The notes beneath the pieces are model-generated. The model ran no database searches. It was not told where the DNA came from and saw only the letters and a program-made list of their open reading frames with translations. From an uncultured delta proteobacterium (GTDB lineage: Bacteria; Desulfobacterota; Binatia; UBA9968), in contig CAVUZH010000013.1 of assembly GCA_963745835.1 (NCBI GenBank), positions 64,001 to 128,000 on the forward strand: 64,000 bases of DNA. Direction: 5' to 3'. Each line of letters begins with the position of its first letter. The first letter of the stretch is position 1. Of this stretch, positions 1-64,000 are shown one piece after another. The position numbers and the translations under genes were made by a program.

Positions 1-63
1 TGCGAGGACAACCGATATGACCGAGTCGGAATCTCGGTGTACAAATTTGGTGGAGGTTATCTT

Positions 64-1071
64 ATGGGTAAAAAAATACGCGAATTTATGACGCACCGGG
101 AACCGCCGGAGCATATCTGGATGGAACGGGAAGAAAGTGCGGTCATCGGCACCGCCCGCATGGGGCAGAGAATGATCCCCAAGATCCGGCCTTTCGATTT
201 GCTGCGCAGCACACCGCTCAGCGGCAATCGCGCGCGGGCGATGGTTTTCGAGGGCACCAGTTTACGCATCGCGACGGAGTACATCGCCGGGCGTGAAGCG
301 CAACTCACTCGCGCCGCGGATCATGACGTCATCTATCTGCAGTTTTCCGGCCGCTCGAGCATCGAAAGCGAATCGGGGATCGTCGAAATTACCCCAGGTG
401 AAATCGCGCTTGTGCCCGCGGCAATTTCGCACCGCACAGTCGGCTCGGATGAGTGTCTGCGCGTGCGCGTGGCGACCCAGGAGTTCGTGACCGAAGGCGT
501 CGATCCGGAAAAGCCGGTGATGCAACGAGGCTTCACTGTGCGCGCGTCCGAGTCAATTGGCGTCAACGGGCCCGCAGGCGACGGCGGTGATGCCGGGCCG
601 GTTTTGGAACATATTAGCTTTTGGGATCCGCAATCGGATCTCTGGGTCGAGCGCGACGTATCAGCGCTGATCGGCTGTAAACGGGACGGCGGCCGCATCG
701 TGCGAAAATTGAGCGCATTCAATTATTTTACCGGTATGACCGGCAAGGGCGGCGCCCGCGCGCCAGTGCTTTACAACGGCAAAGAGTTCCGCGTCGATGT
801 TTACAATCTTGAAGAAGAGCAGAACGGTTTCCATCGCGGCTGCGACGAAGACGAGATCTGGTTTCAGTTTCGCGGCCACTCGCTGAACCATACGGAATGG
901 GGCGCGCTCGAACTCGACCCCGGTCAGATGACCTACATCCCGCGCGGTGTGGCCCATCGGATTACCGGCAGCGCCGGTTTTCTGCGCATGGTGCTCTACA
1001 GCCGCAAGCTGGTTCACCCGAAATCGTTCAACAACATCTCGGAACGCGAAACACGGTTCGATGTTCAGTAG
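64..1071 (+). CDS. Bicupin protein, homogentisate 1,2-dioxygenase (HmgA)-like
   Basis: Two cupin repeats. C-terminal HRGCDEDE...IPRGVAH resembles the H-x6-E...H metal site of HmgA-type enzymes. GGAGG RBS precedes ATG at 64 (ORF track starts at 37). Confidence 0.7.
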   Translation: MGKKIREFMTHREPPEHIWMEREESAVIGTARMGQRMIPKIRPFDLLRSTPLSGNRARAMVFEGTSLRIATEYIAGREAQLTRAADHDVIYLQFSGRSSIESESGIVEITPGEIALVPAAISHRTVGSDECLRVRVATQEFVTEGVDPEKPVMQRGFTVRASESIGVNGPAGDGGDAGPVLEHISFWDPQSDLWVERDVSALIGCKRDGGRIVRKLSAFNYFTGMTGKGGARAPVLYNGKEFRVDVYNLEEEQNGFHRGCDEDEIWFQFRGHSLNHTEWGALELDPGQMTYIPRGVAHRITGSAGFLRMVLYSRKLVHPKSFNNISERETRFDVQ

Positions 1072-1142
1072 GTTCGCCAGGCTTCACATTCGTTAATACG
1101 ATTGATCTTGAGTCGAAATCAAACGCAGTGAAATAATTCTTC

Positions 1143-2099
1143 ATGGAACGGCTACGCCTCAGCTTATCTTGCAACGAATACGATCGCACGCGCTTTCTGG
1201 TCGATGGTAGCGTTCACGCCGAAGGAATTGACCTCACCGTTATCCCTCTGTCCTCAGAAGAGCGCCACCGGCGGTTTTCCCGCGACCTGGAATTCGACGT
1301 GTGCGAACTTCAAATGGGCGTCTTTCTCGGTTGGATATCGCGCGGCGCGCCGTTCCGCGCGATTCCTGTGTTCCCGCACCGCAAGTTCTGCCACGGCAAT
1401 CTGCTGATCCACGCGGCAAGCCGCATTCAACAGCCCGAAGACCTCGCCGGCAAAACCATCGGCATGCGCGCTCACTTCAATCCGGTTTCGCTCTGGATGC
1501 GCGGCGTGTTGCAAGACGAGTATGGCGTGCCCGCGCGATCGCTCAAGATTCGCACCAACCAGCAGGAGCAGGTTCCCGGGTGGCAACCGCCCGAATGGAT
1601 GGTTATCGAGCGTCTGCCGAAAGGAAAAAAAATCGAAGATGTGTTGCCTGATGGTGAAATCGATGCGTGCATGCTGCCGGAGATCGCCCCCAAGCATTTT
1701 CAAATTTCCGGCGTACGCCGCCTCTGGCCAAACTTTCGCGAGGTCGAAAAAGAATATTATCTGCGTACCAAGATTTTTCCCATTCGCCACGTCCTGGTAG
1801 TAAAAAACTCCGTCTTGGAGCGCCATCCATGGGCAGCGCGCAGCCTCATCGATGCTTTTACGAAAGCCAAGGAGATCGGCATCAAGCACGTGAGCGACCC
1901 ACGGCGATCTTTTCTCGCTTGGTACGGCGCCGAACTGGAGGAAGAGCGGGAGCTATTCGGTGATGATGCGTGGCCCTACAATATCAACGAAAATAGGCAT
2001 GTGCTTGATACCATGGCGCGTTATGCGGAGATGGTTGGAATAACCGAGCGCAGACTTGATCTTAGGGAAATGTTTGCCGAGGGTGTGTTGGCGGACTAA
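1143..2099 (+). CDS. 4,5-dihydroxyphthalate decarboxylase-like protein (PBP2 fold)
   Basis: YDRTRFLVDG, FDVCEL, IPVFPHR, IFPIRHVLVV and WPY motifs are typical of this family. Confidence 0.75.
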   Translation: MERLRLSLSCNEYDRTRFLVDGSVHAEGIDLTVIPLSSEERHRRFSRDLEFDVCELQMGVFLGWISRGAPFRAIPVFPHRKFCHGNLLIHAASRIQQPEDLAGKTIGMRAHFNPVSLWMRGVLQDEYGVPARSLKIRTNQQEQVPGWQPPEWMVIERLPKGKKIEDVLPDGEIDACMLPEIAPKHFQISGVRRLWPNFREVEKEYYLRTKIFPIRHVLVVKNSVLERHPWAARSLIDAFTKAKEIGIKHVSDPRRSFLAWYGAELEEERELFGDDAWPYNINENRHVLDTMARYAEMVGITERRLDLREMFAEGVLAD

Positions 2100-2114
2100 T
2101 TTGCGCAAGCGCTG

Positions 2115-2906
2115 TTACTCGCTCGGATCAGCGCCCGCGCGCGCCCACTCCGGCCGATGACGATCATCGGTGACGCCGGCCACAGTATAGCCGCCATCCA
2201 CATAGAGAATCGTTCCGGTGATATAACTGGCGCCGTCGGAAGCGAGAAAAACACAGGGTTCGACCATGTCTTCCGCTGTTTCCGTCCGGCCCAGCGGTAG
2301 CCGGCGCACTCGTTCCAAAACTCCCGCGCTGTAGGGTTTGCGCGCGGTGTTGCCGCGAGCTACCGCATTGACGTTGATGCCGTAAAAGCCCAACGCATGC
2401 GCCGCCGCGCGGGTGAGCCCGTTGACCGCGCCGCGATCGGCAGTCCAGGAAGCCGCCTGCCCGGGACCGAGCACGCCGACGATGGAACTCAAGTTGATAA
2501 TCTTGCCGTAGCGTTGTTTGACCATCTGCCGGGCCACTGCCTGGCAGGTGAGAAAGTAACTTATTACGCCGCGGCTCAAGGAATCGTCGAAATCTTCTTC
2601 CTTAAAATTTAGAAACTCCTGATTGTGCGACGCCATCGTCGTGTTGATAAGGATATCGATGCGGCCGAAGGCAGCGATCACTTCGTCGACCAAGGCTTCG
2701 ATCTCTTCACGCTTCCGCAAATCGATAGCGACCGCCAGCGCTTGTCGACCTCGCTGCCGGACTTTCTCAGCGCCGGCGTCCGCACCTGCCTGAGTGAAAT
2801 CGACGCACGCGACGTCGCACCCCTCGGCGGCAAATCCCGGCACGATCGCGGAGCCGAACTCACCGTTGCAGCCCGTGATGATCGCTTTTTTTCCTTGGAG
2901 CCTCAT
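2115..2906 (-). CDS. SDR-family oxidoreductase-like protein, atypical active site
   Basis: Rossmann start KAIITGCNGEFG, GRIDILIN, INVNAV, YITGTILYVDGG. The YxxxK position reads WTADR. Confidence 0.8.
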   Translation of the reverse strand: MRLQGKKAIITGCNGEFGSAIVPGFAAEGCDVACVDFTQAGADAGAEKVRQRGRQALAVAIDLRKREEIEALVDEVIAAFGRIDILINTTMASHNQEFLNFKEEDFDDSLSRGVISYFLTCQAVARQMVKQRYGKIINLSSIVGVLGPGQAASWTADRGAVNGLTRAAAHALGFYGINVNAVARGNTARKPYSAGVLERVRRLPLGRTETAEDMVEPCVFLASDGASYITGTILYVDGGYTVAGVTDDRHRPEWARAGADPSE

Positions 2907-2910
2907 GATT

Positions 2911-3909
2911 TCACCGGATCGGCTGCCAGCCTGCAGCTTTCAACTGGGCGTAATTCTTTCTCGTGATCGTATAATCGAACGCGGCCGAGATGTCCGGAAC
3001 CTTGGCGGCTTTCGTAAGCTCCGATCGAGTCGCCACTTCCTGCCGGAGCACTTCGTCGGGCAGAGACCCATCATCCGTCATCGCGGCCTTGGTCACGTCA
3101 TAGTCGACCTTGATCGCCTCGATCGGCGTCGGGTCCCGCTTCGTGATAAAAGCAATCGTTTCCTCGCGGTGGCGACGGGCATATTCCCGGCCCTTGGCCA
3201 CGGCGCGCAGAAACCTTTCCACCAGTTGAGGATTTTCAGCCAAGGTTTTATCCGACACAGCGACACCGTTCCAAACCAGTTGGATTTCTTTGCCCAGATC
3301 CGCCAACACTGTGTGCTTTTGGTCCTTCATCAAGACCACGTCTCGCATGGCCAGCGGGGAGGCATCGATAACGCCGGAACGCAGCGCTGGGAACCGGACC
3401 TCGTTGCGGCCGACGGTGATGAACAATACCGAAGCTGGATTGACGCCCATCTTCTTCAAGTAGAGAATCGTTGCCAGGTGGCCGGTATCGCCGAAACTGT
3501 TGACCGCGATTTTTTTTCCAATCAAGTCTTTCGCCGAAGTGATCTCCGGTTTGATCGACACCAATGTGTAGCTCGGCCGTGAAAGATTCGTATATACGAC
3601 CTTGACCGGCCCGCCCCGGACCGCAGCGCTCACCGCCGAGCTTGCCGAGCTGCTGAAATGAAATTGACCGGAAAGCAGGCCTGGAGTCGCAACACCGCCC
3701 GGAGCGCGAATGACCTCGACATTCAGCCCCTCTTCCTTGAGATAGCCTTTGTCCATCGCAACAATGTGGTCCATGTACGCGGGACTAAGCGTCGCGAACG
3801 AAACGCGAATGGTTTCTTGAGCGAGGGCGTCAGTCGATGTCATGAACAAGAAAAAAACGCCAGCCCAAGCTCGCGTCAGAAAAATAGCAGAGCGGAGAAA
3901 AGGTCTCAT
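2911..3909 (-). CDS. SsuA/TauA/NMT1-type substrate-binding protein
   Basis: Signal peptide (DALA-Q), KGYLKEEGLNVE, DLIGKKIAV, ENPQLVERFLRA. Confidence 0.8.
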   Translation of the reverse strand: MRPFLRSAIFLTRAWAGVFFLFMTSTDALAQETIRVSFATLSPAYMDHIVAMDKGYLKEEGLNVEVIRAPGGVATPGLLSGQFHFSSSASSAVSAAVRGGPVKVVYTNLSRPSYTLVSIKPEITSAKDLIGKKIAVNSFGDTGHLATILYLKKMGVNPASVLFITVGRNEVRFPALRSGVIDASPLAMRDVVLMKDQKHTVLADLGKEIQLVWNGVAVSDKTLAENPQLVERFLRAVAKGREYARRHREETIAFITKRDPTPIEAIKVDYDVTKAAMTDDGSLPDEVLRQEVATRSELTKAAKVPDISAAFDYTITRKNYAQLKAAGWQPIR

Positions 3910-4803
3910 TTACTTCCCCGATAGTTGCCGATCGGCTATCCCGGCGAGTTTTGCGCGATCGACATATTCCTCGGCCAGGCGAAGTGGATTTCGGCTGTAG
4001 AGGATGATCCGTATCGTTGCCATGTCGCCTATGTTACGATGCGAGGTCCCCGGAGGGATCAATAAAAAATCGCCGGTCTCAAGTATATATTCTCCCTGAT
4101 CGGTCAGCGTCGCGCGCCGGCCGGAGAGTTGAAAAGCGACCTCGTCCTGGCCAAAGCCGCGGTGATAGATTCGCTGCGCATCGGAGCGATGCGTGGTCTC
4201 GATAAGAATGTCGGCGTTTTCAACCAGCTCAAAGTGCTTACCGCCGGAGCCGCCTTCCACGATGCTATCGAGCACCGTCCCCGGCTTAAGCAGTGTGCAC
4301 TGTTTCTCCGGCACGACGCTTTCCCTGGCCGGATACCCTTGTGCGATTTGAACCAAATTGCGAGTGTAGACGATGAGCCTTGCTGTCGGGCCATTGCCGG
4401 CATGTTCGCGGCTGATATTTGGCGGCACAACAAGAACATCTCCCTCACACAATTCAAAATCGCCTTCCGACGTCTTGGTCACCCTTTTGTTCTGCACCTG
4501 AATCTGCGTTTCGTAAAAACCGACGGGCCTGCGTCCATCTTCCTCTTTGCTTGCACGGCAGTACATCAACTCGATCTTCACGTCATCATTGACGAAAATT
4601 GGGACTTGTCGAGTATCGCCATCGCCGGGAAGATCCCTTTCAAGAATACTCAGCGGTTTAATCAACTGGCAGGGCCTGCCAAACTTTTCTTTACAGCCGA
4701 TGATGTCAATCTCCTCATCGACTTCCTTCCATACTCGCTCGGTCTTTGGGCCGACATTGCCGATAAATGAGAGCGTATTCACTTCTCTGAACTTCGTTCC
4801 CAT
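3910..4803 (-). CDS. Bicupin protein, HmgA-like paralog
   Basis: HRGFGQDEVAFQ...LIPPGTSHR parallels the motif in 64..1071; the N-termini are also similar (MGTKFRE vs MGKKIRE). Confidence 0.7.
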   Translation of the reverse strand: MGTKFREVNTLSFIGNVGPKTERVWKEVDEEIDIIGCKEKFGRPCQLIKPLSILERDLPGDGDTRQVPIFVNDDVKIELMYCRASKEEDGRRPVGFYETQIQVQNKRVTKTSEGDFELCEGDVLVVPPNISREHAGNGPTARLIVYTRNLVQIAQGYPARESVVPEKQCTLLKPGTVLDSIVEGGSGGKHFELVENADILIETTHRSDAQRIYHRGFGQDEVAFQLSGRRATLTDQGEYILETGDFLLIPPGTSHRNIGDMATIRIILYSRNPLRLAEEYVDRAKLAGIADRQLSGK

Positions 4804-4822
4804 ATGATTCTCCCCGGAGAGA

Positions 4823-5632
4823 TTACTGCTGTCCTCGCGGGATTTCGAATCTGCCCCAAGTTCGCCCCCATGCCGGACGAAAACTGTCCTCGGTCACCGC
4901 AGCATTCGAGTAGCCGGCATCGACGTAGAGACTCTCGCCACAAACAAAATTCGAATCATCGGTCGCCAAAAAGACCGCCGCGCCGACGAGATCCTCGGGT
5001 TTACCCAAGCGACCTACGGGAATGCGGCGCAACCGCTCTGCCGCCTCCTCAGCGGTGAAGGAAATAAAATTCATCGGCCCATAAACGAGCGCATTGACGT
5101 TGACGCCGTAAAATCCCAGTGCCTGAGCGATCGCCCGTGTCATCGCATCGACGCTGGAATAAGCGGCGCTATTGCCGGCCGATTCGCCGGAAGCCACGCG
5201 CGCGTCCGTGGTCAGGAGATTGATGATTTTCCCCGAGCGTTGCTCAGCCATCCGGCGCCCGACGGCCTGACAAGCGAGGAAGTAGGCTTTCGGACCGCGC
5301 TGGAGACACCGATTGAACGACTCTTCGGTAAAGTCCAAGAAATCGCCTTCTTGCGTAACGCCGGAGCAATTGAGCAGCACATCGATACGTCCAAACTCGC
5401 CAACGGCACGGCTGACGGCTTCGTCCACCTGCGTCTTTTTTGTCACGTCGCATTGAAACGCCGATGCTCGTCCGTTCACAGACTGAATGTGCGCCGCCAA
5501 CAGTTCTGCTTTGCCGGCATCCTCGTCGACGATAAAACAGTCTGCTCCTTGGACGGCGAAGCCCGTAACGATTGCTTCAGCGCATGGATGTTGCGCACTT
5601 GTAATAAAAACGGCTTTGTTGAGCAATCGCAT
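4823..5632 (-). CDS. SDR-family oxidoreductase-like protein, atypical active site
   Basis: CDVT, GRIDVLLN, VNVNAL, FVCGESLYVDAG are present. The glycine-rich loop is replaced by TSAQHPCA and YxxxK is absent. Confidence 0.8.
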   Translation of the reverse strand: MRLLNKAVFITSAQHPCAEAIVTGFAVQGADCFIVDEDAGKAELLAAHIQSVNGRASAFQCDVTKKTQVDEAVSRAVGEFGRIDVLLNCSGVTQEGDFLDFTEESFNRCLQRGPKAYFLACQAVGRRMAEQRSGKIINLLTTDARVASGESAGNSAAYSSVDAMTRAIAQALGFYGVNVNALVYGPMNFISFTAEEAAERLRRIPVGRLGKPEDLVGAAVFLATDDSNFVCGESLYVDAGYSNAAVTEDSFRPAWGRTWGRFEIPRGQQ

Positions 5633-5910
5633 TGTAAGTGACGCGCTAGATTAGAAGGACACCCGTCTCTTATAAAAACCGGGTGCCAGTGTCAACGAGG
5701 CGGCAAGATGACGCGGGACAGAAGTCGGCAAACGCGTATCCTATCTCGGTCCATCACCGCGATCGACTTCCCAGCTATTTAATTCTTGGAATTTTTTAGC
5801 GTGATTCACCACGTCCGGCGGTTGCACCATAATGCGCTCGGCTAAGCTCTGTAACTCCTACCCTGAAACCGGTTCGATCACCCATTCGCCTTTCTGTGCC
5901 TCGGCAATGA

Positions 5911-6078
5911 GTTTTTCTCGGATTGAGTTTGGCATTACGCTCCTGGCTCGGCGCTGTGATCACGATCGGCGTTGCGTTGTGGTTTCGCCGTCGAGTCATC
6001 GGCGATGAAAAAAACTTAGCGACCAGGCTCGGCAAGCCTTACCAGGAGTATATGAAGACAGTGCCACACGGGATTTGA
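5911..6078 (+). pseudogene. C-terminal remnant of an isoprenylcysteine carboxyl methyltransferase (ICMT/PEMT)-family gene
   Basis: Manual translation LSLALRSWLGAVITIGVALWFRRRVIGDEKNLATRLGKPYQEYMKTVP matches the family's E..L...G..Y..Y...VP tail. An in-frame stop lies immediately upstream. Confidence 0.5.
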
Positions 6079-6322
6079 AAGAACAAAGCTGGAGATGAAA
6101 ACGAAAGCGGAAAAGAAGGACGTGGGGGCGAGCGTGTCGTGCAGAAGGCGACATCAAGCGAAAGAGCGGAATAAAACTTCTAGAGCGGAATTGTCTTTTG
6201 CGAAACCCGAGTGTTCAGATTTGATATGGACGATGATTTTATGATCGCAGAATCTTAGAGCCTTCGGAGCGTGACCGATGGCGCATTAACATGGTCAGCA
6301 CCTCTGAATCTAATCAATGATG

Positions 6323-6354
6323 TGGTGAGAGGCGGCTTGAGCCGCCTCTCACCA
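6323..6354. terminator. Perfect inverted repeat, probable terminator of the minus-strand gene at 6408..6906
   Basis: TGGTGAGAGGCGGC-TTGA-GCCGCCTCTCACCA, 14-bp stem. Confidence 0.65.
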
Positions 6355-6407
6355 GTGAACCTGTGGAATAATCCCTAATTGACAAGCGCACAATTCAACT
6401 ACAAATC

Positions 6408-6906
6408 CTAACGACCGAAACGATCGTTGTTCCACCAGCTGTACCGGCTGTCACGGTGGTTATTAGACCATCCACTCCGGCCGCGATCCCAACGATCGCG
6501 ATCGTTCCAAGAACCATACCTTCCCTGATTTCCGCGATTGTACCAATGATTGTCATAGCCGAACCTGCGTAAATCACCGCGCAGTTCAGATTGGTCGCGT
6601 CTCTAGTTCGCGCCGGTCCCGCTCTATTTCTCTCAAGTCGCGCCTGATTTCAGATTTTCCCCGGGCAATCTCGTGCCGCGGGGCTCCCCGGCGTATGTCG
6701 CTCCGCAGCTCGGCGCGATCACGCCTGAGTTCAGCGAAGTCGTTGCGCAACTCCGCGCGACTCCTTTGAACATCACGGTGACTCTCCCGGATTGCGCCGC
6801 GCCCGGCACGATGCGAACGCCCGCTATCGGCGGAAGCCGAGTCGCTGAGCAGTAGCGCTAAAAGGAAACCAACCCCCAGCCAGACCAGAGTTTTACCAGT
6901 TTGCAT
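6408..6906 (-). CDS. Exported Arg/Asp-rich repeat protein with Trp/Asn-rich low-complexity tail (one +1 frameshift near 6602)
   Basis: GGAGG RBS, signal peptide (SASA-D) and [12 protein letters not shown] repeats. Removing one base continues as [26 protein letters not shown]...WWNNDRFGR* to TAG at 6408. Confidence 0.65.
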
Positions 6907-7689
6907 GATTTTTCCCTCCTTCAGCGCTTAGACGTAGCCACATGGTGAATGTTAACGGGCAACGGATCCGATTTGAAAGACAATTAAGTACGGATCCGAA
7001 AAGGAAAATGTGCTGAGCAACTATCCTGTAATCCCGTGTGTAAATACCTCTCACCCGCTGGCCAAAGTCGCTATAGTTTCGGTTATAGAGTAAAGCAGCC
7101 GATCTAGAATAAGCCTGACGGTCACGAGACAAGAACCACTCACCCGATCGGAGACGTTCACCTCGGCTGCTTTCTCACTCCGACAGAATACCGCCTTCGA
7201 TACTAACACGCCTAGAAAAGACCAAGGCGGCTACAATGATGAGAAGGATCTACGCTCCCCGGACCAACTATCACATGCCTTTGTTAGCTGCGAGAGCAGA
7301 ACGTCGACTACAAAAGCGTGACGTGCTCGCGCTCTTGCCTGACACTAAATAAAAGCGGTCAAGGATTGCTCAGGATATGAAAGAACTTGGGCGAGGTTCC
7401 CAGTCGCTCAAACGGAGCAGTCGAGATTTAAATGCGATCTCCGAAAGGTGACCTGTTGGGACTTCAGTCTAGCCGGTAATCAAATTGATCAAGGAGCGGA
7501 ACGCCACCGCTGAATTCGATGCAGATCTTAGCCAAAAGCTATCGCGACGAACCATCTGATAGCAGAAAAGTAGAATTGTTTAAGTCTTTCAGCCGGTAGT
7601 GGCACTGGGCGGTTCAAGCCATTCAAGGCGCTACTAATCTGTTCGGTTTATGCGCTTGAATCGCGCGCAACATCACCAAATAGGTTGTG

Positions 7690-8436
7690 CTATGCTACGG
7701 CGCCTTTGTAAGCATGGCCGTTGCAATCTACGGCGCAAATCTCGGCCACCGCATCTCGATAGCACAGCCAGCTCGTCAGTGCTTCCTGCATGGCTCTGAC
7801 CACCGTCCCACGCCTTGTCGGCTTGACATAATCGAGAATCGCGGCCCAGGCGGTAGCCCGGTGATTTCCCTCGACCTGCCGGTGCGCTTTGGTGAGCGCC
7901 AAATGTTGGATCGGCAGGCCGTAATGCTTGACTAGCGGATGCTCCTCCAGCGGCGACGGCTCGATGGCTATTGTTGACTCAATTGCACGCCGTTCGTCTT
8001 TCGATCCTTCGACAAAGATCGTGACGATCGCCGCAGCGATCTCCCAGCCATAGAGCTGAGTTGCGTCATCGAGGTATTGCCGATAGCTCTTTGCCGCCGG
8101 CAACAACGCTACGTTAGCGAAACGGCTTAGATCCATTTCCAGGCCGCGTGCATATTCGAGAAACAGCTCGGGATGGGGCCTACCGGCGACCAGTCCACCG
8201 GTCTCTTCTTCGTAAAGATTCTCTGCAAGACTGCGGCGAACTTGCGGGACCGGACAGCGTACATATGCGCGCCCGACCATCACAGGAAAATCGCGAACGT
8301 AGGTGGCATATTCCTGTTCGAGGTGATGATGGAGAAGATCTTTGCGAACCCGCCCGGAGGTAAATGCCGGCCAAGCCCAATGGTCCTTGCCTTCCATCAC
8401 AACTAGGAGCTGTTCGCGAAAAGTTGCTCGATCCAT
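7690..8436 (-). CDS. PqqC/TenA/CADD-like heme-oxygenase-like (HDO) putative diiron oxidase
   Basis: NLYEEETG...HPELF, IFVEG and AHRQVEGNH ligand pattern. GGGGAG RBS before ATG at 8436. Confidence 0.75.
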   Translation of the reverse strand: MDRATFREQLLVVMEGKDHWAWPAFTSGRVRKDLLHHHLEQEYATYVRDFPVMVGRAYVRCPVPQVRRSLAENLYEEETGGLVAGRPHPELFLEYARGLEMDLSRFANVALLPAAKSYRQYLDDATQLYGWEIAAAIVTIFVEGSKDERRAIESTIAIEPSPLEEHPLVKHYGLPIQHLALTKAHRQVEGNHRATAWAAILDYVKPTRRGTVVRAMQEALTSWLCYRDAVAEICAVDCNGHAYKGAVA

Positions 8437-8697
8437 ATTGCTCCCCCTTTGCGAATAAAATCGTCGCAAGGGTGCCGAGAGCAACTACCATGCCGCCCAA
8501 ACCGGATCCGTAGTTGTAATCTATTCGCGAATTTCACTTCAATAGCAAGGTTGTCGATGTTTGTCCGATAAACCGCTAGCGGGGCGAATGGCTCGGCGAT
8601 TCCAGCGAGATTTGAGCCGGGCACAGACGAGAAATGCGTCAGAATTGCCATTCTCGCGGGCAGATAAGCCAGTGAAGACCGAATTCGGTATTCAGCG

Positions 8698-10050
8698 CTA
8701 TCGTGTTTTAGTCCGCATCGTCACGAACTCTTCCGCAGCTGTCGGATGGATTCCGATCGTCGTATCGAACTGTGTTTTGGTCGCGCCGCAGTTGACCGCA
8801 ACGGCTAACCCCTGAATGATTTCTCCCGCTTCCGGCCCGACCATGTGGCAGCCAAGCACTCGGTCGCTGGCGCGGTCGACTACTAATTTCATCATCGTCT
8901 TCTCCGCGCTTCCGGTCATCGTGTGCCGCAACGGCCGAAACGAGCTCATGTAAATATCGACCTCGAATTCACGGCGGCGCGCCTGCTCCTCGGTTAACCC
9001 GACGGTGCCGCAATTAGGCGCACTGAAAATCGCAGTGGCGACGTTCTCATAATCGAGCATGATCGGTCTGTTATTGAAGAGCGTATTTGCCACGGCCGTG
9101 CCCTCGGCAATGGCAACTGGAGTGAGCATTAAGCGGTCCGTGCAATCACCGATCGCATAGATACTTTCAACGCTCGAGCGCAAGTACGGATCGACAACAA
9201 CCGCGCCGCTCTGTCTCAGTTCGACACCGGCGTTTTCCAGGCCCAAATCTCGAGTCTTCGGCACGCGGCCGGTGGCATAGAGAATCTGATTGGCGTTGAT
9301 TATGCTGCCATCGATTAGCGTGGCATTCAGTACGTCCCCGTGCTTTTCGATTTGGGCGATATCGGTCTTGAAGCGAAGATCGATCCCTCGCTTGAGCATC
9401 TCATCCGCGAGCGTGAGCCGGATATCGTTGTCGAAGCCGCGCAGAAACAACTCGCCGCGATACAGCTGCGCCGTCTCTGCGCCGAGCCCATGAAAGATTC
9501 CCGCGAACTCGACGCCGATGTAGCCACCGCCGACGACAATCACTTTACTCGGCAGTTCGGCAAGGTAAAAAGCTTCGTTTGAAGTGATTACGTGCTCGGA
9601 TCCGGGAAATGTCGGGATCGAGGGCCAACTGCCCACGGCGATCAGAATATATTTTGCCGTGTAACGCTTGCCGTTTACTCCTATGGTGTGCGGATCGAGA
9701 ACTTGCGCGCGGCCTTCGATTATTTCTACGCCGGCATCATCGAGTAGCTTCCGGTAAACGCCATTAAGCCGGTGAATCTCATTATCCTTATTGGCAATCA
9801 GTTTTGCCCAATTGATGCTCTGTTGCCCCACTGTCCAGCCGAAACCGGCAGCGTCTCTAAAATCGTCCAAGTAATGAGAGGCGTAAACCAGAAGTTTCTT
9901 TGGGATGCAGCCGACATTCACGCACGTGCCGCCGAGAGCACTTTCTTCGGCAACTGCCACCTTCGCGCCAAATGCTGCGGCAACGCGACTGCCCCGGACA
10001 CCGCCAGAGCCGGCGCCGATGGTAAACAAATCATAATCGTATTTAGCCAT
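8698..10050 (-). CDS. gor: Glutathione-disulfide reductase
   Basis: [19 protein letters not shown] redox disulfide, [19 protein letters not shown]. Confidence 0.95.
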
Positions 10051-10135
10051 GAAACCCGCCTTTCAAGGGATGTCCGGCTATGATAAAAGGTACATCCCCA
10101 TTCCTCAACCGTAAGACTGCTTCACTGTAACGTCT

Positions 10136-10164
10136 TTGACACTTTACGGAATTTGATCGAGAAT
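10136..10164 (+). promoter_or_regulatory. Putative sigma-70 promoter of the MFS gene
   Basis: TTGACA-17 nt-GAGAAT. Confidence 0.4.
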
Positions 10165-10199
10165 GCCGCACTTGCTCGATTCTCGTTTGCCACTTGACC

Positions 10200-11447
10200 A
10201 TGTCACCACCCTCTCAGAGCACCACCGGAAGCCGACGTTTACTCGCAGCTATGAGCGCGCTGCGCCATCGCAACTATCGTCTCTACTGGTTCGGCCAGCT
10301 TTTTTCCGTGCTCGCGCAAAACATGGAAGCTGTCGCCCAGAGTTGGCTCGTGCTTGAAATCACCAACTCGCCGCTTCTCCTCGGCCTCACCGGATTAACC
10401 TTCTCGATTCCTACGATCGTGCTGACACTGCTCGGCGGGGCGGTGGCCGATCGCACGGACCGCAAGCGGATCATGATTTTCTCGCAGATCGGCTCGGTCG
10501 TGATGTTCTTGTTATTGGCGCTTCTGGTCATAACTGAACGGGTGGCGCTCTGGCACGTCATGACCTTGGCCTTCTTCTCAGGGTGCGTCAAAGCTTTCGA
10601 CCGGCCGAGCCGGATGGCTCTACTGCCGCAGATGGTGCCGAAACACGATATTCCGAACGCCGTCGCAATTGGCGGCACCATCTGGCAGTTAAACAAGCTT
10701 GTCGGCCCGGCGCTCGCCGGCATGCTGATTTATCTGATCGGCATCGGCGCGACTTATCTGTTCTGCTGCGCCGCTTCAGCAACCGCCATCTTCCTTTGGT
10801 TCGGCATCCGCCTGGATAGCCAGCGGATCACAACATCTGCAGGCGGCCTCCTGCAGAACATGCTGGATGGGCTAAATTTCATTCGCAAGAGTGAAATCTA
10901 TTACACCTTCATCGGCATGACGTTTTTTAACAGCGTCTTTGGCATGTCTTATTTGATTTTGATGCCGGTATTTGCGCGCGACATTCTGTCGGTGGGCTCC
11001 GAAGGCTTCGGTTTTCTGCAGAGCGCAGGGGGCGCCGGCGCTCTTTGCGGAGTTTTACTGGTCGCCTATTTCGGCCAAGCGCGCGGCAAGGGCAAACAGG
11101 CAATCAGCGGCGCTCTAGCTTTCGGCGCGCTGCTGATTGTGTTTGCGTATTCCAATTCGTATGCGCTTTCGCTTGCAATGGCGTGCTTGCTCGGGGTGGC
11201 AAGCCAGTTCTACATGACGACCATTCACGCGATCCTGCAAGTAAACCTGCCCGATCAACTGCGCGGGCGCGTCATGGGCATTCATGGATTGGCCTGGGAG
11301 CTCATGCCTGTCGGCGGCATGATCGGCGGGGTTATCGCTGAAGTTAGTGGCGCGCCGGCGGCGGTCGCCTTTGGCGGCGTGATGGTTGCCGGGATGGCAC
11401 TGGCAGTGGCGATATTCCTGCCGAGCATCCGGCGGTTGGAACAGTAA
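10200..11447 (+). CDS. MFS transporter (DHA3/EntS-like)
   Basis: ALRHRNYRLYW start, GGAVADRTDRKR motif A, about 12 hydrophobic segments, LRGRVMG. Confidence 0.9.
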   Translation: MSPPSQSTTGSRRLLAAMSALRHRNYRLYWFGQLFSVLAQNMEAVAQSWLVLEITNSPLLLGLTGLTFSIPTIVLTLLGGAVADRTDRKRIMIFSQIGSVVMFLLLALLVITERVALWHVMTLAFFSGCVKAFDRPSRMALLPQMVPKHDIPNAVAIGGTIWQLNKLVGPALAGMLIYLIGIGATYLFCCAASATAIFLWFGIRLDSQRITTSAGGLLQNMLDGLNFIRKSEIYYTFIGMTFFNSVFGMSYLILMPVFARDILSVGSEGFGFLQSAGGAGALCGVLLVAYFGQARGKGKQAISGALAFGALLIVFAYSNSYALSLAMACLLGVASQFYMTTIHAILQVNLPDQLRGRVMGIHGLAWELMPVGGMIGGVIAEVSGAPAAVAFGGVMVAGMALAVAIFLPSIRRLEQ

Positions 11448-11479
11448 CTCCGGTGTGTTAAGCAAGCCGAACAAGTGAC

Positions 11480-12463
11480 ATGACGGAGAAGAAAGCCAAA
11501 AAGAAATCCGGCGCACCGCGTAAGCGACGTAAGCTGGCGGGAAAATCCACCGGACTGATGCCGAACGAACTTGCCGGCACAGCTCCCCCGGCTATTGAAA
11601 GTCTGCAACGCGCCGTCGAGGAAGATGGCGGCAGAGTGATCAGCAGTTATCGCGAGCCGTTTGGCGGCCAATGGTTGATCATGGCTTCGTTGCCGATCCA
11701 GCAAGTCGAACCAACGCCCTATCAACGCAATCTTTCCGATACTCACGTGCGCAAGCTCGAAACCGTCATCGCCAAGCTCGGCCGCTTCCTCGATCCGATC
11801 ATTGTCGTGCGCGGCGAACCGAACCAAGACGGAGTTCGCTATTGGACCCCCAACGGCAATCATCGTCTATCGGCGCTGCGCACTTTGGGCGCCAAGTCGG
11901 TCACTGCGATAGTAGTGCCGGAAACTTCAACCGCTTACAAAATTCTCGCCTTGAACACGGAAAAGAGTCACAACCTCCGAGAACGAGCCCTTGAAGTGAT
12001 CAAGATGTATCAAGAACTGGCGACCCTCGATGAAGCGGCCGAAGATACTTATGCGCTTGAGTTTGAAGACGCGGCGCTCATCACCTTGGGCTTGTGTTAT
12101 CTTGAACAAGGCCGCTTCAGCGGCGGCGCCTACCACCCGATTCTTCGGCGCATTGATGGTTTCATAAAGAAGCCTTTGCAAGCGGCCTGGGAAATCCGCC
12201 GTGAGCGCTCCAAAATGTTGATGGATTTGGACAAGAAGGTTTGTGAAAGAGTCGATACCCTTAAGAAGAGAGGTCTAACCAGCCCATATCTTAAGAGCTT
12301 CGTTGTCGCCCGCATCAATCCAATCCGCTTCCGGCCAAAAGACGCTGCGCCGCTCAGCTATAATGAAGTGCTGGAACGAATGATCAAAGCGGTCGATAAA
12401 TTCAACCCGGAAAAGATTAGGATGGAAGATTTGGCGAAGTCAGGCGGCGCGCCTGAGGACTAA
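11480..12463 (+). CDS. ParB/Srx N-terminal-domain protein (orphan)
   Basis: PTPYQR, FLDPIIV, PNGNHRLSA (ParB GxxRxxA-like). Lys/Arg-rich N-terminus. Confidence 0.75.
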   Translation: MTEKKAKKKSGAPRKRRKLAGKSTGLMPNELAGTAPPAIESLQRAVEEDGGRVISSYREPFGGQWLIMASLPIQQVEPTPYQRNLSDTHVRKLETVIAKLGRFLDPIIVVRGEPNQDGVRYWTPNGNHRLSALRTLGAKSVTAIVVPETSTAYKILALNTEKSHNLRERALEVIKMYQELATLDEAAEDTYALEFEDAALITLGLCYLEQGRFSGGAYHPILRRIDGFIKKPLQAAWEIRRERSKMLMDLDKKVCERVDTLKKRGLTSPYLKSFVVARINPIRFRPKDAAPLSYNEVLERMIKAVDKFNPEKIRMEDLAKSGGAPED

Positions 12464-12982
12464 TAGTGAGAGTTGCTAATGCAGGGAAATTGTTGCTTGT
12501 CCGACTTATTTCCTTGCGACTCATTCTTGACAATTCGTTGCGCAAGAGGCAGTGGCTCTCTTTGCTCGGTGGCTTGCTGTGCAGCGTAAACTGCCACAGT
12601 ACTAAAATATGGTCCCGCTTGGGAGAAATTCTGGAGAAGGATTCGGGACTGAGCTAGCGTCCGCTATTTTGCGTTAGATGGTCAGAATCGAATGAAACTC
12701 GGCGGGTAGTATAAACCACGACAAATCACCAATGTTGTTCGCAGAGCCGGAATATTCGAGATAAGTTAACAACCGTGGTCCTTGCCGGCACGCCGATGCG
12801 AGTTACCAGCGGCGAGACTATTGTCACCGCATGTACTCATGACAGTAAAGGCAGTCAACCCAACGGGCAAGCCGTTATAAGCGAAAGATCCAAATCCGGG
12901 GGAGGGGCACATGACACGCGAAGAATCGCCGGCTCCCTGCACGACAGCAGCCATCACAGTCGGAACACGAGGGGTATAAACC

Positions 12983-13729
12983 ATGCCTGAGATTGAGAAA
13001 GAATATCTTGTCGGAACCGTCAGACCCACTAACCGGCCGGAGGCCGGTCAAGAGATCGATCTCGACGAAAGAATTCCGGCAAAGATCAAATTCGTTAGCC
13101 TGACCATGAATTTCACACAGGGCACTGACGAAGAGTTCAGCACGTCGATGCCGGGCTATGAGGCGAAGTCTGCCGAGTTGGCGAAGATGGGCGCCCACTT
13201 GGTGCGCCCGAGCGGCGCGCCGCCGTTTATGCTACTTGGTTACAAAGGTGAGCGGGAAATCATTAACAGTTGGGAGAAGAAGTACCGCGTTCAGATGTTT
13301 ACTTCCGGACAGAATCATGTGCGCGCACTACGTACAATGGGGATAAAGAAATTTGTCGGAGCCAGCTACTTCCCCGAGAAGATGAACGCGATTTTCGCAC
13401 GCTACTTTACCGACGCAGGTTTCCAGGTGTTAGCTATGGAAGGAATCGATTCTCCTTTCGCTGAGGTTCCAAACGTTCCACCGGAAAACATTTTCCAATT
13501 CATGAAAGGCATCGCCGCTAAGCACATAGATGCGGACGGCATCTACATGCTCGGTTCGGCCTGGAAAACTCTTGACATTATCGATCCGTTAGAGAAGGAC
13601 CTGGGGTTACCGGTTATTCACGCCGGACCGGCACGATGTTGGGAGACGCAGCTACGACTCGGTCTGCGCTATCCCATTGAAGGATACGGAAGATTGCTGG
13701 CGGAGATGCCGGGGTTATCCGATGGATGA
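12983..13729 (+). CDS. Maleate cis-trans isomerase / arylmalonate decarboxylase-like protein
   Basis: Fold-typical segments (ALRTMGIKK, YFTDAGFQV, LEKDLGLPVI, GYGRLL). The canonical catalytic Cys motifs are absent. Confidence 0.7.
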   Translation: MPEIEKEYLVGTVRPTNRPEAGQEIDLDERIPAKIKFVSLTMNFTQGTDEEFSTSMPGYEAKSAELAKMGAHLVRPSGAPPFMLLGYKGEREIINSWEKKYRVQMFTSGQNHVRALRTMGIKKFVGASYFPEKMNAIFARYFTDAGFQVLAMEGIDSPFAEVPNVPPENIFQFMKGIAAKHIDADGIYMLGSAWKTLDIIDPLEKDLGLPVIHAGPARCWETQLRLGLRYPIEGYGRLLAEMPGLSDG

Positions 13730-13914
13730 GCAGAAAAGCCGATCTTGGAACCGTTAAATATCCACGATGCAACCTTCCCCCACGATAGACTTGGCGATAT
13801 CGCGGTAGACCTCCTCACTACGACGTCAATTTTCGTTAATGAACTAAAGCTCCCCAGACCCGCGATCACGGCCGCGGATTTATCTATCACGACTCCGATT
13901 CGGGCCTGCAGCTT

Positions 13915-14925
13915 TCATTTAGAGTGACCTAGCTCCTCGTCTATAATCTGAGCGAAAACCTCTAACGGCTGTGCGCCGGACAGCTCCCGACCATTAATGA
14001 AAAATGCCGGAGTTCCGGTTAAGCCCAAACTAGCGCCCTCGTTCATATCTTTTTGAATTGCCGCTTGATATTTGCCGCTAGCCAGACATTTATCGAAGAC
14101 CTCCTGATTTAACCCGAGGTCCTTAGCGTACAACTTCAGATCTTCTGGAGCCGCGTTAGGTGACGATGCATAAAGCTTGTCATGATACTCCCAGAACTTG
14201 CCCTCATCGTCAGCGCAGCGAGCCGCCTCCGCTGCCTGCCGGGCCTGCGGGTGGATCTGATCTAATGGCAGATCCTTGTGAACCAGTCGGACCTTACCGT
14301 CGTAACGTTTAAGCACCTCCTGAAAATTCGGCTGAACCGCTTTACAATACGGACACTGAAAGTCCTCAAACTTTACAATCGTGACTTCCGCCTTTTCGGA
14401 ACCCTTGGAGGGGGCGCCATTGACGGATAAGTCCACTCGTACGAGCTCTGGAGGCTTTAAATAAGTAGTCACCTTTCCGTTGATACGCAGCGTTTTAAAA
14501 TATTCGATTTTTCGCTCGGTGATTTTCTGCTCGTGCAAATAGTTGCGTATCTGATCGCGAACCTTCTCGAATTCGACCGGAATCCGCTCTTTGTTCTTGT
14601 CGTACAAACCCCGTATCTCCTCTTCGGAAGGCGGCTTAACTGAATTGTTGACCTCCTGCTCCAACAGAGTCGCCACAGACACGCCTCGCTTCTTCGCCTC
14701 TTGTGTTACCAGCATCGCTCCGATGTATTCGTCGAGTTTCTGCCTCTCTAACTGATATAGTTGTTGACGCAGCGATTGGAGCTGCTTCCCGCCTGACTTA
14801 TCGATGTCTATGCGAGTGACGATAGTTCCATCAATCTCTGCTAGGCGTTCCGAACCTCTGTTGGTTTGACAACTCGATGCCGCCCAAACAGATAGGCAAA
14901 GAAGAAGGATGCTAATCCTGTGCAT
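13915..14925 (-). CDS. DsbA-family thiol-disulfide oxidoreductase with SurA-like N-terminal helical domain, probable lipoprotein
   Basis: FEDFQCPYC, GLTGTPAFFING. N-terminal signal with a Cys (ASSC). Confidence 0.9.
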   Translation of the reverse strand: MHRISILLLCLSVWAASSCQTNRGSERLAEIDGTIVTRIDIDKSGGKQLQSLRQQLYQLERQKLDEYIGAMLVTQEAKKRGVSVATLLEQEVNNSVKPPSEEEIRGLYDKNKERIPVEFEKVRDQIRNYLHEQKITERKIEYFKTLRINGKVTTYLKPPELVRVDLSVNGAPSKGSEKAEVTIVKFEDFQCPYCKAVQPNFQEVLKRYDGKVRLVHKDLPLDQIHPQARQAAEAARCADDEGKFWEYHDKLYASSPNAAPEDLKLYAKDLGLNQEVFDKCLASGKYQAAIQKDMNEGASLGLTGTPAFFINGRELSGAQPLEVFAQIIDEELGHSK

Positions 14926-15022
14926 AATGAAAAAGTACGAAGTGGCGGGATGCGGAACTGAACCATGCCACGTCCCTTAGGGGACGTGAAAGCCCTGCTC
15001 AGTTGGAGACTCAGTTCACTAG

Positions 15023-16054
15023 CTAATATCCTTTGCCAGGTTCCCGTACTAGCCTATGGTTAAAGCATAGATTGCCATCGATAAACTCGTTGCCGTACTT
15101 CGGATCACAGACGACTTTAGCTGTGATAGTTTTCGGATTGCCCTGACTGGAAACTGCTGTCGGGTAGATTTTAGCCCAACTCGTTATCTTGGTCGGGTTG
15201 CTCGGGTCACAGTTCCCGCCGCCGCCAATGACGGGCACGAGCCACCACCTATTCGGATGGTCCTTCGTGAAGAAATCATCGGCTCGATTCAGTGCACTAT
15301 TTGCCTGGCCCCTATTTTGGCAAATCGGTGTGCCGATCTCGATTGGACCTAGATTTGCCCCGCCACCCGAGCATTCCTCGGCGACCTTGAACAGTGCCTT
15401 GATATCCTTGGCACCCGATGAGCAATCCAGAAAAGTCGTCCAGCAGGAGTTTTCACTATTGGTATCGTCCTTTTGATCGGGGTGTTGCATCTTTATTTCG
15501 GTAGTTTTTTCTTCCCCCACGGCGCCGCAGACGTTTGACCATAGGGCTATGGGGATCGCGGGCTTAGTTGATATCGTAGCCACGGCGCTGACGTTCACGT
15601 TCTGGGTCCCCGGTGTGCTCATTCCCAAGAGATTCATGAGCGGCGTCAAGAACATCGGCGTTGTAATGCCGTGGCCGCCCTCGCGTGCGACCCTGACGCC
15701 ATTGGCCGTGGCGATCGGCTCATTGTAACGCTCAACATTATTGGTCGTGAAGTTGTAATAAACGTAACTCACGTCGGTCGATTTGAGCGCATCGGTACCG
15801 CTCGCCACATAGTCATTCGTTGCATTAAAGGCGACGGCGCGTGCACTGACCTGATTGGGATCTCGCGACGGCAGGGCAGATACGGCGGCCAGCGCGGCGG
15901 CGTCAACAGCCGATTGTCCTTGGTTCCGAGTATAGGTTAATTGGCCTGTGTCCAAACCAAGCCCAACGATAACCATGAGAAGAACAATCATTAGCGTTAC
16001 CAGAACGATGACGGATCCGCTTTCGTTTTTTACAGGTTGCATAAACTTCTCCAA
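15023..16054 (-). CDS. TadG-like minor pilin
   Basis: ESGSVIVLV hydrophobic segment, DTG...QSAVDAAALAA, Cys-rich C-terminus. Last gene of the tad operon. Confidence 0.8.
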   Translation of the reverse strand: MEKFMQPVKNESGSVIVLVTLMIVLLMVIVGLGLDTGQLTYTRNQGQSAVDAAALAAVSALPSRDPNQVSARAVAFNATNDYVASGTDALKSTDVSYVYYNFTTNNVERYNEPIATANGVRVAREGGHGITTPMFLTPLMNLLGMSTPGTQNVNVSAVATISTKPAIPIALWSNVCGAVGEEKTTEIKMQHPDQKDDTNSENSCWTTFLDCSSGAKDIKALFKVAEECSGGGANLGPIEIGTPICQNRGQANSALNRADDFFTKDHPNRWWLVPVIGGGGNCDPSNPTKITSWAKIYPTAVSSQGNPKTITAKVVCDPKYGNEFIDGNLCFNHRLVREPGKGY

Positions 16055-16063
16055 ATCACCGCG

Positions 16064-16552
16064 CTATGAATGTGTGCCACTGGCTGTGATTGCCGTACAC
16101 AGGCCAGTATTTGTAGTTGGCTGTAGCTCGTACGACATTCTGGTCGTCCGCCTAATCGCAATCGGATCAGGAGGTGTAAATCCTAACAGCCCGATCAGGC
16201 GGTAGAAGAAAAAGTTATAAGTTCCTTGAGCTTGCACTTCAACGAATTTTGCACAGTTCGCTGCCCCCGTCGCATAATAGTTGACCGTCGCCTGCCTGAT
16301 TGCTGGCGATCCCGTCACCAGACGCTCCGGCAGGTTATCGTAAACCTGGGTTGCCAGGTTTGTAGCCTTTGCATTAGTCATGGCATCAGTAGTTGAAGCT
16401 ATTCGCGCAGCATCGCGTACCGCATTCTGAGTGATATGACCGGTAAAGATTGAGATTCCAAAATCGACAGGAACATATAAAGCAACTAAGATTAACGGGG
16501 TCATCAGCGCGATTTCGACTATGCTCTGTCCCTTGCAATTTAATAAACGCAT
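16064..16552 (-). CDS. TadE/TadF-like pseudopilin
   Basis: GQSIVEIAL prepilin site, AVRDAAR. Confidence 0.85.
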   Translation of the reverse strand: MRLLNCKGQSIVEIALMTPLILVALYVPVDFGISIFTGHITQNAVRDAARIASTTDAMTNAKATNLATQVYDNLPERLVTGSPAIRQATVNYYATGAANCAKFVEVQAQGTYNFFFYRLIGLLGFTPPDPIAIRRTTRMSYELQPTTNTGLCTAITASGTHS

Positions 16553-16572
16553 ATGACCTCGGCCAAATTAAA

Positions 16573-17112
16573 CTAGCATTGATGTTCCCAACGCATGGAG
16601 GTTTCTCGGGTAATCGATTGGGTATTTAAATCGGCCGTGACACCCATTAGATGCAACAACTGGTAGAAAAAGAAATTGTAGGTTCCCTCCACCCTAACTT
16701 GCACCAACTGGTTGCAGCTAGGTCCGGAAAGAGGATCCACAGTAATGATCGCCCCGGGAAGTAACGCACTGGAGAGTCGATTTGCAGTTTCCTTTAAAAT
16801 AGTGCCGTCTGCTAACGAAAAGCAGGCCGGCAAAGTACAATTTCCTACTTGAGTCGAGTAGCTAGGATCGGCAGCACCGATTCTCGCCCCCTCGCGAGAG
16901 GCATTTGCCGCCAGCTGGCTGCTAAAAAAAGCCAAACCGAAATCAGCGGGAATCCAGGCGATCACTAGAAGCAGGACAAAAATTAGAGTGAACTCTACAA
17001 CCGCTTGCCCCCTCATATTGGAGGTGAAGGAGAGGAGCAGCCTCCAAAACTGACAATCCGTCCGATTTGGCTTTATCGAGGATTGTCCTGGCTTTTTGTT
17101 AAGAAAGTCCAC
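16573..17112 (-). CDS. TadE-like pseudopilin (start uncertain)
   Basis: GQAVVEFTL prepilin site, ASREGAR. Confidence 0.85.
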   Translation of the reverse strand: MDFLNKKPGQSSIKPNRTDCQFWRLLLSFTSNMRGQAVVEFTLIFVLLLVIAWIPADFGLAFFSSQLAANASREGARIGAADPSYSTQVGNCTLPACFSLADGTILKETANRLSSALLPGAIITVDPLSGPSCNQLVQVRVEGTYNFFFYQLLHLMGVTADLNTQSITRETSMRWEHQC

Positions 17113-17119
17113 GCCATTT

Positions 17120-17518
17120 TTATCCTATTTCAGTTAGCCGAGTGTCCCTTAGATCATCTATCCCGGAAGTTTCCACCAGCGAAATTTCTAATTGATCGCC
17201 AACTTCAGTGTGAGATTTTTTGATCGTACCGTTTGGCAGCTCAAGCACGCTATATCCCTTCAGCTGAATGCCGCTGATTCTGTAAGGCACCATGCCGGAA
17301 GCAATTCCCAGTACGATATTACTCTTATCCAAGAAGACCACGTCGATGGGAAATTTCATCCCGATCGTGTGTATGCCCTTGCTCGGCATCAGCCACAAGG
17401 CTTCCTCAGGACCAAGAGTTGATCGCTTGAGCAGCCCTACCAAGCGCGTGACAAAGTTATCTGCTTTTCTGATCTTCGTGGCCAGCCACGTGTTCTTTGT
17501 TAAATTGATGACCGGCAC
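17120..17518 (-). CDS. DUF192 domain protein
   Basis: ADNFVTRLVGLL, IHTIGMKFPIDVVFLD, VLELP. Confidence 0.85.
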   Translation of the reverse strand: MPVINLTKNTWLATKIRKADNFVTRLVGLLKRSTLGPEEALWLMPSKGIHTIGMKFPIDVVFLDKSNIVLGIASGMVPYRISGIQLKGYSVLELPNGTIKKSHTEVGDQLEISLVETSGIDDLRDTRLTEIG

Positions 17519-17522
17519 AGAC

Positions 17523-18452
17523 TTACCCCGTAGGATCTGCTAGCGCTTTCATTATTTGCAACCCGGCAGGTCCAAGCAAAATGATAAAAATTGCCGGAAG
17601 TATAAAAAACACCAGGGGAAAGATGAGTTTGATTACCGCCTTGCGCGCAGCTTCCTCGGCAGATTGGCTGCGTTTGTCGCGCATGGTTTCGGCGTATATT
17701 CTTAAAGACCGCGCGATACTACCGCCGAGTTCTTCGGTTTGAGTCAGGAAAGTAACCAATCCACGAATTTCCTCTACCCCACACCGTTCAGCCAACCGGA
17801 TCAACGCATCTTTGCGCCGGGCACCGGCTTGCATTTCCTGTGTCGCCAGCAACAGCTCCTCACCGATGGCTAACTTCTGGCTATTTTGCTCGTTGCCAAC
17901 CCGATTTAACGCGGCGTCGACACCCATACCTGCTTCCACGCAAACTACTATTAGGTCCAAGGTATCGGGAAGTGCTTCGCGCATCGCGAGCACGCGAGAC
18001 TTAGCTTTCCGAAATACCGTAAGATAAGGCAGCATGTAGCCGAGGGCGCCGGCGGCGCCGCCTAAGAGCAGTACATCTTGCAACGACGCATTCATTGAAA
18101 ATGACAAAAGCAGTCCGGTGAGGGTCAATGCCAAGGCTAAAAAAATACGCAGTCCCCAATAGATCCGGATGGCACGAATGCCGCGATAACCTGCCTGATG
18201 CAATCGTGTGCCTGCTCTTGAAAGATTCTCCGGTATTTCCTTGCTGCCGAAGAAGAAGTCGGCTACGCGCTCCCAAAAGGTTTCATCTTCACTATCGTAC
18301 AGACGAACAGGCGCAGCCGCGGTTCTTGGGCCGGAGATGGTTTCCAGCCGCCGTTGAATCATATCCTCTGCGATTGGCGCTTTGGGTGCCAAAACCAGGT
18401 ACATGATGGCGCCGACAACTCCAAATACTGCAATTGCAATTAGTGTTTCCAT
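17523..18452 (-). CDS. tadC: Tad inner-membrane platform protein TadC
   Basis: LPDTLDLIVVCVEAG, AEEAARKAVIKLIFPL. Confidence 0.9.
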   Translation of the reverse strand: METLIAIAVFGVVGAIMYLVLAPKAPIAEDMIQRRLETISGPRTAAAPVRLYDSEDETFWERVADFFFGSKEIPENLSRAGTRLHQAGYRGIRAIRIYWGLRIFLALALTLTGLLLSFSMNASLQDVLLLGGAAGALGYMLPYLTVFRKAKSRVLAMREALPDTLDLIVVCVEAGMGVDAALNRVGNEQNSQKLAIGEELLLATQEMQAGARRKDALIRLAERCGVEEIRGLVTFLTQTEELGGSIARSLRIYAETMRDKRSQSAEEAARKAVIKLIFPLVFFILPAIFIILLGPAGLQIMKALADPTG

Positions 18453-18461
18453 AGGATCCCG

Positions 18462-19436
18462 TTAGATATGAATCTTTATGAACTTTCGAAAGACCATGAT
18501 GCCGATAACCTCGAGAACCAAGGCTGTTGCTAGCATTGCGCGACCGCCGGGATGTACCAACATTTCGTTCATCATCACTGGCTCGCGGATAAACATAAAC
18601 ACCGCTAAAAATGGCGGTATTGAACTTACCGTCCAGGCACTCATACGGTTTTGCGCCGTCAAGCTCTTGATCAATCGCTCAATGCGGAACCGATCGCGAA
18701 TGATATTTGCCAATTTGGTCAGTAGTTCTGAGAGGCTGCCGCCGATCTCACGCTGAACAAGCAACGCGGTATTGAACAGCCGAACCTCAGGGAGGGACAT
18801 ACGTTGTTCAAATTTTCTCAATGCGTCGTTAAGAGGCAATCCTAGGTTCACCTCCTCGATGAAAACAGAAAACTCAGTGCCGATTGGATCCGGCATCTCC
18901 TTAGCGACATAAACCATTGCTTGTGTTAGTCCCTGACCCGCCTGAAGACTTTGGCTAATCATCTCGAGACCATCGGGCATTTGTTCGAGAAACTTACGTA
19001 AACGTTTCCGGATCACATATTTTAAATAGACTGACGGGATTACCAACGCGATACTTGCAAATAGTAGCGCCATCCAAGTTGGCTTTCCCACGATCATTAA
19101 CATGAAGAACGTCACGAGACATGCTCCGCCGGAGCACAAGAGGAAAACACTGGGGCTCATGTCAACGTTGGCTCTTTCAAGATTCAAACCGATTTTCTGC
19201 ACGAGCGGAATATTACAAAGGAGATTATTTAGCCAAGGATTATTGCTGTAGACCGGTGCTTTGAGGAGGCTTTGAAGCTCCGATCTTGAGGCATGCGTCA
19301 TGTGACCGATGGTCGTGAGCCGGCGTTTGATCCTGGCTTGCGCAGTATCTTTGACTGCCATCGGTAGCATGAAAAGTATAACAATCAGCGACATCGCTGA
19401 TAGGAAGACGAAGATGGCAATGAGAAATAAACTCAT
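18462..19436 (-). CDS. tadB: Tad inner-membrane platform protein TadB
   Basis: [33 protein letters not shown]. Confidence 0.9.
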
Positions 19437-20833
19437 AGTGCTCTTTTCCTTGCTCCCAACGGAACCGGCATGAAATGGGTATTAGGAATTCGAAACCCAT
19501 GCCGTTCGAGCCGATCCATGAAGGAAGGCATGACTCCCGTAGCTACAAACTCCCCAATCACCTTGCCATTTTCCACACCGCGCTGGTCGAATTTGAAAAT
19601 AGTTTGTGTGGTAATGGTCGAACCTTCCATGCCCGTCACCTCGGCGAACTCGACCACTTTTCTGCTGCCATCGCTTAAACGCGTGAGCTGGACAATGACA
19701 TCAAGCGCTGATGCCACTTGCTCGCGCAGAGCGCGTTCCGGGAGATTGATGCCGGCCATAAGCATCATCGTCTCCAAACGAGACAATGCATCCCGGGCGC
19801 TGTTCGCGTGAACGGTGCTTATGGATCCGTCATGACCCGTATTCATCGCTTGCATCATATCCAAGGCTTCGCCGCCGCGGACCTCACCGATAACGATCCT
19901 ATCCGGGCGCATACGGAGTGCGTTACGGACCAGATCACGCGCGGTCACCGCGCCCTGTCCTTCAATATTCGCTGGGCGCGTTTCGAGACGCACGATATGA
20001 TCCTGCTGAAGCTTTAATTCAGCCGAATCTTCTATGGTAACTATTCGTTCGTTATCAGGAATGAAATTAGAGAGACAATTTAACAGGGTTGTTTTACCTG
20101 CGCCCGTACCTCCCGATACGAGCATGTTCAACCGTGATTTGACACAAGCCGCCGCCACCTCGGCAATTTGAGGAGGAATTGAATTAAACTGAATAAGGTC
20201 ATTCACGGTGAGACGTTCGACACCAAACCGCCGAATTGATAGGACCGGTCCGTCTAGAGCGAGCGGAGGGATGATCGCATTGACGCGCGACCCATCCGCG
20301 AGACGAGCATCGACCATCGGAGAGCTTTCGTCTACTCTTCTCCCCACCCGGGTAACAATTCTTTCGATGATCTGCATCAGATGGGAGTCGTCACGGAATC
20401 TAACGTCGGTTTTCTCCAGCTTACCGTAACGTTCAACAAAGATCTGGCTGGAAGAGTTCACGAGTATGTCGGAGATCTCTGGGTCCTTCATTAGGGTCTC
20501 TAGCGGGCCAAGACCGAAAACTTCATGTTGGACCTCCATCACCAGGCGGTCTCGATCGGCGCGACTGACGGGGATAGCCTCAGCCGCAACCATATCTTCC
20601 AATATACGGCGTATTTCGACCCTCACCCGCTCCATTTCCAAGTTTGAGAGCTTAGTTAGGTCAAGAGTATCGATCAGTTTCCGGTGGATACGAAGCCGAA
20701 GATCCTGCAAAATGGCTTCACTATTTCCAGGCTGCATCGACCTCATCGGCACGCGCAGATTATCGAAGCCCGCACCTTTATCGTTGTCCCACTTGTCTTT
20801 GTTGCTATCTGCTAAAGATGGGTTTTTCATCAT
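19433..20833 (-). CDS. cpaF: Tad assembly ATPase CpaF/TadA
   Basis: Walker [38 protein letters not shown]. Confidence 0.95.
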
Positions 20834-20843
20834 TATCCTTTAA

Positions 20844-22058
20844 TCACTTGAGCAATCCTCGCACTGGCATCCAACGATCAAGTAACCCAACCCTTTTTTC
20901 ATCCGCCTCACGCCGGCTAGCTACAGCCGTGGAGAATGACTCGACCACTGCGTCTGCAAGCCCCGAATAGCTTCTGGCAATATCGGATCTGGGATCACAG
21001 TCTTGTATCGATAATCCCTGATTTACCGCGGCGATCGCTGTCGGGTAATTGTTCGGTAAAGTCCAAAATACCTTCGCTCCCAAAGCCTTCTCCGCGGATT
21101 CAAGACTCATAAGCTTGCTTTTGATAAATCGGTTTAAGACCAAGCGGATCTTCTTTTCGTAGATTCCCATTCTGCTAAAGAGCTCAAACGCTCGGTGGGC
21201 GCTTTTCAAGGAGGGAACGTCCATTTCGGTGACAAACAAGATCATGTTGGCTTTGTCCAAAACGAGCGCGAGACTTTCATCGAATTCCTTCGGCGTATCA
21301 ACCACGACAAAATCGAAAGATTGCGACAGAACCTCCAGAATCTCCTCAATATCAGCCGGTGTAATGCGCCGGGCATCCTCGGCGTAAAAAGGCTCGGCCA
21401 ATATCCGAATGCCGGATGCGTGTTTGACCAAAGAACCGTCAAGAAACATTGGATCGATTTTTTTGAGGTTCTTTACCAGATCTAGAATCGTGTACGAAGC
21501 TTCGAGATTCAAGAAACTAGTCACCGATCCAAACTGTAAGACTAGGTCCACCAAACACACCGACTTCTTATGAGCCACCAAGCAGGCCGCAAGATTGGTT
21601 GCCACTGTTGTTGATCCAACACCGCCTTTATTTGACGAGACAGCAACTATTTGGCCCCTCTCGACTGTCCGCGCCGTATGCACATCTACTTTATTTCTAA
21701 TGGCCTCTAGCGATTTAATTACCTCTGGCCAGTCAAACGGCTGTGTGAAAAACTCTTCTGCCCCCGATCGCATTGCACGCAGTATTTCATTTGGATTATG
21801 CGACGGGGATGTCATAACTAAGCGCACGTGCGGAAGTTTCGATTTCAATTCCGCCGCGACGGCATACGCGGTGTCGGGATCACGGCTCAGATCCATCACT
21901 GCAATTACAGGCCCGGTATAGCCCCGCAAACGTTCCAACGCATCGCCATGAGGACAGACTCTAGACTCTACGGCGTACGCCGCTTGCTTTTCTAGCTGTT
22001 GCCTGAGCGCGGCGAGCGTTTTGTTATCGTCTCCTATCAGACAAATCGGTAGCTTCAT
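20844..22058 (-). CDS. cpaE: CpaE/TadZ (receiver-like domain plus MinD-like ATPase)
   Basis: AMRSGAEEF, KGGVGSTTVATNLA, DLVLQFG. Confidence 0.9.
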   Translation of the reverse strand: MKLPICLIGDDNKTLAALRQQLEKQAAYAVESRVCPHGDALERLRGYTGPVIAVMDLSRDPDTAYAVAAELKSKLPHVRLVMTSPSHNPNEILRAMRSGAEEFFTQPFDWPEVIKSLEAIRNKVDVHTARTVERGQIVAVSSNKGGVGSTTVATNLAACLVAHKKSVCLVDLVLQFGSVTSFLNLEASYTILDLVKNLKKIDPMFLDGSLVKHASGIRILAEPFYAEDARRITPADIEEILEVLSQSFDFVVVDTPKEFDESLALVLDKANMILFVTEMDVPSLKSAHRAFELFSRMGIYEKKIRLVLNRFIKSKLMSLESAEKALGAKVFWTLPNNYPTAIAAVNQGLSIQDCDPRSDIARSYSGLADAVVESFSTAVASRREADEKRVGLLDRWMPVRGLLK

Positions 22059-22141
22059 GTTGTTCGTGATTGCGCTCGCTTATTCGCCGCAGTTTCCTTT
22101 TGTTCGGAATCCTTTGTATAAGCCTACGTAACTTTTAGATG

Positions 22142-23686
22142 CTAAGGAATGCTCGCGCCCGGCCTGACGGTTTTCGAGCGTTCCGCTCCACCCGGAACCG
22201 GCACCTGTCGAATGTCGGGGTCGTCGTATTTTTCGATCGACGGAAGTCGCGGCTTTTCACCGGGCTTCATTGTACCGACAACGCGCGGAGTAATAACGAA
22301 AACCAACTCGCTTTCCGAGTTTCTAAATCGCGTGCTACGAAACAAAGTTCCAAGAATGGGAATGTCTCCTAAGACGGGAAATTTTGTAATGTCTTTGAGA
22401 ATCCGGCGGTCGAGCAATCCTGCGATCACCAAGCTTTCACCTTCCTGTAGTTCGACCCGATTGACCGTCCGACGCACCTTCAACCCCGGAACTCCGTTAA
22501 CCGCTACCGATTGATCGATTTCGCTTACTTCCGGAAATATTCGGAGATCGATCCGGTCAGACCAAGTCAACGTCGGTACAAAATCCAACCTGACACCAAA
22601 CGGCTTGAACTCGACTTCGAACGTATCGCTAGAGACGCCGACGACCGGAAACTCTCCACCAGCCAGGAATCCACCGGTACGGCCATTTTTCATGACAAGG
22701 CGCGGTTGTGCCAGTATCTCGGTAACATCTTTGTTTTGGATCAGACGATACAAAGAAGTAAGGGCGAACGAGCCGTTTACGTATCGTAAAATACCAGTTG
22801 CCCCAGCGCCAAACGGAATCGTTCCGGTCCCCGCGCTGATGTCTGACCCGCCTGGCAACAGAGGGCCTGGAAAACCAGAACGATCTCCCAGAAAAGTCCC
22901 CGCGATCGGAACATTGCGCGAACTTGTAACCCAGTCGAAACCAATGTCCCGCAATTTACTTACCGCGACCTCTGCGACTATCACGTCCAGCTCAATCTGC
23001 CGAATCTCTTTGATTACGAGTAAATCGATGATTCCAGCGATGCTTCGTTTGTCACCCCATCTGTTCACGTCGTCTAGGGAAGATTCTTCATCGAACGCAA
23101 TCTGCCCACCGCCGGCAATGCCGAATCCAGTGACGTTAGGACGATTTTGCCGCCCGCCCCGGACATTAATATTGTTCGTTGTTCCTGCAGGAGCGACAGC
23201 AGCCGGTGGCTTAGGTGGGAGGTACGTCTGCACAATTTCCAGCACCTTGTCGTATACAACCTCATTGGAGACTTCACCCCTGAGGAGAACGGCAGGCCCT
23301 GATGTCGACACCTCAACCTTCTCGTTGGGAAGGACTACCCGAAGCTGGCTTCGTAAAGCGATAACATCCGGCACAACAATCAAATCGTAATTGGCAACTT
23401 CACCCTTTTCGTCGAAAACGATCAACGACGTGGTACCGACATTCTTTCCGTTGATCAGAAGTTGGCTGGGAGCAACGACAATTACGTCCGCCACTGCCGG
23501 CTGCGAAACCGAAACCCGCTTAGCTCTCTCAGCCAAGCGAAAGACCATCGATTTATTAACTGTGACTGAAATCGTCGGCGCTACCTGCTGCTGAGCGGCG
23601 CCTTCGAACAAAGGTACAAGTAACAAAGCAATAAGCGCTACCCTGAACCTGCCCGATCGCCGCCAAAGTGAAGAAATATATCTCAT
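22142..23686 (-). CDS. cpaC: Tad secretin CpaC/RcpA
   Basis: T2SS/T3SS pilus N-domain, FLAGGEFP, PVLGDIPILGTLFRS. Confidence 0.92.
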   Translation of the reverse strand: MRYISSLWRRSGRFRVALIALLLVPLFEGAAQQQVAPTISVTVNKSMVFRLAERAKRVSVSQPAVADVIVVAPSQLLINGKNVGTTSLIVFDEKGEVANYDLIVVPDVIALRSQLRVVLPNEKVEVSTSGPAVLLRGEVSNEVVYDKVLEIVQTYLPPKPPAAVAPAGTTNNINVRGGRQNRPNVTGFGIAGGGQIAFDEESSLDDVNRWGDKRSIAGIIDLLVIKEIRQIELDVIVAEVAVSKLRDIGFDWVTSSRNVPIAGTFLGDRSGFPGPLLPGGSDISAGTGTIPFGAGATGILRYVNGSFALTSLYRLIQNKDVTEILAQPRLVMKNGRTGGFLAGGEFPVVGVSSDTFEVEFKPFGVRLDFVPTLTWSDRIDLRIFPEVSEIDQSVAVNGVPGLKVRRTVNRVELQEGESLVIAGLLDRRILKDITKFPVLGDIPILGTLFRSTRFRNSESELVFVITPRVVGTMKPGEKPRLPSIEKYDDPDIRQVPVPGGAERSKTVRPGASIP

Positions 23687-23703
23687 GAGCCGTTCCCTTC
23701 CTG

Positions 23704-24543
23704 CTAGAATTCCACTACGTTTCTGTTGGTGCCGTGAATTACCTCGACCTTATACTTATCGGTTCCCTGTTGGACCACGGAACGCACTCGCGCAGTACCT
23801 ATTGTCTTTCGGACACCTAAAGCCAACAAATCGTTTTTGTTACTTCCGATGGTTTTTGGTTCGGCTTCGTCGCCCACTCCTCTGAGTGCCAATACAATAG
23901 GTCCTTCCTGATAGGCCAGCGAGAGTTTTTCAGCTTCTTCAGGACTCACCTCGAGAGTGATCGACCGCGCCACCTGCGGCTTGCCATCTTTCTGCTCGGT
24001 GCTTTGTGCAACGGAGAGGACACGCTTATTCTGAAGAACAATTTTTGAAAGTCTCGCATCCTTATTATCAGCAGTTCCAGGAGGTGTCGTCGTAACTATG
24101 ACGTCCACACGGTCATCCGGCACAATAAACCCGCTCACCCCGATGATTTCATCGACTCGAACGGCCATGGCTCGCTTACCCGGCTCCAAACGAACAGTTA
24201 ATCCGGCACCCTCACCGGATAATCGAGATTCCAGAATCGGCTCATTGGCCATAATTTTTACTCGATTGACCTTTCCGATCACCTCTTTGGGAGTTCCAAA
24301 CGCGCCGGCCGGGACCGAAGCCTTCGGCCATTTGATGGCTCGCACTGTGCCATCCTTCAACATTGCCTCGGCGATTGTGCTCCCTGCTGGGATATCCTTC
24401 GCCGCGATCACAACGTCCTGCGTTTGAGTTCGCAGCGCCTCAGCCGCCTGCCGTTGTTGGCGCAGGAAGTTAAATATTCCATATGCGGCAATGAGTCCGA
24501 AAAAGACGGCGACAACTAGTGCAATTTTGAGCCTATTTTGCAT
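23704..24543 (-). CDS. cpaB: Flp pilus assembly protein CpaB/RcpC
   Basis: SAF domain (VVIAAKDIPAG), GKRAMAVRVD, GVSGFIVPDDRVDV. Confidence 0.92.
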   Translation of the reverse strand: MQNRLKIALVVAVFFGLIAAYGIFNFLRQQRQAAEALRTQTQDVVIAAKDIPAGSTIAEAMLKDGTVRAIKWPKASVPAGAFGTPKEVIGKVNRVKIMANEPILESRLSGEGAGLTVRLEPGKRAMAVRVDEIIGVSGFIVPDDRVDVIVTTTPPGTADNKDARLSKIVLQNKRVLSVAQSTEQKDGKPQVARSITLEVSPEEAEKLSLAYQEGPIVLALRGVGDEAEPKTIGSNKNDLLALGVRKTIGTARVRSVVQQGTDKYKVEVIHGTNRNVVEF

Positions 24544-24625
24544 ACAGTTTCCTTTTTTGTAAGGTTAAAATTTCTCATCTCAAGGGGAAGTCTTACCGTT
24601 AGTTCCGCAATTTACTTGGTTAGTA

Positions 24626-25162
24626 CTAAAAGCCCGCCCACGTCCCCGACGGGTCGAGATAATATGCCATTATTGTACCAGCACCGATTGCGACACCCCA
24701 CGGCACCGAGTACCGACCGGAGTTGACGGCCGTACTATTCAGGAGGCCGATTCGCAAAGACAAAAACATAAACTTACAATCGGTCCAAAAATGCTTGAAA
24801 GAGATTTGCCGGACCTGGCCCAAAGCCATAGCTATTAAAGCTATAACGCCAGCAACAATGCACGAATAGAAGAAAATCCGTGGCAGTGTTTTGTAACCCA
24901 AAAGAGCGCCTACAGCGGCAAAGAATTTAACGTCGCCGGCTCCCATCCATCCGAAGGCAAAGGGAATCATCAAAGCCAAAATACCAGCGACAAATCCGGT
25001 GACGCTAAAAATGAATTGCGTGCTACTCTGGAATGCTCCGAGAAGGACTCCAACGATGAGCGCGAACAGAATTATCCAGTTCGGGATTCGTCGCTCTTTA
25101 ATGTCAAAAAATGCTGCGCCACCGATGACGGCAAACAATGTAAAATCTAGAACTAAATCCAC
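24626..25162 (-). CDS. cpaA: Prepilin peptidase A24 (TadV/CpaA)
   Basis: D...RRIPN, MGAGDVK, VPWGVAI. Confidence 0.9.
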   Translation of the reverse strand: MDLVLDFTLFAVIGGAAFFDIKERRIPNWIILFALIVGVLLGAFQSSTQFIFSVTGFVAGILALMIPFAFGWMGAGDVKFFAAVGALLGYKTLPRIFFYSCIVAGVIALIAMALGQVRQISFKHFWTDCKFMFLSLRIGLLNSTAVNSGRYSVPWGVAIGAGTIMAYYLDPSGTWAGF

Positions 25163-25220
25163 GGCGATCTTTAAAGAGAACTAGAAGATGATCCGATTTG
25201 CTGGGTTATATTCGCGAAAC

Positions 25221-25262
25221 GTGAGCTTGGGGTGGAAAAGGCTCTGTCCACCCCAAGCTCAC
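25221..25262 (-). terminator. 16-bp hairpin between flp and cpaA (terminator/attenuator or mRNA stabiliser)
   Basis: GTGAGCTTGGGGTGGA-10 nt-TCCACCCCAAGCTCAC. Confidence 0.7.
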
Positions 25263-25282
25263 ACTGAAAAGGCGGTTCGATA

Positions 25283-25477
25283 TCATGACCCGCCGCAAGC
25301 TGTGGGATCTGCGAGACAGGTTGAAACATCGCCCCACGAATCGGTAAGCTGATTGCCAATGTTCGTTGATTTAACGGCAACCCAGAAGACCAATGCTACC
25401 AAAAGAACGATTAAGGTGTATTCGACCAAGCCTTGACCTTCCTCTTCGACGACTAAGCGTTTAAACAAGTTTATCAT
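25283..25477 (-). CDS. flp: Flp (type IVc) major pilin
   Basis: EEGQGLVEY prepilin motif, hydrophobic helix, AAGGGGGTGA-like RBS. Confidence 0.92.
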   Translation of the reverse strand: MINLFKRLVVEEEGQGLVEYTLIVLLVALVFWVAVKSTNIGNQLTDSWGDVSTCLADPTACGGS

Positions 25478-25534
25478 TATTATTCACCCCCTTCCTTTTT
25501 AGTATCGTAGCAATCGAAACTGTAACCGCGAGGG

Positions 25535-25550
25535 AGCAGAGTTCATGCCA
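25535..25550 (-). promoter_or_regulatory. Sigma-54 (-24/-12) promoter of the flp-tad operon
   Basis: Minus strand TGGCATGAACTCTGCT (GG-N10-GC), about 60 nt upstream of flp. Confidence 0.75.
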
Positions 25551-25898
25551 GATATTAATGAGCTGTTTCTTCCTGTACTTGCGCTTGTTGATACAGATAT
25601 GCTCGATTTCGTTTTGACACTGCTGTCATTTTCAAAAGCTTAACTGTCACAAGGACGATGACAAACCCCAAATGCGCCCTTTACTTTTGGTATCTTTAAA
25701 GAAAACTGATAGCATCTACATTTCGTATCAGCGCCCGGCCGAGCAAGTCTCTGTCCAGTTGCGACACCTAACTGGGGGGACCAGGTATGAGTTTTGCGTG
25801 GAGATTTCTTGTCACTGCTTGACATTGCTCGACTCGTGAGGCCGAGCGATCGCAGCAGCACTCGAGATTAAACGTTCTCGTATTCGACCGGAATTCTA

Positions 25899-26849
25899 AT
25901 GGAAAATACTGAAAGTAAATCCCAATTATCGATCCTAATTATCGAAGATCATCCGGACCAGCGAGATCTTCTAGCCATCGTCCTTCAAAGAGAGGGCTAC
26001 AAAGTGGTGACCGCCGCTAACGGTGTCGAAGCTCTGGCCAAATTGGAGCAGGAGGAAGTTCAGATCGCGCTTTCCGACATCATGATGCCAAAGATGGACG
26101 GATTTGAACTAATCAATAGGATCCGGAGCAATTCTGCACTAAGGCACATCTATATCATTCTAATCACTGCTCGCATTCAGGAGGGCGACCGTGTGCGCGG
26201 CCTTGATCTCGGCGCGGATGATTACATAACTAAACCTTTTTCATTCTCCGAACTGCTGGCGCGAGTGCGTGTCGGCTCCCGAGTTGTGCAGTATCAACAG
26301 CATCTTGAATACCAAACTCAGATCGACTCGCTTACCGGGCTGTTTAATCGCAGAGCTTTCGAGAAGAAGATACTCGAGGAGTTCGAACGATCCAAACGCT
26401 ATGAACATCCATTATCGGTGATAATGCTCGACATCGATAACTTCAAGAAGATCAATGACACGTACGGCCATCACGGCGGAGATGCCGCCCTGGTAAAGAT
26501 TTCAGAAATTTTGCGTGACAAAAGCCGCCGTAGTGACTTTCCCTCGCGATTTGGCGGGGAAGAGTTTGTTCTGGTCCTTCCGGAAACAGATCAAGACAGC
26601 GCTATCCAAGTAGCGAGGAAATTTCACGAGGAGATTAGAACTTGCACCTTCGGCACCGCCGATAAACCTTTCTCGTTAACCGTGAGCATGGGACTCACTT
26701 CAACCAACAAAAAGCAGTATTCAGATTGGCGCCAAATGATCGACGATGCTGACTCCGCTTTATATCAGGCAAAAAATAGCGGCAAGGATCGCATCGAGAT
26801 TTGTTTACCGAACGAGCACCACAAAGTTCGTCACGCCGCTGCGCATTAA
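25899..26849 (+). CDS. Response-regulator diguanylate cyclase (REC-GGDEF)
   Basis: IIEDH, SDIMMP, KPF; intact GGEEF with an RxxD I-site (RRSD). Confidence 0.93.
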   Translation: MENTESKSQLSILIIEDHPDQRDLLAIVLQREGYKVVTAANGVEALAKLEQEEVQIALSDIMMPKMDGFELINRIRSNSALRHIYIILITARIQEGDRVRGLDLGADDYITKPFSFSELLARVRVGSRVVQYQQHLEYQTQIDSLTGLFNRRAFEKKILEEFERSKRYEHPLSVIMLDIDNFKKINDTYGHHGGDAALVKISEILRDKSRRSDFPSRFGGEEFVLVLPETDQDSAIQVARKFHEEIRTCTFGTADKPFSLTVSMGLTSTNKKQYSDWRQMIDDADSALYQAKNSGKDRIEICLPNEHHKVRHAAAH

Positions 26850-26855
26850 CAGCCG

Positions 26856-28082
26856 ATGCGATTCCGCCATTTACTGACCGTCATTCTTGTCCTCTCGTGT
26901 ACTTTAGCCTGGTGGTACTTGCTTGTGCCACAGAGCCAAATACTTTCCTCGCGCTCGACCGTGAGTCCGCTCTCAGTTGGTTTGCGATTTACCGCGGGAA
27001 TAGTAGAAACACGGTTAGCTCCTCCGTTAAGGGCGGAATTTACCGAAGCTATTGGAAATAATCTTATTTATATTTCGCGACTCGTGAGTGCCGACAAAGA
27101 ATTAATCATTTACGCCGGTGCCGCATTTTTTGGTTTGTTCATGATGGTTCTGGCACTGAAGAATCCGAATCCGGCCCGCCCTCGAACAGCAGATGCAATG
27201 CTTGCCCTGCTAAAAGAGGAGAAGGAGAAGGCTGAGAATCTCGCGCGATTGAAATCGGAATTCCTGAACCAGGTTTCGCACGAATTGCGTACTCCCCTTG
27301 CCGTAATAATTGGGTACATCGAATGCCTCACCGATGGACTGTATGGGCAGGTCGAGAATAGACACCATGATATTCTGCAAATCGTCGCAAAGCAGTCGAC
27401 TCATCTGAAAAATATGATAGATCAGATCCTCATCTATTCGCGCCTAGAAGCCAGCAAACAGCCGCTTCGCATTGAAGAATTTAGCCCAGTGAACGTTCTA
27501 CTCGATCTGCGGGATACCTTTGACTTTCTTTGCGCTCAAAAGGGGCTGCAGCTGAAGTGGGAGCTTCCGCGAACGGCGCCAGGAATGAAAAATGATCCTC
27601 AAAGATTTAAGGAGATCGCTAGTAACCTCTTGCAGAATGCAGTGAAGTATACGGATCAGGGGCTGATTGTTGTGATGCTCCATGACTCCAAGATGCCGGA
27701 TACCATTATTTTGGAAGTAAGCGATACGGGTGTCGGCATACCGGCGAACGCGCTCAGCAGTGTATTTGACCCGTTCATCCAAGTTCACAAAACTTCCACT
27801 GAACACTCCCGTGGAGGGATCGGGTTGGGGCTCAGCATCGTCAAGAAACACATCGAGCAAATGAATGGAAAGATTGCTGTCGAAAGCGAACTCGGGAAAG
27901 GATCTAAATTTAAGATTACGTTTCCTCGGAACTACCAGAATCGCAGACAACGCAGATATAAGTTCTTATCAATGCTAATGCTTCCCTTCTCAAAAGCGAG
28001 GCCCACTGGTTTGTTCTTGCACAACACTTCAGCAAGCATGAGTGAACCGGCAAAACAAGCACGCGATTTGCCAATCGTTTGA
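26856..28082 (+). CDS. Membrane sensor histidine kinase
   Basis: Two TM segments; SHELRTPL H-box, NAVKYT, DTGVGI, GIGLGL. Confidence 0.92.
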   Translation: MRFRHLLTVILVLSCTLAWWYLLVPQSQILSSRSTVSPLSVGLRFTAGIVETRLAPPLRAEFTEAIGNNLIYISRLVSADKELIIYAGAAFFGLFMMVLALKNPNPARPRTADAMLALLKEEKEKAENLARLKSEFLNQVSHELRTPLAVIIGYIECLTDGLYGQVENRHHDILQIVAKQSTHLKNMIDQILIYSRLEASKQPLRIEEFSPVNVLLDLRDTFDFLCAQKGLQLKWELPRTAPGMKNDPQRFKEIASNLLQNAVKYTDQGLIVVMLHDSKMPDTIILEVSDTGVGIPANALSSVFDPFIQVHKTSTEHSRGGIGLGLSIVKKHIEQMNGKIAVESELGKGSKFKITFPRNYQNRRQRRYKFLSMLMLPFSKARPTGLFLHNTSASMSEPAKQARDLPIV

Positions 28083-28166
28083 TGCTGCCCCTGCCGATAA
28101 GCCAACAGCGACAGTTTTCATCACGCAGTCTCTTGTGCTTTCAACCCAAAGGATGACTGTGCTCTT

Positions 28167-29687
28167 GTGAAGCAGTGGAATTTGCTGCCATCCCCGGCAG
28201 AAATAGTCTTTATTTCCATTTTTTTGAGGCTCGTATTCAACCCCGGGATATTGCTAAGTGACGGCGATACCGGATATCACATACGTGCCGGTGAAATTAT
28301 TATACAGACTCATGCCGTTCCAAAAACCGATATCTTTTCTCTTTGGACGCCTCCCCTTAGCTGGACGGCTCACGAGTGGTTATCTGAAGTACTTATGGCG
28401 CTAGTCCACCAACATGCCGGGCTCCTAGGAGTTGTTGTTCTTTTCTCGTTAACCATAGCGATGACCAATGTCCTTCTATTTAAGATGTTGCGAGGCGATA
28501 GTGAGGACGTTCTGATGCCACTACTCCTTACACTGGTGGCCGCAACTACCTCTTCCATACATTGGCTCGCCCGACCTCACATCTTTTCTCTTATGCTAAC
28601 CGTGATTTGGTATTCGGTCCTAAATCGATTTCACTATCGAGGTAAGAACCAGCTCTTTGTCCTACCCTTTCTTATGCTCTTATGGGTGAATTTGCATGGC
28701 GGATTTATCTTTGGGTTGATGCTCCTCCTAGTCTACTTTTTGGGAAATTTGGCAGCTTTATACTTCAGTGAAAAAAGCGAAGCACAGGAACATCTTTCCA
28801 AATTAAAATCTATTGTGATAATTTTTGCAGCTTGCCTGTTGGCATCATTGTGCAATCCGCAAGGCTATCGCATCCTCATTTTTCCCTTTGCTTTGGCATC
28901 TGATCCGTTTTTAATGAACAATGTTCGTGAGTTTCTGTCACCGAATTTTCACCAGCCAATAGCATTTAAATATCTACTACTATCAACCATTGCATTGTTT
29001 GCCTTTTCACGCGTCGCTTTGAATTGGATTGAAGTTGGACTCGTTATCCTAACCACGTATATGGCGCTGTATTCAGCGAGATACATACCGCTTTACGCAA
29101 TCATAACCGCACCAATTTTATTTCGGCTAGTAGATCGACTAAAACACGACCTTCCACTAAATGCCATGAAGTGGCTAGATCGCCGGTCGGCGAGTTTTAG
29201 ACTGATCGATCGAGGAAGCATAGGGTGCCTCTGGCTAACTGCAACGATCCTCGTTGTGCTCACACTCGCATACATGAGCAGACTTCATGCGGAGTTTGAC
29301 GATAAACTTTTTCCGAAAAAAGCTGTGGACTTTATACTGGCGGAAAATATTTCCGGCAATATTTTCAACAACGAGGAGTTCGGAGATTACATAATTTATA
29401 AAGCCTGGCCTAAGTACAGGGTATTTTTCGACGGCCGATCGGATATGTATGGTGCGATCTTAGGAGGTGAATACCTTAAAGTAGCCCGCACGCTTCCTGG
29501 ATGGCAAGATGTACTCCAAAACCGCCAAGTGAATTGGGTGTTTTTTAATACTAACTCCACGCTTTCATCGGTGCTCAGCATGAATCCTGATTGGCAATTA
29601 ATATACTCAGATCCGGTCGCAAGAATTTTCGTCCGAGATAAACCCGAATATCAACATCTTATTGCTAAGTATAGTTCTAAATTGTGA
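28167..29687 (+). CDS. Polytopic membrane protein, probable GT-C-fold glycosyltransferase
   Basis: Multiple TM segments; first-loop DGDTGYH...DIFS...HEWLSE, RPHIFS, WVNLHGGF; soluble C-terminal FFDGRSDMY domain. Confidence 0.6.
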   Translation: MKQWNLLPSPAEIVFISIFLRLVFNPGILLSDGDTGYHIRAGEIIIQTHAVPKTDIFSLWTPPLSWTAHEWLSEVLMALVHQHAGLLGVVVLFSLTIAMTNVLLFKMLRGDSEDVLMPLLLTLVAATTSSIHWLARPHIFSLMLTVIWYSVLNRFHYRGKNQLFVLPFLMLLWVNLHGGFIFGLMLLLVYFLGNLAALYFSEKSEAQEHLSKLKSIVIIFAACLLASLCNPQGYRILIFPFALASDPFLMNNVREFLSPNFHQPIAFKYLLLSTIALFAFSRVALNWIEVGLVILTTYMALYSARYIPLYAIITAPILFRLVDRLKHDLPLNAMKWLDRRSASFRLIDRGSIGCLWLTATILVVLTLAYMSRLHAEFDDKLFPKKAVDFILAENISGNIFNNEEFGDYIIYKAWPKYRVFFDGRSDMYGAILGGEYLKVARTLPGWQDVLQNRQVNWVFFNTNSTLSSVLSMNPDWQLIYSDPVARIFVRDKPEYQHLIAKYSSKL

Positions 29688-29990
29688 CTCGCTGTCTACC
29701 GAAGGGTGCACAGGTTAATCGACCAAAACTAATTACGATTTGCCCGTCAGATAGTAAGATACTTAAGAACTTCAAATACACTATCAAACGACCAGGGTGA
29801 ATACATTTTTGTCCGGAGTGCCACAGATTGTTCTGAGTCGCCAGGTGACCTTTGACGCTTAACATTGCAACTCGACAGTACAAACGACGTTAAAGGTGCG
29901 AAATGGGTTGTTCCTATGACGATATAGGTCAAACAGTATAGTGCCCAACAAGAACTAGATATGGAACCATTGTCTATAAGTGTAACATCA

Positions 29991-30005
29991 TGGCATGCAC
30001 TTTGC
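29991..30005 (+). promoter_or_regulatory. Sigma-54 promoter upstream of the EAL gene
   Basis: TGGCATGCACTTTGC, a near-consensus TGGCAC-N5-TTGC. Confidence 0.75.
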
Positions 30006-30096
30006 GTTTAGCAAAATATGAATAACCGCCGACTGTATACAACCATGCCAATCGATAAAACGTTATCTGCAGATAGCTAGCCGCAAGAGATCAATT

Positions 30097-31467
30097 ATGA
30101 CTCAGAACATAAGCGATCTATCTGCCGATGCTGTATTTCAGCTACGGCTACAACAGGCAATATTGGTTGCGCAGCATACCGTCAAGCAAGTGGGTTTATT
30201 ACTCGTCGGATTCGACTGTCCAGACCATTCGACATCCGATCTCATGCGAATGCCAAACTTTTCGGACTCAGTTTGGGGTCGATTGAGGAACACTCTGAGG
30301 GATTCTGATACTGTCGTGTGCCGGGAAAGTGGCGAAATGGCAGTACTGCTTCCCTCTGTAAACAGTCCCGATGACGTCGTTGTAGTCGCCAAAAAACTTC
30401 TCGGCAGTTTACATGAACCTATATCCATACACGGCCTAAAGACCGATATCCGACCGCGGGTGGGAATCTCATTGTTTCCCGAGCACGCGTCCAATGCCGT
30501 CACGTTGATGCAACGCGCGGAAAACGCCTTAGACTTCGGCCGGCGTAATAAAAATAGTTACACTCTGTACTCTCACGTAGGCGGCACTGTTAAACGAAGC
30601 ACTCTGAGCATGGGCCAGCTTAGGCAAGCCATCGTTGCTGATCAACTTTTTTTGCTTTACCAACCTAAAATCAGCTTCAAGGAGCAGTACGTCTCGGGTC
30701 TGGAAGTGCTTACGCGATGGCAACAGCCTGATCTGGGACTCATCTCGCCCGACGAATTCATACCGGTCGCTGAACGTACCGGTCTAATTATTCCACTGAC
30801 CCTCTGGGTTCTGAAGCAGTCGCTCCTTCAATGCCGCACCTGGCGCGAAATCGGAATCGACATCGGCGTTGCTGTAAATCTTTCAATGTGGAATTTAGAT
30901 GCGCAGGAACTGCCCACCCAAATCAGTAGCCTGCTCGAAAATACCGGGATCCCGGCGGATCGTTTAGAACTCGAGATAACTGAGAGCGCGATCATGGGCG
31001 ATCCCCAACGCGCTATTCGGACTCTCTCTCTGATTCGCGATTTAGGCGTTCGATTTGCAATCGATGATTTCGGAACGGGCTACTCCTCACTCGCATATCT
31101 GAAGAAACTTCCCGTTAGTAGTATCAAAATAGATAAGTCATTTGTGCGAAACATGGAGCACGATCGAGATAATGCGATCATTGTCCGATCGATTATCGAT
31201 TTGGGTCACAATCTGGGGCTTAAAGTTGTAGCTGAAGGTGTCGAAACGAAGGAAGCGCAAGATATGCTCCGGAGTTTCGATTGCGATGAAATGCAAGGAT
31301 ACTACTATAGCCGTCCAATACCGGCGGATGCGGTCACTAAATATCTCAAAACACCACCCTCTCAATCTATACAGTCATCAACTGTGGACGATCGGAGTTC
31401 CGCGGGAGCTCCACTATCGATCAAACGGAATGTCATCGACAATCCAAAATCACAACGCCTGCCATAA
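30097..31467 (+). CDS. Degenerate-GGDEF/EAL c-di-GMP phosphodiesterase
   Basis: GGDEF decayed to ESGEM; EVLTRW, VNLS, EITE, DDFGTGYSS, KIDKSF, AEGVE, QGY intact. Confidence 0.9.
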   Translation: MTQNISDLSADAVFQLRLQQAILVAQHTVKQVGLLLVGFDCPDHSTSDLMRMPNFSDSVWGRLRNTLRDSDTVVCRESGEMAVLLPSVNSPDDVVVVAKKLLGSLHEPISIHGLKTDIRPRVGISLFPEHASNAVTLMQRAENALDFGRRNKNSYTLYSHVGGTVKRSTLSMGQLRQAIVADQLFLLYQPKISFKEQYVSGLEVLTRWQQPDLGLISPDEFIPVAERTGLIIPLTLWVLKQSLLQCRTWREIGIDIGVAVNLSMWNLDAQELPTQISSLLENTGIPADRLELEITESAIMGDPQRAIRTLSLIRDLGVRFAIDDFGTGYSSLAYLKKLPVSSIKIDKSFVRNMEHDRDNAIIVRSIIDLGHNLGLKVVAEGVETKEAQDMLRSFDCDEMQGYYYSRPIPADAVTKYLKTPPSQSIQSSTVDDRSSAGAPLSIKRNVIDNPKSQRLP

Positions 31468-31572
31468 TTTTCTAAACTGCTCCTGATATGTGGCAGATCG
31501 CGAATCAAGCCTGACAATTGTGGTAAGCTCCCCTAACCAAATCCGGCCGATTTTGCTCACGATGTTTTAGCT

Positions 31573-32544
31573 TCACTTAGCCGCTTTGCGTTTTTTAAGC
31601 TCGTCCATCAATTGCGGAATGACTTTGAAAACATCGCCGACTACACCGAAATCCGAGTACTGAAATATTGGTGCATCCGCATCTTTATTGATTGAGATGA
31701 TCGTCTTGGAAGTCTTCATTCCGGACAGATGCTGCACGGCTCCGGAAATTCCACAGGCTATGTACAAATCCGGTTTAACTGTTTTGCCTGTTTGGCCGAC
31801 TTGCATGGAGTAAGGCACCCATCCTGCGTCGACTGCAGCTCGGGTCGCACCTACGGCACCATCGAGAAGTTCGGCTAAATCTTTCAAAATCGCAAAATTC
31901 TCCTCACCTTTAAGTCCACGCCCGCCAGAGACTATAATTTTCGCGCCGTCGAGCTGCGGACCCTCGCGTTTGACCGTTACTCGATCCTTCACTCGAAGCT
32001 TACGCAAGTAATCGCCAGACGCAACCGGGACTTGTTCGATAGCGAGCGCTTGCTCATTGATTCTCGGCTCGAACGATTTAGGACGCACCAGGAGAAGTTT
32101 GGTTCCATCATTAGTCAACGTACTGGTATTTTGATAGCTAGCGCCGAGGGCGGGAATTGTGGCTTCCACGCTGCTGCCTTTCAGCTCAAAATCTCCGACA
32201 TCACTGATGGCACCGCAGTCAAATCTGGCGCTCAAACTCGCGACTAAATCACGTCCGCTGTAACTCGACGCAAATAACATCACCGCTGGTTTATATGTGT
32301 CAATCAGTCTGGCAACCGTTTCGACAGCAGGCAGCGTGAGGTAATCACCATAGATCGGATCAGCGCAACGATATATTTTGCTTGCTCCATACTTCGCAAG
32401 TGTTTCGACAGCTTCTTCAGGAGCAGGGCCCAAGAGCACGGCCTCCGCTTTAGCAACGTCCGCTGCTTTGGCAAGCATTTCCAAGCTTGTCGCCGTGATT
32501 CTATCGTCACTTACTTCCGCGTACACCCAAATAACGTCTGCCAC
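31573..32544 (-). CDS. etfA: Electron transfer flavoprotein alpha subunit
   Basis: SGGRG, QVGQTGK, GISGAVQHLSG. Confidence 0.95.
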   Translation of the reverse strand: MADVIWVYAEVSDDRITATSLEMLAKAADVAKAEAVLLGPAPEEAVETLAKYGASKIYRCADPIYGDYLTLPAVETVARLIDTYKPAVMLFASSYSGRDLVASLSARFDCGAISDVGDFELKGSSVEATIPALGASYQNTSTLTNDGTKLLLVRPKSFEPRINEQALAIEQVPVASGDYLRKLRVKDRVTVKREGPQLDGAKIIVSGGRGLKGEENFAILKDLAELLDGAVGATRAAVDAGWVPYSMQVGQTGKTVKPDLYIACGISGAVQHLSGMKTSKTIISINKDADAPIFQYSDFGVVGDVFKVIPQLMDELKKRKAAK

Positions 32545-32545
32545 T

Positions 32546-33325
32546 TTAGATCACCTTGATTTCAGCAAGAAAGTCTGCGATCTGCTTGCCGCCTTCCCCT
32601 TCATCGACGACGACTTTTCCAGCCTGGCGCTTCGGCGGTCGCCCAACAGTCAAAACTTTTTCTCGCGCACCCTTCTCTCCGACTTGATCAGGCGGCAACC
32701 CTAAATCAGCCGCCGTGTAAACCTTTATCTCTTTCTTTTTGGCTGCCATAATCCCTTTGAGTTGCGGGTAGCGTGGTTCATTAATGCCGCTGCTAACCGC
32801 TACAAGAGCCGGCAAACTGGATTCAACCAGATCATAACCGCTCTCACTTTGACGCTTGATGGCGATACGATCGTCGTCAATGAGAATTTCTTTCGCGAAT
32901 GTCATCGGCGGAACTCCCAACAAATAGGCAATTTGACCGGGAACTATGCCAGAATAGCTATCGCTGCTTTCCGTGGCGCAGATAACCAAATCGAACGGTT
33001 GTTTTTTGACAGCCGCAGCAAGAATCTTTGCGGTACCGAGTGTATCCGAACCGGCAACCGCATCATCTAAGATGTGCACTGCCGAAGTCACACCCATGGC
33101 CAAGGCATTACGTATTCCAATGGTGGCATCACTAATGCCCATGGTCACCAGCGTTACTATACCGCCGTGTTTTTCGGTCAAACGAAGGGCTTCCTCAACT
33201 GCACTTGCCGCCGCAGGATCCAACTCGTGCGGCACACCCTTACGCACCATTCGTCTCGTGTTCGGATCAATTTCGATGCTTACCGAGCTGGCCGGAATGA
33301 CCTTACCACAGACAACAATGTTCAA
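32546..33325 (-). CDS. etfB: Electron transfer flavoprotein beta subunit
   Basis: AVEEALRL, GSDTLGTA, INEPRYPQLKGIMAAKKK. Confidence 0.95.
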   Translation of the reverse strand: MNIVVCGKVIPASSVSIEIDPNTRRMVRKGVPHELDPAAASAVEEALRLTEKHGGIVTLVTMGISDATIGIRNALAMGVTSAVHILDDAVAGSDTLGTAKILAAAVKKQPFDLVICATESSDSYSGIVPGQIAYLLGVPPMTFAKEILIDDDRIAIKRQSESGYDLVESSLPALVAVSSGINEPRYPQLKGIMAAKKKEIKVYTAADLGLPPDQVGEKGAREKVLTVGRPPKRQAGKVVVDEGEGGKQIADFLAEIKVI

Positions 33326-33361
33326 TGTTCATGTTCTCCTAAACTATTTGAGCGATGATAG

Positions 33362-33397
33362 ACAAAGGCGCCTAACTGATGGATTAGGCGCCTTTGT
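33362..33397. terminator. 14-bp hairpin between the 63-aa gene and etfB
   Basis: ACAAAGGCGCCTAA-8 nt-TTAGGCGCCTTTGT. Confidence 0.6.
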
Positions 33398-33428
33398 AAC
33401 TTAAATCTGGGTACCCTCAGTTAGGAAG

Positions 33429-33620
33429 TTAAGACACCCACTCCTTCACATTACCCTCAAGGACGACATCCAAAATCTCTTTACAATCCGCGATTGCCTG
33501 ATCGACGATTTTCGGATCGTCTTTGAGATGGGGCATTGCCGTCCCGACCGCTTTTTGAAGGGCCTGGATAAACTCTTTAAATTGCTGATCTAGTGCCTCA
33601 GTATTTGGAGCTTGCTGCAT
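33429..33620 (-). CDS. Small helical hypothetical protein (63 aa)
   Basis: GAGGG RBS; starts 13 nt after the diiron gene; plausible amphipathic helices. Confidence 0.6.
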   Translation of the reverse strand: MQQAPNTEALDQQFKEFIQALQKAVGTAMPHLKDDPKIVDQAIADCKEILDVVLEGNVKEWVS

Positions 33621-33633
33621 ATTTCCCTCTAGC

Positions 33634-34356
33634 CTACGTGTAAAGACGTCCCTTATTAGGATCCGGGATGGTTAGATTCATCTTAGTAAGAAGACCGTCC
33701 ACCTCGTCCTTATATTGCTGACGGGCTACCGCATTCGGCCGCCTCTTCAACCCCCACTGCATGTAACGCTCAGATCGATAGGACTTGCTGTTACCAAACA
33801 TATCCAGTCCTTTGACGTACCAGTAGTCCACCGCTTTCTGAATTCGTTCTTTCGCTTCCCCGCCTTTGGCCGCGTACTCAGCAGTTTTATTTGTCCCGAA
33901 ATCTATGTGTCCCTCTTCTTCACGAATTACATCTGGATCCTCAACAATCCGCGCCAGCGGTAAATAGGTGCATCCGATAAACTCCTCAAGTTGAAAACGA
34001 CCAACTCGATCAATCAAAAATCCGAACACAGCATAATCTTCCCACGTATCAATGGAACCCCGAAACGCCTCGACATATCGCTCCTGGTTGGAACGGCTCA
34101 AAACGTACGATACGTCGAGCCCAATATCCCCCGCTAGCCGGGCCATCTTTCTGTAGTGATCCATCTCCTCAGCGGCCGTGCGCGCGACAATAAGCTGATC
34201 CAGTTTGGTTGGAGCTGACGGTAAAATATTCCTAACGTAAAGATTCGGGCCACCAATCTCACAGTCGGCCTGAATCGCAAGGACCCGTTTAAGTAAGTCC
34301 TGATACTCCGGATCTTGTTTCTCAAAATCTTCGAGATCAACCTTGTCTGTAAACAT
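33634..34356 (-). CDS. PaaA/PaaC/BoxB-like ferritin-fold diiron protein
   Basis: ADCE, AAEEMDH, IDRVG, EEEGH, LDMFG, WGLK motifs; GGAGG RBS. Confidence 0.8.
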   Translation of the reverse strand: MFTDKVDLEDFEKQDPEYQDLLKRVLAIQADCEIGGPNLYVRNILPSAPTKLDQLIVARTAAEEMDHYRKMARLAGDIGLDVSYVLSRSNQERYVEAFRGSIDTWEDYAVFGFLIDRVGRFQLEEFIGCTYLPLARIVEDPDVIREEEGHIDFGTNKTAEYAAKGGEAKERIQKAVDYWYVKGLDMFGNSKSYRSERYMQWGLKRRPNAVARQQYKDEVDGLLTKMNLTIPDPNKGRLYT

Positions 34357-34443
34357 GCTACGGGGCCTCCTGTGACTCGCTAATTATGCGCAATTATTAT
34401 AAAAATCATTAACAAAACAGTCCGAACAAATCAATAAGCGGCG

Positions 34444-35856
34444 ATGCTTCAGACGCAAAATCCGGCTGTTTCGACGTCTGGGAATCAGTCAGCAGGAGAA
34501 CGACTTATGGTGTCCCATGAATCACTGGCGCTATTGACGGATCTCTACCAATTGACGATGGCGCAAGCTTATTTCAACGATCACAAAACGGAGCGAGCTA
34601 CTTTCAGTCTTTTTATCCGATCTTATCCGCTAAACAGAGGGTTTTTCATTTCTGCAGGCCTGCATGACGTTCTCAAATTTTTAGAGAACTTTGCACTGGA
34701 CGAGCCAGCCCTAAATTATCTCTCAATGCAGAATCTCTTTACGCATGACTTTTTGAAGTTCTTGGAGAAATTACGTTTCACCGGAGACGTTTGGGCGCTG
34801 CCGGAAGGCCAGTTGTTCTTCAAAGACGAACCCATTTTGGAAGTCACTGCCCCTATCATTGAAGCTCAGTTGGTCGAGACGTTTATCATCAACCAAATCA
34901 ACCTACAGTCGCTCATTGCCACGAAGGCGGCTAGGTGTGTTCATGCCGCAGGCAAGCGGGCCGTTGTGGATTTCGCTTTACGCCGAACCCATGGAATCGA
35001 TGCCGGGATGAAAGTCGCCCGATCGAGTTATCTTGCCGGCTTCGCCGGCACCAGCAATGTGTTGGCAGGCAAGAGATATGAAATACCGACCACGGGAACA
35101 ATGGCCCACTCTTTCGTCAGCAGCTTCGTAGATGAAATAGATGCCTTTCGGAGTTATGCGGCAAGCTTTCCCGAAACCGCAACTCTATTGATCGATACCT
35201 ACGACACAATTGCCGGCGCGCGCAAAGCGGCCGAAGTAGCCAAAGAGATGGCTGCCCGTGGTCAGCGCCTGAAAGGCGTCCGTATAGATAGCGGCGATCT
35301 TGCAGAGCTGGCAATCAAGGTGCGTAAAATTCTTGACGACGCTGGATTTCCGGACATTAAAATTATCGGAAGCGGCGGCTTAGATGAATACGATCTCACC
35401 GAGCTCTCCGGAGCGCAAATTCCTTTCGACAGCTACGGCGTGGGAACCAAGATGGGCACCTCGAGCGATGCGCCATGGTCAGATATGGCCTACAAACTTG
35501 TTGAATATGGCGACAAGCCGGTTTTAAAGAGAAGCCCCGGTAAGATTTCCTGGCCGGGCGCTAAACAACTATTTCGGCAAAGAAACGATCAAGGACAATT
35601 AGAACAGGACATCATTGGATTGCGCGATGAACGTATCGCCGGCACGGAAACGCTGCTGGGAAAAGTGATGGAAGGCGGCAAGATAGTTGGAACCCTCCCT
35701 ACATTAGCCCAGAGCCGAGCCGGTTTAGCTAAAGAGCTCGGGCATCTTTCCGATTTGACAAAGGCAATCCGCAACCCAGTTCTTTATCCGGTCGAGTTCA
35801 GTCCTGCACTCGTCCGGTTGCGTGAAGAGACTGAGCGAAAGCTAATTAAGCTTTAA
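34444..35856 (+). CDS. pncB: Nicotinate phosphoribosyltransferase (start may be 34507)
   Basis: LLTDLYQLTM, DFALRR, GTMAHS, LIDTYD, VRIDSGD. Confidence 0.95.
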   Translation: MLQTQNPAVSTSGNQSAGERLMVSHESLALLTDLYQLTMAQAYFNDHKTERATFSLFIRSYPLNRGFFISAGLHDVLKFLENFALDEPALNYLSMQNLFTHDFLKFLEKLRFTGDVWALPEGQLFFKDEPILEVTAPIIEAQLVETFIINQINLQSLIATKAARCVHAAGKRAVVDFALRRTHGIDAGMKVARSSYLAGFAGTSNVLAGKRYEIPTTGTMAHSFVSSFVDEIDAFRSYAASFPETATLLIDTYDTIAGARKAAEVAKEMAARGQRLKGVRIDSGDLAELAIKVRKILDDAGFPDIKIIGSGGLDEYDLTELSGAQIPFDSYGVGTKMGTSSDAPWSDMAYKLVEYGDKPVLKRSPGKISWPGAKQLFRQRNDQGQLEQDIIGLRDERIAGTETLLGKVMEGGKIVGTLPTLAQSRAGLAKELGHLSDLTKAIRNPVLYPVEFSPALVRLREETERKLIKL

Positions 35857-36012
35857 CCGTGTCAGACCCTTTACTAGCTTCGGAAAAGTCAGATTTCGTC
35901 TGGAGACTCAGCTCCAATTAAACGATCGGAGGTGTAAATAGTTAATGGTTGTGTAGATGAAACGGGAGCGGTTAATTGAGCCGGTGGAAATTGTTAGAAG
36001 ATGTTTAACGAG

Positions 36013-37005
36013 TCAAAACTTTATCACCGCTGCGCCCCAGGCAAATCCCGCACCAAATCCATTGAGCAAAACGACATTGCCCTTCTGAATCCGGCCCTGA
36101 CGCTTGGCTTCATCCAGGGCTACTGGAATAGATGCTGCAGACGTATTCCCGTATTTTTCGAGATTGACCATGACTTTGTCCATCGAAATACCCAGCCTGT
36201 CGGCGAGTGCAACGATGATACGACGATTGGCCTGATGTGGAATCACCAGTGAGACTTCATCGATGCCGACACCCGCCTCTTCCAGTGCTTCGCGGCTGAT
36301 ATCTTCCATTGAACGCACCGCAATCTTAAATACCTCTTTCCCGTTCATAGTGATGGTATGCTCGTTTCTCTCTACAGTCTTGCAGTTGGCTGGTTTAAGA
36401 GAGCCTCCCGCCGGGACATAAAGAGTTTTCGCGTACGAGCCATCGGTGCGCAATTTGGTGCTTAAAATACCGTTGCCGTTCTCCGAGGCGCCGAGTACCA
36501 CGGCACCCGCCCCATCGCCAAACAGTATACAGGTTGTGCGATCCTGCCAATTCAGCAGCCGGCTTAGAGCATCAGAACCGACGACGAGAGCGTTACGGAT
36601 TTTACCGAGCCGGATAAAAGAATCCGCTACCGATAACGCGTTGAGAAATCCCGAGCAGGCAGCGCCGACATCGAAGGAGAAAACTCCTCTGGCCCCAAGC
36701 ATATCTTCAAGCACGCAAGCCGAACTTGGGAACGGATAATCCGCAGTGACCGTTCCCATAATGATCGCGTCCAAATCACCAGCGTCCAAACTCGCATCAT
36801 CGAGTGCTCTCGTTGCAGCATGGAACGCCATGTCCGCATTACCCTTACCCTCTTCAAGAATTCGGCGCTCTTTTATCCCAGTGCGGACCGTGATCCATTC
36901 GTCACTGGTCTCGACCATCTTCTCAAGGTCATGGTTTGTAATGACCTTGGACGGCAGTTCAGAACCCGTTCCGAGAATCACGCTGCGCCGCTGCCCTCCA
37001 CTCAT
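36013..37005 (-). CDS. fabH: Beta-ketoacyl-ACP synthase III
   Basis: [27 protein letters not shown]. Start overlaps the fabF stop. Confidence 0.95.
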
Positions 37006-38255
37006 TCCGCCCTCCTCAATATGACACACGCATTCGTTCCACCGAAACCGAACGAGTTCGAGAGTACGACCTTGAGATCCGCCTTACGGGCTTCGTTGGG
37101 CACGTAATCCAGATCGCACTGTGGATCAGGATTATCATAGTTGATCGTCGGCGGAATCAGACCGTGATGCAGGGAGAGCGCTGAGAACACGCCTTCAACA
37201 GCGCCGGCCGCACCGAGTAAATGACCGGTCATAGATTTAGTGGAACTCACTGCTAGTTTGGCCGCCTGTTCGCCGAATACCTTTTTGATCGCCATTGTTT
37301 CGTTGGCATCGTTGTATTCTGTGGACGTCCCATGTGCGTTGATATAATCGACGTCGGTGGGCGCGAGCCCGGCATCTTTTAATGCCAGCCTCATACAGCG
37401 AGCCGCGCCTTCGCCCTCCGGTGCCGGCGCAGTCATGTGGTGCGCATCGCCGTTTGCCGCATAGCCAACCACTTCGGCGTAAATCTTCGCGCCTCGTTGG
37501 AGAGCTCTCTCTCTTTCTTCCAGAATGAGAACACCGGAGCCTTCGGCAATCACGAATCCGTCGCGATCTCGGTCAAAGGGACGGCTGGCGCGTTCTGGCT
37601 CATCATTGCGGGTCGAGAGCGCCTTCATGGCGGCGAAGCCGCCGACGGCCAGCGGAGTAATAGCCGACTCAGCACCCCCGGTAATCACCGCATCCTGTAA
37701 GCCGCGCCGGATCAAGTGATAAGCCTCGCCAATGGCATGTGTACCGGACGCGCATGCAGACGTGGGTGTTAAGTTGATTCCCTTGGCACCATGACGGATC
37801 GCGATCTGACCGGGAGCCAAGTTAGATATCACTTTCGGGATGAAAAAGGGAGATATTTTTCTCGGCCCGCCCTGCAATATCGCCTCCTTCGTGGTCTCGA
37901 TGGTATCAATGCCGCAAAGGCCAACACCAATGATAACACCCACCTGCTCAGCCAACTCAGTATCGATTTTTAAGCCGCTATCGGTCATCGCCATCACTGC
38001 CGCCGCGACCGCATACTGGATAAAAAGATCCATCTTCTTGATCTCTTTAGGCTCGATGAAATCTGTAGGAGAAAAGTCCGGCACTTCCCCGGCGATCTGT
38101 GAGGGATAAGCTTCAAGGTTGGAAAATCGGCTGATTCGTCTGATCCCGGAGCGCCCGGCGATCAAAGCATCCCAATTCTTTTCAACGCCAGTCCCCAACG
38201 GGGTAACCAAGCCGATGCCTGTTACGACAACCCTGCGTTGTTCAGGTGTATTCAC
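37002..38255 (-). CDS. fabF: Beta-ketoacyl-ACP synthase II
   Basis: [29 protein letters not shown]. Confidence 0.95.
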
Positions 38256-38334
38256 ATTCTTACCGACCCTTTAGAAAATTTAAACCTTAACTTGAACGCT
38301 AAAATAGATGACTCCAAGTGGAGGGTCAATACTT

Positions 38335-39360
38335 TCAGTGAAATTGATCGTGCGTCCGCAAAACTGCACGAATGAGAGGATCTATTTTCTCGCCGCCAAC
38401 ATCGGACGGAAACTTGTCGCCGCCAGATTGTTGGAGCCTTTCCAGAACACCGGCAACGGACGACCTAAGGGCGGTGAGATCATAGCCGCCTTCGAGCAAG
38501 AACGCTATTTTACCGCCGCAGTAAACTTCCGCTAGCTGCAGCATCGCTCGGGCCATCTGCGAGAATCCAGCTTCGGTCACATTCATTCCTGCCAATGGAT
38601 CCTGACGATGCGGATCAAATCCGGCCGATACTAAAATCCACTGCGGTCCGAAACGTTCGAGAGCCGGGATAACGACGTCTCTAAAGACTCGCAAGTACTC
38701 CGCATCGCCGCAGCCGGCCGGGAGCGGAACGTTGATCGTAAAACCGGCGCCCTCTTTCACTCCCACTTCTGCGACTCCCCCCGTGCCGGGGTAGAAAGGA
38801 TATTGATGGGCTGAGACAAACAGAACCGAGGGATCATTGTAGAACGCCTCTTGGGTGCCATTGCCGTGGTGCACATCCCAATCAACGATGGCAATACGCT
38901 TTGCCCCATGGGCAGTCTTCAGATACTGCGCACCAACAGCAATGGTATTAAAAAGGCAGAAGCCCATAGCTCTGTTTCTGAGCGCATGATGTCCCGGCGG
39001 CCGTATCATGGCAAAAGCGTTGGACGATTCGCCGGCAGCAACGGAGTCCAACACTTTCAGAAAACCTCCTGTCGCAAGCAAAGCGACAGCGAAAGAATCC
39101 TGACTAGTGATAGTGTCTCCATCCAAAGCATACTGGCTCAGGCCCGCGGTCGATTCCACCAACTGGACATATTTCGGATCGTGACAAAGCTCGATTTCCG
39201 ATCGCGAGGCAGCCCTGGCCGGCATCAGCTGAAAACGAGCGGGATCTAGGGTCTCGGCCAGGTCTAGCAAAACCCGCAACCGCTCGGGTCGCTCAGGATG
39301 ACCCCGACCTGGCATGTGCTTGAGAAACTCTCGATCTATCAAGATCGCGGAACGTTTCAT
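38335..39360 (-). CDS. Zn-dependent histone deacetylase family protein
   Basis: HPERPER, RPPGHH, GFCLFN, DWDVHHGNGTQ, SAGFD, LEGGY. Confidence 0.93.
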   Translation of the reverse strand: MKRSAILIDREFLKHMPGRGHPERPERLRVLLDLAETLDPARFQLMPARAASRSEIELCHDPKYVQLVESTAGLSQYALDGDTITSQDSFAVALLATGGFLKVLDSVAAGESSNAFAMIRPPGHHALRNRAMGFCLFNTIAVGAQYLKTAHGAKRIAIVDWDVHHGNGTQEAFYNDPSVLFVSAHQYPFYPGTGGVAEVGVKEGAGFTINVPLPAGCGDAEYLRVFRDVVIPALERFGPQWILVSAGFDPHRQDPLAGMNVTEAGFSQMARAMLQLAEVYCGGKIAFLLEGGYDLTALRSSVAGVLERLQQSGGDKFPSDVGGEKIDPLIRAVLRTHDQFH

Positions 39361-39524
39361 TACATTAAACTAGCATTCGGTGCTCCCGGTCACAACGTTG
39401 TGAGCCGCGCCAAGCGACAGCAGTCGGGTGGAGTAATCCGCCGCTGGCAGGACTCGGTGTCGAGACATTTAGCTTGGTTGCCAACTGATAGAAAATCGCA
39501 TAGCTTGACGCTGGAGGACGTAGC

Positions 39525-39800
39525 ATGTTTGGTATTGGGATGCCGGAGCTATTGCTGATTTTAGCTTTGGCGCTGATCGTCTTAGGTCCCAAGAAACTGC
39601 CTGAGCTCGCCCGGGCGCTCGGCAAGGGCATGGCCGAGTTTCGAAGGGCTACTGATGATCTCAAAGACGAATTTCGTCAATTGGAAAATGAACCACCCGA
39701 ATCTCCGGTTAAGGCGACTCAAAAAGACGATTCGTTGCTAACCAAGCAAGCTGATGCCTCGGCCGCTTCCCCCGCGGCTGATAAACAACCACGTGAGTAA
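39525..39800 (+). CDS. tatB: Twin-arginine translocase TatA/TatB subunit
   Basis: [12 protein letters not shown]...[10 protein letters not shown]; adjacent to tatC. Confidence 0.8.
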
Positions 39801-40548
39801 CGAGCCCGTTAAAAGGCATTTGGACAACGTCCAGATGCCTTTTAGCTCTCATTTAGATGAACTCCGCACCAGACTGATTCGCTCCGTCCTTGCCGTCGCT
39901 ATCGCGTTCATCTTCTGCTTCTATTTCGCTGACCAGATCTTTTTTGCTCTGGCGGAACCACTCCGGCGGTTGCCAATACCGGATCTGACTCTGATCGGCA
40001 CGGCCGTGACCGAGGCCTTCTTCACGAAAATGAAGATTTCGTTCTTTGCCGCGCTGATCGTCGCGCTGCCGGTGCTGTTGTGGCAAGGGTGGCAATTCGT
40101 CGGACCGGGACTATACGAACATGAGAAGCGTTATACCCGCAGCTTTGTGCTTTTTGGCTCGTTTTTTTTTCTCGCAGGCGTGGCTTTTTGCTACGGCATC
40201 GTTCTCCAGAAGGGTCTCGCTTTCCTGTTAAAGCGCTATCAGGTGCTGCAGATCCAGCCGGCGATTCAAATCGGTGACTATCTTTCCATGGTTGCCAGGC
40301 TGGAATTGGCATTTGGAGTAATGTTTCAATTGCCGGTGCTCAGTTTCTTTCTGGCTCGTGTGGGTTTGGTGGATCATCGGCTATTGATTCACTATCTTGG
40401 CTACGCAGTCATCGGCATGGCCATCATCTCGGCCGTGCTAACCCCGCCTGATCTGATTTCGCAGATCTTGTTGATGGTACCTTTGAGCTTGCTGTACGGC
40501 GTGAGCATAGGTGTGGCATACGTCGCAAGGCCGAGAAAGACCCGGTAA
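39793..40548 (+). CDS. tatC: Twin-arginine translocase TatC
   Basis: [29 protein letters not shown] start overlaps tatB. Confidence 0.95.
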
Positions 40549-40612
40549 TCCGTACAGACCTAACCGCGTGGACGCCGTGCTGCGGCGAGTCGATTAATTT
40601 TTAAAATCAATT

Positions 40613-41164
40613 TTAGTTGTCGTCGTTTACGAAAGCGCAGGCAGCGAACACGGTGGTCCAAAGACCATCTTTATTACCGATGGCGGATTGCGTGATATTG
40701 GACGTACGAACGATTTTGCCGGACATTTTGAAGAGGTTTTCCCTCTCATCCCAAGCGGTGTCAGGATCGAACTCAATACCCAGCGTTGTCGCAAGCATGC
40801 TGGCGGCTAGATCTTCGGCATAATCGCCGGCTTTCTCTTCGGTTTCTCCGAATGAATGGTGCTCCGAAAGATAACCATGCTGCTCTTGGTCCGCTGGAAT
40901 AGCGACACCGACGGAGGCAGCAACCAAGCGGTTCGGTTCGTTTGTACTCTCACGGTCATAGACGCAGAAAACGATTTCGCCCGGGCGTAACAGTTTAACA
41001 CCCTCTTCTTTGGAAATGCGTTTGCAAAAAGGCGGATAGATGCTCGAGACCAGAACTAAGTTGCAGTAGGCTAGTCCTGCTGATCGCAACGCCAGCTCAA
41101 AAGACGCCAACTTCTCCTTATGGACGCCAACACCTTTTGTGAAAAAACATTTTTTCGGAATCAT
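40613..41164 (-). CDS. Pyruvoyl-dependent arginine decarboxylase
   Basis: [18 protein letters not shown] self-cleavage site, GYLSEHH. Confidence 0.92.
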
Positions 41165-41234
41165 TGTCCGGTGTCTATAACATTAAAGAAATTTGCTGAC
41201 AACTTCGCATTTAGAATTTCTTCCGCTCAGGATA

Positions 41235-41738
41235 TTATTCAACGATGAGCAAAACTGCGCCCCCCTCGACGGTTTCGCCGGGAGTCACTTTAATCTCTTT
41301 CACCTCGCCATTGATGGGGCTGCGCACTTCGTTTTCCATTTTCATGGCTTCGACGATGACCAGTCCCTGCCCTTTTTCGACGGCATCGCCTTCGGCCACC
41401 AGCACAGCAATCACCTTACCGGGCATCGGCACTGAAACCTTCTGGCGCCCTTGGAATTCGATTCCCGATTGGGTCCCGCCGACACGGACCCGCCGCTCAT
41501 CCACCAAACTTACATGATAGTTGCGACCATCCACTAGTACTTGATATTCATCTTCCGTGTGATCCACTTCGATCTCAAACGATCGATTGTCGACGATCAA
41601 CGAATAATTGGTCCGCCCGGTTTTTTTCCCGTCGATCAAGAACTCGTTGCCATCGATCGAAACCTTGTAAACAGACTTGCCGACTTCATCGATATCGACC
41701 GTGTAGGTCTGTTCTCCCAGCTTTGCAATGAAAGCCAT
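41235..41738 (-). CDS. Biotin carboxyl carrier subunit
   Basis: PMPGKV, EAMKMENE biotinylation motif. Confidence 0.93.
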   Translation of the reverse strand: MAFIAKLGEQTYTVDIDEVGKSVYKVSIDGNEFLIDGKKTGRTNYSLIVDNRSFEIEVDHTEDEYQVLVDGRNYHVSLVDERRVRVGGTQSGIEFQGRQKVSVPMPGKVIAVLVAEGDAVEKGQGLVIVEAMKMENEVRSPINGEVKEIKVTPGETVEGGAVLLIVE

Positions 41739-41748
41739 AATGGACTAG

Positions 41749-43290
41749 CTATAACCGGCGCCAACCCCGCGAGCTAAATGCGGGCTGTAGACGCAGCGCA
41801 TTGCGTTTGCCGCGCTCGCGCCATTTTGACGGTTCGGCAGCGCCTTTGGCTAGCAGCCCCAGCGTGCTTTCCTGTTCACGATGCTTGGCGGCGATGGCCG
41901 CCGACGCCAACGCAATTTCCTTATGCGGAAAGACCTCCTCCTTGCTGGTAGAATGATACTCCTGGTCGATAAATCCGGTATGGACTTTGCCCGACATGAA
42001 ATGAGGGTGACGCAGAATCCATTGATGGAACGATATGTTCGTCTTGATGCCGCGAATTTGATACTCCCGCAGCGCTCGACGCATGCGCAGAATTGCCTCG
42101 ACCCGGTTTTCACCCCAAGTAATCAGCTTTGCGATCATTGGATCATAATAGATAGGCACCTCGGCGCCTTCGTAAACGCCGCAGTCGTTCCTTAGGCCGA
42201 GTCCCTCGGGTAAGCGCAAACCTTCGATTTTTCCCGGGCAGGGCATAAAATCGTTTTCAGCGTCCTCCGCATAGATCCGGCATTCGATAGCATGACCCGT
42301 TTGGGTGATGTGACGCTGTCGCCAGGGAAGGTATCCGCCCGCCGCTATCTCGATCTGCGCCTTCACCAGATCGATGCCAACCACTCGTTCCGTCACCGCG
42401 TGCTCCACCTGTAACCGCGTGTTCATCTCAAGAAAATAGAAATTCTGCTCCTGATCCAGCAGGAACTCGAGGGTGCCGGCGCCAACGTATCGAACCGCCC
42501 GCGCGCCTTGGATGGCAATACGGCCGATGCGCCGCCTGGTGCGATCGTCCAGTCCCGGAGCGGGCGATTCTTCAATTACCTTTTGGTGGCGCCGCTGAAT
42601 AGAGCACTCGCGATCGAAGAGGTGCAGGACACGGCCGTAGTTATCGCCGAGGATTTGAATCTCGATGTGCCGCGGTTTCTCGATGTACTTCTCGACATAC
42701 AACCGCGGATCGCCGAAAGATGATGCCGCCTCCGATCCTACCGCACGATATGCCGATGAGACTTCGCGTCGAGAACGAACCAGACGCAAGCCCTTACCAC
42801 CGCCACCCGCCACCGCCTTCAACATACAGGGATAGCCGATGGCTTCTATGGTACTTAAGACTTGCGCTTCAGACGTCAGTATCCCGTCAGAGCCCGGAAC
42901 GACCGGCACTCCTGCCGCCTTCATGATCCCTCTGGCCTTCACTTTATCGCCCATTTGATCGATAACTTCAGGCGAGGGCCCGATAAAGACAATTCCCTCG
43001 GCCAGGCATCGCTTTGCAAACTGGCTATTTTCAGCCAAGAAGCCGTAGCCCGGATGGACTGCCTCAGCGTGGCTCCGTTTTGCCACCTCGATCATGCGCT
43101 CGATATTCAGATAGCTCTGTACCGAAGGCGCCGGACCAATGGCGTACGCATAGTCGGCATATTTGACGTGCAAGGACTCGCGATCGGCCTCTGAATAAAC
43201 CGCAACGGTTTCGATGTCGAGTTCCCGACAGGCTCGGGCGATACGAACCGCGATTTCACCACGATTGGCTATCAAAATACGTTTAAACAC
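41749..43290 (-). CDS. accC: Biotin carboxylase subunit of an acyl-CoA carboxylase
   Basis: ANRGEIA, HPGYGFLAEN, GGGGKG, EMNTRLQVEH, YDPMIAK. Confidence 0.93.
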   Translation of the reverse strand: MFKRILIANRGEIAVRIARACRELDIETVAVYSEADRESLHVKYADYAYAIGPAPSVQSYLNIERMIEVAKRSHAEAVHPGYGFLAENSQFAKRCLAEGIVFIGPSPEVIDQMGDKVKARGIMKAAGVPVVPGSDGILTSEAQVLSTIEAIGYPCMLKAVAGGGGKGLRLVRSRREVSSAYRAVGSEAASSFGDPRLYVEKYIEKPRHIEIQILGDNYGRVLHLFDRECSIQRRHQKVIEESPAPGLDDRTRRRIGRIAIQGARAVRYVGAGTLEFLLDQEQNFYFLEMNTRLQVEHAVTERVVGIDLVKAQIEIAAGGYLPWRQRHITQTGHAIECRIYAEDAENDFMPCPGKIEGLRLPEGLGLRNDCGVYEGAEVPIYYDPMIAKLITWGENRVEAILRMRRALREYQIRGIKTNISFHQWILRHPHFMSGKVHTGFIDQEYHSTSKEEVFPHKEIALASAAIAAKHREQESTLGLLAKGAAEPSKWRERGKRNALRLQPAFSSRGWRRL

Positions 43291-43338
43291 GTGTGAATTG
43301 AATTATTCGCGGATACTCAGCCAAGTCAGCGTACCAGT

Positions 43339-44887
43339 TTATAGAGGAATATTTCCATGCTTTTTGGGCGGGTTGTAGTCTTGTTTATTTTTCAACATTT
43401 CAAGCGAGCGAATCAGCGTAGGCCGGGTGTCCTCGGGATAAATGACTGAATCGATGTAGCCGAACTCCGCAGCCTTAAACGGATTGGCGAAGGTGTTACG
43501 GTATTCTTGCGTCATTTGATCGCGCGCTTTGCCTGAGTCCTGCGCCTGTTGAAGCGCTTCACGAAAAACAATGTTGATGGCGCCTTCCGGACCCATGACC
43601 GCGATTTCAGCGGTCGGATAAGCTAAATTGATGTCGCCGCCGAGGTGCTTGCTCGACATGACGATGTAACCGCCGCCGTATGCTTTGCGCGTGACGATGG
43701 TAATCTTGGGGATGGTAGCTTCAGCATAGGCGTAGAGCAGTTTCGCGCCATGGCGGATGATGCCGTCAAATTCTTGCGAAGTGCCCGGCAAAAAGCCCGG
43801 CACGTCAACGAAAGTTATCACGGGGATATTGAAGCAGTCGCAAAATCGGATGAATCGCGCGCCCTTGACCGAAGCGTTGATGTCCAGACATCCGGCCAGT
43901 GCCGCAGGCTGATTGGCGACGATACCAACAGGACGGCCGCCTAGACGAGCAAACCCGATGAGCAGATTCGGCGCGAAATCTCGCTGCACTTCGTAAAAAT
44001 AACTCTCGTCGATTACGGCACCGATCAGATCTTTCATGTCATAAGGACGATTGGGATTGTCCGGAACCAAATCGCGCAGCTTTTTATCTCGCCGCAATGG
44101 ATCATCATTCGTCGGATGAAACGGAGGATCTTCTTGATTATTACTGGGCAGGAACGCGATCAGCTCACGGATCATCAACAAGCATTCTTTCTCTCCGTTC
44201 GCGGTAAAATGAGCCACGCCACTCTTGGCGCCGTGGGTCTCGGCGCCGCCCAATTCATCTTTAGTAACTTCTTCGTGAGTAACCGTTTTTATAACATCAG
44301 GCCCTGTGATGAACATGTAGCTGTTGGTTTTCACCATGTAGACGAAATCGGTAATCGCCGGAGAATAAACCGCTCCTCCGGCGCAAGGCCCCATGATGGC
44401 TGAGATCTGCGGGATCACGCCGGATGCCTTCACGTTGCGCAAAAAAATCTCCCCGTAACCCGCAAGGCTAAGCACGCCTTCCTGGATACGCGCGCCGCCC
44501 GAATCATTGATGCCGATAATCGGCGCGCCGTTTTTGACCGCCAGGTCCATTACCTTGCAGATTTTTTCCGCTACGACACCGCTGAGACTACCGCCGAATA
44601 CAGTGAAATCCTGTGAATAAACATAAACCAGCCGGCCATCGATGGCGCCATAGCCGGTAACGACAGCGTCGCCGAGAAATTTCTGTTCTTGCATTTGGAA
44701 ATCAGTGCAGCCGTGTGTACGCAACCGATCCAGTTCAACGAAGCTACTGGGATCGAGAAGAATGTCCAGCCGTTCACGCGCTAGAAGTTTTCCCTGTTCA
44801 TGCTGGCGACGGGCCCGTTGTTCTCCTCCGCCAGCCTCGGCCTTTTGATTTAACTCACGAAGTCTCTCGAATATTGTTGATGGTCAT
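43339..44887 (-). CDS. pccB: Acyl-CoA (propionyl/methylmalonyl-CoA-type) carboxylase carboxyltransferase subunit; +1 frameshift right after the ATG
   Basis: [33 protein letters not shown]. The frame stays open upstream of 44724 ([11 protein letters not shown]...GGGEQR...GKLLARER) up to a TGA overlapping ATG 44887. Confidence 0.88.
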
Positions 44888-45073
44888 GTAAGAAACGTTC
44901 CTTAGCCGCGCAAAGTCAGCGGGTGGCGGGGTTCACGAGTTGGAGCATAATAGCAAAAGTGCCTAGTGTGTCAACAGAATTTGGCTCTAGAACGCTTGTC
45001 TTCATTGAAGTTACATCGTGAACTTGTTACCGTATGGTTCTTCCGAATAAGAATTCGCCTGACACTGGAGAAA

Positions 45074-46270
45074 ATGCTTCAAGTCAAATTCAACCGGTCC
45101 CACAATCAACTCGCTGCATCCTCGAATACTGCCAATCGATCATTGAAGGCAGATGATGCGTTGCTTCTTGTCGCCGCCAGTGAAGGCGACTCGAACATGC
45201 TCTATGCTGTGGGATTCTTTGTCCCGGATCCATTCATTTTTTTTCAGCACAAAAAAAAGAAGTACGTGGTGATGAGCGATCTCGAGCTTGATCGCGCAAA
45301 GCGACAGGCCACGGTGGACCAGGTGCTTTCGCTCTCTGATTATCAGAGAAAGCTGAGGAAGGCGGGCAGCCCTACGACAATGATCGGCATTCTCGAACTG
45401 CTGTTTCGCGAGCGCGGCATACGATCCCTGATGGTGCCGGCGAACTTTTCAGCGCTTTTGGCCGACCAGTTACGGAGCAAAGGCTTCAATTTGGAAGTTA
45501 TGCTAGATCCCTTTTTTCCTGAGCGTGAAATCAAACGCGCGCAGGAAGTGCGGCACATAACCGAGTCGCTGCGTGTGGCCAAATTGGGCCTCGATGCCGG
45601 CATCAGGATGCTCAAAAGGACCAAAGCCCGACGCGACGGGTACTTATATCTAAACGGCTCGAAGCTCACATCCGAAACACTGAAAACCGCCGTGAATACC
45701 ACGATTATGGCTCAAGGATGGCTGCCCAGCCACACGATCATTTCATCCGGTAATCAGTGTGTCGATCCTCATCATGAAGGAACCGGTCCGATCAAGGCGA
45801 ACACTTCGGTCATCTTCGATATCTTTCCCCGCTCGCAAAAGAACGGTTATTTTGGAGATCTCAGCCGGACGGTGGTGCGTGGACGAGCATCGGATAAGCT
45901 CAAGAAAATTTACGCGACTGTGCAGGCCGGACAAAAGATCGGCTTCGACCTGATTCGCGATGGACTCAATGGTAGAGAGATACATCAAAAGATTCTCGAT
46001 CTTTTTGCCCGTGAAGGTTTTCCCACCGGACAAATCAAAGGTCGCATGCAGGGATTCTTCCATGGCACGGGACACGGACTCGGTCTGGATATCCATGAGG
46101 CGCCTCGAATCGCGCCGGTCGATGCCACGCTCAAGAGCGGGCATGTGGTAACGGTAGAACCCGGACTTTATTACCTCGGTATTGGCGGCGTACGACTGGA
46201 AGATGTAGTGCTGGTCACCGACAAGGGCAATAAGAATCTCACCGACTGTCCTCAGTTTCTGGAAATCTAA
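45074..46270 (+). CDS. Xaa-Pro peptidase (M24 family)
   Basis: FDIFP, GDLSRT, HGTGHGLGLDIHE, TVEPGLY, GVRLED; GGAG RBS before ATG 45074. Confidence 0.9.
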   Translation: MLQVKFNRSHNQLAASSNTANRSLKADDALLLVAASEGDSNMLYAVGFFVPDPFIFFQHKKKKYVVMSDLELDRAKRQATVDQVLSLSDYQRKLRKAGSPTTMIGILELLFRERGIRSLMVPANFSALLADQLRSKGFNLEVMLDPFFPEREIKRAQEVRHITESLRVAKLGLDAGIRMLKRTKARRDGYLYLNGSKLTSETLKTAVNTTIMAQGWLPSHTIISSGNQCVDPHHEGTGPIKANTSVIFDIFPRSQKNGYFGDLSRTVVRGRASDKLKKIYATVQAGQKIGFDLIRDGLNGREIHQKILDLFAREGFPTGQIKGRMQGFFHGTGHGLGLDIHEAPRIAPVDATLKSGHVVTVEPGLYYLGIGGVRLEDVVLVTDKGNKNLTDCPQFLEI

Positions 46271-46334
46271 ATCGATCTCTTACGCGGCCACCAGATTCTG
46301 CGCGAACTGCCCGATCTATAATCAGGATTGAATA

Positions 46335-47090
46335 ATGGAAGAAGCAAAGCAGATTGCCGAATGGCTTGACGCGCTGGACCGGCCCAACAAGCAGATGCTT
46401 CGCGCCGCGGTGGACGGTTTAATCGCGGCGTTGCCGGACTCACCTGAAACGGGCAAGAATTTAAAGGACCTGCTGCGCGATTCACAGCGAAGAAATCGCT
46501 GGCCTATCGCCTACATCCTCGCCCACTTGCCTCAACCACCTGCCGAATCATTGGAGATCCTGCTCGATGCTCTTGACGATTCTGACCCAGACGTGCGCTG
46601 GGCCGTTATCTTACTCTTGGCACGCTTGACGAAGCCACAAACGTCAGTAATGGAGCTTACAACATCCCTAATGGCCACCGGCACGGCGACGCAACGCCGC
46701 ATGGTCATCTATTATCTAAAAGAGTTGAAGCGTCAGAACGAAGCTGTTCGACAGGCGCTGTTATCCGCGCTCAACGATTCGGATCCCATGGTTAGAGTTG
46801 CGGCAGTGATCAGCTTGAAAGAACAGGATGTGGATTCGGACGGTAAAACAACTTTATTGGACTTGCTGATGCGCGATCCTGATGTTCGGGTACAGCATGC
46901 GGCGGCGATCACGCTCGCAAGCTTAGGGTCACCGTCCGAAGAATTTTTATCGGCTCTCGATCATGCCACGAAAAGTGCACAGGGGCCGTTGAAGAAGGCT
47001 GCCGTCGCCGCGCAGCGTATCCTCCAGGAAAAAAAAGAGGTCCGTCCCATTAGGCGACTGACGTCGCCGGTGGGACGGACCCCGAGTTAA
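46335..47090 (+). CDS. HEAT-repeat protein
   Basis: Repeated L-x-D-x-D-P-x-V-R units. Confidence 0.8.
   Translation: MEEAKQIAEWLDALDRPNKQMLRAAVDGLIAALPDSPETGKNLKDLLRDSQRRNRWPIAYILAHLPQPPAESLEILLDALDDSDPDVRWAVILLLARLTKPQTSVMELTTSLMATGTATQRRMVIYYLKELKRQNEAVRQALLSALNDSDPMVRVAAVISLKEQDVDSDGKTTLLDLLMRDPDVRVQHAAAITLASLGSPSEEFLSALDHATKSAQGPLKKAAVAAQRILQEKKEVRPIRRLTSPVGRTPS
47029..47081 (-). terminator. Intrinsic terminator of the small minus-strand transcript
   Basis: Minus strand GGTCCGTCCCA...TGGGACGGACC followed by TC and 8 T; inner GGCGAC/GTCGCC hairpin. Confidence 0.8.
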
Positions 47091-47156
47091 CTTCGGTAGA
47101 CTGAGGGGGATTGCTAGGCTTCAAGCTAGAATCCCCGTCAAAGATCCACTTGAAGC

Positions 47157-47201
47157 CTAAGTCTCAGTCACCTCGCAGACAAAACAATTATCATCAATCA
47201 T
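47157..47201 (-). CDS. 14-aa small ORF MIDDNCFVCEVTET
   Basis: ATG at 47201 directly after a very strong SD; TAG at 47157. Confidence 0.55.
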   Translation of the reverse strand: MIDDNCFVCEVTET

Positions 47202-47233
47202 GTCTGGACCACCTCCTTTCCCTGCTGATTTTT

Positions 47234-47262
47234 AGTTTAAGGAGCAAGGTGTCGGCTGTCAA
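47234..47262 (-). promoter_or_regulatory. Sigma-70 promoter of the small RNA
   Basis: TTGACA-17 nt-TAAACT on the minus strand. Confidence 0.75.
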
Positions 47263-47322
47263 CAGGGAAGTGTCGCACGCGGCCAATTTTCACACGCGGA
47301 TGAATCGCGAGGCGATAAAGAA

Positions 47323-48097
47323 CTATGCCGACTGCCAGCCGATGAAACTGATCTGGCGGCCGGTTTCTTTTTTTTCTCGTCGATATGAAAAAAATTCATC
47401 TTTGGCACAGCTAGTACACGGACCGACTCGAAAGATTTGGCTTTGAGGAATGCCGGCGCGATGCAGAATGGTTTCATTTAGATTACGTAAATGAAGGTAA
47501 CTCTTATTATCTCTGGTCTCAATTGAAGAAGTTGCGAGTTCAGCCCATTGTTCGATCAACGGCTGCGCTACATCACGACCGATCTCATAGCAACACGAGT
47601 CAATTGACGGGCCAAGGGCAACTTCCAGCTCCGAAGGCAACACACCATAATTTTCCAGAAAGAATTTGACTGTCTTTGCCGGCGATTCCTTTCAGGGTTC
47701 CACGCCAGCCGGCGTGAACGACCGCGACGATCTTCTGTTCCCGAGCCAGGAAAAGCATAGGCACGCAATCTGCTGTTAGGACCCCCAGAAAAGTATTCTG
47801 CTCGCGCGTCGCCATCCCGTCGGCCTCGCCGGCTTCTTTGAGGTGTGTGTCTTTGACCTCGATCAGGCAATCGCCATGAACCTGCCTCATAGTAACGATG
47901 CGGCCATCATGGATTCCAACGGCGAGCTTCATATCACAGACGTTCTGGCTGACGATCTTGGCATCGTCACCGACGCGATAGGAAACATTGAGCCCGGCAT
48001 AAGCTCCGACGCTTTTGCCACCCTGCCGCCCCATAAAGCCGTGCAGTAAACCTCTGTCGTTTTCCCACTGCGGGACTTTCAACCAGTTGATTTTCAT
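47323..48097 (-). CDS. pgeF: Peptidoglycan editing factor / purine nucleoside phosphorylase PgeF (YfiH); +1 frameshift near 47680
   Basis: QVHG, ADG, TADCVP, HAGWRG in one frame; GPSI..CCYE, CTSC, FFSYRR, GRQ in the next. Confidence 0.88.
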
Positions 48098-48222
48098 ACC
48101 GGGTATTATGTTTGGATCGTCCGCGCGACGCAAGTCGATGAAGAAACCCCGGGCCAGTTATTCACTCTTGCATTGTGGCCCAATTTCGCCGAAATATACC
48201 CCGATAGCTTCGGCAGTGCTAC

Positions 48223-51200
48223 ATGACAAACGGACGATACATCGGCACGCTCAAACAAGCCGGCTTCTTCGCTTTTTTTTGTACCCAATTTCTCGGCGCC
48301 TTCAACGACAACTTTTATAAGATCGTCGTATCTCTGGTGGCGCTCAACGCCGCAAGCCCGCAAAGCGACAGCTTATATGTCGACCTGATCGCCTTCCTCT
48401 TTATCCTGCCTTCCGCGCTCTTCTCCGGCTATGCCGGCCATTTAGCGGATGTCTACAGCAAGCGCTCAATTCTTGTCGCGGTGAAGTGCTTCGAGATCGT
48501 GATCATGGGGATGGGGTTTGCGGCCTTTTTGTCGGGCTATGTCGAGCCTATGCTGGTCATCGTTTTTCTCATGGGCCTTCATTCAGCGTTCTTCAGCCCC
48601 GCGAAATACGCCATTCTGCCCGAGATGCTGCCCGAGACTGAACTCTCGCGCGGCAATGGCTTGTTGGAGATGAGCACCTTTATGGCGATCATCTTGGGAG
48701 TTTCTCTTGGCGGGGCGATTTACTCGATTTGGGAGGACCAGCTTCCCATGGTCGGTCTCATCATGATCGCCATCGCCGTACTCGGAACATTAGCCAGTTT
48801 GAAAATATCTCCGGTGCCCGCGTCGGGCTCGACAAAGAGTTTCAATCTCAATCCGTTCGGTGAAATCTGGCATGGCATAAAGCGGCTTTATCCCGATAGG
48901 CCGCTCCGCCTGACGGTGATTGGAATATCGTATTTTTGGTTCTTGGGAGCTTTGGTCCAGCTCGCTATGTTGTTTTTCGGTAAAGAATTGCTCGAGCTCG
49001 ATGAACTCCACATCAGCCTGTTAGGGACTTTCCTGGCCATTGGCATCGGCATCGGCAGTTTGGCGGCCGGAAAGCTATCCGGCGATAAGATCGAGCTCGG
49101 CCTCGTGCCTCTGGGTTCGATTTCGATGGGATTTTGTTTATTGCTTGTGTCGTATTCCGCATCATCCTATTTTTATACTTCGGCGTCTCTCGTTCTGCTG
49201 GGCTTTTCAGGCGGGCTCTTCGCGGTGCCGCTCAACGCGCTACTGCAACATCGAAGCGGTCGCGAGGAAAAAGGGCAACTGATCGCGACCAACAACTTTT
49301 TCAATACCATTGGCATTATTTTGGCTGCGGCCATTCACTGGGTGTTAAATAGCGGCCTTCAACTCTCGCCCGACTGGATCGTCTTTTTGATTGGAATACT
49401 CACCCTCATGGCCACGGCCATTGTCTTACTGGTTCTGCCCGACTATTTCGTGCGCCTCGTCGCCTGGTTATTGACGCACACGCTTTACCGAATACGGATT
49501 GCGGGCGAAGAAAATGCTCCCCTACGCAGTCCGGCGCTGTTGGTGTCAAATCATGTATCGTTTGCCGATGCCCTCCTGATCGGCGCGTGTCTGCCCGGTT
49601 TCGTTCGCTTCATGCTGCATCGCGATTACTATGAGAACCAATGGCTCAACTGGTTTTTCCGTTTGATGAAGGCGATTCCGATCCGGGCAACCCATCGCCG
49701 CGACGTCGTCAATTCTCTTAAGCAAGCTCGCCAGGAGCTCGAGGCCGGACACGTCGTTTGCATTTTTGCCGAAGGGGCAATCACCCGCACGGGCCACATT
49801 CTTCCATTCAAGCGCGGCTTCGAAAAAATTGTCGAGGGCACGGGCGCGCCGATTATCCCGGTTCACTTGGACCAAGTCTGGGGCAGTGTTTTTAGCTTTC
49901 ATGGCGGGCGATTTTTCTGGAAATGGCCCAAGCTCTTTCCCTATCCGGTCACAGTCTCCTTTGGAAAACCGCTGCCGGCCAATTCGACCGCAAACGAAGT
50001 CCGCCAGAACGTCCTGGAACTCGCCAGCGAAGCGGTGCGGTATCGCCGCCAACCGGCCGATTTGTTGCCCGCCAAATTCGTTCAGATGGCTAAACGTCGA
50101 TGGTTTTCCTTCTGTATGGCAGACACCACCGGCACCGAACTTACTTTCGGCAAGGCGTTGATCGGCAGCATGATGCTGTCCCGCTGGGTGGGCGAGCATT
50201 GCCAGGAAGACAGGATGGTAGGGGTCATGCTCCCGGCTTCGGTCGGTGGCGCGCTGGCGAACATCGCGATCATGTTGGCGGGGAAGGTGCCCGTAAACCT
50301 CAATTTCACTGCCGGGCAAGATGCAATGTTATCAGCCATCAAGCAATGCGGCATCAAAACAATTCTGACTTCGCGGCTATTTCTGACCAAGGCAAGCCTG
50401 GACGAGATGCCCGGAATGGTTTTTCTCGAGGAAGTTAGAAAGACATTCACTGCCGCGCTAAAAATAGTAACCGCCGCCAAAGCAGCGTTGTTGCCGGCGG
50501 GTTACTTGAACCGAAACGTGACGAATAATGCGGCGCCTGAAGATCTCGCTACAGTGATTTTTTCTAGTGGCAGCACCGGCGCCCCTAAGGGAGTGATGCT
50601 CTCCCATTCTAATATCCTCTCCAACGTTGAAGGTATCTGCCAGGTAATTCAGTTCACGAACAAAGACCGCATCATGGGGATATTGCCTTTGTTTCACTCA
50701 TTTGGTTTCACTGCGACAATTTGGCTGCCGCTCCTGGCAGGCTTTGGCGTGGTTTACCATCCAAACCCGATGGACGCCAAAACCATAGGAGAAACCGTGC
50801 AGAAGCATCAGGCTACCTTGCTGATCAGCACGCCAACTTTTTACGCGGGTTACCTGAAGCGCTGTAGTCCTGAGGAATTTTCCAGCCTGCGCTATGCTAT
50901 CGCCGGCGCAGAGAAGTTACGCGAACAGATCACCCGAGGTTACAAAGAAAAATATGGAATTGATCTGCTCGAAGGCTACGGCTGCACAGAACTCGCGCCG
51001 GTGGTCTCGGTTAATATTCCGGACGTAATCGACGGCGACGAAAAACAGATCGGTCACAAGCCGGGTAGCGTCGGACATCCCATTCCGGGGATTGCGGTTA
51101 AGGTCATCGATCCTGACACGGAGCTGCCCTTAGCCTGCGGGCAAGAAGGTTTGCTTCTCGTTAAAGGCCCCAATTGCATGCTCGGCTATCTCCACCAGCC

Positions 51201-51624
51201 TGAGCTCACGGCGCAAGTCTTCAGGGATGAATGGTACGTAACCGGTGATATAGCGACAATCGACGAGGATGGGTTCATACGAATCACGGATCGAATGACT
51301 CGGTTCAGCAAAATCGGCGGTGAAATGGTTCCGCATATGAGGATCGAAGAAATAATAAATCAGATTCTTGGTAGTGCCGCAGCTGTCGTCACAGCCCTAC
51401 CGGATGAGCAACGTGGTGAGAAGCTGATCGCCTTTTACACGCATAACGGCATTAGCAGAGACGAACTCTGGAATAGGCTTAACCAATCAGCACTACCGAA
51501 ACTTTGGATACCGAAAAGAGAGAATCTCTTCACTCTCGAATCCATGCCACTGCTCGGATCGGGGAAAATCGATTTGAGACAAATCAAATTGCTAGCTCAG
51601 CAACAAGCTGAGAAAGCCGAGTAA
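48223..51624 (+). CDS. aas: LplT-MFS / acyltransferase / acyl-ACP synthetase fusion (Aas-type)
   Basis: TQFLGAFNDN MFS domain; NHVSFAD and FAEG (PlsC); FSSGSTGAPKG and EGYGCTE (AMP-binding). Confidence 0.92.
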   Translation: MTNGRYIGTLKQAGFFAFFCTQFLGAFNDNFYKIVVSLVALNAASPQSDSLYVDLIAFLFILPSALFSGYAGHLADVYSKRSILVAVKCFEIVIMGMGFAAFLSGYVEPMLVIVFLMGLHSAFFSPAKYAILPEMLPETELSRGNGLLEMSTFMAIILGVSLGGAIYSIWEDQLPMVGLIMIAIAVLGTLASLKISPVPASGSTKSFNLNPFGEIWHGIKRLYPDRPLRLTVIGISYFWFLGALVQLAMLFFGKELLELDELHISLLGTFLAIGIGIGSLAAGKLSGDKIELGLVPLGSISMGFCLLLVSYSASSYFYTSASLVLLGFSGGLFAVPLNALLQHRSGREEKGQLIATNNFFNTIGIILAAAIHWVLNSGLQLSPDWIVFLIGILTLMATAIVLLVLPDYFVRLVAWLLTHTLYRIRIAGEENAPLRSPALLVSNHVSFADALLIGACLPGFVRFMLHRDYYENQWLNWFFRLMKAIPIRATHRRDVVNSLKQARQELEAGHVVCIFAEGAITRTGHILPFKRGFEKIVEGTGAPIIPVHLDQVWGSVFSFHGGRFFWKWPKLFPYPVTVSFGKPLPANSTANEVRQNVLELASEAVRYRRQPADLLPAKFVQMAKRRWFSFCMADTTGTELTFGKALIGSMMLSRWVGEHCQEDRMVGVMLPASVGGALANIAIMLAGKVPVNLNFTAGQDAMLSAIKQCGIKTILTSRLFLTKASLDEMPGMVFLEEVRKTFTAALKIVTAAKAALLPAGYLNRNVTNNAAPEDLATVIFSSGSTGAPKGVMLSHSNILSNVEGICQVIQFTNKDRIMGILPLFHSFGFTATIWLPLLAGFGVVYHPNPMDAKTIGETVQKHQATLLISTPTFYAGYLKRCSPEEFSSLRYAIAGAEKLREQITRGYKEKYGIDLLEGYGCTELAPVVSVNIPDVIDGDEKQIGHKPGSVGHPIPGIAVKVIDPDTELPLACGQEGLLLVKGPNCMLGYLHQPELTAQVFRDEWYVTGDIATIDEDGFIRITDRMTRFSKIGGEMVPHMRIEEIINQILGSAAAVVTALPDEQRGEKLIAFYTHNGISRDELWNRLNQSALPKLWIPKRENLFTLESMPLLGSGKIDLRQIKLLAQQQAEKAE

Positions 51625-51770
51625 AGCCCTCCTGCCCGCCAGTGATCATCGATTACAGCCAGGCACACAATTTAGATATTCCAAGATCTAGGAGTTCCCC
51701 TCCCGGATAAAAACCTAAGATTTGCAAGGGTTTCAAACGCATGCTAGAAATTGCCACACCGGAGGGATGA

Positions 51771-52751
51771 ATGGATTTTGGGAAATTCGCTGATAAGTCG
51801 CTTCAAGGAGAGCTCTTGGAACGGGATGAGATGAAAGCTGTGCTCAATGCAGCCGATGAACAGATTCCGGAGCTGGTCAGCGCAGCTTTTAGAGTCCGTC
51901 ATCATTACTTCGGGAAGCGGGTGCAGATCCACATGCTGCAAAATGCCAAAAGCGGTTTATGCCCGGAGGACTGCCACTACTGCTCTCAGTCGTCGGTTTC
52001 CGAGGCTGCCATCGAGCGCTATCCGTTTCTTTCCAAAGAACAGCTGGTGGAAAGCGCCAAGCGGGCCAAAGAAGCCGGCGCAGTGCGCTACTGTATTGTT
52101 AACAGCGGCCGGGGTCCCACCCATAAAGAGATCGAGCAGATCGCCGAAGCAGTTAAAGAAATTCGCGCAAAAGTCGGCATCAACATCTGCTGCTCATTGG
52201 GTTTGATGAGCGAGGATAAGATTCGCAGCCTTAAAGAGGCCGGCGTCGGCCGTATCAATCACAACCTCAATACCAGCCGCGAACACCATCCCGAAATTGT
52301 GACAACCCACACCTACGATGACCGCGTTGCGACTGTTGAAAACGTCAAGTCCGCAGGTGTCGGCACGTGCTCCGGCGGCATCATCGGCATGGGTGAAAGC
52401 GACGACGACATCATCAATCTTGCGATTACTCTCCGCGCCATGGATATCGAGTCAATCCCGGTAAACTTTTTGCATTCCATCCCCAAAACTCCTTTTGAAG
52501 CCAAGAGACAGCTGACTCCGCAAAAGTGTTTGAAGACGCTTTGCCTGTTCCGCTTCGTAAATCCAAGCAAAGAAATTCGTGTAGCCGGCGGAAGAGAGAT
52601 CAATCTACGCTCGCTTCAGCCGCTGAGTCTCTATCCAGCAAATTCGATCTTCGTCAATGGTTATCTAACGACTCCGGGTCAAGAAGCGTCCGATGCGCAT
52701 CGCATGATCGAAGATCTCGGCTTCGAGCTCGATCAACCCGCGCCAATTTAA
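51771..52751 (+). CDS. bioB: Biotin synthase
   Basis: CPEDCHYCSQS radical-SAM motif, NHNLNTS, CSGGIIGMGE, PVNFL. Confidence 0.95.
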   Translation: MDFGKFADKSLQGELLERDEMKAVLNAADEQIPELVSAAFRVRHHYFGKRVQIHMLQNAKSGLCPEDCHYCSQSSVSEAAIERYPFLSKEQLVESAKRAKEAGAVRYCIVNSGRGPTHKEIEQIAEAVKEIRAKVGINICCSLGLMSEDKIRSLKEAGVGRINHNLNTSREHHPEIVTTHTYDDRVATVENVKSAGVGTCSGGIIGMGESDDDIINLAITLRAMDIESIPVNFLHSIPKTPFEAKRQLTPQKCLKTLCLFRFVNPSKEIRVAGGREINLRSLQPLSLYPANSIFVNGYLTTPGQEASDAHRMIEDLGFELDQPAPI

Positions 52752-52826
52752 GCATAGCGCATTGGTTCTCGATGCTGCCGATGAATTCCACGGTTGATTG
52801 CGCATAGCTCATCGAACCCGAGTTGG

Positions 52827-53564
52827 TTATTTGCCGGTGACCCTCGGCGCAATCGAGACGCCCTGAACACCCGTTTTCTCGAGCGCTTGGGCAACCAGCC
52901 CGGAAGCCTTTACATCCTCGATGAATTCACGAAGGTAGCTTATGCCGGCCTCACGCCCTTTTGGAATGCCGAGCGCCTGCTGAATCGCCATGAACCGGCC
53001 GTCGAGCACACGGGATCCGGGAAGCTTCGCCGTGTTCGCTACCAGATGTTGTCTCACACCGCCGAGCGCGTCAACCTTGCCTGCGAGGATTAAATCAAAC
53101 GCCGCCTCAGGGCTGGAGGCTCGCACCAGTTGAGCGTGTTTTAGATTCCGGCTCAAAAACAAGTCGTAGGCGCTCTTACTTGAGACACCAACCCGAACAT
53201 CCTCACGGTCAACATCTGCAATGGCGACAAGCGCCGAGCCCGGCGGCAGAAGGTAGGTACCTTCGATCTCTATGTAGGGGGCAGTGAAATTGATTTCCTG
53301 TTCACGTCCGGGGTCGACCGCCAGGAACGCGACATCCCAAGCAGCGGCTTGTAATCCTTCAACCATTTTTCCGGCCGATTCAAAGCCAACCAGCTCGACC
53401 GGCAGATTAGTCCGTCTGCCAAGTTCGCGTGCCAGATCAACAGCTACGCCACTCAGCTGCCCGCTGGTCCGATCTCTCGTCGCCAGCACCGGATTTCCAT
53501 AGTTGATGCCGACGCGCAGTTTCCCTGTCGGCGCGAGATCAAGATGAAGAGAGGATAAATTCAT
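52827..53564 (-). CDS. PBP2 amino-acid-type substrate-binding protein
   Basis: LAPTGKLRVGIN, WDVAFLAVDP, FIEDVKASG. Confidence 0.85.
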   Translation of the reverse strand: MNLSSLHLDLAPTGKLRVGINYGNPVLATRDRTSGQLSGVAVDLARELGRRTNLPVELVGFESAGKMVEGLQAAAWDVAFLAVDPGREQEINFTAPYIEIEGTYLLPPGSALVAIADVDREDVRVGVSSKSAYDLFLSRNLKHAQLVRASSPEAAFDLILAGKVDALGGVRQHLVANTAKLPGSRVLDGRFMAIQQALGIPKGREAGISYLREFIEDVKASGLVAQALEKTGVQGVSIAPRVTGK

Positions 53565-53897
53565 AGAATAGCCGCCTTTACCTTAGTGAATTTGCTGGAC
53601 GAAGTTACTGGTTACGGGAAACGCGGTCAAGCTCGATAGTGTCGTCTGATGAATGATCATGGAACAAAAGTTGAAAATGTCCGCTACTGAACTGCTCGTA
53701 GGATGCTCTCGATCGCGCGATTTGGTCGCGTTTGGCGTGATTCAATGAGCAAGAGCATTTTTACGTTGCGGTCGCAGCTTATGTTTAACGTCGAGCCTTC
53801 GCTGCTGATACTGAACTGAACTCGAAACATTGAGTTCGATCACCTCAACTTATATGCTGGTCGCGTGCGCCCGGACGGACAAATTTGAGGTAGTGAG

Positions 53898-54650
53898 ATG
53901 CAGCTGGAACAATTCTCCGCGCAGATACGAAGCCACCGCAATATTGTATTTTTCACTGGCGCGGGCATCAGCACCGAGTCCGGTGTGCCAGATTTTCGTA
54001 GCCCGGGGGGTGTCTGGACCAAATACCAACCGGTTTATTTTCAAGATTTCTTAGCCAGCGAAGCCGCGCGCATTCAGCATTGGCGGTTGAAGAAAGCGAC
54101 TTACGAGCTCTTCAAGACCGTCAGGCCGAACATTGGCCACCATGCGATCCGCGACTTCGAACAGCGCGGGCAGCTACTCGGCCTGATCACCCAAAATATC
54201 GACGGGCTGCACAAGCTCGCCGGAGTTACCGACGAAAAGCTTGTTGAACTCCATGGGACCGATCGCCTGGTCACCTGCCTCAAGTGCGGCAAGCGCTTTG
54301 CTCCCGCCGACGTTTATGAAAATTTGGCAGAAGTGTTCTCGGCGCCTACCTGCGACGCCTGCGGCGGCTTTCTTAAATCAGCGAATATTTCCTTCGGCCA
54401 ACAAATGCCCGCCGAACCCATGCGTCGAGCGCAAATCTGGACCGAGGCGGCGGATGTTTTCATCGTCGTCGGTTCCTCGCTCCAAGTCCAACCCGCCGCC
54501 TCTTTCCCTGTTATCGCCAAACGCAACGGCGCCTTGCTGGCGATCGTCAACCGCGATGAGACGCCTCTGGATGATATTGCCGACTACGTTTATCACGGCG
54601 GCATCGGCGAATGGTTCGGAAAACTGGGTCCGTTGTTAACCGACGCTTGA
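53898..54650 (+). CDS. cobB: Sir2-family NAD-dependent protein deacylase
   Basis: GAGISTESGVPDFRS, TQNIDGLH, HG, two CxxC, GSSL. Confidence 0.92.
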   Translation: MQLEQFSAQIRSHRNIVFFTGAGISTESGVPDFRSPGGVWTKYQPVYFQDFLASEAARIQHWRLKKATYELFKTVRPNIGHHAIRDFEQRGQLLGLITQNIDGLHKLAGVTDEKLVELHGTDRLVTCLKCGKRFAPADVYENLAEVFSAPTCDACGGFLKSANISFGQQMPAEPMRRAQIWTEAADVFIVVGSSLQVQPAASFPVIAKRNGALLAIVNRDETPLDDIADYVYHGGIGEWFGKLGPLLTDA

Positions 54651-54673
54651 AGCCGATATATTCAGCTTTAGTT

Positions 54674-54874
54674 ATGCGAGCAATATTTGTCCTTACCCTC
54701 ATATTGACTGTGGCCGCTTGCGCAACCGAGCGAACCGTTCTGGTGAACAGTCAAGGCGACCTGCTTACCTGCGAAACCAGCGGTTCGGGATTCTTCGGCG
54801 CTATCTCGGTTCGCAATCAGCAGCAACAATGCATCTCCGATGCCGAGACGCGCGGCTATCGGGTAAAGAATTAG
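54674..54874 (+). CDS. Small lipoprotein
   Basis: MRAIFVLTLILTVAAC lipobox; two further Cys and a C-terminal C...RGY motif. Confidence 0.65.
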   Translation: MRAIFVLTLILTVAACATERTVLVNSQGDLLTCETSGSGFFGAISVRNQQQQCISDAETRGYRVKN

Positions 54875-55133
54875 CGATCTCGCATCCTTGTCGGCGCTGA
54901 CTCCGAATGCGTCCGAGAACAATATTCTTGCCGAACTCCGACAGCCTCTCCGCGCGCACCGCACTCGATCCCGCGGCGCGGTTGCTCGCCCCAGGAGTGC
55001 GATCCTAATTGTTGCTGCTCGCGCCAGCGTGAGATCGCATGAGAGAATTCGGAGGAAGATCGTATTAGGGTTTCCAATCAGAAACTTTGTCTCCAGTTCA
55101 AGACGCTGATGTGCGTTATTGGAGGGCATTGCC

Positions 55134-55544
55134 GTGCAATCGGTGAGCACAATAGAAGGAGGTTGCCTATGCGGCGCGGTTCGGTATCGCGCGTCGGGTC
55201 AGGCCTTCGGGATAACTCATTGCCACTGCCGGACTTGCCGGCGCGCCAGTGGCGCTCCGTTCATGACATGGGCCGGATTCGATAGCGATAAATTCACCTT
55301 TACGCAAGGTCGACCCGCCTCGTATAGATCCTCGGCAAACGTCGTGCGAACGTTCTGCCGCCGCTGCGGTACTGCGCTAAGTTACCAGCGCCTAGATCTA
55401 CCGGCTTCCATCGATGTGACTCTGGGAAGTATGGACGATCCGGAGAAAATAACGCCGGAAGATCATACCTGGACGGAGAACCGGATCTCCTGGATTACAC
55501 TAGATCAGTTACCGGCATACCCACAGGAAAGAAAGACCGACTGA
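55134..55544 (+). CDS. GFA (CENP-V-like) family protein
   Basis: GGCLCGAVRY, CHCRTCRR, FCRRCG; GGAGGG RBS. Confidence 0.9.
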   Translation: MQSVSTIEGGCLCGAVRYRASGQAFGITHCHCRTCRRASGAPFMTWAGFDSDKFTFTQGRPASYRSSANVVRTFCRRCGTALSYQRLDLPASIDVTLGSMDDPEKITPEDHTWTENRISWITLDQLPAYPQERKTD

Positions 55545-55866
55545 TGCGGCTGTCACCCTTCAGAGGCTGCGGTTCTTTCACATGATCGACGCAGGATAAG
55601 GAGGGCAAAATTATGGCCGGTGCAAAAGAATTCATGAAAGAATTCGTGAATGACGTCTTCTGAAATCACCGAACGCGAACAGCGCGGTTTTCCCAGCCCT
55701 GGAATCCGAAGTCTCAATTGATCGGGGTGCATTCGGTCGCGCCCTGGGCTAAAGCAAAGCGGTGTGAGCATCGGGTGCATACCAGCCGGGAAGGAATCGT
55801 TTGTGTGATGAAGCGTAACAGACCGCTTGAAATAGTTTGGATCTTGCGCTCCGTGGGCGTGGAGTT

Positions 55867-56314
55867 TTGAAATCAATCCTTCTTTGGCTCTTGGTTATCA
55901 ACCTGGGCATCGCGTTAGGCGCCGGGCTTTATGAGACGCGAGTCGTTATTCCCCAGTATGCCAACCTGCCCCCTAAAGATTGGCCGAATACCGGGCCTCT
56001 TGTTCTGGGCCTACGTGACGACTGTCCCGCTTACGCTTCTGGCGCTTGCAAACCTCATCGCTGCTTGGTTAGACAAAAGCGTAAGACGCAAATGGTGGTT
56101 GAGCGCGGTATTCATTGTCTTAATAGAGAGGCTTACAACTTTCTCCTATTTCATACCGGCTATGCTCAATCTCGCCGCTTCGGATTTGCCCCATGCGGAG
56201 ATCGCTGCGAGATTATCGCAATGGCTTTTTTTCAATCACGCGCGTCATCTCCTTACCCTCGGGCTGGTTGCTGGCGCTCAAAGCATTGTCGTTAGCAACG
56301 ACGACCAAGTGTAA
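55867..56314 (+). CDS. DUF1772 (anthrone oxygenase-like) membrane protein, frameshifted near 55995 and probably 56262
   Basis: LGIALGAGLYETRVVIP...NTG in one frame; FWAYVTTVPLTLL...TFSYFIP in the next; a third frame gives GWLLALKALS ending at 56336. Confidence 0.6.
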
Positions 56315-56357
56315 TGATCGCAAAAGCACCGGCTAGAAAAGTAAGAAAGGTGCAATC

Positions 56358-56930
56358 ATGAAACTGTACTACAATCCTAAGAGCCGAGCCGTGATCGCGA
56401 AATGGATGCTCGACGAGTGCGCCGCAAAATATGACATCGTGCCCATCGAGTTTGAAAAAGGCGAGCACAAAACACCGGAATTTCTCAGGATCAACCCGGC
56501 CGGAAAGTTGCCGGCCCTAGTCGATGGTGAGTCGAAGATCTTTGAGACTGCGGCGATCTGTCTTTATCTTGCCGACAAGTTTGCCGAAGCCAACCTTGCT
56601 CCCAGGATCGGCGCGCCGGAGCGCGGCCGGTATCTCTCGCTCATGGTTTATTCAACGGCTCAGCTCGAGCCCGCTTTGGGTGACGCAATGCTAGGCCAGA
56701 CCTCGCCGCAGCGCGGCTGGGCGGATTTCGAGAGCGTGCGCAATGTTATCGAAGGCGAACTCGGCGAGGGTCCCTACCTGTTCGGAGAGTGGTTTACCGC
56801 CGCTGACGTGATGATCGGCTCTATGTTCATGTGGAGGCGAATGCTGGGTGGCCAGCCCGATCGTCCCAGGCTTGAAGCCTATGTCGATCGCCTGATCGCG
56901 CGCCCCGTGGCTCCAAAGCTGGGCGGCTAA
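56358..56930 (+). CDS. Glutathione S-transferase family protein
   Basis: SRA, INPAGKLPAL, ETAAICLYL, FTAADV. Confidence 0.92.
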   Translation: MKLYYNPKSRAVIAKWMLDECAAKYDIVPIEFEKGEHKTPEFLRINPAGKLPALVDGESKIFETAAICLYLADKFAEANLAPRIGAPERGRYLSLMVYSTAQLEPALGDAMLGQTSPQRGWADFESVRNVIEGELGEGPYLFGEWFTAADVMIGSMFMWRRMLGGQPDRPRLEAYVDRLIARPVAPKLGG

Positions 56931-57055
56931 CTCTCCAGCATCTCGAGAAGAAGCAGTGCTCGTGATTGTCTTGCCGCCACGACGAACATCCATATCCGTA
57001 GCCGACAGAATCGTTTCTGGGAGCCGTTAAGCCAAACAATTTTAGGAGGAGAACG

Positions 57056-57430
57056 ATGAGTAAAGTTAGTGTCCGATACATCGTCGACGATGTCGATGCG
57101 GCGATTCCCTTCTATACCGGCATGCTCGGCTTTAAACTCGACATGCATCCTGCGCCGGGTTTCGCGAGCCTGTCGCGAGGGGATTTGCAGTTGCTGCTTA
57201 ATCGACCCGGCGCGGGAGGAGCCGGCCAAGCCATGCCGGATAGCCAACGCCCAGCACCGGGTGGATGGAACCGAATCCAAATCGAAGTCGGCGATCTCGA
57301 AGCCACCGCCGAGAAACTGAAGAGTTCCGGAGCACGATTTCGGAACGAGATCGTGACCGGCAACGGAGGCAAGCAAATCCTCGTGGAGGATCCGTCGGGA
57401 AATCCGATCGAGCTGTTTCAGCCCTTCTGA
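57056..57430 (+). CDS. VOC/glyoxalase family protein
   Basis: VRYIVDDV, FYTGMLGF, EDPSGNPIELF. Confidence 0.9.
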   Translation: MSKVSVRYIVDDVDAAIPFYTGMLGFKLDMHPAPGFASLSRGDLQLLLNRPGAGGAGQAMPDSQRPAPGGWNRIQIEVGDLEATAEKLKSSGARFRNEIVTGNGGKQILVEDPSGNPIELFQPF

Positions 57431-57528
57431 CTTCGGTTAACGCGAGTCTGGACGCGTGACGGTTGTAAAGAGGGTGTCGTTTAATAATTTAACCGGCATT
57501 AATTTTCGATAGATAAGGAGATACGAAC

Positions 57529-57906
57529 ATGGCCATCCTCCTGGATCACACCATTGTCCCGGCAAAAGACAAGCTCGCGTCTGCCACGTTCTTCGCGGAA
57601 ATTCTCGGATTGAAGGTGAAGCCGGGCGAAGGATACTTTGCGCAAGTTCAAGTCAACGACAGTCTAACCTTTGACTTTGCCGATGAGACGGAACCTCAGA
57701 GCCATCACTATGCCTTCCACATCAGCGACGCGGAATTTGAGGCGATTTACCAACGGGTGAAGGCCAAAGGACTGCCGTACGGCAGCGGGCCGTACAACCA
57801 CACCGATGGCAAGATCTACACTCGTCGCGGCGGCCGCGGCTTTTACTTCGAAGACCCGAACGGCCACCTGCTCGAAGTGATGACGGTGCGCGAGACGGGC
57901 AGTTGA
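57529..57906 (+). CDS. VOC/glyoxalase family protein
   Basis: LDHTIV, HYAF, YFEDPNGHLLE. Confidence 0.9.
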   Translation: MAILLDHTIVPAKDKLASATFFAEILGLKVKPGEGYFAQVQVNDSLTFDFADETEPQSHHYAFHISDAEFEAIYQRVKAKGLPYGSGPYNHTDGKIYTRRGGRGFYFEDPNGHLLEVMTVRETGS

Positions 57907-57948
57907 GTTTGATTATTCTTGGCCGAACAGCGGCTGAGTGAAGAGAAT

Positions 57949-58356
57949 ATGGCGACCATCCACAAAGAAATCGCAATCGATCGGAGTAAAGAAATCGTTT
58001 GGGACGCTATTCGAGATGTTGGTGCGATCCACAAACGCTTGGTCCCTGGCTTCGTAGTAGACTGTGAACTAGAAGGTGAGTGGCGAACCGTAACGTTTGC
58101 AAACGGCATGGTCGTACGGGAACTCATCGTCGCTGTCGATGAAAAAAACTGCCGCCACGCTTGGTCGGCTCGCGGCGCGCCTCTCACTCATCATAACGCA
58201 TCCGTACAGGTATTCCCGGACAGCGACGAAAAGTGTCGTGTCGTCTGGATAGCGGATTTGATGCCCGATGAGGTGGCCGAAGCTATCGCGGAAATGATTG
58301 AACAAGGATTAAGTAGAATGAAACAAACGCTCGAGGCCGCTCCAACCGCTAGCTGA
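57949..58356 (+). CDS. SRPBCC (polyketide cyclase-like) protein
   Basis: VWDAIRDVG, RTVTF, HHNASVQV. Confidence 0.85.
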   Translation: MATIHKEIAIDRSKEIVWDAIRDVGAIHKRLVPGFVVDCELEGEWRTVTFANGMVVRELIVAVDEKNCRHAWSARGAPLTHHNASVQVFPDSDEKCRVVWIADLMPDEVAEAIAEMIEQGLSRMKQTLEAAPTAS

Positions 58357-58443
58357 CTCCAGCGGAAAAAGCGCCGCAACTCGTCAGAGGACTCTCGCCA
58401 GGGCTCTTGTCGTTGGAAAGGGCAAGGCCGTGAGATCATCCAT

Positions 58444-58477
58444 TTAGCTGTTCGGGCGAATTAGCTGTTCGGGCGAA
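58444..58477. repeat. Perfect 17-bp tandem duplication
   Basis: TTAGCTGTTCGGGCGAA twice, in a convergent intergenic region. Confidence 0.9.
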
Positions 58478-58549
58478 TCGCCATGTCGGCCTAAACATCG
58501 GTAACGCAGATAATTTGAGTTTACCGTAAAAATTCGCCGGCGGCTCGAT

Positions 58550-58927
58550 CTAACTAACCGCGGATCCCGATACGTCGACCATGACGTTGAATCCGCCATA
58601 GACCATGCGCTTAACATCGAAAGGCATAGACTTCGGATCCATCGAACCTGCCAAACGCCGATCTTTCATGACTTTTGCGTTAACCCGGTCGCGATCGGTT
58701 CGCGATTTGAATACAATCCAGGCAAACACTACCGTCTCGCCACGCTTGAGCTTTATTGTTCGCGGAAACGATACCAGCCCGTTCACGTTGAGGTCGTCAC
58801 CGGCGCATTCCCGATACTCGAGCGCGCCATGCTCGCGCCAGATCTTTCCAGCCTTTTGGGCCATGCGCCGGTATGCCTGGAGATTTTTCTTGGGCACCGG
58901 CAATAGAAAACCATCAACATAGCGCAT
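58550..58927 (-). CDS. DUF1428 (YbaA-like) protein
   Basis: YVDGF, EHGALEYRECAGDD, MPFDVKRMVYGGF. Confidence 0.92.
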   Translation of the reverse strand: MRYVDGFLLPVPKKNLQAYRRMAQKAGKIWREHGALEYRECAGDDLNVNGLVSFPRTIKLKRGETVVFAWIVFKSRTDRDRVNAKVMKDRRLAGSMDPKSMPFDVKRMVYGGFNVMVDVSGSAVS

Positions 58928-58959
58928 TCATCGATCCTCCATTGTGATCGAATAGTTCT

Positions 58960-59805
58960 TTAAGCCAGATCAGCCATAGGAGTCATGCTTTCTGCCTTGC
59001 GACAGCGCTCCAGGAGACGAGCGTCTCCGAGCTGCTGCACGCAAGCGGCGAATCCGTCAGTTGGTCCACGCCAGCGGAGCTCGTCGATATTGCGGAACAG
59101 GCACGCGTCCGTCCTGAGCGTCGCCAGCTTCTTGAACAGTAGCGCCATCTCGCGATTATTTCCCAGTACGCTAGATGGAAAATTTTCTATCATGCCGTGC
59201 CGATTGAGCAGCCGTGCAGCCGAGATCGGCCCAATCCCCGCAATGCCCGGAAATCCATCCGCGCTATCGCCGACAAGAGCGAGCAAGTCGGGGATCAAAA
59301 CCGGATCCACCCCGAACTTCTCGCGAACTCCGTCGGCATTGCGCATTTTTTGTGTGCGACGCTCCACCTGCACTATCCGGTCCCCGCGGACGCACTGCGC
59401 CAGGTCTTTGTCGGGCGTCCAAATGCAAATTTTTTCCACGCCTGCGTTTCCGGCGGCGATCTGCGCAGCCGAGGCAAGCGCATCGTCAGCCTCCAATTCA
59501 ATCATCGGCCAGACAGCCACGCCCATTGCGGCCAGTGCTTCTTCGAGCGGATGGAACTGAGCAAGGAGAGCGCGCTCGATACCATCGCCGGTCTTGTATC
59601 CAGGCCAGAGACGATTTCGAAACGACTCGATCACGTGATCGGTCGCCACTCCCACGTGCGTCGCTCCACTCTCAATCATCTGCAGTACTGTATTGAGGAC
59701 GCCAATGACGCCCCCGAAAGGTCGGTCCTCGCCCTTGTTGAAACGGCGCAAGCCGTAGAAGTGGCGGAACAGCTCGTAGGTACCGTCTATGAGATGGATG
59801 ATCAT
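58960..59805 (-). CDS. Standalone 5'-3' exonuclease / flap endonuclease
   Basis: LIDG, EADD, DKD, ALVGDSADGFPGIAGIG (H3TH). Confidence 0.9.
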   Translation of the reverse strand: MIIHLIDGTYELFRHFYGLRRFNKGEDRPFGGVIGVLNTVLQMIESGATHVGVATDHVIESFRNRLWPGYKTGDGIERALLAQFHPLEEALAAMGVAVWPMIELEADDALASAAQIAAGNAGVEKICIWTPDKDLAQCVRGDRIVQVERRTQKMRNADGVREKFGVDPVLIPDLLALVGDSADGFPGIAGIGPISAARLLNRHGMIENFPSSVLGNNREMALLFKKLATLRTDACLFRNIDELRWRGPTDGFAACVQQLGDARLLERCRKAESMTPMADLA

Positions 59806-59963
59806 GGTTGAGGTGAAGTGGCATCCTAAACTGGGCGCGTAACTACAATTGTAAAGCGTGATGCTTTTTTTGCCTTACCCTTCAGCCCGCTAAAATTCAC
59901 CCTCGAGCTGTATGCCGAGCAACGCATCGGAATTGCATACGAACATACTCTTCGGATGCATGC

Positions 59964-60260
59964 TCACTCGCCGCGATCTTCACTCGGAAGTTGACCGCCA
60001 AATCTTCGGACAGCACGCGTCCTTGCTTTAGCAGCCTGTTCCTGCCGAGTCTTCGGGGCTGTTGTCGATTCTAATGAAGCCAGAAGGTGCTTTGAGATCA
60101 TCGCGACCTCATCGACGGCCGAAAAAAATACGGTCTCGTTTGCTTTCGAGGGCTTGTTGTAGCCGCTGATTTTCCGTACAAACTGCAGCGATGCTGCCCG
60201 GATTTCCGAGTCGGTAACCGGCGGCTCAAAATTGAATAGCGTTTTGATGTTTCTACACAT
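59964..60260 (-). CDS. DUF2277 protein
   Basis: MCRNIKTLFNFEPP...AASLQFVRKISG signature. Confidence 0.85.
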   Translation of the reverse strand: MCRNIKTLFNFEPPVTDSEIRAASLQFVRKISGYNKPSKANETVFFSAVDEVAMISKHLLASLESTTAPKTRQEQAAKARTRAVRRFGGQLPSEDRGE

Positions 60261-60446
60261 GGCGTTTGACCTCGAAACGTGCGCTCGTCCAAAACTTCGG
60301 CGCGCGTTCAATCGCAAATCGGCTCTGCCATTAGATAAGGAAGCATTGTCATGCGGTGAAAAGTCCTCGTCGAAAAGCGGATCTCGATTTCGCGGTTTTG
60401 ATCTTCTGCGCCGGATATTTTCCTTGGCGTTCTGCTCTGCTCGAAT

Positions 60447-60860
60447 CTAGGTGCGCTTTGCGCTTGGCTGAAGCCGCGACGGCTGAGCCGATCCGGGATA
60501 CGGCGTCAGACGCCAGCGCCCGTAGGCGACAAAAGCGCATAAAAGACCCACAACGAGCGGCATCAGCGCCATGGCAATATCGCCAGCGAAGATTGTGAAG
60601 ATCACGGCTCCGATCATGATGATCACCAGCCCGGCAGCTGCCAAAGGTGTCAGACCCGGGCGAATTCCCGTTAACCAGGGAACAATCAGGCCGATCGCAC
60701 CTAGCACCTCGATGACGCCGGTGAGACGCAAGAACCAGCCTGGCAGCGCTAGCGGCATTTGCTTCAGCATCTCCTCGATCGGAGTGATCAGCTTCACGCC
60801 ACCGGCGAACAGAAATAGGGCGGCAAGCAACACTTGAAGGATCCACAGTGCAACGTTCAT
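60447..60860 (-). CDS. DoxX-family membrane protein
   Basis: LWILQVLLA, EVLGAIGLIVP, LTPLAAAGL. Confidence 0.9.
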   Translation of the reverse strand: MNVALWILQVLLAALFLFAGGVKLITPIEEMLKQMPLALPGWFLRLTGVIEVLGAIGLIVPWLTGIRPGLTPLAAAGLVIIMIGAVIFTIFAGDIAMALMPLVVGLLCAFVAYGRWRLTPYPGSAQPSRLQPSAKRT

Positions 60861-60967
60861 GATTGATCTCCTTCGTCCTCGATTGTAACCCCCTTACATG
60901 GAACGCTCTGGCAACCGGGAGCTTCGGTCGGGCATTCCTCATGCGGAAGTCGAGCCATGCGGGACGG

Positions 60968-61372
60968 TTACTCGGCGATCTCGTCATAACCGCGCCCGAC
61001 AAACTGCACAAAACAAAAACCATGGCCGAACGGATCAGCCATAAGCGCGAGCTTGCCCCACCCGAATACCTGGATGGGCTTTTCTAGCACCGCTCCGGCT
61101 AAGACAGCTCGCTCTACCGCCGGCTCGATTTCATCGACGACAAAATCGAGATGCACCGGCGTCCAATGCCGCTGATAGGTTCGGGCCACCGAAGTTGTCT
61201 CCGCGGGCGCGGTTGCTGATCTCTCCAGGAGATATATTGGAGACGAACAGCCAAGCATCTCCAATCCGACGGCGCCGAGGCGGCGGCCGGCTCTCAGTCC
61301 GAATACAGAACTGTAAAAGCGCGCCGCCTTATCAAGATCATCAACGTCCAAATTCACCAGGAGATCGCTCAC
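60968..61372 (-). CDS. VOC family protein
   Basis: NLDVDDL, WTPVHLDF, ADPFGHGFC. Confidence 0.85.
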   Translation of the reverse strand: MSDLLVNLDVDDLDKAARFYSSVFGLRAGRRLGAVGLEMLGCSSPIYLLERSATAPAETTSVARTYQRHWTPVHLDFVVDEIEPAVERAVLAGAVLEKPIQVFGWGKLALMADPFGHGFCFVQFVGRGYDEIAE

Positions 61373-61400
61373 GCCGTCGCCTATATGCCGCTGGACGCAT

Positions 61401-61748
61401 TCACAACGACCGCCCGTCGAAGTTCTGAACCGGAACGCTTGCCAGGTCAATCCCTTCGATGCACCGAAGATTTATGGCGGCAATCTTGTTTCCGTTGGGA
61501 TCGATGCCTTCACCGTATGGATGGATGCCGCATGTCTGACAAAAGCGGTGTTTGATCACCTGCTTGTTGAACGTGTAGGTTCCGATGTCCTTTTCCGGCG
61601 TGAGCACAGTCAACTGTTCGCGGGGCACAAACCACAAGAGCGATCCCTTGCGCGAACAGATCGAACAATTGCATGCCATCGCCGCTTTAATTTCGCCTTC
61701 AGCTTCAAATGCAATCTTACCGCAGTGACAGCTGCCCTTATACTTCAC
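61401..61748 (-). CDS. GFA family protein
   Basis: GSCHCG, CNCSIC, FCQTCG. Confidence 0.92.
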   Translation of the reverse strand: MKYKGSCHCGKIAFEAEGEIKAAMACNCSICSRKGSLLWFVPREQLTVLTPEKDIGTYTFNKQVIKHRFCQTCGIHPYGEGIDPNGNKIAAINLRCIEGIDLASVPVQNFDGRSL

Positions 61749-61790
61749 ATGAGCTCTCCTTATTCGGCTTTTGACGTCATTGTTATCCTT

Positions 61791-62393
61791 TTATTGAAAA
61801 TAAGCTTCGGCAGCATCTCTCTGCCAGCGACTCAATGGTTTAACGTTATCCCGCTCTTGTTCGATGCCGACTTCGACAACTGATTTCATTTGCGCTAAAC
61901 CCTGCTCGAATTGAGCGCCAATCATTTTGTCCATGTTCATGAACAGATGGATAGCCTTGGCCATGAAATTGTTTTTGCCCGTCATGCTCCATGTCACCGC
62001 TGTTTGATCGCCCTCGGGTCTAAATGTGAATTCCGCAACGTTGGTGGCTGCAAACGGTCTGAAAAACTCGAGGTTGATCCGGATCAGATCGTTCGGACGG
62101 CTCTCAATGATCGTCATGCGTCCTTCTCCTACCTCTTTGTTACCAGTCCAGGTGTAGACAGCGCCAGTCCCGGCGGGGGCGCCCTGGTATGTTTGCTTCA
62201 TCGTTGGATCCAATTTCCCCCATGGGTTCCATGCTTCCCACTTATGGAAATCATTGACATGGGCAAATACCGCCGGCGCCGGCGCACGCATCTTGATCGT
62301 CCGCGCAACACGAAATTCCGAAGATTGCAAAGCCACGATGCCGGCAAAAACGACGACAACAATTGGCATAACCATGAGAATTTTAGTCACCAT
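61791..62393 (-). CDS. SRPBCC family protein with N-terminal anchor
   Basis: WEAWNPW, GAVYTW, VGEGRM, FEQGL. Confidence 0.88.
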   Translation of the reverse strand: MVTKILMVMPIVVVVFAGIVALQSSEFRVARTIKMRAPAPAVFAHVNDFHKWEAWNPWGKLDPTMKQTYQGAPAGTGAVYTWTGNKEVGEGRMTIIESRPNDLIRINLEFFRPFAATNVAEFTFRPEGDQTAVTWSMTGKNNFMAKAIHLFMNMDKMIGAQFEQGLAQMKSVVEVGIEQERDNVKPLSRWQRDAAEAYFQ

Positions 62394-62456
62394 AAGATTC
62401 CCTTACCGGCGGCGCCCAGCGCAACACCTGGATGAACGATGTTACGTCCTCAGTTC

Positions 62457-62879
62457 CTAGTTGATTGCCCTTAGCGGTTCTTTTACCTCGGTTGGCTCCA
62501 TGTAGACCAGCTCCCATATGTGACCATCCAGATCCTGAAATCCGTGAGCATACATAAAACCATGGTCTTGGGGTTCATTGTAGGTTGAGCCTCCGTCGGC
62601 GACCGCCTTCGCAACCATTTGATCGACTTTTGCCCGGCTCTCCAGAGATAAGCACACCAGCACTTCTGTATATTTACCAGCGTCGCAAATCTGTTTGGGC
62701 GTAAAGGTCTGAAACTTTTCTTCAGTTAACAGCATGACGAATATGTCCTCATTCACCACCATGCATGTGGCAGTCTCATCGGTATATTGTTTGTCAAAAC
62801 TGAAGCCAAGTTTGGTGAAAAACTCCACGGACCTGTCTAGGTTCTTAACCGGTAGATTCACAAATATTTTAATCGGCAT
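62457..62879 (-). CDS. VOC family protein
   Basis: IFVNLPV, DHGFMY, DLDGHIWE; GAAGGAG RBS before ATG 62879. Confidence 0.9.
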   Translation of the reverse strand: MPIKIFVNLPVKNLDRSVEFFTKLGFSFDKQYTDETATCMVVNEDIFVMLLTEEKFQTFTPKQICDAGKYTEVLVCLSLESRAKVDQMVAKAVADGGSTYNEPQDHGFMYAHGFQDLDGHIWELVYMEPTEVKEPLRAIN

Positions 62880-63012
62880 GTTTTCTCCTTCTGAAGGTTG
62901 TACAGGATCGAGAGTCATCAACGGCGTCAAGCCGATGCTGCCGGCTGAAAACGGAGCCCAGCCGCGGGCCGCATCCGCTAACAATCGAACAATCAGCCCA
63001 CTCAAACCTCAG

Positions 63013-63309
63013 CTAGCCACCGGCAATGGCACCCACGATCATAAAAGGCTGCGCTCCGGTGGCGATCGCCTCCGGCAGCGGCGTATCCGGCGACTCGTGA
63101 GACAGGTCCTCCCCGCAGGCGAAGAATCTAACGAAGGCACGGCGCTTGCCGTTGGCGTGGTCTCGAATAGTTCCACGCAACATTGGATAACGCGCTTCGA
63201 GCGCATCGAGAATTGAGCGCTGCGTGATCTGACCCGCGATTTCGAGGGACACTTCGCCGTCAACGTGGGCGAGCTTGCGCAGATGTGCTGGCAATACAAC
63301 TCGTATCAT
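63013..63309 (-). CDS. MoaD/ThiS-family ubiquitin-like protein
   Basis: Beta-grasp size, C-terminal AIAGG di-glycine, GGAG RBS. Confidence 0.9.
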
Positions 63310-63346
63310 GACTTATTACTCTCCTATAATAAGAACTCCGTTTCCC

Positions 63347-63473
63347 GCGAGCGCTCAAAATGCCCCTTCCAGCAAGGCCGCAGCCAAGGAAAGCGCCGGA
63401 AGCGTAGTCTCTGAGCTACGTTGAGGACGCTTTCGAGGCGAGAACGCCGCTGGAGGTCATTTTCAGTGCTCGC
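63347..63473. repeat. MITE/REP-like intergenic element with imperfect terminal inverted repeats
   Basis: Left end GCGAGCGCTCAAAATG vs reverse complement of right end GCGAGCACTGAAAATG (14/16); internal CGTAG/CTACG hairpin. Confidence 0.6.
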
Positions 63474-63474
63474 T

Positions 63475-64000
63475 TCATGGCAGTGTCTGCACTTCCACGG
63501 AGAGTACCGGCGGCAGATCTCGGACGATAGGGGCCCAGCTGTCACCCGCGTCGACCGATGCGTATACCTGTCCGCCGGTGGTACCGAAGTAAACGCCGCA
63601 CGAGTCGAGCGAATCGACCGCCATCGCATCGCGCAACACGTTGACGTAGCAATCACTTTGCGGCAGACCTTTGGTGAGCGGTTCCCACTCATTACCGCCT
63701 GTGCGGCTGCGGTACACGCGCAGTTTGCCGTCAGGGGGGAAATGCTCCGAATCGCTCTTGATCGGCACAACGTAGATGGTATCCGGCTCGTGCGCATGCA
63801 CGTCAATCGGGAAACCGAAGTCGGTTGGTAAGTTGCCGCTAATCTCACGCCATGACTCACCGGCATCATCGCTGCGCATCACGTCCCAGTGTTTCTGCAT
63901 GAATAACACCCCGGGCCGGGACGGATTCATTGCGATGCGGTGAACACAGTGGCCCACCTCCGCCGTCGGCTCAGGAATGTAGAGCGAATGGAGGCCGCGA
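63475..64000 (-). CDS. BNR/Asp-box repeat (sialidase-like beta-propeller) protein, 5' part outside the window
   Basis: Asp boxes [24 protein letters not shown]; C-terminal LPPVLSV. Confidence 0.85.

Follow-up and report, generated by a model that had tools for sequence, protein, structure and literature searches.

Does the minus strand at positions 47262–47029 of the window (the whole 64-kb stretch of DNA analysed here) carry a dedicated small RNA, and if so, what does selection preserve in it? The first-pass annotation of this locus had listed a promoter, a long Shine-Dalgarno (SD) sequence, a small open reading frame (ORF), nested helices and a terminator, and had read them either as an RNA that grips 30S subunits or as a mini-mRNA for a CxxC metal/redox peptide. 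All five features are present on that strand, and their positions are given below. Judged from the alignments, selection keeps the long ribosome-binding site, the tiny reading frame and the RNA helices but not the encoded peptide. The best reading, in which we place about even confidence, is that of a translated, structured small RNA (sRNA) working through contact with the anti-SD tail of the ribosome. Much the same confidence attaches to the view that the unit is transcribed on its own as an RNA of ~200 nt and belongs, as a divergent member that acts through this contact, to the Ms_IGR-5 (RF02471) family. Its candidate roles would be to hold or sense free ribosomes or, alternatively, to let translation gate the fold and stability of the RNA itself.

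The unit appears to be a dedicated one with a promoter and a terminator of its own, both predicted, as the first-pass annotation had held. The promoter (47262–47234, minus strand) consists of TTGACA (47262–47257), a 17-nt spacer and TAAACT (47239–47234), with 10/12 matches, and is the sole promoter-like site in the interval 46000–48500; the scan of the plus strand of this interval found no promoter-like site that could drive an antisense transcript. Because one site does not exceed the mean of 1.6 sites given by shuffled sequences, the promoter call rests on conservation: a −35/−10 pair lies at an equal distance in the upstream sequences listed for the relatives' loci, except that L023 lacks a TTGACA-like −35 and that the upstream sequences of L006 and L019 are incomplete. 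Transcription probably starts a few bases 3′ of the −10 element, at about 47230–47226. A +1A start for the Mycobacterium smegmatis IGR-5 RNA is given in the available text of bioRxiv 10.1101/2021.12.14.472595. At the other end lies an intrinsic terminator (47083–47029, minus strand), a hairpin (47083–47037) with a 13-bp outer and a 6-bp inner stem that is followed by eight U residues (47036–47029). Hairpin and U-run together fold with −39 kcal/mol (z = −8.2 against shuffled sequences), have an equivalent in the same place in the relatives and overlap the 3′ end of a convergent ORF with HEAT repeats (46335–47090, plus strand; HEAT_2 Pfam match). Contigs from soil metatranscriptomes match the element: X4 (272 nt) spans 47030–47300, and X7 (159 nt) spans 47074–47219 before it runs into adapter letters. 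Because the contigs, which make up all four read runs, cover the flanks as well, they do not delimit a species of ~200 nt; they speak for presence in soil metatranscriptomes and for neither transcript ends nor expression level, and parts without cover in a single run carry no meaning.

The long SD, which had been noted against the canonical 16S rRNA 3′ end, was compared with the 16S 3′ end of this genome itself (...CTGGATCACCTCCTTTCTA, from L001). SD1 (47220–47204, minus strand; GAAAGGAGGTGGTCCAG, as RNA GAAAGGAGGUGGUCCAG) is complementary to it over 17 nt with one G-U pair. Its letters AGGAGGTGGTC are unchanged in 36/36 aligned relatives, and the potential pairing run with the 16S 3′ end measures 14–22 nt, with a mode of 17, across 149 distinct elements. 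As a control, we determined the longest upstream run able to pair with the same tail for the 67 window ORFs of at least 150 aa, which was 4–10 nt, compared with 16 at SD1. The most strongly conserved letters are those able to pair with the 16S 3′ end, which fits an RNA that grips 30S subunits. This half of the earlier proposal is supported as far as the grip goes, with sponge, hibernation and rescue as candidate roles, the evidence on the first two being indirect (the complementarity and the ribosome reads published for mycobacteria), whereas the CxxC mini-mRNA that it offered as an alternative fails, as described below. SD1 is situated within ~10 nt of the predicted 5′ end, and the 5′ part of the RNA is taken to be open because it folds no better than shuffled sequences (z = +0.27). 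A minimum-energy fold of the whole transcript, in which SD1 pairs with the U-tail of the terminator, was put down to the inclusion of the tail in the folding and treated as an artefact. The 12-mer core of SD1 occurs four times in the 7.3-Mb genome, namely in the element, in the rDNA complement and twice inside apparent coding stretches, the latter two being regarded as chance matches and not as further elements.

The mini-ORF (47201–47157, minus strand) opens with ATG at 47201 and has 14 codons (MIDDNCFVCEVTET) ahead of a TAG stop at 47159–47157. Its frame is kept, with 11–14 codons, in the loci of 40/40 relatives, and an in-frame start is found in 154/159 pattern matches compared with 5 for one of the alternative frames and 53 for the other. 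Inside the frame lies SD2 (47174–47169, minus strand), a second, SD-like sequence, GAGGUG, which encodes Glu-Val and ends exactly 9 nt before the stop. GAGGUG is invariant in 36/36 relatives and in 19/19 actinobacterial members that were found by a covariance model and not by motif. The stop codon follows at the fixed distance of 9 nt in all 19 of these members (TAG 11, TAA 4, TGA 4) and in 155/159 pattern matches (TAG 139, TGA 9, TAA 7); the large pattern set demanded TGY-GAG-GTG by construction, and the bias-free sets are the 40 relatives found by BLAST and the 19 model-found members. Glu-Val is encoded by GAG and GTG throughout the 36 relatives and the 19 members, without a single synonymous change, which argues that the constraint acts on the RNA. 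The last three residues vary (AAR, AAS, AET, TET, PET, VAS and AEA, among others), while the helix P1 that their codons help to form stays paired. Nor is CxxC a conserved feature, as several relatives have a single Cys and 19/19 divergent actinobacterial members have none. Because the Cys codon changes to Arg, Leu or Pro codons while covarying, as an RNA helix, with the 5′ end, the reading of the unit as an mRNA for a metal/redox peptide fails. In 6 of the 19 divergent members CTG is the sole in-frame start, and 1 of the 19 lacks a usual start, as read from the listing; translation may therefore be weak or dispensable in those members. Ribosome reads on Ms_IGR-5 homologues of M. abscessus and M. 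smegmatis appear in the available text of a Ribo-seq study (PMC4974804). The invariance of GAGGUG and of its CACC partner could instead reflect a tertiary or protein contact and not anti-SD pairing.

The stretch of nested helices (47176–47082; 95 nt, beginning in the last ORF codons and reaching into the spacer that precedes the terminator) folds with −36.5 kcal/mol (z = −3.3). RNAalifold, run on a MAFFT alignment of three families, recovered parts only of P0a, P1 and P3 because the 3′ domains differ between families, and the helices, all on the minus strand, were then named by hand. P0a joins GCAG near the RNA 5′ end (47225–47222) to CUGC (47178–47175), which is one base plus the second Cys codon; the alignment fold predicts four pairs, GC/GU only. 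The equivalent pair covaries in other phyla (AU 71, GC 9 and GU 2 of 99), with P0a 91.3% paired, and the 19 divergent members show pairs such as CGCG:CGCG, CGAG:CUCG, CCAG:CUGG and CGGG:CCCG. The shuffle control on helix length was weak in these 19 members (a mean of 4.4 pairs observed compared with 3.6), and it is the covarying letters at fixed positions, not helix length, that make P0a probable. P1 pairs the last ORF codons (GGUGACUGAG, 47172–47163), beginning with the GGUG of SD2, with CUCAGUCUACC (47105–47095), a strand that ends in ..ACC and masks SD2. In 40 sequences from several phyla, 91.3% of its cells are paired, 6/10 pairs have changed on both sides and 0/500 shuffles reach the covariation score; within the family, P1 is 99% paired. 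A scripted assignment of the P1 3′ strand misplaced many GC-rich actinobacterial loci, and alignment A2 comprises 40 hand-checked of 143 distinct sequences. P2 (47159–47115), a hairpin of the minimum-energy fold that pairs 47159–47149 with 47125–47115 and holds the stop codon in its base, is 97.5% paired, and three of its pairs show changes in both strands (20 distinct sequences). Two alternative pairings appear equally compatible with the data, namely P3 (47136–47106), a pseudoknot across P2 formed by GGGGAUU (47136–47130) and AAUCCCC (47112–47106) and 89.7% paired, and P3′ (47147–47129), a local hairpin of GGAUC (47147–47143) and GAUUC (47133–47129), in which alignment positions 29–33 and 44–48 are mostly paired and one pair is UA/CG. 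P3/P1 was also considered as tRNA-like or as a T-arm, a reading that was dropped because ..ACC is paired in P1 and no tRNA model matches. The 5′ part of the unit is invariant across phyla and the 3′ domain differs between clades, which places the core in the 5′ part; the AAUYCC..CAG..ACC stretch is conserved within large clades, and Rokubacteria-type members lack AAUYCC.

The earlier caution that similar RNAs might already have been reported proved apt. The family is Rfam RF02471 (Ms_IGR-5), so far filed as 'Actinobacteria sRNA', known but uncharacterised, and the window copy is a new, divergent member of it. A search of the whole 64-kb window with Rfam at gathering score gave no match; RF02471 itself scored the window copy at 23.7 bits (E = 0.0019 on 501 nt), below its gathering score of 45 bits, and its one match in the whole genome was the element (23.7 bits, E = 0.0064). 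Actinobacterial copies score 63–185 bits with this model, and 11/18 scan loci score 48.6–185 bits, including records titled Methylomirabilis, Dehalococcoidia and Ignavibacteriales. The loci outside Actinomycetota that lie above the cut-off, L065 (67.7 bits), L153 (59.9), L131 (54.8) and L095 (48.6), are intermediates that, together with the covariance model R1 (built from the 40 sequences of A2, of Binatia-type and actinobacterial origin among others), link the window's clade to bona fide RF02471 members. As in Ms_IGR-5, a housekeeping-type promoter is followed in equal order by a 5′-proximal long SD (AAGGAGGUGGUCC in that family), a mini-ORF, GAGGUG with the stop 9 nt on, a GGUG..:..CACC closing helix and a terminal hairpin, and the alignment runs over model positions 1–184. 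The window copy differs in its score below the cut-off, a P0a register that is off by one base, the sequence of P2/P3, a classical U-tailed terminator and its phylum. In the available text of bioRxiv 10.1101/2021.12.14.472595, IGR-5 is termed 'validated but yet uncharacterized' and is NAD-capped, and, according to a secondary paper, the M. smegmatis sRNA study in which it was first described employed northern blotting. A homologue is listed as an sRNA in Streptomyces lividans and S. avermitilis, in the latter as an sRNA transcription unit. In the literature searched, which was that outside the original description (PMC3527728), we found the mini-ORF, the spacing from SD2 to the stop and the spread beyond Actinobacteria undescribed, and a literature search by sequence strings returned no relevant paper. 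The names ncRv0810-0812 do not denote this family; they belong to a different element, the leader of Rv0810c.

Homologues that conserve the SD, the ORF and the helices were looked for and found, with 40/41 related genomes keeping the unit as a single copy that is syntenic within clades. An exact-pattern scan detected the same architecture in records whose titles name Actinomycetota, Acidobacteriota, Methylomirabilota/Rokubacteria, Dehalococcoidia, Binatia and others, and it was present in 155/159 pattern matches; judged by the titles of public records, the design extends to at least six major lineages besides Actinobacteria. Among sampled genomes, 44/151 of Actinomycetota and 14/101 of Acidobacteriota had matches, and 5/10 genomes of the window's class were positive by exact pattern. 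Model R1 gave one match each in 5/5 known carriers, which served as positive controls (three from the window's class and one each from Terriglobales and Rokubacteria), and found nothing in the remaining five genomes of the class (0/5; 150 first-look candidates per genome scored). Because the family is this patchy, an indispensable housekeeping role is argued against. The genomes used include the unpublished G012 (L016), G018 (L012), G043 (L053), G046, G063, G093 and G165. They are included in the tallies 40/41, 44/151, 5/5 and 14/101, and loci from them stand in alignments A1 (L012, L016), A2 and A3 (L053) and A4 (L012) and thus in R1; no conclusion depends on them alone.

Several of these observations can also be read in other ways. 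The unit might be a conventional trans-acting sRNA whose 3′ domain (P2/P3 and the C-rich AAUYCC..CAG) pairs with mRNAs or binds a protein, with the SD and the mini-ORF loading a ribosome as a 5′ shield against decay, an arrangement similar to that of the 5′ SD-type stabilisers known from Bacillus. The closeness of SD1 to the predicted 5′ end, a stable and covarying 3′ domain with a stretch conserved within large clades, and the northern blotting ascribed to the original study would all suit such an RNA. However, it is the 3′ domain that varies across phyla, to the point where Rokubacteria-type members do without AAUYCC, while SD1, GAGGUG and the stop position are fixed, and a mere stabiliser would need no stop that is fixed 9 nt past GAGGUG and is variously TAG, TGA or TAA; we consider this explanation unlikely. 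It is more doubtful still that the peptide is the product, be it a short peptide with Cys (CxxC or CEV) that serves in metal or redox chemistry or in signalling, or a self-arresting nascent chain. The frame is kept everywhere, its Glu-Val is invariant and a chain of 11–19 residues would not yet have left the exit tunnel, as with known arrest peptides. Against this, beyond the loss of Cys from all 19 model-found actinobacterial members, the single Cys of several relatives and the covariation of the codon with the 5′ strand, the N- and C-terminal residues vary freely around fixed synonymous sites, and across clades the element has no linked genes for maturation or export.

The surroundings of the element invite the suggestion that it acts in cis, as a 3′-UTR piece of the upstream neighbour, a pgeF-like gene, or as a leader-peptide attenuator of a neighbour, since 31 loci from the window's clade have a pgeF-like ORF beside the element and one RNA contig (X4) extends beyond the promoter. 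We regard this as very improbable. An attenuator would have a same-strand downstream gene and an alternative terminator/antiterminator, whereas the present RNA is bounded by a promoter and a terminator of its own and is followed by a convergent gene; the pgeF-like ORF lies on the opposite strand in one family of the order, and homologues are on record as sRNAs in the two Streptomyces species. The neighbour-gene comparison across clades yielded no gene family that recurs from one phylum to another and no shared same-strand downstream neighbour. The cluster names in this comparison rest on reading of the sequences because high-GC loci gave many spurious ORFs; Pfam was run on the window's own neighbours only. 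A small ORF on a structured RNA with its stop within a helix also recalls the mRNA of a type I toxin or a rescue RNA akin to tmRNA, the latter resemblance having been raised in the first-pass annotation, and either identity is barely credible. The type I systems pair a small hydrophobic membrane peptide with an antisense RNA, but the window peptide is acidic and hydrophilic and without any membrane or hydrophobic stretch, and the element is single-copy and syntenic within clades. Like tmRNA, it would engage ribosomes through a short frame in a structured RNA; unlike tmRNA, it lacks a tRNA-like domain and has its own SD and start codon, and the Rfam models of tmRNA and tRNA families gave no match at gathering score in the window or at E up to 10 in 46900–47400.

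If the unit is instead, as we favour, an sRNA that works through the anti-SD tail, then its parts could act as follows. A 30S subunit would be captured at SD1, a 14–22-nt complement of the 16S tail, in the barely structured 5′ third, and a start codon 2–11 nt past SD1 would open a frame of 11–19 codons. The translating ribosome would have to unwind P0 (the 5′ end with the codon before GAG) and P1 (the last four codons with the distant ..CAGnnACC strand), the ..CACC strand of which would mask SD2 in the folded RNA, and would stop at the codon fixed 9 nt past the invariant GAGGUG. Once the stop codon occupies the A site, SD2 would sit 6 nt before the P-site codon, which is a usual distance from SD to start, so that a terminating ribosome could pair with the RNA again. 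Because selection is on ribosome contacts, start and stop positions and helices and not on the peptide, the anti-SD tail may be the target and the act of translation the point; this gives a concrete hypothesis, and the second SD-like site at a fixed distance from the stop codon is a new point on the family. Dual-function sRNAs and leader-peptide RNAs such as SgrS/SgrT, SR1/SR1P and trpL-type leaders likewise carry a small translated frame on a structured regulatory RNA in which translation and folding compete, but the present unit has neither a conserved peptide nor a cis target downstream, and its conserved letters are the two anti-SD-complementary sites. If true, the proposal would place a ribosome-directed member in the small set of widespread housekeeping regulatory RNAs and would provide a natural example of very long SD pairing. 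A bolder version, which we offer as a speculation with the chances against it, is that Ms_IGR-5-type RNAs form an old, multi-phylum, ribosome-directed class, with CC2171 as a further branch, in which a ribosome captured by 14–22 nt of anti-SD pairing would unzip the fold over about a dozen codons and be re-captured by SD2 at termination. Because P0 would hold SD1 and SD2 side by side, a ribosome that has terminated could return directly to the start of the same RNA. The RNA could then store or gauge idle ribosomes and so be to the ribosome what 6S/Ms1 RNA is to RNA polymerase.

CC2171 (RF01867), from Caulobacter and Methylobacteriaceae, is expressed and so far without an assigned function, according to the available text of bioRxiv 10.1101/2022.01.24.477521. 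Its consensus opens with the same long SD (GAAAGGAGGUGAUCCAG), directly followed by GUG, and a long-range closing helix and a terminator are also present; unlike in the present family, no GAGGUG-N9-stop is visible in the printed Rfam consensus. From this comparison of consensus sequences, CC2171 may be homologous to the family, which we take as a lead. RF01867 scored the window at 16.1 bits (E = 0.34), below its gathering score of 75 bits, and gave no match in the whole-genome search at E up to 1. In six control genomes it did match, at sites suspected to be complements of 16S 3′ ends, and RF02471 gave a weak signal in the Caulobacter control genome.

The RNA element is read on the minus strand in the order that the first-pass annotation had listed: a promoter (TTGACA-17 nt-TAAACT, 47262-47257 and 47239-47234), which is the sole promoter-like site in 46000-48500; the extended Shine-Dalgarno sequence SD1 (GAAAGGAGGTGGTCCAG, 47220-47204); a mini-ORF (MIDDNCFVCEVTET, ATG at 47201, TAG at 47159-47157); a stably folded stretch (47176-47082; -36.5 kcal/mol, z = -3.3); and a terminator, made of a hairpin and then eight U (47083-47029; -39 kcal/mol, z = -8.2). 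In its gene context in the window, the element is a self-standing unit. Because the genome's own 16S gene (locus L001) ends in ...CTGGATCACCTCCTTTCTA, the proposed complementarity of 17 nt with one G-U pair between SD1 and the 16S 3' end is real. In control comparisons, the longest 16S-tail pairing run upstream of 67 long window ORFs was 4-10 nt, compared with 16 for the element and the same tail. Across 149 distinct elements, the contiguous pairing potential of SD1 was 14-22 nt with a mode of 17, and these pairing-run figures count G-U pairs and assume the window's 16S tail for all organisms. The 12-mer core of SD1 occurs four times in the 7.3-Mb genome: once in the element, once as the rDNA complement, and twice apparently within coding stretches.

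The 241-nt unit was matched by BLAST in 40 of 41 related genomes (G000 included) from three families of one order and in 26 of 26 high-quality ones, with one match per high-quality genome save one in which the unit is split across two contigs. All 40 relatives' loci examined keep the motif AGCAGrGAAAGGAGGTGGTC, start at ATG or GTG, have a frame 11-14 codons long that closes with CEV[A/T/P]ET-TAG, and retain the structured part and terminator. A -35/-10 pair was visible in relatives with complete upstream sequence, with the exception of one locus without a TTGACA-like -35 (L023); at two others (L006 and L019) the upstream sequence is cut, which limits the promoter comparison there. In these loci GAG GTG is invariant, including synonymous sites, and the first base of the next codon varies (G, A, or C), which at the sequence level is the pattern expected of RNA constraint.

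Beyond the order, an exact-pattern scan of species-representative genomes (AAGGAGGTGRTC, 15-45 nt, TGYGAGGTG) returned at least 119 loci. Among the matches listed, L046, L099, L148, and L156 lie inside long ORFs and were rejected as chance matches, and the other loci have a build equal to that of the window element. The record titles listed include, from the Actinomycetota, Mycobacterium, Mycolicibacterium, Streptomyces, Kitasatospora, Gordonia, Brachybacterium, Saccharopolyspora, and Nocardiopsis, and further Terriglobales, Solibacteraceae, Rokubacteria/Methylomirabilota, Dehalococcoidia, Candidatus Entotheonella, Nitrospiria, and Candidatus Binatia, with single titled records each for Leptospira and Ignavibacteriales. 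The exact peptide of the window recurs in two loci, L117 and L124, titled 'Candidatus Binatia' and 'uncultured delta proteobacterium'. The Rfam model RF02471 (Ms_IGR-5; cut-off 45 bits) matched 11 of the 18 scan loci tested; seven actinobacterial loci scored 63.6-185 bits, and four titled Methylomirabilis, Dehalococcoidia (two), and Ignavibacteriales scored 48.6-67.7 bits. The seven of 18 with no match to this model were two Acidobacteriota and one each of Rokubacteria, Nitrospiria, Leptospira, a Thermodesulfobacteriota-labelled record, and an unassigned one. The window element aligns to RF02471 end to end at 23.7 bits, below the cut-off, and is the sole match in the whole genome, which argues that it is a divergent relative of this uncharacterised sRNA family. 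The caution that similar RNAs may be reported already was thus well placed: RF02471 was first reported in M. smegmatis, so that the kind of RNA is known, and the window copy, which comes from another lineage, adds to it a new member below the score threshold. A long SD and overall layout are also common to the element and CC2171 (RF01867), an sRNA of Caulobacter and Methylobacteriaceae, and we treat their possible kinship as a lead. Sub-cut-off matches were seen in the control genomes of Caulobacter vibrioides and Thermus thermophilus with RF02471 and in five non-Caulobacter control genomes with RF01867; some of these may be 16S 3'-end complements and others distant relatives.

The distribution of the element is patchy. 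Forty-four of 151 evenly drawn Actinomycetota genomes matched RF02471 at E <= 0.001 (20 exceeding the cut-off), 14 of 101 Acidobacteriota genomes matched R1 (our own covariance model, from 40 sequences of several phyla), and the exact pattern occurred in 5 of 10 genomes from the window's class. With R1, the five class genomes that lacked the pattern gave no match either; as a positive control, the model recovered 5 of 5 known carriers. Several tallies include unpublished genomes, and the counts are lower bounds because the filters were strict and only part of the candidates were scored. Five pattern matches in ∼290 other genomes of the window's GTDB phylum were all judged to be chance. Other families of the class carry a different variant (genomes G233, G305, and G338; loci L112 and L151), with peptides ending ..CEVVAS or similar and a 3' domain without AAUYCC; it resembles the Rokubacteria/Methylomirabilota-titled form more than the window's type, suggesting either old divergence or transfer between lineages.

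The reading frame was tallied over 159 pattern matches, a set that keeps duplicates, includes some of the same genomes as the relatives, and is biased by construction, as the pattern forces TGY-GAG-GTG. An in-frame ATG, GTG, or TTG lay 3-13 nt after AAGGAGGTG in 154 of the 159, compared with 5 and 53 in the other two frames, and a stop lay exactly 18 nt from the start of the Cys codon in 155 (TAG 139, TGA 9, TAA 7; never a sense codon). Because of the forced motif, we took 20 weaker Actinomycetota matches to RF02471, found by the model and not by the motif; 19 contained the element, and L177, with none in the scan, was dropped. All 19 have GAGGTG and a stop 9 nt after it (TAG 11, TAA 4, TGA 4). 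The 'Cys' codon encodes Cys in none of them; CGT/CGC, CTC/CTG, or CCG/CCC stands in its place and co-varies with the 5' strand (CGCG:CGCG, CGAG:CUCG, CCAG:CUGG, and CGGG:CCCG). Twelve members have a usual start codon, six only an in-frame CTG, and one neither; on reading the listing, the frame is open to the fixed stop in all seven without a usual start (L162-L164, L166, L167, L174, and L168). The last of these has no in-frame ATG, GTG, TTG, or CTG after the long SD and three out-of-frame TAGs within the frame. Further, the last three residues vary while helix P1 stays paired (AAR, AAS, AET, TET, PET, VAS, VPS, AEA, ADS, ATP, IVT, and others), and the N-terminal part differs across the family in both sequence and length, so that the reading of the ORF as a CxxC peptide fails. 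In these comparisons, what is conserved is a start, a frame without interruption, and the position of the stop, and not the peptide. In published Ribo-seq work, the M. abscessus and M. smegmatis homologues of Ms_IGR-5 are reported to carry 'significant ribosomal reads' (PMC4974804).

Helices were assigned manually from MAFFT alignments. P1 pairs GGUG and the next six bases (the last codons) with ..CAGnnACC, a distant strand; across a multi-phylum set of 40 sequences, pairing held in 91.3% of cells and 6 of 10 pairs had changed on both sides (for example, GGUGUCCGUC with GACGGACACC and GGUGACUUUCC with GGAAGUCACC). Its covariation score was reached by 0 of 500 shuffles, and slid partners paired at 27-40%. 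Within GGUG:CACC the first three pairs are invariant, and the fourth is mostly G-C. In P0a, the codon that precedes GAG pairs with four bases close to the 5' end (91.3% paired in 99 non-Binatia sequences, where the pair with the wobble base is AU in 71, GC in 9, and GU in 2), and in P0b the bases preceding that codon pair with the SD's 3' extension (GUCC...; 78-83% paired, some double changes). With both helices formed, the core SD would bulge out unpaired and the start codon would lie in a loop. Because folding of the 5' part in the window is no more stable than that of shuffles (z = +0.27), the cautious conclusion is that SD1 is accessible. For P2 the paired fraction is 97.5%, and three of its pairs have changed on both sides; in the window's family, the sequences fit a pseudoknot (P3) as well as a local hairpin (P3').

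Throughout, an internal GAGGUG, SD2, ends 9 nt upstream of the stop; when the stop codon occupies the A site, SD2 is 6 nt before the P-site codon, a usual SD-to-start distance. Once the RNA is folded, SD2 is masked by P1 through its ..CACC strand. Across phyla the 5' part (SD1, frame, SD2, and stop) is invariant and the 3' domain variable (Rokubacteria-type members, a type also present in other Binatia families, are without AAUYCC), from which the functional core appears to be the ribosome-contact part. The literature searched, which excludes the original report and the Rfam text, held no description of a conserved frame with a non-conserved peptide, of the SD2-to-stop spacing, or of the many-phylum spread; all three could already be in print.

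The reading that we favor, with about even confidence in it as a whole, is of an RNA directed at the ribosome's anti-SD tail. A 30S subunit would be caught at SD1 and the short frame then read; reading would unwind P0 and P1 and expose SD2, and the ribosome would terminate with SD2 positioned for pairing with it. The output might be that idle ribosomes are held or gauged or that the RNA's own fold or stability is gated by translation; a closed-loop 'ribosome reservoir' form of this reading is doubtful. Set beside the invariant 5' part, an ordinary sRNA in which the variable 3' domain is the effector and the SD and ORF merely shield the 5' end is unlikely. A functional peptide would have the kept frame on its side and the varying residues against it, and we consider it improbable. 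A toxin or tmRNA-like RNA is barely credible.

A cis element of a neighboring gene is hardly more plausible. Usual neighbors do exist in the window's clade (pgeF-like ORFs at 31 loci, in one family on the opposite strand, and HEAT-like ORFs at 34, where the ORF ends inside the element's 3' part), mycobacterial copies have a different neighborhood, and no neighbor gene was common to phyla among the loci compared. In the window, the convergent HEAT-repeat ORF downstream (46335-47090, plus strand; HEAT_2 E = 1.4e-27) overlaps the terminator hairpin (47029-47083, minus strand) with its end; because it runs into this hairpin, the latter may end both transcripts. Upstream on the same strand, a pgeF/YfiH-type gene (Pfam Cu-oxidase_4; 47323-48133) is split into two overlapping ORFs, 47600-48133 and 47323-47643, covering profile positions 2-128 and 140-237. 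The frameshift near 47600-47643 is either real or an assembly error; the contamination figure of the genome is 9.3%. At 48223-51624 (plus strand), a 1133-aa ORF has MFS_1, Acyltransferase, and AMP-binding domains, a layout that we take to resemble a lysophospholipid transporter-acyltransferase/acyl-ACP synthetase fusion.

The window element occurs at 95-100% identity in soil metatranscriptome contigs of four studies; because these contigs cover the flanks as well, they show presence only. The M. smegmatis IGR-5 RNA, between MSMEG_5794 and MSMEG_5795, is reported to start at +1A and to be NAD-capped, and is termed 'validated but yet uncharacterized' (bioRxiv 10.1101/2021.12.14.472595; see also PMC10454040); RNA-seq work in S. 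lividans and S. avermitilis lists homologues as sRNAs. In an unpublished genome (L053, a Terriglobales record), a tmRNA gene (1024-1385, minus strand) lies ∼3 kb away from the element, and ∼300 nt downstream of the element is a tRNA (4832-4903, plus strand), probably by coincidence.
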